From contig LBFQ01000007.1 in the NCBI GenBank assembly GCA_000980735.1, positions 11,904-39,655 on the forward strand: a stretch of DNA of 27,752 bases, read 5' to 3'. Positions 1 to 27,752 of the stretch are shown piece by piece. The translations under genes and the position numbers were made by a program. Below the pieces are notes generated by a model. It ran no database searches. It was given only the letters and a program-made list of their open reading frames with translations, and was not told the DNA's origin. The stretch's first letter is position 1, and each line of letters opens with the position of its first letter. This DNA comes from Candidatus Caldipriscus sp. T1.2. GTDB lineage: Bacteria > Hydrothermota > Hydrothermia > LBFQ01.

Positions 1-36
1 GCTTGCATGCCTGCAGGTCGACTCTAGAGGATCCCC
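1..36. other. Cloning-vector polylinker remnant (HindIII part-SphI-PstI-SalI-XbaI-BamHI-half SmaI)
   Basis: gcttgcatgcctgcaggtcgactctagaggatcccc is the pUC-type multiple cloning site ending in a blunt SmaI half-site. The first residues of ORF 3..602 (MHACRSTLEDP) are vector-derived. Confidence 0.97.
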
Positions 37-602
37 ATGTAAAGGGGGAGATCCCGAAGGGTCCCATGGTTTTAGCTATGAACCACCACAGCTATTTCGA
101 CGGACATTTAATGGGGTTCCTTGCCAAGTTGGAGGGTCAAAAGTTTAACATACTGGTATCGGAAGAGAACCTGAAGGCCTTTCCGGTCCTTAAGCTGGTC
201 GGAGCCCTTGAGGCAAGGAGATTGAGGGAGGCCCTTAAAAGACTCAAGATGGGAGAATGGGTGGTGATCTTTCCCGAAGGGGAGATGTATTACCCGGGAC
301 CCTTAGGTCCCCTTAAGCCGGGGGCAGTTTGGCTTGCGAGAAAGGCGGGGGTTCCGATCTTACCGATAGCCTGTCGTGTGGCCGTCAGAGGGTTTGAGCA
401 CCCCGAGGCTTTCCTCTTAGTGTCTCCCCCAATTTCGCCGGATGAGGATTTAGAAAGGGTTTTGGGTGGAGCCCTTCGGGAGTTGGATGATATCTTACGG
501 AACACGCACCCAAGGGAGATCCCGGAGGGTTTTAGAGAGATTTTGAAAGGAAGGCGGAGCTTAGATGAGAGGATGTTACCCTTGGCTAGGCTTATCCGAT
601 GA
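37..602 (+). CDS. PlsC-like (lysophospholipid-type) acyltransferase, 5'-truncated; probable carotenoid glycoside acyltransferase (CruD-like)
   Basis: Motifs NHHSYFD (HxxxD), IFPEG and PILP. ATGA overlap with the downstream GT2. The pairing resembles carotenoid glycosyl-ester acyltransferase/glycosyltransferase pairs. Confidence 0.8.
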
Positions 603-1615
603 TGGATGGGTTTTTCTCCAACATCCTACTATTCCTCCTTTTGAGGTGGCCTGTTTTCATCTATAACCTTTTAAGGTTCCCGCGCCTAAAACCTATGCCT
701 ACGCCGGAAAACCCCACGGTATCCATTTTGATTCCTGCTAGAAACGAAGCTGAGAATCTTAAGCGCACCCTACCTTCCGTACTCCGTCAAGGTGCCTCAG
801 AGGTCTTGGTTCTGGACGACCTATCCGAAGACGAAACCGCCCAAGTTGCCCAAGAGATCGGTCAAGGTTATCCGGGATTCCGCCTCTTGCGTGGGAAACC
901 TCCCCCTCAGGGTTGGGTGGGGAAAAACTGGGCATGCTGGCAGTTGGCCCAGGAAGCTCGGGGGGAAATTCTCGTTTTCACGGATGCGGATGTATTCTGG
1001 GAGGAGGGAGCGTTGGGTGGGCTTATTTCCGCCTTGGAGGGTAAGGATCTGGTATCGGCACTGACTCGACAGGAAGGGGACACCGCGGGTATGTTGGTTT
1101 TCCTTATGAACGGGCTCTTCTCATTCCTGCCTCATCCTGCCCTTGAGGCTTTGCGCTTTGCGAACGGGCAGGTTTTAGCTTTCCGTAGGGGTGCATACTG
1201 GTCCATAGGGGGACACCAAGCGGTGAAGAATGAGGTTCTGGAGGATATCGCCATTGCCAGAAGGGTAAAAAATTACGGTCTATATTTGGGCTTGGATCTT
1301 TTCAGGGTGAGAATGTATAGGAATTATTTGGAGACGATTCAGGGTCTTGGAAAGAACTTTTTGGATATCCACATGAAAAACCCGGCCATCCTTTTAAGCG
1401 CCGCCTTTTACCACCTGTTCCTTTACACCATACCATGGCTATTCGGTCGCTGGGATCTTGGGCTTCTTGGGATCCTTGAACGTGCTGTTGTACAGATTGC
1501 ACTTAAGGACCGCCTCCTTCCCGCCTTTTTTACGCCCCTCGCTCCCATCCTTTTTTTGCCCATATACATCAGGGCTCTGCTACCGGGAAAAACCTGGAAG
1601 GGGAGGCCGGTTTAA
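599..1615 (+). CDS. Family 2 glycosyltransferase with N- and C-terminal membrane anchors; probable carotenoid glucosyltransferase (CruC-like)
   Basis: SILIPARNE, VLDDLSED, GWVGKNWAC, FTDADV (DxD), ANGQ, LEDIAIAR and RMY motifs, typical of the HpnB/CruC-like GT2 subgroup. Confidence 0.85.
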   Translation: MMDGFFSNILLFLLLRWPVFIYNLLRFPRLKPMPTPENPTVSILIPARNEAENLKRTLPSVLRQGASEVLVLDDLSEDETAQVAQEIGQGYPGFRLLRGKPPPQGWVGKNWACWQLAQEARGEILVFTDADVFWEEGALGGLISALEGKDLVSALTRQEGDTAGMLVFLMNGLFSFLPHPALEALRFANGQVLAFRRGAYWSIGGHQAVKNEVLEDIAIARRVKNYGLYLGLDLFRVRMYRNYLETIQGLGKNFLDIHMKNPAILLSAAFYHLFLYTIPWLFGRWDLGLLGILERAVVQIALKDRLLPAFFTPLAPILFLPIYIRALLPGKTWKGRPV

Positions 1616-1626
1616 ATTTTCATCCA

Positions 1627-1632
1627 TATAAT
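1627..1632 (+). promoter_or_regulatory. -10 element (CCA-TATAAT) of the cobalamin-riboswitch transcript
   Basis: TATAAT 6 nt before the first stem of the riboswitch (1639). Confidence 0.7.
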
Positions 1633-1638
1633 ACCTAA

Positions 1639-1785
1639 CCTTCCGGGTTGAGGGAATCCCGTGAAAATCGGGAGCCGTCCCGGCGGCCGTGAGGGGGAAC
1701 GAAACCCAAAAAGGCCACTGCCCGAATGGGTGGGAAGGCCGGGGAGTAGGATTTTGCCCCCGAGCCGGAAGACCTGCCCGGAAGG
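1639..1785 (+). promoter_or_regulatory. Cobalamin (AdoCbl) riboswitch
   Basis: P1 ccttccggg (1639-47) pairs with cccggaagg (1777-85). Conserved AGGGAA-CCCGTGAAAATCGGG, GCCACTG, GGGAAGG and B12-box GAGCCGGAAGACCTGCC. Lies upstream of a TonB receptor. Confidence 0.93.
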
Positions 1786-1841
1786 GATCCAGGGGAAGGT
1801 GCCGGGGCTCGCCTTCCCTTAGGGGTTAAATAGGTAAGAAT

Positions 1842-2957
1842 ATGAAAAGGTTTCTTGCATTGTTGCTTTTTGGTGTTTCCCTCTTTGCGCAGAGGGTTGT
1901 AGTCGTGCATAGCGTCTGGGGATCGCCGGGTGGTATCTCTCTAATGAACGTCTTTCCCCCCTTCTCCCTGAGAAACGGCATCTCACCGCACGGGGCTACT
2001 CTAAACAAGGTGATATACTCCTCCGGGCATCTCTTCACCGTAAGTTCTGGAAACGGGAAGGTCTACATTTTCACCGACGATAACATCCCGAATTTGCAGG
2101 ATAGCATTGAGATCGGACCGATGACAAACCCATACTCCGCAGCAGTTTTAGGGGACAAAATCCTCGTTAGCCTTTGGGCGGTGGATAGCCTAGTTTCTTA
2201 CGACATAAACACAAAGAACCGCTTATGGGGCCTTGGAGTTTGGAGGAGCCCCCAGTACGTGGGATATAACGGAGGTTATTACTTTGCGATCTCAACGGGA
2301 TACAACAGGAGCACATTCACCACCGACACATCAATAATATACAAGATTGACACTCTCGGCAACATAGTAGATTCCCTTAAACTGGGGATAAACCTACTCT
2401 ATATGGACTTCCTTGGGGGAGATTCCGCGATAATTTCGGGTGGTGATTTCTTCACAGGCTCAACCTGGAAAATCTATATAATTTCAACGAATCCTTTAGC
2501 AGTTTTGGATAGCGTTTCTGCTCCCGCAAGTTTCGGGTTCGTAAAGAGGATAAACGGCGATACGGTTTTGGCTTTGAGCTATTTCTGGGCTTATTACTAC
2601 TTAATTTCCTCAAGGGCTTTCATCCCATTGCCCCTTGGAAGCTATTACGGATTTTCCGAGGGTGAGGTTTATAACGAGAGGCTATTTATCCTTGCGGCGG
2701 GAAATTACACATCAAACGGCGATCTAATAGTTTTCAATAGAAATACCAACACAATAGAGCATGTAGCCACCGTTGATGTGGGTCCAATATCCATAACCCT
2801 ATCCCCCACCACCCTATCCTCAAGGGAGTACATTGTAAGGGGACCTGGGGTTAAGGGAATATACGACGTTTCGGGGAGGAAAGTGGATAAGTTAAACGGA
2901 AAGGGTGTATATTTCATAGTTGATGGGAAAACCTTAAGGAGGGTTGTATTACGTTAA
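1842..2957 (+). CDS. Secreted YncE/BtuG-like beta-propeller protein with a short T9SS-type C-terminal sorting domain; putative cobalamin-binding protein
   Basis: Signal peptide MKRFLALLLFGVSLFA. Repeated propeller-type strands (NPYSAAV, SPQYVG). C-terminal IYDVSGRKV...GVYFI motif. First gene behind a B12 riboswitch. Confidence 0.75.
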   Translation: MKRFLALLLFGVSLFAQRVVVVHSVWGSPGGISLMNVFPPFSLRNGISPHGATLNKVIYSSGHLFTVSSGNGKVYIFTDDNIPNLQDSIEIGPMTNPYSAAVLGDKILVSLWAVDSLVSYDINTKNRLWGLGVWRSPQYVGYNGGYYFAISTGYNRSTFTTDTSIIYKIDTLGNIVDSLKLGINLLYMDFLGGDSAIISGGDFFTGSTWKIYIISTNPLAVLDSVSAPASFGFVKRINGDTVLALSYFWAYYYLISSRAFIPLPLGSYYGFSEGEVYNERLFILAAGNYTSNGDLIVFNRNTNTIEHVATVDVGPISITLSPTTLSSREYIVRGPGVKGIYDVSGRKVDKLNGKGVYFIVDGKTLRRVVLR

Positions 2958-2977
2958 GCTTTCTGCTTCCCGAGATA

Positions 2978-4405
2978 GTGGTGGAGGCGGAGGTGGGGGA
3001 AACCCTAAGCTTAAAACCTTACACCTCCCCCTACCTCTCCGCCTCCTCCCTTCCCTTATCCTTCGGATTTACTTACGGTTCCTATTCGGATCTTTCCGGA
3101 GTTTCAATAAAGGGTGGGCACCCAAAGGGAAACGCTGTTTATATTAACGGCGTTTTAATAAACCAACCCCAAAGTTCCTACGCGGACCTTACCGATATAT
3201 CCCAGTTTTTGTTTGGGACAATTCGGATTGTGGATGGGGGATTTTCCCCATATTCCTTTTACGGAAATCTGAACTTTAAGCCCTCGAGGAGTAAAGCATT
3301 TTACGGTTTTTTAAATAGCTTTCTCGGTTTTTCATTGGGGCTTAGGGATAGCATTGGGGGTTTTGATTGCGGAAATTTAATTGGTGGAAGGGACACACTA
3401 ACATTCTTAGAGGGGGTGGTGTTTGCCGGAGGTTTTTGGAACATTAGATTTTCAAGGAAGAGGACATCGGGAATGGAAGGATTTCCGCAAAGTTCTGGCA
3501 TCCAAACGGATATAAGGATTCTGGGAAAGTTTAAAGATTTTGAGCTCCTTATTCTGGGCAGGGAATGGGAGGATGTTTTTGTCAAGTCCCAACATACGAA
3601 CCTTAGGTTGGGTAGGGGATTTGAATTTTCAAAATTCAGGCTTTTAACTTACCTTGAGGGGATCAAAAGCTCAAACGTGGGGGAAAAATTTAGGCCTATC
3701 CTTTACATATCAAGGGATTTTAGGCTTTACTGGGGCATTATTTCATCCAACGTTTGGACGGATGGGAAAAGGATCGGGTACGGTTCGTTTTTGAACTTTC
3801 CTTTGAAGGTTGCAAACTTTAGCTTTTCCCTTTCCAACAGGATCCCTTCTTTTGACGAGTTATATTGGAAGGGGGCTCAGGCGGAAGGGAACCCAAACCT
3901 AAAAAACGAAAAGGCTATAACTCTAACTTCGGATTTAAACCTTAAGGGCTTTTACCTTTCAGCTTTCTTTAGGAGGGTTTGGGATCTTATAGAGTGGAGG
4001 AACTATGGGGGAATATGGAGACCTGAGAACGTCGGGGGTGGAAGGATGTGGGGGGCAAGCTTTGGGGCAAATTTTCTCGGTTTCAAAATTAAATACGACA
4101 GAATTTACGCTTACTATGACTCTGGAAAAAGGATGATATACAGGCCCAGGAATTCTTACTTTGCCTCCCTTTCAGCCCACAACCTTGAGCTTTCCTTTCT
4201 CTATTTGGATCCGAGGTTTTCAAACCCATCAAACACCCGCTTTTTGGATTTTTTCCTGAGGATTGACGGATATTTGAAATTTGAAATTTGGGGAAAGGGT
4301 TTCCTCTTTGGTGTGGAGAACATAACAAACAGGAAGAATTACTTTATTGAGGGCTACCCATCAAGGGGTAGGACTTTTGTCTTCTCCGTTTTCGGAAAAC
4401 TTTAA
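2978..4405 (+). CDS. TonB-dependent outer-membrane receptor, BtuB-like (short); true start may be ATT at 2948
   Basis: Plug motif VSIKGG...VYINGVLIN...DL...IRIVDGG.S..YG.LNF. Barrel motifs RIPSFDELYW, GNPNLKNE, GVENITN and YPSRGRTF. B12 riboswitch operon. Confidence 0.8.
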   Translation: MVEAEVGETLSLKPYTSPYLSASSLPLSFGFTYGSYSDLSGVSIKGGHPKGNAVYINGVLINQPQSSYADLTDISQFLFGTIRIVDGGFSPYSFYGNLNFKPSRSKAFYGFLNSFLGFSLGLRDSIGGFDCGNLIGGRDTLTFLEGVVFAGGFWNIRFSRKRTSGMEGFPQSSGIQTDIRILGKFKDFELLILGREWEDVFVKSQHTNLRLGRGFEFSKFRLLTYLEGIKSSNVGEKFRPILYISRDFRLYWGIISSNVWTDGKRIGYGSFLNFPLKVANFSFSLSNRIPSFDELYWKGAQAEGNPNLKNEKAITLTSDLNLKGFYLSAFFRRVWDLIEWRNYGGIWRPENVGGGRMWGASFGANFLGFKIKYDRIYAYYDSGKRMIYRPRNSYFASLSAHNLELSFLYLDPRFSNPSNTRFLDFFLRIDGYLKFEIWGKGFLFGVENITNRKNYFIEGYPSRGRTFVFSVFGKL

Positions 4406-5445
4406 AACTTCTCTATGATCTGGTATATCAAAAGGGATGTGCCTACATCAAAGGTTGCCTGAACTACTGGGGAGAACCTGTAGTAATCGGATCCTATTAT
4501 ATATCCGGGAGCGAGAGCCGCCCAATAAGCCAAGGTTGGCACCGCTGAATAAATTAAACCTTCAAGGAGAGAAAAGTCCTTTTTCTTTACGATTTTGTAA
4601 GATAAATACCCCCCAAGGGCCATACCCGCAAGGTTTGCAAATCCCCCAACCCTTTCAAAAACGGGATCTCGGTTGTAATACCCGAATAAAGAAGCCCCGA
4701 CAAAATCCTGGATAGAATCCTTGTGGGTTAAAGAATATAATAACCTAATCGGAGCCTCAAGGACAAAAGCACCCTTTGCTATGTTTGATGCTATAAACAA
4801 GGCATCCCCGTCCGTTATACTGTAATCGTTATGCGTTAGGGCAAATGCCCCAAGACCCCCGGCTATTGAAAGACCTGTTATTATCCCTAAATCCAACTTG
4901 CCCTCACCTTCACTTTTTGAGTCAAACACCCACCTTCCAAATATTAACCTCTTCAGTTGGTTATATGCATAAGGAAGTTGAACGGCGGAGACGGTTTTTA
5001 AGACGTAAGCGCCATCCGAACCACCCTGCAAACCCGAGAGATATCCCGCGGCATTCCCCCCCGAAAGTCCCAAGAGAAACAGGGTGGTATAAAGCTTGGG
5101 ATCCCAATTTTCAGTATAGACCGATATATTTGCTATTAGAAGTATAGACCATATCATACCATCTACCGCTCCCGTAAAGGATGAAACTGCCAATGGTTTT
5201 TTGATGTTTGTGGAGAGTGCAAAAGCTCCGTTTGCCATTAGGCAAGCCATAGGAGTCATACACGCGGCGCATGAGGCGTACCTCTCATCCTCTGAAGTAG
5301 AAAGAACCCAGAAGAATGCCGCAGTAGGGTAAGCGGTACTTCCGAGGAGGCACTGTCCCGCGAGGAACCTGAAAGTTTCCTCTCTACTTACCCCATCACT
5401 TTTCACCGTATCCGCATTTTGGGAAAGGAGGATCAGGCCAAGCAT
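4402..5445 (-). CDS. Uncharacterised multi-pass membrane protein (paralogue A)
   Basis: 347 aa with several Gly/Ala-rich hydrophobic helices. Clearly paralogous to 5453..6840. Confidence 0.75.
   Translation of the reverse strand: MLGLILLSQNADTVKSDGVSREETFRFLAGQCLLGSTAYPTAAFFWVLSTSEDERYASCAACMTPMACLMANGAFALSTNIKKPLAVSSFTGAVDGMIWSILLIANISVYTENWDPKLYTTLFLLGLSGGNAAGYLSGLQGGSDGAYVLKTVSAVQLPYAYNQLKRLIFGRWVFDSKSEGEGKLDLGIITGLSIAGGLGAFALTHNDYSITDGDALFIASNIAKGAFVLEAPIRLLYSLTHKDSIQDFVGASLFGYYNRDPVFERVGGFANLAGMALGGYLSYKIVKKKDFSLLEGLIYSAVPTLAYWAALAPGYIIGSDYYRFSPVVQATFDVGTSLLIYQIIEKF
4571..4680. repeat. 110-bp perfect direct repeat, copy 1
   Basis: Identical by eye to 5595..5704. The flanks diverge. Confidence 0.9.
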
Positions 5446-5451
5446 ATAGAA

Positions 5452-5457
5452 ATTATA
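5452..5457 (-). promoter_or_regulatory. -10 element (CCT-TATAAT) 6 nt upstream of the paralogue A ATG; overlaps the stop codon of paralogue B
   Basis: attata at 5452-57 followed by agg; ATG at 5445. Confidence 0.6.
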
Positions 5458-6840
5458 AGGTGGATTTATAAATAATGATTAAAATACCGATGTCAAGAAT
5501 ACTGGTCATAATGGGTGCAAAAGGGTTTTCCATAGGACCTAAAGCGGGGTAATACATAAGGGGTACAAACGCATAAATTATCCCTGTTGTTAGGGAAAAG
5601 TCCTTTTTCTTTACGATTTTGTAAGATAAATACCCCCCAAGGGCCATACCCGCAAGGTTTGCAAATCCCCCAACCCTTTCAAAAACGGGATCTCGGTTGT
5701 AATATCCGAAGAAGGTACCGCCAAAATCCCTACGGGTGCTAGCGTATAATACCTTAATTGGAGCCTCAAGAGCAAAGGCACCTCTTATCATGTTTGATGC
5801 CATAAATAGGGCATCCCCGGCTGTTATACTGTGATCGTTATATGTTAGGGTAAATGTCCCAAGACCTCCAACTATTGAAAGGCCTGTTATTATTCCTAAA
5901 TCCGCCTTAATCTCACCTTCGCTTTCTGAGTCAAACGCCCACCTTCCAAGTATTATCCTCTTCAGTTGGTTGTATGCGTAGGGAAGTTGAACGGCTGAGA
6001 CGGTTTTTAAAATATGCGCCCCCTCGGAACCCCCGAAACTTCCCGCCAAGGTCCCCGCTAAATTACCCGCGGATAATCCAAATATTGCAAACATATAAAA
6101 GATCCTTGGGTCCCATTCATTTACATAATGATAATAGTTTGCCGAAATTAAGGAACCCCATATCAGGCCATCAAGGGCACCTGCAAAGGAGGAGACCCCC
6201 ATAGGTTTCCTTATTGGATATTTTGTGATCCTTGTAAAGATATAACAGGCTATCGGTGAAAGGGCGGCGCACCACAATACCGCCTGCGGAACGGGTTCCT
6301 TTGAAGAATAAGAATATTGGGAATATCGGATACTTGATGTTTTATTTGGTAAAAAGTAGGGGGTGGGTGATGCACAGGTAGTTGTTGAACCGCCTGAGCT
6401 CGAACAACCACCGCTTGACCCCCCTGAGCTACCACCTCCCGAACAATCACCGCTTGAGCTACCACCTCCCGAACAACATCACCACCTCCCGAACAATCAC
6501 CACCTGAACAACCACCACCTGAACAATCACCACTACTTCCACCTGAGCAATCACCACCACCCGTTGCACAATCAAAGGTGGGACCCGTACAGCTTCCGAA
6601 ATCCCATGAAGGGGAACTACAACCCATTATGTTTCCAAAGTCGCAACTTGGAGGTACAAAGGTACCTATGTTGAAACAACATTGAGAACTTGAAGGTTGG
6701 GGTGGATTGATATAACCTTGCAAGAGGGTGAGGGCTGCGACTGTGGTTAAAGCCTGTGATGTTGCGAACCTCTTCTCCTCAAGCGTATCTCTTACAAGGA
6801 TCGTATCCGCATTTTGGGAAAGGAGAATAATGCTAATCAT
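5453..6840 (-). CDS. Uncharacterised multi-pass membrane protein (paralogue B) with Cys/Gly/Ser-rich insert; frameshift at about 6476-6478
   Basis: Starts MISIILLSQNADT (paralogue A starts MLGLILLSQNADT). The frame of 5453..6277 stays open upstream to 6478 and reads CSGGGSSSGDCSGGG..., continuing the GDCSGG repeats of ORF 6250..6939. The joined protein is about 460 aa. Confidence 0.75.
5595..5704. repeat. 110-bp perfect direct repeat, copy 2
   Basis: Identical to 4571..4680. Confidence 0.9.
6389..6561 (-). repeat. Imperfect tandem repeat encoding (G)n-D-C-S units
   Basis: accacctcccgaacaa at 6431, 6461 and 6481, plus related acctgaacaa units. Confidence 0.85.
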
Positions 6841-6846
6841 AAAAGA

Positions 6847-6852
6847 ATTATA
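6847..6852 (-). promoter_or_regulatory. -10 element (TATAAT) 6 nt upstream of the paralogue B ATG
   Basis: attata at 6847-52; ATG at 6840. Confidence 0.6.
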
Positions 6853-6914
6853 ATGGGGATTAAAATAACGCGAGGTTAAGAAGGTTAAAATAAAAGTGGG
6901 GGTTGTTGCATCCA

Positions 6915-6920
6915 TATAAT
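6915..6920 (+). promoter_or_regulatory. -10 element (CCA-TATAAT) 8 nt upstream of rpmH
   Basis: TATAAT at 6915-20; ATG at 6929; no SD in between. Confidence 0.65.
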
Positions 6921-6928
6921 TTCCGCCT

Positions 6929-7066
6929 ATGTCCATCACCTATAATAAACCCTCTTGGAGGAAGAGAAAGCGCAGGCATGGGTTTTTGGCGAGGATGAGG
7001 ACTCCGGGTGGAAGGAGGGTTTTAAAGAGGAGGCGCAAGAAAGGAAGGAAAAGGCTGACGGTTTAG
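6929..7066 (+). CDS. rpmH: 50S ribosomal protein L34
   Basis: Translated by hand: [45 protein letters not shown]. Contains the L34 signature HGF..RM.T..GR.VL.RRR.KGRK.L. Below the ORF-track size cut-off. Confidence 0.97.
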
Positions 7067-7067
7067 T

Positions 7068-9083
7068 ATGGAGGTTAAGGAGGGTTTGGATTTAGAAAAG
7101 GTAAGGAATATTGGTTTTATTGCGCATATAGACGCGGGTAAAACCACAACAACGGAAAGGGTTTTGTATTATACCGGAAGGATCCACAGGCTCGGAAACG
7201 TGGATGAGGGGACCGCGACAACGGACTGGATGATACAGGAAAAGGAAAGGGGAATAACCATAACATCCGCGGCTACCGTATGCTTCTGGAAGGGATACCA
7301 GATAAACATAATAGATACTCCTGGGCATGTGGATTTTACGATAGAGGTTGAAAGGTCCCTGAAAGTTTTGGATGGTTTGGTGGTGATCTTTAGCGCGGTG
7401 GAGGGGGTTGAACCTCAAAGCGAAACCGTATGGCGTCAGGCGGAGAGGTATAAGGTTCCGAGGTTGATATTCATCAACAAGATGGATAGGATAGGGGCGG
7501 ACTTTAGGAGGGTAATCGAAGGTTTAAAAAAGAAGTTGAACGTTGATCCCCTTCTTATGGAGCTTCCCATAGGGATTGAGAAGGATTTTGTTGGGGTAAT
7601 ACACCTTGTGGAGAGGAAAAAGTATATCTGGGATATTGACGAGACCGGGGAGAAATATAGGGTTGAGGATTGGGAATTTGACGAGGAGAGTATCCCATAT
7701 TACGAAGATATAATACTTAGGTCCTCGGAGTACGATCCCGAAATTTTAGAGATTTACGAAAAAGAAGGTTTTGTACCGCCAGAAAGGGTTAAAAAGGCGC
7801 TGAGGAAGGGCGTAATAGAAAACAGGATCTTTCCCGTATTTATGGGTTCCGCCCTGAAAAACAAAGGAATACAGCCTTTGATAGATGCTATAGTAGAGCT
7901 TTTACCTTCACCCCTTGATGTTCCCCCCGTTCATGGAAAACTAAGGGGTGAGGACGTTTATATTCATACGGGCAAGGGGAATTTGGTGGCGCAGGTTTTC
8001 AAAATTCAGGTGGATCCTAAGGGAAAAAATAAGTATTTCTACACAAGGGTTTATAGGGGTGAGATAACCTTTATGACGAAGATATACAACCCGAGGACTG
8101 GGGAGACAATGAGGGCGACGAGGATATACAAAATGCATGCAAACAAAAAGGAGCAGATACAGAAGGCGGAAGCGGGGGATATAGTGGCTTTGGTAGGACT
8201 TTCGGACAAAACCATAACGGGCGATACCTTAACCGTAATTGAAGAGCCCGTAGAGCTTGACAGGATACCTTTCCCAGAACCCCTTGTTTCCGTTGCCTTG
8301 GAACCCAAGAAGAGTTCGGATGAAGCCCAACTGGAGGAGATTTTAAATATTTTTGCGGTGGAGGACCCATCCCTAAGGGTCAAGAAGGACGAGTCTACTG
8401 GGCAGTTTATACTTACGGGCATGGGAAAGCTTCACCTCGATATTGTGATTGATAGGATAATTAGGGATTACGGTTTAGAGGTAAGGGTAGGAAAGCCTTA
8501 TGTATCTTATAGGGAGACGATAACGGGGAGGGGATACGCAAGGGCGGAGTTCAAGAAAGAAGCGATGGATGTTGTTCATAGGGGTATAGTGGAGGTTGAA
8601 GTTGAAAGTACGGATGAAACTTCCTTTGAGATAGAATCCGAACTACCTCAAGAAATAAGGGAAGCTTTGATTTCTTCGTTTAGGGAAGTTTTGGAGTTTG
8701 GACCCCTTATGGGTTATCCTATGGTTAAAATTAAGGCAAAATTTAAGGTACCCTACGATCCTACCTTTACCCCCCTTGGTGTTAGGGCTGCATCCATAAA
8801 GGCCCTTCAGGAAGCGATACAAAACGCAAAACCCATCCTCCTTGAACCTTACGCCCTGATCTCCGTTATGACACCTCAGGAGTACCTTGGAAATATCGTG
8901 GAGCTTTTATCCTCCATTGATGGGGAAATAAAGAACATATATGAAGAGTTTGGAACGCAGTTTGTCGATGCCTTGGTGCCACTAAAGCAAACTTTTGACC
9001 TTGCAAACGACCTCAGGTCCGCGTCCCAGGGAAGGGCAACTTATACCATAAAGGAAGTTGAATTCCTACCATCAAAAGGCTAA
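7068..9083 (+). CDS. fusA: Elongation factor G paralogue (EF-G2 type, divergent domain IV)
   Basis: [35 protein letters not shown] and NKMD present. Domain IV lacks the QSGGRGQYG and HDVDSS loops. Not in the rpsL-rpsG-fusA-tuf context. Confidence 0.93.
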
Positions 9084-9618
9084 GATTTTACTAATTTTGG
9101 CTTTGTGGGGATGTCAAGACCCGGGGGAGGTGGTTTTTAGGGAAAAGTGTATAAGCTGTCATAGGGAAAACAACGACCTTGTTCCCCCGGCCCCAATTTT
9201 TACGGATTATAGGATAAAAGCCGATTATGTTGAAAAGGTGTTAAGGGAAGGTATCGAGGGAACCGCGATGAAGTCCTTCAACGAACTTTCCGAAAGAGAA
9301 ATTAAAGCGGTCTCAAGGTATATAGAAAAATTAACGAAAAGGGAGGTAAAGGTAGACAGCTCTCTAATATCAAGGGGGAGATATTTATTTGAAAATATAT
9401 GCTCCTCCTGTCATGGGATAAAGGGGGATGGTGAGGGTGTGGGAAGGAATATCCCTCCACCGCCGGACTTCTCAAAGTTTAACCCCCTTCCCCAAACCAC
9501 AATAAGGGTCCTAAACGAGGGTATAAAGGGAACGACCATGTATTCCTTTAGGGAAATTCTAACAGAAGATGATAAAAGGGCGGTTGCGGAATATATCCTA
9601 CTTTTCTTCCGTGAGTAG
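9058..9618 (+). CDS. Dihaem c-type cytochrome, probable lipoprotein
   Basis: Two CxxCH motifs (CISCH, CSSCH), each followed by G..GTxM (distal Met). Hydrophobic [10 protein letters not shown]-terminus. Start codon uncertain. Confidence 0.88.
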
Positions 9619-9814
9619 GCTCGGATTTTTCCTCGTGCTCTTGGGCTTAACTTTATCCCTGTTAAAAATAAAATTCGGGCTTTTTGTCTGGGCTTTGGCG
9701 CCTTTTATTATTCTTATCCTTCTTTCCATTTCCTTTTGGAAGGATATGGGATGGTGGAACATCTTTACCTTTCTGATAATCCTTAACCTTTTGCTTTCGG
9801 CGCTTTTAAGGTAA
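9611..9814 (+). CDS. Small hydrophobic membrane protein (about 67 aa)
   Basis: GTG at 9611 overlaps the cytochrome stop. Two to three hydrophobic segments (part of ORF 9569..9814). Confidence 0.5.
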   Translation: MSRLGFFLVLLGLTLSLLKIKFGLFVWALAPFIILILLSISFWKDMGWWNIFTFLIILNLLLSALLR

Positions 9815-10978
9815 ATTAAAAGCTTCCCTCAAAATTTCCGCAACCTTAGTTATATAACAACCCTCCTGACTCTTTCCCTTTTTTAACCCATAAACAACGA
9901 GGGGAACATGGGTATCGTATGAATAGGGCGAGCCGTGGGTGGTACCCCTCGTATATCCAACTACCCAGTAAGGTTTCGCTATAAAAACGAGGTCCGCGGA
10001 ACCATCAAAACCGTTTATAACTAAGCTATCGACAAAATCCTTGGGATTTAGGGACAAAACCTCCTCATCCGTATAAACCCTGAATATCCACTCCTTCCCC
10101 AAAAGATACTCCTTAATTGTCTTCTTTGCCGATGCCTCTTCCCTATTCAAAAACACCCAAGGATACGAAATTCTAACATCCATTCCCAATATTTCTCTTA
10201 TCTCTTCCCCAAGCTTTTCTTCATCCACATACCCCCCGAAATTTTTCGGTATAGGCGCCACCCCGTGATCCGAGGTGAAGATCAGGATATAATTCCCTTT
10301 TCCTACCTCCTTATCCAAAAATCTTAAAATCTCCCGAATGACCGTATCCACCTGTTTAACCACCCTCTTAACCTCATCGCTGTTTGGACCGTACTTATGC
10401 CCCACCAAATCCAAGGATGATAAGCTCAAAATCGCCAGATCCGGAAATGTATCTTTTCCAAGCCCTTCCCTCCTTAAAACCTCTTTAAATACCTCAAGGA
10501 GAAATCTATTTCCCTCAAAGAACTCGTCCTTTAAGGAATACTTCCCGTTTATTTCATCCAACCATTCGGGTTTTCTATAATACCTTGATGTTGTTAGCTT
10601 CCCATCCTCAAGCCAAAGAACAACATCCGCCAAGAATCCCCCCGAAAATATAGCCGATCTATCTTTTAAAGAGATACTTACAACCTTTGATTCTGGATAC
10701 TTTAGCTTTATCTCATCCCCCACGGTGGGATATCTGAGCCTCCTTGGAGATTTCCCGAACTTTGGATCTTCAACGGATGGAAAGTTTGATATTATCCCAT
10801 GTATTCTTGGGGGAACGCCAGTTGATATCGTAGCATGCCCCACCGCGGTGAAGGTTGGAATATGCTTATGATGGCAGTTTGTATATACGAAAGAGGAATT
10901 TAGAAATTTTTGATCCAGAAGGGTAAGGTAATCGTATCTAAACTGATCCGCAATTAAAATTACCGCAAGCCTTATCAT
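9806..10978 (-). CDS. Alkaline phosphatase superfamily protein (PafA-like / nucleotide pyrophosphatase)
   Basis: DQFRYDY, PTFTAVGHATISTG (Thr nucleophile), SLKDRSA, DLVGHKYGP, TSDHG and HGSPY motifs. Confidence 0.88.
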   Translation of the reverse strand: MIRLAVILIADQFRYDYLTLLDQKFLNSSFVYTNCHHKHIPTFTAVGHATISTGVPPRIHGIISNFPSVEDPKFGKSPRRLRYPTVGDEIKLKYPESKVVSISLKDRSAIFSGGFLADVVLWLEDGKLTTSRYYRKPEWLDEINGKYSLKDEFFEGNRFLLEVFKEVLRREGLGKDTFPDLAILSLSSLDLVGHKYGPNSDEVKRVVKQVDTVIREILRFLDKEVGKGNYILIFTSDHGVAPIPKNFGGYVDEEKLGEEIREILGMDVRISYPWVFLNREEASAKKTIKEYLLGKEWIFRVYTDEEVLSLNPKDFVDSLVINGFDGSADLVFIAKPYWVVGYTRGTTHGSPYSYDTHVPLVVYGLKKGKSQEGCYITKVAEILREAFNLP

Positions 10979-11727
10979 CCGCCGTAGAAATAATAAGAAA
11001 TTATAAAGTCAGCCACAAGGATCAGGACGGAGGAATAAACCACCGCCCTCATGGCGGATAAACCCACCCCTATAGCCCCTCCCTCGGAATTAAAACCCTC
11101 ATAACAACTTATGAAGGTTATTATTATACCGAAAATAATTGATTTAACCGCACCAACAAGCAGGTCCCTATCACTGTAGCTAGATCTCATCCCCGCTACG
11201 AGTTCATTATAGGACATACCATAAACGTAAGTGGTGAAAATAAGGGCGGCGGATATGGAAATGAAGGTGGCTATGGCGGTGAGAATGGGAATGGAAATTA
11301 TGCTCGCTATTACCCTTGGGAGGACTATGAATCTGTAAGGGTTTATCCCCATAACCTCAAGGGCGTCTATTTGCTCGGTAACCCTCATTGTTCCAATCTG
11401 GGATGCGAGCCCTCCTCCCACCCTACCCGCTATCACTAAGGCGGTTAAAACGGGCGCAAGCTCTATTATCGTACCTTTCCATATCCCCATCCCTATGATG
11501 TTGGCGGGGACATAATCCTTAACTTGGAATGATACCAGAAGTGCCGCCACCAATCCCACAAAGGTGGAGCTTCCCCCAACTATCAACAGAGAATCAAAGC
11601 CTATTATTGCGATCTGCCTGAAAACTTCCCCAAAAACCTTGTTAGCTTCTCCAAAAGCCAAAATCGTGTTTATAAAGAATATGGCAAAGTCTCCTACCTT
11701 CTCAATGGGTTTTAGGAGCTTATCCAT
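10975..11727 (-). CDS. mlaE: MlaE-family ABC transporter permease
   Basis: ELAPVLTALVIAGRVG, IGTMRVTEQIDALEVMGINP and GGAIGVG motifs. Confidence 0.92.
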   Translation of the reverse strand: MDKLLKPIEKVGDFAIFFINTILAFGEANKVFGEVFRQIAIIGFDSLLIVGGSSTFVGLVAALLVSFQVKDYVPANIIGMGIWKGTIIELAPVLTALVIAGRVGGGLASQIGTMRVTEQIDALEVMGINPYRFIVLPRVIASIISIPILTAIATFISISAALIFTTYVYGMSYNELVAGMRSSYSDRDLLVGAVKSIIFGIIITFISCYEGFNSEGGAIGVGLSAMRAVVYSSVLILVADFIISYYFYGG

Positions 11728-13067
11728 TTCTCAAGGCTGTTGGTGTAAAACTTACCGCTTAAAAACTCAGACCTGTTCATAATCTCAAGGTGTAATCCTA
11801 TGTTTGTTTTTATCCCGCTTATAACAAATTCGGAAAGCGCCCTCTTCATCCTGCTTATAGCCTCGTTCCTATCGTTTCCCCAAGTGATCAACTTTGCTAT
11901 AAGGGAGTCGTAATATGGTGGGATCGTGTATCCCTGATAAATATGCGTATCTACCCTAACGCCTGGTCCCCCAGGTTTGTGCAAAAGTTCTATCTTTCCT
12001 GGGCTTGGCGCAAAGTTGTTTTCTGGATCCTCCGCATTTATCCTAGCCTCTATGGAATGCCCGTTTATCCTCAAATTCTTCGTATCAACGGGCAATTTTT
12101 CCCCCATGGCTATCAGGATCTGGGCTTTAACTATATCCACCCCAGTGATCATCTCCGTGGTGGGATGCTCCACCTGGATCCTCGTATTCATCTCTATAAA
12201 GTAAAAGTTCCCGTTTTCATCCATAAGAAATTCCAATGTTCCTGCGCTCCTATAATTTATGTGCTTTGCCGCTTTTACCGCATAATCAAGAAGCTTTCTC
12301 CTCTGCTCCTCCGTTATTGATGGGCTCGGCGCCTCTTCAACAACTTTCTGGTGTCTCCTCTGAAGGGAGCATTCCCTCTCAAAAAGGTGGGTTATGTTTC
12401 CGTATTCATCCCCCAAAACCTGAACCTCTATGTGTTTGGGCTTTGTTATGAACTTCTCGAGGTATAACCTCCCATCTCCAAAAGCGGCTTCCGCCTCCGC
12501 GGATGCGGAGAGGAACTTTTGCTCCATCTCCTCTTCCGAATTAACGATCCTCATCCCCCTACCCCCACCACCAGCCGCCGCCTTTAATAAAACCGGATAA
12601 CCTATCTCCGCCGCTATCCTCTTTGCTTCCTCTACATCCTCAAGGGGCTCTTCCGTACCCGGAACCAGGGGAACCCCTGCCTCCTTCACCGTCTTTTTCG
12701 CCATAACCTTATCCCCCATTATTGCTATTTGCTCGGGCGTAGGCCCTATAAAAACTAACCCATGCATCTCTACGATTCTCGCAAAATCCTCCCTCTCCGA
12801 AAGGAAACCGTATCCCGGATGTATGGCATCCACCTCCCAAGCCTCCGCCGCCGCTATTATGTTCGGAATGTTTAAATAGCTCTCCTTGGTGGATGGTCCT
12901 CCAATGCAAACCGCATAATCCGCAAGCTGAACGTGCAGGCTATTTTCGTCCGCAGTACTGTATATAGCCACCGTCTCTATTCCCAGCTCCTTGCAGGCAT
13001 AGATGATCCTTAAGGCGATTTCCCCCCTATTTGCTATTAGGATCCTCTTTATATCCCTCTTGGGCAC
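11712..13067 (-). CDS. accC: Acetyl-CoA carboxylase biotin carboxylase subunit
   Basis: ILIANRGEIA, HPGYGFLSE, GGGGRGMR, RECSLQRRHQK, EMNTRIQVEH and PPYYDSLIAK. GTG start at 13067 chosen because a TATAAT lies 7 nt upstream and the ORF-track extension overlaps a divergent gene. Confidence 0.96.
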   Translation of the reverse strand: MPKRDIKRILIANRGEIALRIIYACKELGIETVAIYSTADENSLHVQLADYAVCIGGPSTKESYLNIPNIIAAAEAWEVDAIHPGYGFLSEREDFARIVEMHGLVFIGPTPEQIAIMGDKVMAKKTVKEAGVPLVPGTEEPLEDVEEAKRIAAEIGYPVLLKAAAGGGGRGMRIVNSEEEMEQKFLSASAEAEAAFGDGRLYLEKFITKPKHIEVQVLGDEYGNITHLFERECSLQRRHQKVVEEAPSPSITEEQRRKLLDYAVKAAKHINYRSAGTLEFLMDENGNFYFIEMNTRIQVEHPTTEMITGVDIVKAQILIAMGEKLPVDTKNLRINGHSIEARINAEDPENNFAPSPGKIELLHKPGGPGVRVDTHIYQGYTIPPYYDSLIAKLITWGNDRNEAISRMKRALSEFVISGIKTNIGLHLEIMNRSEFLSGKFYTNSLEKWISS

Positions 13068-13074
13068 GACGGAA

Positions 13075-13108
13075 ATTATAAAGTGGCTAACAAAAACCCC
13101 CTTATAAT
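13075..13108. promoter_or_regulatory. Divergent -10 pair (accC: 13075-80 minus; OMP gene: 13103-08 plus)
   Basis: TATAAT 7 nt before the accC GTG and CCT-TATAAT 8 nt before ATG 13117. Confidence 0.6.
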
Positions 13109-13116
13109 TCCCTTCT

Positions 13117-13566
13117 ATGTTGGCTTTGACCCTTTTATCCGCCCTAACGGGTACACCATCCTCGGGTATAAGCATAGGGATAGTGATAGGGGATCCTACG
13201 GGCCTTTCCCTGAAGTTCTGGGGGATAGGACAAAATTCCGCCCTTCAGGTTAATATAGGGGGTGGTGGGTTTGTTGCCCCCGCGGACCTTTCGGTGAGCG
13301 GTTCCCTCCTCTTCCACTCACTTCTGACAAGGGAAACCCCCATAAACGGATATCTCGGCGTCGGAGCCTTTGCGGGTATAAATCAGGGAAGGCACGGTGA
13401 TGAGGCGGTTTTCGGGATCCTTGTACCCCTGGGTTTGGAGCTCATACTTTCGGAAGTTCCCCTTGACCTCTTCATAGAAGTTCCTCCAGTGATAGGATTT
13501 ACCACAAAGGGGGATGTAAGGGCAGGTTTGACCTTCGGAATAGGCTTGAGGTACATCCTGAAGTAG
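13117..13566 (+). CDS. Small outer-membrane beta-barrel-like protein (DUF3996-like)
   Basis: Short signal, then GIGIVIGDPTGLSLKFW, alternating amphipathic strands, C-terminal GIGLRYIL. Confidence 0.65.
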   Translation: MLALTLLSALTGTPSSGISIGIVIGDPTGLSLKFWGIGQNSALQVNIGGGGFVAPADLSVSGSLLFHSLLTRETPINGYLGVGAFAGINQGRHGDEAVFGILVPLGLELILSEVPLDLFIEVPPVIGFTTKGDVRAGLTFGIGLRYILK

Positions 13567-14159
13567 TGTTCTCGGGAATTATTGAGGGTAGGTGTAGGGT
13601 AAGGGAAATTAAGGAGGGGAAAAGGGGGGTTAGGGTTCTTTTTGAGTTTGAGAATTTAAGGGAGTTTTATGTTGGACAGTCTATCTCCATAGATGGGGTA
13701 TGTTTGACGGTTGAGGACTTTCGGGATAACCTTGCGGAATTCTTCCTTTCGGATGAAACCTTAAGGGTCACAAAGTTCGGGAGGGTTTTGGCGGAGGGAT
13801 ACGTTTGCAACTTTGAGAGGGCTTTAAAAGTCGGAGATAGGATAGACGGGCACTTTGTTTTAGGGCATGTGGATGGGGTAGGTGAAATAACTGAGATTTT
13901 GGATTTTGGGGAGGAGGGTTGGGGGATAAAGGTAAAGATCCCGAAAGAGCTTTTAAAGTTCGCCCCGAGAAAAGGTTCAATAGCCTTGGATGGAACAAGC
14001 CTCACGATAAATTCCGTTGAGGGTGATGAGATAAGAATAAGGCTCATACCACAAACTTTAAGGATAACCGCCTTCCCTTACCGAAGGGTGGGAGATCTCC
14101 TGAACGTTGAGGTGGATGTCCTCGCAAGGTACGTACATAACCTACTGAAATTTCCTTAA
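13566..14159 (+). CDS. ribE: Riboflavin synthase alpha chain
   Basis: MFSGII start, GQSISIDGVCLTV, GHFVLGHVDG, KGSIALDGTSLT and NVEVDVLARY. Confidence 0.95.
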   Translation: MFSGIIEGRCRVREIKEGKRGVRVLFEFENLREFYVGQSISIDGVCLTVEDFRDNLAEFFLSDETLRVTKFGRVLAEGYVCNFERALKVGDRIDGHFVLGHVDGVGEITEILDFGEEGWGIKVKIPKELLKFAPRKGSIALDGTSLTINSVEGDEIRIRLIPQTLRITAFPYRRVGDLLNVEVDVLARYVHNLLKFP

Positions 14160-14172
14160 AAAGCCGGATTCC

Positions 14173-15735
14173 TCACAGTTTAAAACCCTCTCCTTTCCCT
14201 ATCCTCGCCCTGCTTGCCTGGGCGCATCCCAAAAATATAAAATCCATATCCCATTCCCTGTGTGCGTCCGTGTTTATGCTAACCAAACCTTTATAATCGT
14301 GCTCCGTCAAAACGTAAGCGTCAAGGTCCACCCTCTTGGGATTTGAGTTTATCTCCAGAGCTTTACCTTCTTCTTCTGCAACCCTAAAAACCTTTTCAAT
14401 ATCCACCCTATAGGATGGCCTCTTCTTTAGGACTCTACCTGTAGGATGGGCGATTATATGAACGTAAGGGTTCCTAAGGGCGGAGATGATCCTTTCCGTT
14501 AGATCTTCGTCCTCCTTCCATGAATGCACGCTTGCTATTACAAAGTCAAAATTCCGTAGGATCTCTTCGGGGTAATCAAGGCTACCATCCGGTTTTATAT
14601 CAACCTCCGCCGAAAAGAGGATCTTCATATAGGGATACTTATCCCTCAAAACCTGAATTTTTAGGAATTTCTCCCTCAACCTCTCCTCGTTTAAACCTCC
14701 CGCATACCCCGCTGAGGGGGAATGATCCGCCAAACCTATTACGGAATATCCCCTGTTTATGGCGTTTTGCACCGCCTCCTCTATCTCCATAGAACCGTCG
14801 GAAAAGGTGGTATGCACATGAAGGTCACCGAGTATATCCTCGGGTAAAACGGGTTTCGGGAGCTTCCCCTTTAAGGCGAGCTCCACCTCCGAACCGTCAA
14901 ACCTCTGGAACGGATGTATGAATTTTAAGGAAAGCCTCTCGTAAACCTCCTCCTCAGTCTCCCCCTTTATGCCCCCCAACTCCAAAAGCTTTTCCACGTG
15001 AGCCCTTGGACCCGTAGAATACACCAAAACTTCCCCCATATCCTGCTCATTGTATATATGTAGTTTTATTGGGATCCTCTCGCCCGCCCAAAGCAAATAA
15101 CCTTTCTCAAATCTACCGGAAAGAGTTAGGCGGAAGGCCTCCTCCTCACTTATCGCAAACTCCAAGATATCCACCAAAGGTTCCCCCCTCCTGAAGGAAC
15201 CCACCGCTATGGCGGATCTGTACTCGGAGGTGAAGGATCTTACGATGGGAACCGCCTCGCTAAAAAGTAAAAGATCCCTCTGGGAAAGGTAAAATTTCAG
15301 GTTTTCGTAGATCTTTGAGGGATCCTTGAAAAGCTTCTTTGCCCCTTCGCCCTGTAAGAACCTTTCAAACCCCTCAATATCCTCTATTCCCATCTTCCAA
15401 AGCTCCCTAACCGTCCCCGCACCTAAACCTCTCACCCTCAAAAGCTCCGTGAGAGCCAAGGGAAAATCGGCTATCAACTCCTCGTATTTTGAAACCTTGC
15501 CCGTTTCCAAAAACTCAGCTATCTTCCCCGCTATGGCATCCCCAACCTTTAGGTATCTTTTCAGTCCCGCCAAGCCCTCCGCCTCGTAAAGGGACTTAAG
15601 ATCCCCAGAATATAGGATCACCTTCTTTGAGGCCGACCTATAAGCCTCAACCTTGTATTTATTTTCCCCTTTTATCTCCTCAATGTCCGCAATTGTTTGG
15701 AAGATCTTATAAAGTTTGTAGTTCGCCTCAAACAT
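14173..15735 (-). CDS. polX: DNA polymerase X-PHP fusion with degenerate polymerase site
   Basis: 8-kDa domain (KVEAYRSA, VGDAIAGKI), HhH (VRGLGAGT), GSFRRG, YSTGPRAH. PHP motifs DLHVHT, DHS, EVDI, SVH, AHPTGR and NTDAH. ATG 15735 has TAAAAT 8 nt upstream. Confidence 0.92.
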   Translation of the reverse strand: MFEANYKLYKIFQTIADIEEIKGENKYKVEAYRSASKKVILYSGDLKSLYEAEGLAGLKRYLKVGDAIAGKIAEFLETGKVSKYEELIADFPLALTELLRVRGLGAGTVRELWKMGIEDIEGFERFLQGEGAKKLFKDPSKIYENLKFYLSQRDLLLFSEAVPIVRSFTSEYRSAIAVGSFRRGEPLVDILEFAISEEEAFRLTLSGRFEKGYLLWAGERIPIKLHIYNEQDMGEVLVYSTGPRAHVEKLLELGGIKGETEEEVYERLSLKFIHPFQRFDGSEVELALKGKLPKPVLPEDILGDLHVHTTFSDGSMEIEEAVQNAINRGYSVIGLADHSPSAGYAGGLNEERLREKFLKIQVLRDKYPYMKILFSAEVDIKPDGSLDYPEEILRNFDFVIASVHSWKEDEDLTERIISALRNPYVHIIAHPTGRVLKKRPSYRVDIEKVFRVAEEEGKALEINSNPKRVDLDAYVLTEHDYKGLVSINTDAHREWDMDFIFLGCAQASRARIGKGEGFKL

Positions 15736-15743
15736 AAATTGCA

Positions 15744-15761
15744 ATTTTACTTCCGTATAAT
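15744..15761. promoter_or_regulatory. Back-to-back -10 pair (polX TAAAAT 15744-49 minus; transporter CCG-TATAAT 15756-61 plus)
   Basis: Each hexamer is 8 nt from its ATG. The hexamers are only 6 bp apart. Confidence 0.65.
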
Positions 15762-15769
15762 ACCCCCCT

Positions 15770-18349
<2,580 letters not shown>

Positions 18350-18356
18350 ATCGTTG

Positions 18357-18378
18357 ATTATAAGCTCGGATTTAGAAT
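18357..18378. promoter_or_regulatory. Divergent -10 pair (tgt TATAAT 18357-62 minus; dapB TAGAAT 18373-78 plus)
   Basis: 7 nt before the tgt TTG and 6 nt before the dapB ATG. Confidence 0.6.
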
Positions 18379-18384
18379 TGAAGT

Positions 18385-19086
18385 ATGAAGGTAGTTTTAG
18401 TAGGTTATGGGAAGATGGGAAAGGAATTGGAAAAGATCCTTTTGGAAAGGGGACATGAGATAGTAGGGGTAGTAGAGAGAGGGGGGGATTTTGAGGTTAT
18501 AAAAGAAGGGGAAGCGGTTTTGGAGTTTGCGCATCCAAGCGCAACCTTTGAAGCATTGGAAAGGGCAAAGAAATATAGGAAAAAATACATTCTCGGAACA
18601 ACGGGATACAGCGAGGGAGATATGGAGAAAATAAGAGAATTTGGTAATTTTATACCGATAGTTTATTCTCCGAACTTCTCCGTTGGGGTTTATCTTATGG
18701 GGGAAATTTTAAAACTTTTAAAGGAATTTGTCGGGGATTGGGATATTGAGATCGTTGAGATACATCATAGGTGGAAGAAGGATTCTCCGAGCGGAACCGC
18801 CCTAAAGCTTGCGGGAATTTTTGGTAGGGAGATAAATTTAAGTAGGAAGGGGGAGAGGAAGGAAGGGGAGATAGGGGTTTTTGGGGTGAGGGGAGGGGAT
18901 GTATTCGGAGAGCATACCGTATTTTTATTTTCGGAGGGGGAAAGGTTGGAGATAACACATAGGTTATCATCAAGGAGGGCTTTGGCAAAGGGTGTCCTCT
19001 TTTCCCTTGATTTCCTGAAGGATAAGGTTCGCGGTTTTTATACCTTTGAGGATGTCTTAAGGGAAACCTTTACATACCGAAGGTAA
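18385..19086 (+). CDS. dapB: 4-hydroxy-tetrahydrodipicolinate reductase
   Basis: GYGKMG, GTTG, SPNFSVG, EIHHRWKKDSPSGTA, RGGDVFGEH and EITHR. Confidence 0.95.
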   Translation: MKVVLVGYGKMGKELEKILLERGHEIVGVVERGGDFEVIKEGEAVLEFAHPSATFEALERAKKYRKKYILGTTGYSEGDMEKIREFGNFIPIVYSPNFSVGVYLMGEILKLLKEFVGDWDIEIVEIHHRWKKDSPSGTALKLAGIFGREINLSRKGERKEGEIGVFGVRGGDVFGEHTVFLFSEGERLEITHRLSSRRALAKGVLFSLDFLKDKVRGFYTFEDVLRETFTYRR

Positions 19087-19660
19087 AGAGGAGTACATCC
19101 CAAGTTATGTGGGATATTATCAATGGGGTTAGGTCCCTCTTCCATATAAAGAGAAAACCCCAAAAGGCTCCCGCCCCTATCGCCGCAACGATTAGGGATA
19201 AATTGAATGTAAAGGCGTGGGCTAGGGAATAAAGGAGAATGGAAAGGAGATAGCCTTGTAATTTCCCAAGGTTTTCCATAAGTGTCCTTTGAACAAAACC
19301 CCTCCAAAATACCTCCTCCCCAACGGATACACTTAGTGCTACTGGGAAGGAAAAGTAAATGGGTGCCAAATCCTTTAATGCTTTTACCTCTTCAACAGAT
19401 AGGTAGAGCTCGGGTAGGAATTTTTTAACAAAAACCGCAAAAGCAAAGAAAAAGGAATATATCAATATTCCCGAAAGGATCCCGACGGGAAGATCTTCCC
19501 ACCTAGGCCTTATTATCTTCCTCGTTCTTTCTTCCGAAAAGCCGAAAATCAATATCCCAATACCTGCTATGAATATACCCAGCCAAAAGTTTAGAGGTCC
19601 CTTGAAGGCAAAACCCCAAAGGAAAGATGCCAGCAGGAAACCCAAAGCTACCTTGAGCAT
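19070..19660 (-). CDS. CPBP (CAAX protease/Abi) family intramembrane glutamic endopeptidase
   Basis: EEVFWRGF, YSLAH and IISHITWD motifs. Multi-TM. Confidence 0.9.
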   Translation of the reverse strand: MLKVALGFLLASFLWGFAFKGPLNFWLGIFIAGIGILIFGFSEERTRKIIRPRWEDLPVGILSGILIYSFFFAFAVFVKKFLPELYLSVEEVKALKDLAPIYFSFPVALSVSVGEEVFWRGFVQRTLMENLGKLQGYLLSILLYSLAHAFTFNLSLIVAAIGAGAFWGFLFIWKRDLTPLIISHITWDVLLFTFGM

Positions 19661-19668
19661 AGAAAGGA

Positions 19669-19690
19669 ATTCTAAGGTATACTTTAAAAT
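19669..19690. promoter_or_regulatory. Divergent -10 pair (CPBP CCT-TAGAAT 19669-74 minus; deacetylase TAAAAT 19685-90 plus)
   Basis: 8 nt before ATG 19660 and 6 nt before TTG 19697. Confidence 0.55.
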
Positions 19691-19696
19691 TTTCTC

Positions 19697-20602
19697 TTGA
19701 AACTTTTGGCGATATCCATAGATACCGAATGCGATAAGGGGAAAAATTGGGAGATTATAAAGCCCATGGGATTTAGGGGGATATATTGGGGGGTTGCGGA
19801 GTACTTACAACCACTGTTTGAAAGGTACAATTTGAAACCCACTTATCTCTTGAGCCCGGAGGTGATCTTGGACGAAAGGAGCGTAAGGATATTTATTGAT
19901 ATAAACAAGAGGGGGGCGGAGCTGGGGACGCACCTTCACGGGGAGTTTATAGAACCCTTTGCGAATTTTGATGCGGATAAGACGGAAGAAAAGGCGGAAG
20001 ATTACACGGATGAGGTTGAGTTTGAGAAGCTTAAGAATTTGACGGTTATTTTTAGAGAAACCTTCAAATTTTCCCCAAGATCCTATAGGGCGGGAAGGTA
20101 TTCTATAAGGGAAAGGACCTTTAAATTTCTGGAGGCTTTGGATTACAGGGTTGATACGAGCGTTTCCCCCTTCTCCTTCGGCCATCCCCCCATATTTCCA
20201 AAACCCTACAAAGTAGGAAAAATATTGGAAGTTCCGATTACATCTTACCCCCTAAATTGGAAATTTTTCAAGATCCTAAGGTCCCTTCCCCTGTATAAAT
20301 TAAGGAGATTTAGGAATTGGGCTAAGAGGTTCGGACCGATTTGGCTAAGGCCTTCCCTTTTTGACGAAGGATCAATGCTAAAACTCGTGGAGAAGATAGA
20401 GAAAAGAAGCAAGGTGGTAATTTTAAATTTATTCCTGCATAATATGGAGGTGGTTGAAAACTTAAGCCCTTACGATGCTGAATTTACAAGGAAAAACCTT
20501 GAGGGAATAATTCCAAAGCTTGTAGATAGGGGTTATAGGGGGGCAACATTATACGAGATTTACGAGGCTTACGAAAGCGGAAAGGTACCTCTTGAAGGTT
20601 GA
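19697..20602 (+). CDS. Polysaccharide deacetylase family protein (WalW-like)
   Basis: SIDTE, PTYL, ELGTHLH, SYRAGRY, DTSV, LEVPIT and LFLHN motifs of the NodB-like fold. Confidence 0.82.
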   Translation: MKLLAISIDTECDKGKNWEIIKPMGFRGIYWGVAEYLQPLFERYNLKPTYLLSPEVILDERSVRIFIDINKRGAELGTHLHGEFIEPFANFDADKTEEKAEDYTDEVEFEKLKNLTVIFRETFKFSPRSYRAGRYSIRERTFKFLEALDYRVDTSVSPFSFGHPPIFPKPYKVGKILEVPITSYPLNWKFFKILRSLPLYKLRRFRNWAKRFGPIWLRPSLFDEGSMLKLVEKIEKRSKVVILNLFLHNMEVVENLSPYDAEFTRKNLEGIIPKLVDRGYRGATLYEIYEAYESGKVPLEG

Positions 20603-21427
20603 AGGGTTTAAATATTCGTACCTGTATATTTTCCTGAACTTGTCCGTCCACCAAGCCTTATACTCGCTTTCCCCCTTCATAAAGTTAAACTCCCAAAAAC
20701 CCTCCCTCTGATACTCAAGGATCATATGGTACTGTAGCACCTTGGTTGGGGAATAATATGCAAAGTTCCAATCCATACCCTCCAGGTACCAGTACGCAAC
20801 CTTATTAAATCTTAAAACTATACCGTAGGATATCCCCTTTCCGTTCAGGGAGAGAGCCCAAAAGTCGTGCTCAACCGCCTTTAAAAATTCCTTAATAGTG
20901 TTTGAATAATCGGGGTCCCTGAATGGGCTACTCTCAAACCTTGAGTTTATAAAATTTACCAATTTTTCCCAATTCTCCTCAAGGGAAACCCTTTCAACCT
21001 TCCATTCCCCTCCCCTACGTAGCCTATTTATCATATTCTTTATGTCCCTCCTCCTATTCCTTGAAAGGCTCTTCAAAAGCTTTTCCTCGTCGGAAATTTT
21101 CCTTAAATCTATGTAATAAACCCTCCCCTCCAAAATCGTACGCGGGCTTATCCTTAGGGAACTTAGCGTTTTTAGAAATTTTGAATCCTCAGGAAGCCAC
21201 TTAAAAATTGCCACCGTATAGATCTCATTCTTCAACCAACTTTCTAATGTTTCCTTATCAATTTCGGAATCCCACCAATCCACAAAATCGTCAAAGGCAA
21301 GGTGCAATCTAAGAGTTTTCCCAACTTTCCTGATCACGAAAAATTTCCCAATTTCCTTAAACTTCTTAAATTTCCTCTTCGCATGGTCGTAAAACAGGTT
21401 ATAACCGCTTTCAAACACCGTTTGCAT
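20549..21427 (-). CDS. GNAT-family N-acetyltransferase (CelD/BcsL-like)
   Basis: SLSRNRRRDIK..INRL, YWYLEG, YSPTKVLQY and FNFMKGESEYKAWW. Confidence 0.85.
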   Translation of the reverse strand: MQTVFESGYNLFYDHAKRKFKKFKEIGKFFVIRKVGKTLRLHLAFDDFVDWWDSEIDKETLESWLKNEIYTVAIFKWLPEDSKFLKTLSSLRISPRTILEGRVYYIDLRKISDEEKLLKSLSRNRRRDIKNMINRLRRGGEWKVERVSLEENWEKLVNFINSRFESSPFRDPDYSNTIKEFLKAVEHDFWALSLNGKGISYGIVLRFNKVAYWYLEGMDWNFAYYSPTKVLQYHMILEYQREGFWEFNFMKGESEYKAWWTDKFRKIYRYEYLNPSTFKRYLSAFVSLVNLV

Positions 21428-21947
21428 CTCTTATAAGCTCGTAGAGGTAGAACCACCACCTTCTCTTTGGAATACCCCTCCTTATAGCGTACTCCATAAG
21501 ATCGTTTGAGGCAAAAATCTCCTTTCTTGATGCAAGAACGTTCTTTATCTTCTCCAGTATCTTCTTATCCTCTTCATCCGCCAAGTTTTGAGAAAGGAGG
21601 TACAGCCTATCAAACTTCAGTACAAAATCAATGGGATCCCCTACCCCTTCCAACACCTCCCACATACTATAATATAGCTCCTCCAATTCCTGCTTATATT
21701 TTATCCTATCCTCCGCAAGTTTTATGTTTTGCAAAACGTATCCAACCAATGAGACCCCCATAATGGCGGTTATTGCGATGATGCTTATTATTGCGCCCTT
21801 TATGTTCCCAAAAATGGAAAAGATCCCCCAGATGGAAAAGAGGTGAGTCAAAGTTAGGAAGATTGCCATAGGCCTTAAATCCCTCTTTATGTGGGTGAAG
21901 TAAAGGGTAAGAAGGAGGAAGAAAACCGCAAGGAGAATTTGAACCAT
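21411..21947 (-). CDS. Hypothetical membrane protein (three TM segments + soluble C-terminus)
   Basis: Start moved to ATG 21947 (MVQILLAVFF), which has CCT-TAAAAT (21956-61) 8 nt upstream. Confidence 0.65.
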   Translation of the reverse strand: MVQILLAVFFLLLTLYFTHIKRDLRPMAIFLTLTHLFSIWGIFSIFGNIKGAIISIIAITAIMGVSLVGYVLQNIKLAEDRIKYKQELEELYYSMWEVLEGVGDPIDFVLKFDRLYLLSQNLADEEDKKILEKIKNVLASRKEIFASNDLMEYAIRRGIPKRRWWFYLYELIRDANGV

Positions 21948-21958
21948 TTCTGAAAATT

Positions 21959-22432
21959 TTAAGGAAGAATGCCAAGATCCTCCGCCCTCTTTATCCACTC
22001 CCCCACATTTGAAGAAAGGATCTCCCTCTTTATCCTCTCCATAGAACCTTTCGCCCCCAATCTTTCCAAAGCCCTCCAAAATATCAGGGATATTGGATAT
22101 ATGTGTTCAAGGTAGAAGTACTCGCCAAAAAGGAATTCAAAGTCCGCCACAAGTTTATCCTTGATATCATCGTAGGATAGGAGCCTTTCAACTAATTTCC
22201 TTATATACGGTTCGTACCTGAGGTCCCTGGGGTTCTCAAGTGCGGAGGTCCTCATAACATCAAACGCCATAGCCCTATACTTTAAGATTTCCTCCTCCAA
22301 ATTCAAAAATCTCTCAAACTCCGCAAGGACTACCTCGTATCCCTCCTCATTATCCCTAAATTCCCTCAGAAGCTTCAGAAGTCTTTTATGCTTATCCAAA
22401 TAAAATGGGGGGAGGGTTTTCCCCTCCCCCAA
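21959..22432 (-). CDS. Hypothetical helical protein (start uncertain; alternative TTG at 22399)
   Basis: 157-aa ORF with host-like codon usage that fills the gap between neighbours. No recognised motif. Confidence 0.6.
   Translation of the reverse strand: MGEGKTLPPFYLDKHKRLLKLLREFRDNEEGYEVVLAEFERFLNLEEEILKYRAMAFDVMRTSALENPRDLRYEPYIRKLVERLLSYDDIKDKLVADFEFLFGEYFYLEHIYPISLIFWRALERLGAKGSMERIKREILSSNVGEWIKRAEDLGILP
22398..22430 (-). terminator. Putative intrinsic terminator after the nidogen-like gene
   Basis: On the minus strand a 9-bp GC stem (GGGGGAGGG/CCCTCCCCC), followed by UUUUAUUU, starts 6 nt after the stop at 22437. Confidence 0.55.
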
Positions 22433-22436
22433 GGTT

Positions 22437-23991
22437 TTACCTAACTATCTTGTAAGTTTTCTGACCGACCTTAACGAAGTATACCCCCTTGGGTAGATCC
22501 TTGAGGCTAATATTTGAGTTCTCAACTTCGGATGAGAATACCCTCTTGCCCAGAACATCGTAGATCTCCACCTTCGCCTTCCCATCAACCTTTATACCGT
22601 CCTTTGATATGGAAACTTTAACAGACCTTGAAGCCTCGGAAATTGAGGTGAAGTTATCCGTTTGGAATAGTATGGATGTATTTGGAAGTATTGCGGATAT
22701 GTTAGGTTGGGTACCCGTTATCCTGCTTCCGGTATAAGGCAATCCGATGCTACCGCTTTGATTCTCTATACCTATGGTGGCGTTGGGGGGTTGCGGAGCC
22801 GAAGTTCGTGGTATTGTATGAGAAAACTATCTTATTGTCTCCGGTTGTGGTTGAGGTTTGCTCGTAGATTATTATCTGGAATTTGGCGTTTCCTCCGCTC
22901 CCTGCGAACCTCCTCACGCTGTCAAAGAGTATCACCCACTTCCTGTTCGGCGCGCTCCCTATCACCTTGTGCCTTATGCTACCCATAACAACGTTATCGT
23001 CCCACCATATGGCAAGGATGGCATTAGGCAGGGATGTTGATGGTATTGTGCCGTTTGAAGAGTAAGATGAAGTTATACTTGGGTCAAAGGAGAGGAAACC
23101 GTTTGTTGAGATCCTCACCGTAGAACCCGCGGTATATGTTGTGCCGTAAAACTTTACGTCAAACGGTAGCGTTGTGGAAAATAGAACATCATCACCGGAA
23201 CCTAAAACCACAACATCGGGATCACCAGGAACTAACACGCTGTTGAAGACTACAACACCCGGGTTAAAGTTCGTGACACTCGGCGTGGTTCCTACGGACA
23301 AAGTCCCCGTATACGCGTTCCCCATGGTTCCAGTGGAGTTTTCAAATCCTATGGAACCCGTCATAGAAGTTGTGAAGGGCGTCTTGTATATGAAGACTAT
23401 TACGTTGTTCCCGTTGGGATCTGTTTCATCCAGAATTACAACCTGAAATTCCGCAACTGGAGAGCCAGCATTATAGAACTTTGCGCTATCCCAGGTTACC
23501 ACGAGGGCAGAAGTGGGATCGGGCCACGAGGGCCAATACGTCCGTATATCCGGGATGAAACCGACCCAAACCCTGCTTGAAAGGTCATCCCAGAATGGGG
23601 CTATGAGGTGGTTGGGAAGGGAGGGGTTTGGAAAGGATGTATTGGAAAAATATGCCGATGTATAGGATGCTAATGCGATCCAACCGTTGGTGGAGATCGT
23701 GAAGTTTGTACCCGCGCTGTATGTTGTGTTAAAGAACGTCACGTTGAAGGGGAGGGTTTGGGTGTTGTTATACGCTTCGTCTCCGCCTATAACCCTCGTT
23801 TGGGCGGAAGTGGGGATCCACATGAGGGCGGCCAAAGTTGCATCCGCGCTATCTATGATGGGCTGGTACTGCCATGTGGGGGGATAGCCTAGGTCATACC
23901 ACTCGTATGGGACCCCATCATCCTGATCGAACCACATATACCCATACCCATCAGGACCACCACTTGCTACGAGGAAAATGTACCCTACCAT
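22437..23991 (-). CDS. Secreted protein with two nidogen (NIDO)-like repeats and a T9SS-type C-terminal domain; frameshift in G6 at 22785-22790
   Basis: Two LPF.V.F..TTY...ISTNG...I...WDD repeats. Removing one G gives ...GSATPNATIGIENQSGSIGLPYTG..., joining ORFs 22750..23991 and 22437..22742 (517 aa). C-terminus IYDVLGKRV...LPKGVYFVKV. Confidence 0.82.
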
Positions 23992-24000
23992 AGTACGAGT

Positions 24001-24028
24001 ATTATAAGGCGGAAAACATCCTTATAAT
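24001..24028. promoter_or_regulatory. Divergent -10 pair (CCT-TATAAT 24001-06 minus; CCT-TATAAT 24023-28 plus)
   Basis: 9 nt before ATG 23991 and 9 nt before the TPP riboswitch. Confidence 0.65.
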
Positions 24029-24037
24029 ATCCATATC

Positions 24038-24135
24038 GGGCACCGGGGGTGCTGGGGGTTTCCCCGGCTGAGAGGACCCTTTGGGTCCAACCCTTGGAAC
24101 CTGATCCGGGTAATACCGGCGTAGGGAAGGTGCCC
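24038..24135 (+). promoter_or_regulatory. TPP riboswitch
   Basis: P1 gggcacc/ggtgccc. Conserved GGGGTGC, CTGAGA, ACCC-GAACCTGATCCGGGTAATACCGGCGTAGGGAA. Upstream of thi4-thiC. ttccccc (24155-61) can pair with the SD region (24181-88). Confidence 0.96.
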
Positions 24136-24190
24136 TTCCTACGAGGTTCCAAGGTTCCCCCGAATTATATTAGAAAGAAAGGGGGGAGCT

Positions 24191-24985
24191 ATGAAAAACG
24201 GAATTTTCAAACCTGTAAGCGAAGGTGCAATAAGTAGGGCAATATTGGAGGGGTTCTACAGGGATCTCTCCGAAGCTATAAACGCCGATGTGTTCGTGAT
24301 AGGCGCGGGTCCTGCAGGGCTTGTAGCATCCTATGAACTCGCAAAGGCGAACCTGAAGGTCTTCGTCATAGAGCAGAACAACTATCTCGGTGGAGGTTTC
24401 TGGATAGGTGGATACTTTATGAACACGATTACCTTCAGGTATCCCGCGAACGAGATATTTGACGAGCTAAATATAAGGTATACCGAAGTGGAGGATGGTC
24501 TTTATGCCACTTACGGATCATTGGCTGCTTCCAAGCTCATATACTCCGCGGTGGAGGCGGGTGTTAAGTTCCTACAACTTACCTACCTTGACGATCTGAT
24601 AATCAAGGATGGGAGGGTAAGTGGTGTTGTGGTAAATTGGAGTCCGGTTAGGGCGCTTCCCAGATCCATAACTTGCGTGGATCCTATAGCGTTAGAGGGG
24701 AAGTTTGTTATAGACGCTTCGGGGCATGATGCGGTTGCGGTTAGGAAGTTGGCAAACAGGGGTTTGGTTGAGGTTAAGGGACTTGGAGCTATGAACGTTA
24801 ACGCGTCCGAGGATGCGGTTGTGGAATACACGAAGGAGGTTTATCCGGGGTTGGTGGTTGCGGGTATGGCGGTTGCGGAGACTTTCGGGCTTAACAGGAT
24901 GGGTCCCACCTTCGGGGGAATGCTCCTTTCGGGTAAGAAGGCGGCAAAGATAGTCTTGGAATCTTTAGCTGTTAAGTTAGAGTAA
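24191..24985 (+). CDS. thi4: Thi4-family thiazole synthase (Cys-type)
   Basis: IGAGPAGL, GGGFWIGG, TCVDP (Cys162), DASGHDA and RMGPTFGGMLLSGKKAA. Behind a TPP riboswitch. Confidence 0.94.
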   Translation: MKNGIFKPVSEGAISRAILEGFYRDLSEAINADVFVIGAGPAGLVASYELAKANLKVFVIEQNNYLGGGFWIGGYFMNTITFRYPANEIFDELNIRYTEVEDGLYATYGSLAASKLIYSAVEAGVKFLQLTYLDDLIIKDGRVSGVVVNWSPVRALPRSITCVDPIALEGKFVIDASGHDAVAVRKLANRGLVEVKGLGAMNVNASEDAVVEYTKEVYPGLVVAGMAVAETFGLNRMGPTFGGMLLSGKKAAKIVLESLAVKLE

Positions 24986-24998
24986 AGGAAGGATAAAT

Positions 24999-26342
24999 AT
25001 GACACAACTTGAATCTGCAAAGAGGGGTATAGTTACCCCAGAAATGGAATATGTTGCGAAGGTTGAGGGATTGGATCCGAGGGTGGTTATGGAGGGGGTT
25101 GCGAGAGGGGAAATCGTAATACCAGCCAACAAGATCCACCTATCAAAGAACCTAAAAAAACTTACCGGGATCGGGAAAGGTTTAAGAACAAAGGTGAACG
25201 CAAATTTAGGGACTTCGTTTGATTACGTAAATGTAGAGGAGGAAAAGCAGAAGCTCCTCGTTGCGGTTGAGGCGGGGGCGGATACGGTTATGGATCTCTC
25301 AACGGGTGGGGACCTTAGGGCGATCAGGAAGGCCTTGATGGAGATATGCGAAGTTCCTATGGGTAGCGTTCCGGTATACGAGGCGGAATTTGAAGCCGCG
25401 AAAACAAAAGGTTCAATCTTTGACCTTGAGCCGGATGACTTCATAAAGGCGATAGAGACGCATGCAAAGGATGGTGTTGATTTTATGACGATACACGCGG
25501 GTATAACCCTTGAGGGGTTAAGGTTTATGAAGAATCAGGGAAGGACAACATGGATAGTGTCAAGGGGAGGGGGGCTTTTGGCGGCTTGGATGATGTACCA
25601 TAACAGGGAGAACCCACTCCTTGAAAGGTTTGACGACATTTTAGACATATGTAGGACCTACGATGTTACAATAAGCTTGGGGGATTCCTTAAGGCCCGGG
25701 AGCATCGCCGACAGTTTTGATAGGCCGCAAATACACGAGCTTTTGGTTTTGGGAGAGCTCGTTGATAGGTGTAGGTCCGCGGGTGTGCAGGTTATGGTGG
25801 AGGGTCCGGGACATGTACCTCTGAACGAGATTCAAGCCCAGGTGATAGCCCAAAAGAAGATAACAAAAGGGGCACCTTTCTATATTTTGGGTATGCTCCC
25901 CACGGATGTTGCCGCGGGTTGGGATCACATAGCGGGGGCTATAGGCGGTGCGGTTGCAGGATGGGCAGGGGCGGATATGCTTTGTTATATAACCCCAGCG
26001 GAACACCTCGGACTTCCAACAGTTGAACACGTAAGGGAAGGGGTTATAGCCTTCAAGATAGCCGCGCACGTTGCGGATATTGCGAAGGGGATTAAGGGGG
26101 CTTGGGAGTGGGATCTGGCGATGTCAAGGGCAAGGTACGCCCTTGATTGGGAAACCCAGCTTAAGCTTGCCCTTGATCCCAAAAAAGCGAGGGAAATTTA
26201 CGAACAAAGGGCATCCAAGACGGTTGCCTGTTCTATGTGTGGGCCCTTCTGTCCTATGAACCTCGTGGAAAAGTTCGTGCAGGATGCAAAGAAAGCAAGG
26301 CAGGAAGTGAGGGAGATATTAGAAAAACTCACCCTGCCTTAA
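24999..26342 (+). CDS. thiC: Phosphomethylpyrimidine synthase
   Basis: TKVNANLGTS, DTVMDLSTG, TIHAG, SRGG, SLGDSLRPG, EGPGHVP, CYITPAEHL and CSMCGPFC. Confidence 0.97.
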   Translation: MTQLESAKRGIVTPEMEYVAKVEGLDPRVVMEGVARGEIVIPANKIHLSKNLKKLTGIGKGLRTKVNANLGTSFDYVNVEEEKQKLLVAVEAGADTVMDLSTGGDLRAIRKALMEICEVPMGSVPVYEAEFEAAKTKGSIFDLEPDDFIKAIETHAKDGVDFMTIHAGITLEGLRFMKNQGRTTWIVSRGGGLLAAWMMYHNRENPLLERFDDILDICRTYDVTISLGDSLRPGSIADSFDRPQIHELLVLGELVDRCRSAGVQVMVEGPGHVPLNEIQAQVIAQKKITKGAPFYILGMLPTDVAAGWDHIAGAIGGAVAGWAGADMLCYITPAEHLGLPTVEHVREGVIAFKIAAHVADIAKGIKGAWEWDLAMSRARYALDWETQLKLALDPKKAREIYEQRASKTVACSMCGPFCPMNLVEKFVQDAKKARQEVREILEKLTLP

Positions 26343-26345
26343 AAT

Positions 26346-27636
26346 ATGTCCCTTATGTTGATAAACTACGGGAAGTGTGGAATAGGTGCTATAAGGTTGA
26401 ACCTTGAGGTAATAGGCAAATGCACGAGGTGTGGAAAGGATGCGATAATTAATCTTCCTTACGCGAAACAGAAGCTTTGCAAGGATTGTTTTAAAGATTT
26501 CTTTGTAAAAAGGGTGAGGAGGGTGGTTGAGGAGTATAGGATGTTCAGGGAGGGCGAAAGGGTTGCGGTGGCGGTTTCCGGTGGCAAGGATAGCGTAGCT
26601 TTACTCCACGCATTAAAGATGGCTTTCCCAAAGCAGGAAATCTACGCCTTTTACATAAACCTTGGGATAAAGTATTATTCGGATCATCTTGAGAAGAAGG
26701 TTGAAAAGCTAGCGGAGATGGTGGGGGTCCCTTTGGAAATTTACAACCTTAAGGAAAAAGAGGGATACACAATTGACGACTTTTTTGATAACAAAATATA
26801 AAAATGAGATGTGCTCGGTTTGTGGGACGATAAAGAGGAACATTTTTACCCTTATGGCAAAGAATGTTGGGGCGGATGCAATAGCAACGGGACACAACCT
26901 TGACGACACCGTTTCCACAATGATGTCCCTGTTTTTTGCTGGGGACTTTGAAGAGATAGCAAGGTTAAAGCCCGTTTTAAAGCCCCTCCTACCCGGACAA
27001 CCTAGGAAGATAAAACCCCTTATTACAACGCCCGAGATAGAGGACCTGTATTATGTTGCCTTAAATGAGCTCCCCGTTCAGGAATGCGGATGCCCGCACG
27101 GCGAATTTACACCAATAAAAGGTATGAAAAAGTGGCTTGACGAGATGGAGAAGGAACAACCAGATATAAAGTTCAGGCTACTTTCAATCTTCAGAAGAAA
27201 ACTAATACCTCTTGTGGAAAAGAATATGGCAAAGGAGGTTCAGGAAATAAAAGCCTGTACGGTCTGCGGTATGCCATCATCCTCGGATATATGCGCAAAA
27301 TGTAGGAGGGTTATGGAGCTAAAGGAGGTTATGGGAAGGATCTCATACGAAGAGCTTGAGGTTGATATGGAAGATATCCAAAATCTTGGGGAAAACGTTA
27401 TCCTTTTGGATGTAAGGGATAGGGCGGAATACGAATCTTACACCTTAAAAGGGGCCATAAACATACCCGCGGAGGAGATAGAAAAACGCTGGAGGGAACT
27501 GGCAAAATACAAGAAAACCCACAAGGTCGTTGTTTTTTGCAATTCTGGAAGAACGAGCTATTCCGTTGCGGTTAAACTGAGAAATTTGGGGTTTAAAGCT
27601 TACAACCTTAAGGGTGGAATAATGGCAAGCATTTGA
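26346..27636 (+). CDS. ttuA: TtuA/TtcA-family tRNA 2-thiolation ATP pyrophosphatase fused to a C-terminal rhodanese domain; frameshift in T6 at 26781-26786
   Basis: N-terminal Zn finger (CTRC, CKDC), PP-loop SGGKDS, CSVC, ATGHNLDD, CGCP, C-terminal Zn finger (CTVC, CAKC), then LLDVR...GAINIP...VFCNSGRTS...LKGGI. Removing one T gives IDDFLITKYKNEMCSVC (about 429 aa). Start may be TTG 26397. Confidence 0.88.
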
Positions 27637-27658
27637 CTTTAGTGGAATTGGACGGCGT

Positions 27659-27664
27659 TATAAT
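27659..27664 (+). promoter_or_regulatory. -10 element (TATAAT) 9 nt upstream of ATG 27674
   Basis: TATAAT at 27659-64; no SD. Confidence 0.55.
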
Positions 27665-27673
27665 ATCTGGCGT

Positions 27674-27752
27674 ATGAAAGGTTACCTTTTACGCACTTCC
27701 ACGCTATGGGGTAGGGGGCTAATATTAGCCCTCTTAAGTGTGTCTCTCGTCG
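27674..27752 (+). CDS. N-terminus (signal peptide) of a 3'-truncated exported protein
   Basis: MKGYLLRTSTLWGRGLILALLSVSLV..., open to the window end. Confidence 0.5.
   Translation, partial: MKGYLLRTSTLWGRGLILALLSVSLV

Follow-up and report, generated by a model that had tools for sequence, protein, structure and literature searches.

A tandem pair of membrane protein genes

The window analysed here, a stretch of 27,752 nt from Candidatus Caldipriscus sp. T1.2 (GenBank GCA_000980735.1, contig LBFQ01000007.1, positions 11,904 to 39,655), contains two paralogous genes in tandem on its minus strand. Gene B carries a Cys/Gly/Ser-rich insert between the first two predicted helices of a hydrophobic protein of about 10 helices, and gene A is its insert-less counterpart. 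The features of the pair, numbered from the first letter of the window, are:

4402-5445, minus strand: gene A, insert-less tandem paralogue, 347 aa, intact; modelled as an all-helical bundle of about 10 long helices
5452-5457, minus strand: TATAAT box of gene A, 6 nt upstream of the ATG; overlaps the gene B stop codon
5453-6840, minus strand: gene B, insert-bearing paralogue; one gene with a single frame error; syntenic intact orthologues P0033 and P0031
5453-6475, minus strand: 3′ frame of gene B; rest of the repeat units, Ser/Thr/Pro/Tyr linker, helices 2-10 and stop codon
6359-6684, minus strand: whole insert, QCCFN...CASPTP, 108 aa with 14 Cys; predicted disordered; dN/dS 0.05-0.66
6389-6570, minus strand: tandem (G/S)n-[D/G]-C-S array; units are variants of GGT GAT TGT TCN GGN GGT GGT (AGC TCA)
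6476-6480, minus strand: frameshift site, reading GAT GT TGT against a consensus unit of GAT TGT; frame displaced by +2 nt (or -1 nt)
6478-6840, minus strand: 5′ frame of gene B, 121 aa; short hydrophobic N-terminus MISIILLSQNADT, helix 1, Pro-rich linker, Cys cluster QCCFN...PTFDC and first repeat units
6847-6852, minus strand: TATAAT box of gene B, 6 nt upstream of the ATG; candidate -10 element of a leaderless transcript; fixes the start codon

The two frames of gene B meet at one point, 6476-6480. The 5′ frame runs from the ATG at 6840 to ...CSGGDCSGGGD at 6478, and the continuation, offset by 1 base, reads (C)CSGGGSSSGDCSGGGSSGGSSGGCSSSGGSTTTCASPTP... and extends through the whole helical core to the stop codon at 5453-5455. 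One shift is sufficient to join them, the remaining 341 codons are open and the product has 461 aa, its 3′ frame being 64% identical to gene A over 257 aa. A first-pass annotation had already read the two frames as one gene, a reading that would fall if they proved to be separate genes. It is supported by the single join and by seven orthologues of 429-487 aa from independent metagenome assemblies, all of which read the same region in one frame. Among them are P0033 (445 aa, locus L003), which is intact, syntenic with gene B and 95% identical to it in nucleotide sequence, and the syntenic intact P0031 (L018/L019); a further intact orthologue occurs at L017. The TATAAT-to-ATG spacing seen at gene B is common to 15 of 16 family genes drawn from 12 loci. 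An antisense ORF at 6363-6674 (103 aa, Pro/His-rich) was rejected as a by-product of the repeat.

The AlphaFold model of gene A (pLDDT 84, pTM 0.81) has 10 helices of 17-34 residues. These modelled helices, together with a positive GRAVY (0.37 for gene A, 0.26-0.59 across 16 family members), place the family in the general class of predicted polytopic alpha-helical membrane proteins, for which several hydrophobic helices of at least 20 residues and a GRAVY above zero are expected. Only C59 is nearly invariant in the family, the other Cys being variable. When the N-terminal half was aligned with the C-terminal half by hhalign, looking for a 5+5 repeat, the probability was 0.2, and thus no internal duplication was detected.

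Composition and variation of the insert

The 108-aa insert contains 14 Cys, the number that had been estimated from the joined frames, along with 32 Gly, 25 Ser and 8 Asp. It begins with a conserved, non-repetitive Cys cluster, QCCxNIG...C...PTFDC, which is followed by the (G/S)n-[D/G]-C-S array and by a Ser/Thr/Pro/Tyr linker. Tandem Repeats Finder reported periods of 15 and 50 nt at 6423-6533. No second Cys/Gly/Ser array was found in any frame of the 1.25-Mb assembly, and a search with the insert alone matched only the same family, so that other proteins do not share the insert as a module. In the AlphaFold prediction of the orthologue P0033 it is disordered, with a pLDDT of 25-30 over residues 45-164. 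As first proposed, the segment is translated and is inserted between helices 1 and 2, and the loop of the tandem paralogue is without it. The paralogue had also been described as having a short loop with CAAC...C; its loop is indeed short (about 20 residues), but the motif lies at the start of helix 2 and its counterpart is kept in gene B as LWCAALSPIAC.

An expected variation in repeat number was borne out: in the orthologues the Cys/Gly/Ser segment spans 63-131 aa and holds 8-17 Cys, with odd and even counts (8, 11, 12, 14, 17) among close alleles. Of the natural alleles, P0028 is the shortest and P0036 the longest. The pair of insert-bearing and insert-less genes is present in three lineages, and (G/S)n-[D/G]-C-S units persist in all three even though their cores are only 47-60% identical. 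The spacers differ by lineage (GGGSSGDCS, SSGSSGGDCS, SSGSSGDCS), whereas every unit of every allele keeps C-S, mostly after D. Repeat units differ mainly at synonymous Gly/Ser codons, with GAT TGT TCA kept in two lineages, and dN/dS is 0.16-0.54 in the Cys cluster, 0.05-0.35 in the repeats, 0.10-0.66 in the linker and 0.15-0.49 in the core. These comparisons of coding sequence show an array that is translated, is under purifying selection and gains and loses units between populations. The first-pass annotation would have been overturned by homologues in which the repeat was untranslated or a plain linker; in the orthologues the array is in frame and dN/dS is below 1.

Could the array nevertheless be a passive spacer, a low-complexity Gly/Ser linker whose length matters and whose chemistry does not, with the Cys carried along by unit duplication? 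Its predicted disorder, its length polymorphism and its origin by duplication of one DNA unit would all be expected of such a spacer. On the other hand, ordinary Gly/Ser linkers avoid Cys, and the retention of C-S in every unit and in three lineages with different spacers, together with dN/dS well below 1, makes this explanation very unlikely. The insert loop is real and conserved; its function is putative.

The frameshift in the repeat array

At the lesion, one repeat unit reads GAT-GT-TGTTCG instead of GAT-TGT-TCG, and the neighbouring unit is GATTGTTCG. It can be explained by an insertion of 2 nt or, starting from GATTGTTGT, by the loss of 1 nt. Compared with the syntenic gene at L003, gene B of the window shows a net gain of 50 nt, that is, 48+2. 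The locus is present in many runs, and three other length alleles were seen. Measured over the shift site against the window, their differences are -89, -113 and -56 nt; each is 2 mod 3 and would restore the frame, and all three alleles are in frame. This allele comparison used Logan contigs from four other runs, which are too fragmented to bridge the exact array of the window and none of which is clearly the source sample. Neither the 22-mer spanning the frameshift nor the junction without the extra bases (the in-frame twin) was present in the metagenome contigs scanned.

Since the other 341 codons are intact, an old pseudogene is a less likely source of this assembly-specific frameshift than an error of assembly or sequencing, or a null allele of very recent origin. 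Programmed frameshifting was rejected because no slippery heptamer can be read at GGTGATGTTGTTCGG. A genuine frameshift would make gene B a fresh null allele in this strain, or one switched off and on by repeat slippage, and would imply that the insert-bearing copy is dispensable and the gene decaying. Such a lesion would agree with the hypervariability of the array among populations and with the position of the extra GT outside any homopolymer, where sequencing errors concentrate. It would also agree with the collapse of the pair into one B/A hybrid gene in some strains (L017, P0028), which indicates that the locus is plastic. Against it, the lesion is the only one in 1388 nt, the stretch holding it occurs in this assembly alone, its depth in the four other runs being about zero, and the spanning 22-mer was not recovered elsewhere. 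Moreover, the array lacks a slippery site or a simple-sequence tract of the phase-variation type, and the L016 draft assembly (Sanger/Celera) has at least three obvious errors in the same array, which is therefore error-prone to assemble. We regard a genuine frameshift as doubtful, though it keeps appreciable weight.

An orphan family restricted to one lineage

That the protein belongs to no recognised family, as first noted, agrees with all searches. Gene A and both parts of gene B had no Pfam or NCBIfam family at E≤1, and 27 family members run against Pfam at E≤10 gave only chance matches (Rotavirus_VP1, 0.088; Transmemb_17, 0.043). The best E value in a sequence profile search of the PDB was 0.92. 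Foldseek against the PDB gave a best E of about 0.5 (0.52) with TM≤0.3, VIA-align wide a best Z of 6.9 for a partial match over 116 of 347 residues, and the Atlas TM-scores of ≤0.48; these fold matches were set aside as partial and of a generic helical-hairpin or transporter-like kind. An ESM Atlas search by features scored at best 0.87, to unnamed clusters and under the lead threshold.

A phmmer search of 1.84 billion representatives found only about 12 true clusters, two further long matches (P0051, P0054) being unrelated repeat proteins, and a profile search with the insert-less alignment found no further relatives. Among 201 genomes of the phylum, the family occurs in 10 of 11 genomes of one taxonomic family (two genera), and outside that family there is one marginal partial match (E 1.8e-4). 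Candidatus Caldipriscus and one sister genus, both hyperthermophiles from alkaline hot-spring streamers, are thus the only genera in which the gene family was found. The neighbours of the pair differ between lineages and are housekeeping genes, and this genomic context shows no tie to sulfur or metal handling.

Topology of the insert loop

On which side of the membrane does the loop lie? The N-terminal tail, charged and devoid of a signal-peptidase site, is probably cytoplasmic, and helix 1 would therefore carry the loop to the periplasm. The linkers beside the insert are rich in Ser/Thr/Pro, which is typical of extracytoplasmic regions and unusual in cytoplasmic loops. From these sequence features a periplasmic location is plausible and even probable. 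The positive-inside count is balanced, however, with about 10 and 12 K+R on the two faces, so that the loop could also be cytoplasmic.

In that case, the hydrophobic N-terminus would be an export signal, helix 1 would run from outside to inside, and the loop would act in the cytoplasm as a metallothionein-like buffer whose reduced thiols chelate Zn, Cu, Cd or As. Besides the charge counts, which leave the topology undecided, a 216-aa outer-membrane-like gene at L004 that begins MLIGFLFLQGA speaks for this arrangement. The N-terminal hydrophobic run of gene B is just 6-7 residues long, however, and a cleaved signal peptide was judged unlikely because there is no -3/-1 small-residue site: no plausible signal-peptidase site has a small residue at -3 (LSQNA|D). 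The Ser/Thr/Pro-rich linkers argue against the cytoplasm as well. Metallothioneins, including bacterial SmtA, resemble the insert in being rich in Cys and Gly/Ser and in the scarcity of aromatics found in the array, and such a composition could chelate soft metals. They are small stand-alone proteins, roughly 20-30% Cys, in CxC, CxxC or CC clusters. In the insert, on the contrary, Cys make up about 13%, are spaced 5-13 residues apart with a single CC and lie inside a 461-aa membrane protein that has no Pfam match. The suggestion that the insert is metallothionein-like therefore does not fit its Cys density or spacing, and we consider a cytoplasmic buffer distinctly unlikely.

Redox setting of the array

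The thiols of the array are probably free, because the reducing CcdA/DsbD_TM pathway is present in four of four near-complete relatives, neither DsbB nor VKOR was found in any of the five genomes searched, Cys counts are both odd and even, and the Caldipriscus habitat is sulfidic or micro-oxic (PMC11696919), Conch Spring being sulfidic and Octopus Spring micro-oxic. A check for co-occurring DsbA genes found a DsbA-family ORF in five of five genomes searched, so that disulfides could still form.

The main rival reading builds on such disulfides: the periodic Cys would form intra- or intermolecular bridges which, at ≥80°C, make the loop more rigid or anchor the protein to partners in the envelope. 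Its models are the chlamydial cysteine-rich envelope proteins (OmcA/OmcB) and the Cys-Gly repeats of insect chorion, which, like keratin-associated proteins, show periodic Cys in a low-complexity Gly/Ser-rich context. A conserved cluster, QCCxNIG...C...PTFDC, that resembles a small disulfide knot adds to the DsbA-family ORFs and the extracytoplasmic character of the flanking linkers in favour of cross-linking. The model proteins, however, are secreted or structural and belong to oxidising settings, whereas the array lies in a loop of an inner-membrane-type helical protein from a sulfidic or micro-oxic hyperthermophile in which the DsbB/VKOR needed to re-oxidise DsbA was not found. In addition, disorder is predicted for the array, and the free change between odd and even Cys numbers among close alleles would be incompatible with a defined disulfide pattern. 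Cross-linking is on balance unlikely, though less so than a cytoplasmic buffer.

It had also been proposed that the array is a substrate of post-translational modification, with an accompanying radical SAM gene as one sign. The modification might be a radical-SAM thioether, another RiPP-like cross-link or lipidation. The one feature in its favour is the periodic Cys beside Asp and Ser. The array is, however, an internal loop of a 460-aa membrane protein (429-487 aa in the family) and not a leader-core peptide of the SCIFF or ranthipeptide kind, it offers no lipobox context, and no radical SAM, cyclase or transferase gene adjoins it in the window or at the five related loci L003, L004, L017, L018 and L020. 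This makes modification extremely unlikely.

A putative periplasmic multi-thiol arm

The best explanation, to which we give a probability of about one half, is a single gene with a selected Cys-repeat loop that would act as a periplasmic multi-thiol arm for soft metals and metalloids or for sulfane sulfur. This helix 1-helix 2 loop would be flexible, each Cys being set in Gly/Ser as in the GGCGG carrier arm of SoxY. It might capture a thiophilic ligand, either sulfane sulfur or polysulfide, or As(III), Sb(III), Hg or Cu, all of which would be plausible in sulfidic, arsenic-bearing springs. The arm could then retain the ligand or hand it over to the membrane core, at the conserved Cys that lie where helices 1 and 2 end, and the insert-bearing protein may form a heteromer with its insert-less paralogue. 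Spacings of 5-13 residues are looser than those of proven metal-binding peptides.

SoxY has an Ig-like fold and is partnered with SoxZ. The Cys in its C-terminal GGCGG has an established function in binding the sulfur substrate, and the periplasmic Sox enzymes act on SoxY loaded with sulfur (PMC6067878). The likeness lies in a Cys within a flexible Gly-rich peptide, the units of the array being GGGCSGG or GGDCSGG. SoxY, in contrast, is a small soluble periplasmic protein with one C-terminal Cys, encoded in a sox cluster, whereas the array has 8-17 Cys in an internal loop of a polytopic membrane protein. PF13501 matched neither the protein nor the five genomes of the lineage, the motif is internal and reads G-[D/G]-C-S-G, and since SoxY and the rest of the Sox system were not found in these genomes, there is no known partner for a sulfur carrier.

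The mercury transporters (MerT, MerC, MerE, MerF) offer a second comparison. The first transmembrane domain of MerE has a Cys pair that takes part in the transport of mercurials (PMC5715351), and in the present family, too, two Cys stand next to or close to each other where helix 1 ends or helix 2 begins (QCC..., CAAC, CC, CxC), near further thiols. Mer transporters, however, have 2-4 helices and lie in mer operons, whereas here there are about 10 helices and no mer genes nearby. Membership in the MerT, MerC or DsbD-CcdA families is not indicated either, with no Pfam match and only C59 nearly invariant; a separate bona fide CcdA/DsbD_TM gene lies elsewhere in the relatives.

In its boldest form, the multi-thiol arm would belong to a new kind of membrane machine. 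A hypervariable 'fishing line' in the periplasm, bearing 8-17 Gly-flanked thiols like that of SoxY, might take up sulfane sulfur, thio-arsenic or other soft metalloids. The catch would go to a 10-helix core of new fold with conserved Cys at its mouth, which would work as a heteromer of the insert-bearing protein and its insert-less paralogue. We offer this as a long shot.

Caldipriscus, which belongs to a deep-branching and little-cultured lineage, is one of three keystone populations in 80-84°C streamer communities of sulfidic, arsenic-bearing Yellowstone springs (PMC11696919). It carries a conserved, lineage-specific membrane protein pair without recognisable fold, one member of which has a selected, length-polymorphic array of Gly-flanked thiols. 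Because the loop can be expressed alone, it is a concrete and cheap target for tests of metal, metalloid and sulfane-sulfur binding. If the multi-thiol arm is right, the means by which cell envelopes deal with sulfur or toxic metalloids would gain a new one; if it is wrong, the gene still illustrates cleanly how a coding tandem repeat can defeat assemblers and gene callers, the array locus being mis-called in at least three independent data sets.

A single gene broken within its repeat array

The first-pass annotation had joined two frames into one gene, and the joining proved correct. Upstream of gene A, the insert-less paralogue, two overlapping ORFs in different frames span 5453-6939. In three-frame translation, the first frame of gene B, the insert-bearing paralogue, starts at the ATG at 6840 (MISIILLSQNADT...) and continues as far as ...CSGGDCSGGGD at 6478; the second, one base off, reads CSGGGSSSGDCSGGG...STTTCASPTP, followed by the entire helical core and a stop at 5453. 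One join suffices to connect them and thus yields a 461-aa product.

5453-6840, minus strand: gene B
4402-5445, minus strand: gene A, 347 aa, intact, with gene B head to tail upstream

The Cys/Gly/Ser domain reported within this gene is also real and lies where it had been placed: the 108 residues of the QCCFN...CASPTP segment include 14 Cys, 32 Gly, 25 Ser and 8 Asp, and Tandem Repeats Finder gives periods of 15 and 50 nt at 6423-6533. The 44 proteins from an initial homology search were all unnamed or 'hypothetical' (one labelled Candidatus Caldipriscus sp.); seven of them (429-487 aa) carry the segment in a single frame. Six are close gene B orthologues with segments of 63-131 aa and 8-17 Cys; the seventh, P0043, comes from a lineage further removed and has three LQE-x-DT-[IV]-K motifs in its N-terminal tail.

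What, then, is the lesion? At the join the DNA reads GAT-GT-TGT-TCG, versus GAT-TGT-TCG in the preceding unit, which corresponds to a 2-nt insertion or to a 1-nt loss from GAT-TGT-TGT. The 283-kb contig L003, syntenic with the window on both sides, carries an intact gene for 445 aa and, after it, one for 347 aa; its gene B is 95% identical in DNA to that of the window, with length differences of +53, +9 and -12 nt. Their sum, +50, equals 48+2 and leaves the window two bases out of frame. The exact arrangement at 6440-6496 is absent from the Logan contigs of four other runs (depth near zero), where three alleles bridging the site differ from the window by net -89, -113 and -56 nt, all 2 mod 3 and so in frame. 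A 22-mer across the shift had no match in the metagenome contig collection. Because the other 341 codons are open, we take the frameshift to be an error of assembly or sequencing, or else a null allele of very recent origin; that it is real DNA is possible but doubtful. Its reality is independent of the thiol function considered below and of the rivals to it.

The array routinely breaks assemblies and gene calls. On L016:1950-2300, a Celera scaffold of YNP site 11 drafted independently from Sanger reads, the array of this locus contains at least three obvious indel or frame errors, for example TGCTTAACCAGGCGG where the consensus is TGCTCAGGAGGCGG, and the truncated 253-aa protein from that scaffold (P0038) represents 22 database members. 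Intact copies are also split by gene callers: on L017 the JGI call is a spurious 88-aa ORF plus a 262-aa ORF. The gene concerned (L017:2446-3789, also P0028) is an in-frame hybrid that replaces the tandem pair in some populations, joining the N-terminus, insert and core of gene B to the C-terminus of gene A (...LIYQLIEKF), through either unequal crossing-over between the paralogues or assembly collapse. An antisense ORF open across the array (6363-6674, plus strand, 103 aa, PPELEQPP...HHLNNHH) was rejected as a repeat by-product.

Selection on the insert

dN/dS by region of gene B (Nei-Gojobori estimates from small counts; window compared with L003, L017 and L018)
Non-repetitive Cys cluster: 0.16-0.54
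Repeat array: 0.05-0.35
Ser/Thr/Pro/Tyr linker: 0.10-0.66
Helical core: 0.15-0.49

Differences between units fall mainly in synonymous Gly/Ser codons, and GAT TGT TCA (Asp-Cys-Ser) is kept, likewise in the L004 lineage, where the core is only ~52% identical. In a third lineage (P0050, L020) the equivalent position, at the same chromosomal locus, is occupied by (SSGSSGDC)n. At the protein level the [D/G]-C-S periodicity is kept. Since the pair arrangement and the insert position recur across lineages, the order insert-bearing gene, then insert-less gene, is ancestral in the genus. In L004 a 216-aa Gly-rich, probably beta-barrel protein (7312-7962) that ends in GGGFLF lies between the two paralogues and starts with a comparable ultra-short hydrophobic run, MLIGFLFLQGA.

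An orphan membrane protein

The paralogues are 64% identical over their C-terminal 257 residues. The AlphaFold2 model of gene A (22-sequence alignment; mean pLDDT 84.4, pTM 0.81) is an all-helical bundle of ~10 helices of 17-34 residues, and GRAVY values of 0.26-0.59 in 16 members are as expected of an integral membrane protein. The intact gene B orthologue P0033 is modelled with the same core, its residues 45-164 being disordered (pLDDT 25-30); the insert takes the place of a ~20-residue loop between helices 1 and 2. The helices contain many invariant polar residues, namely D95, W99, S143, Y161, R166, R265, D333, S337 and Y341 and those of a T211-x-G-D-A-L-F-x-x-S-N-x-x-K-G motif, suggesting a role in transport or as a membrane enzyme rather than as a scaffold. 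Cysteines cluster in helices 1 and 2, with C59 nearly invariant and the further Cys next to it varying (CAAC, CC, CxC, QC..GC). No internal repeat of the N- and C-terminal halves was detected with hhalign.

Neither Pfam nor NCBIfam contained a matching family, and a profile search of PDB sequences gave no match. Structural comparison yielded a best E of only 0.52 (Foldseek against PDB), a Z of at most 6.9, over a third of the model (VIA-align, 48,161 chains), and TM-scores of at most 0.48 (Atlas). Exhaustive phmmer found ~12 true clusters among 1.84 billion representatives, to which a profile search added no relatives. Among 201 genomes of the phylum, the family is present in 10 of the 11 genomes of one family (two genera), with a single marginal partial match (E 1.8e-4) elsewhere. 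An insert-only search found the module in no other protein family, and no further copy was found in the window's assembly (1.25 Mb, 72 contigs, 57% complete). The orphan status of this uncharacterised, lineage-restricted family without a matching fold is solid, as is the view of gene B as one gene with a real, selected insert.

Start codon and topology

5452-5457, minus strand: TATAAT box of gene A
6847-6852, minus strand: TATAAT box of gene B

Of 16 family genes at 12 loci, 15 have a TATAAT-like hexamer (TATAAT, TACAAT, TAGAAT or TAAAAT) whose end lies exactly 6 nt before the ATG; besides the window, such boxes occur in L003-L009, L012, L017 and L018. No Shine-Dalgarno sequence was found at these genes, which suggests leaderless mRNAs. 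The box of gene A overlaps the stop codon of gene B, so each paralogue would have its own promoter. The fixed spacing gives good support to the start codon, and the true N-terminus is therefore M-[LI]-x-[LI]-I-L-L-x-Q-N-A-D-T. Between the paralogues at least the first 13 codons (M-x-x-L-I-L-L-S-Q-N-A-D-T; window 5408-5430 and 6806-6826) are nearly identical in DNA, as are the first 27 in the L004 lineage (L004:5935-6020 and 8001-8085), pointing to putative gene conversion or a constrained 5′ element. At 6611-7000, metatranscriptome contigs of RNA run X8 leave a gap: they cover gene B from ~5394 to ~6560 but neither its first ~280 nt nor the upstream region, both of which the DNA runs do cover. 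Fragmented contigs, a divergent allele or a 5′ end inside the gene could account for this.

The N-terminal motif has no acceptable signal-peptidase site and is followed by a charged tail, of 35-50 residues in one lineage. Such a tail is hard to export without a signal-peptidase site, which argues for a cytoplasmic N-terminus and a periplasmic helix 1-helix 2 loop. The Pro- and Ser/Thr-rich linkers beside the insert fit this placement, but K+R counts are about equal on both faces and favour neither orientation. We consider the loop probably periplasmic; a cytoplasmic metallothionein-like loop would require the opposite orientation and is improbable.

A candidate thiol arm

Tests for membership placed the insert with none of the metallothioneins, SoxY, Mer/DsbD-type proteins or RiPP precursors, and the idea of a modification substrate is very improbable. 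By analogy, the insert may work like metallothionein, SoxY or Mer/DsbD-type proteins. In the periplasm, SoxY carries sulfur intermediates on a swinging arm with the sequence GGCGG (PMC6067878), and the insert can be likened to many copies of that arm in series; the vicinal CC that follows helix 1 of gene B is reminiscent of a Cys pair that Mer transporters have in their first helix (PMC5715351). We class the insert as a selected, hypervariable, Cys-periodic tandem repeat, broadly a 'flexible thiol-rich binding or carrier segment'; a passive spacer seems quite improbable.

Caldipriscus, placed in the Pyropristinus / WOR-3 lineage, is a keystone population of filamentous communities at 82-84 °C in sulfidic Conch Spring and micro-oxic Octopus Spring, where respiration is driven by sulfur, arsenic and oxygen (PMC11696919). 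A DsbA-family ORF occurs in each of five genomes searched from the lineage, and CcdA/DsbD_TM in the four that are near-complete; searches of the five for DsbB, VKOR and SoxY gave nothing. With no DsbB/VKOR found and a reducing CcdA pathway present, with sulfidic or micro-oxic water, and with Cys counts that are odd in some close alleles and even in others, the thiols are more probably free than locked in a fixed pattern of disulfides; this counts against a disulfide cross-linker, which is unlikely. Our preferred model is therefore an arm with many thiols that serves for capture or buffering. On a disordered stretch 60-130 residues long it would present 8-17 thiols, each flanked by Gly/Ser and usually preceded by Asp, take up or buffer sulfane sulfur or soft metals/metalloids, and deliver them to the mouth of the membrane core, which bears Cys; gene A may take part as the partner in a heteromer. 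This specific chemistry is a guess, to which we give roughly one chance in four.

Genomic neighbourhood

6929-7066, plus strand: rpmH (ribosomal protein L34), 45 aa; PF00468 on the equivalent gene in L017 and L020
2978-4405, plus strand: 475-aa ORF, convergent with gene A, 4-nt overlap at the 3′ ends

The pair's neighbours are housekeeping genes: to one side rpmH, which diverges from gene B, then an EF-G paralogue, and a cytochrome c; to the other a convergent TonB-type receptor operon. They differ in other lineages; gene context therefore offers no functional clue. The 475-aa ORF has no Pfam match at E<=0.001 and looks like a reduced TonB-dependent receptor; it is also a neighbour in L003, L005, L017 and L018.
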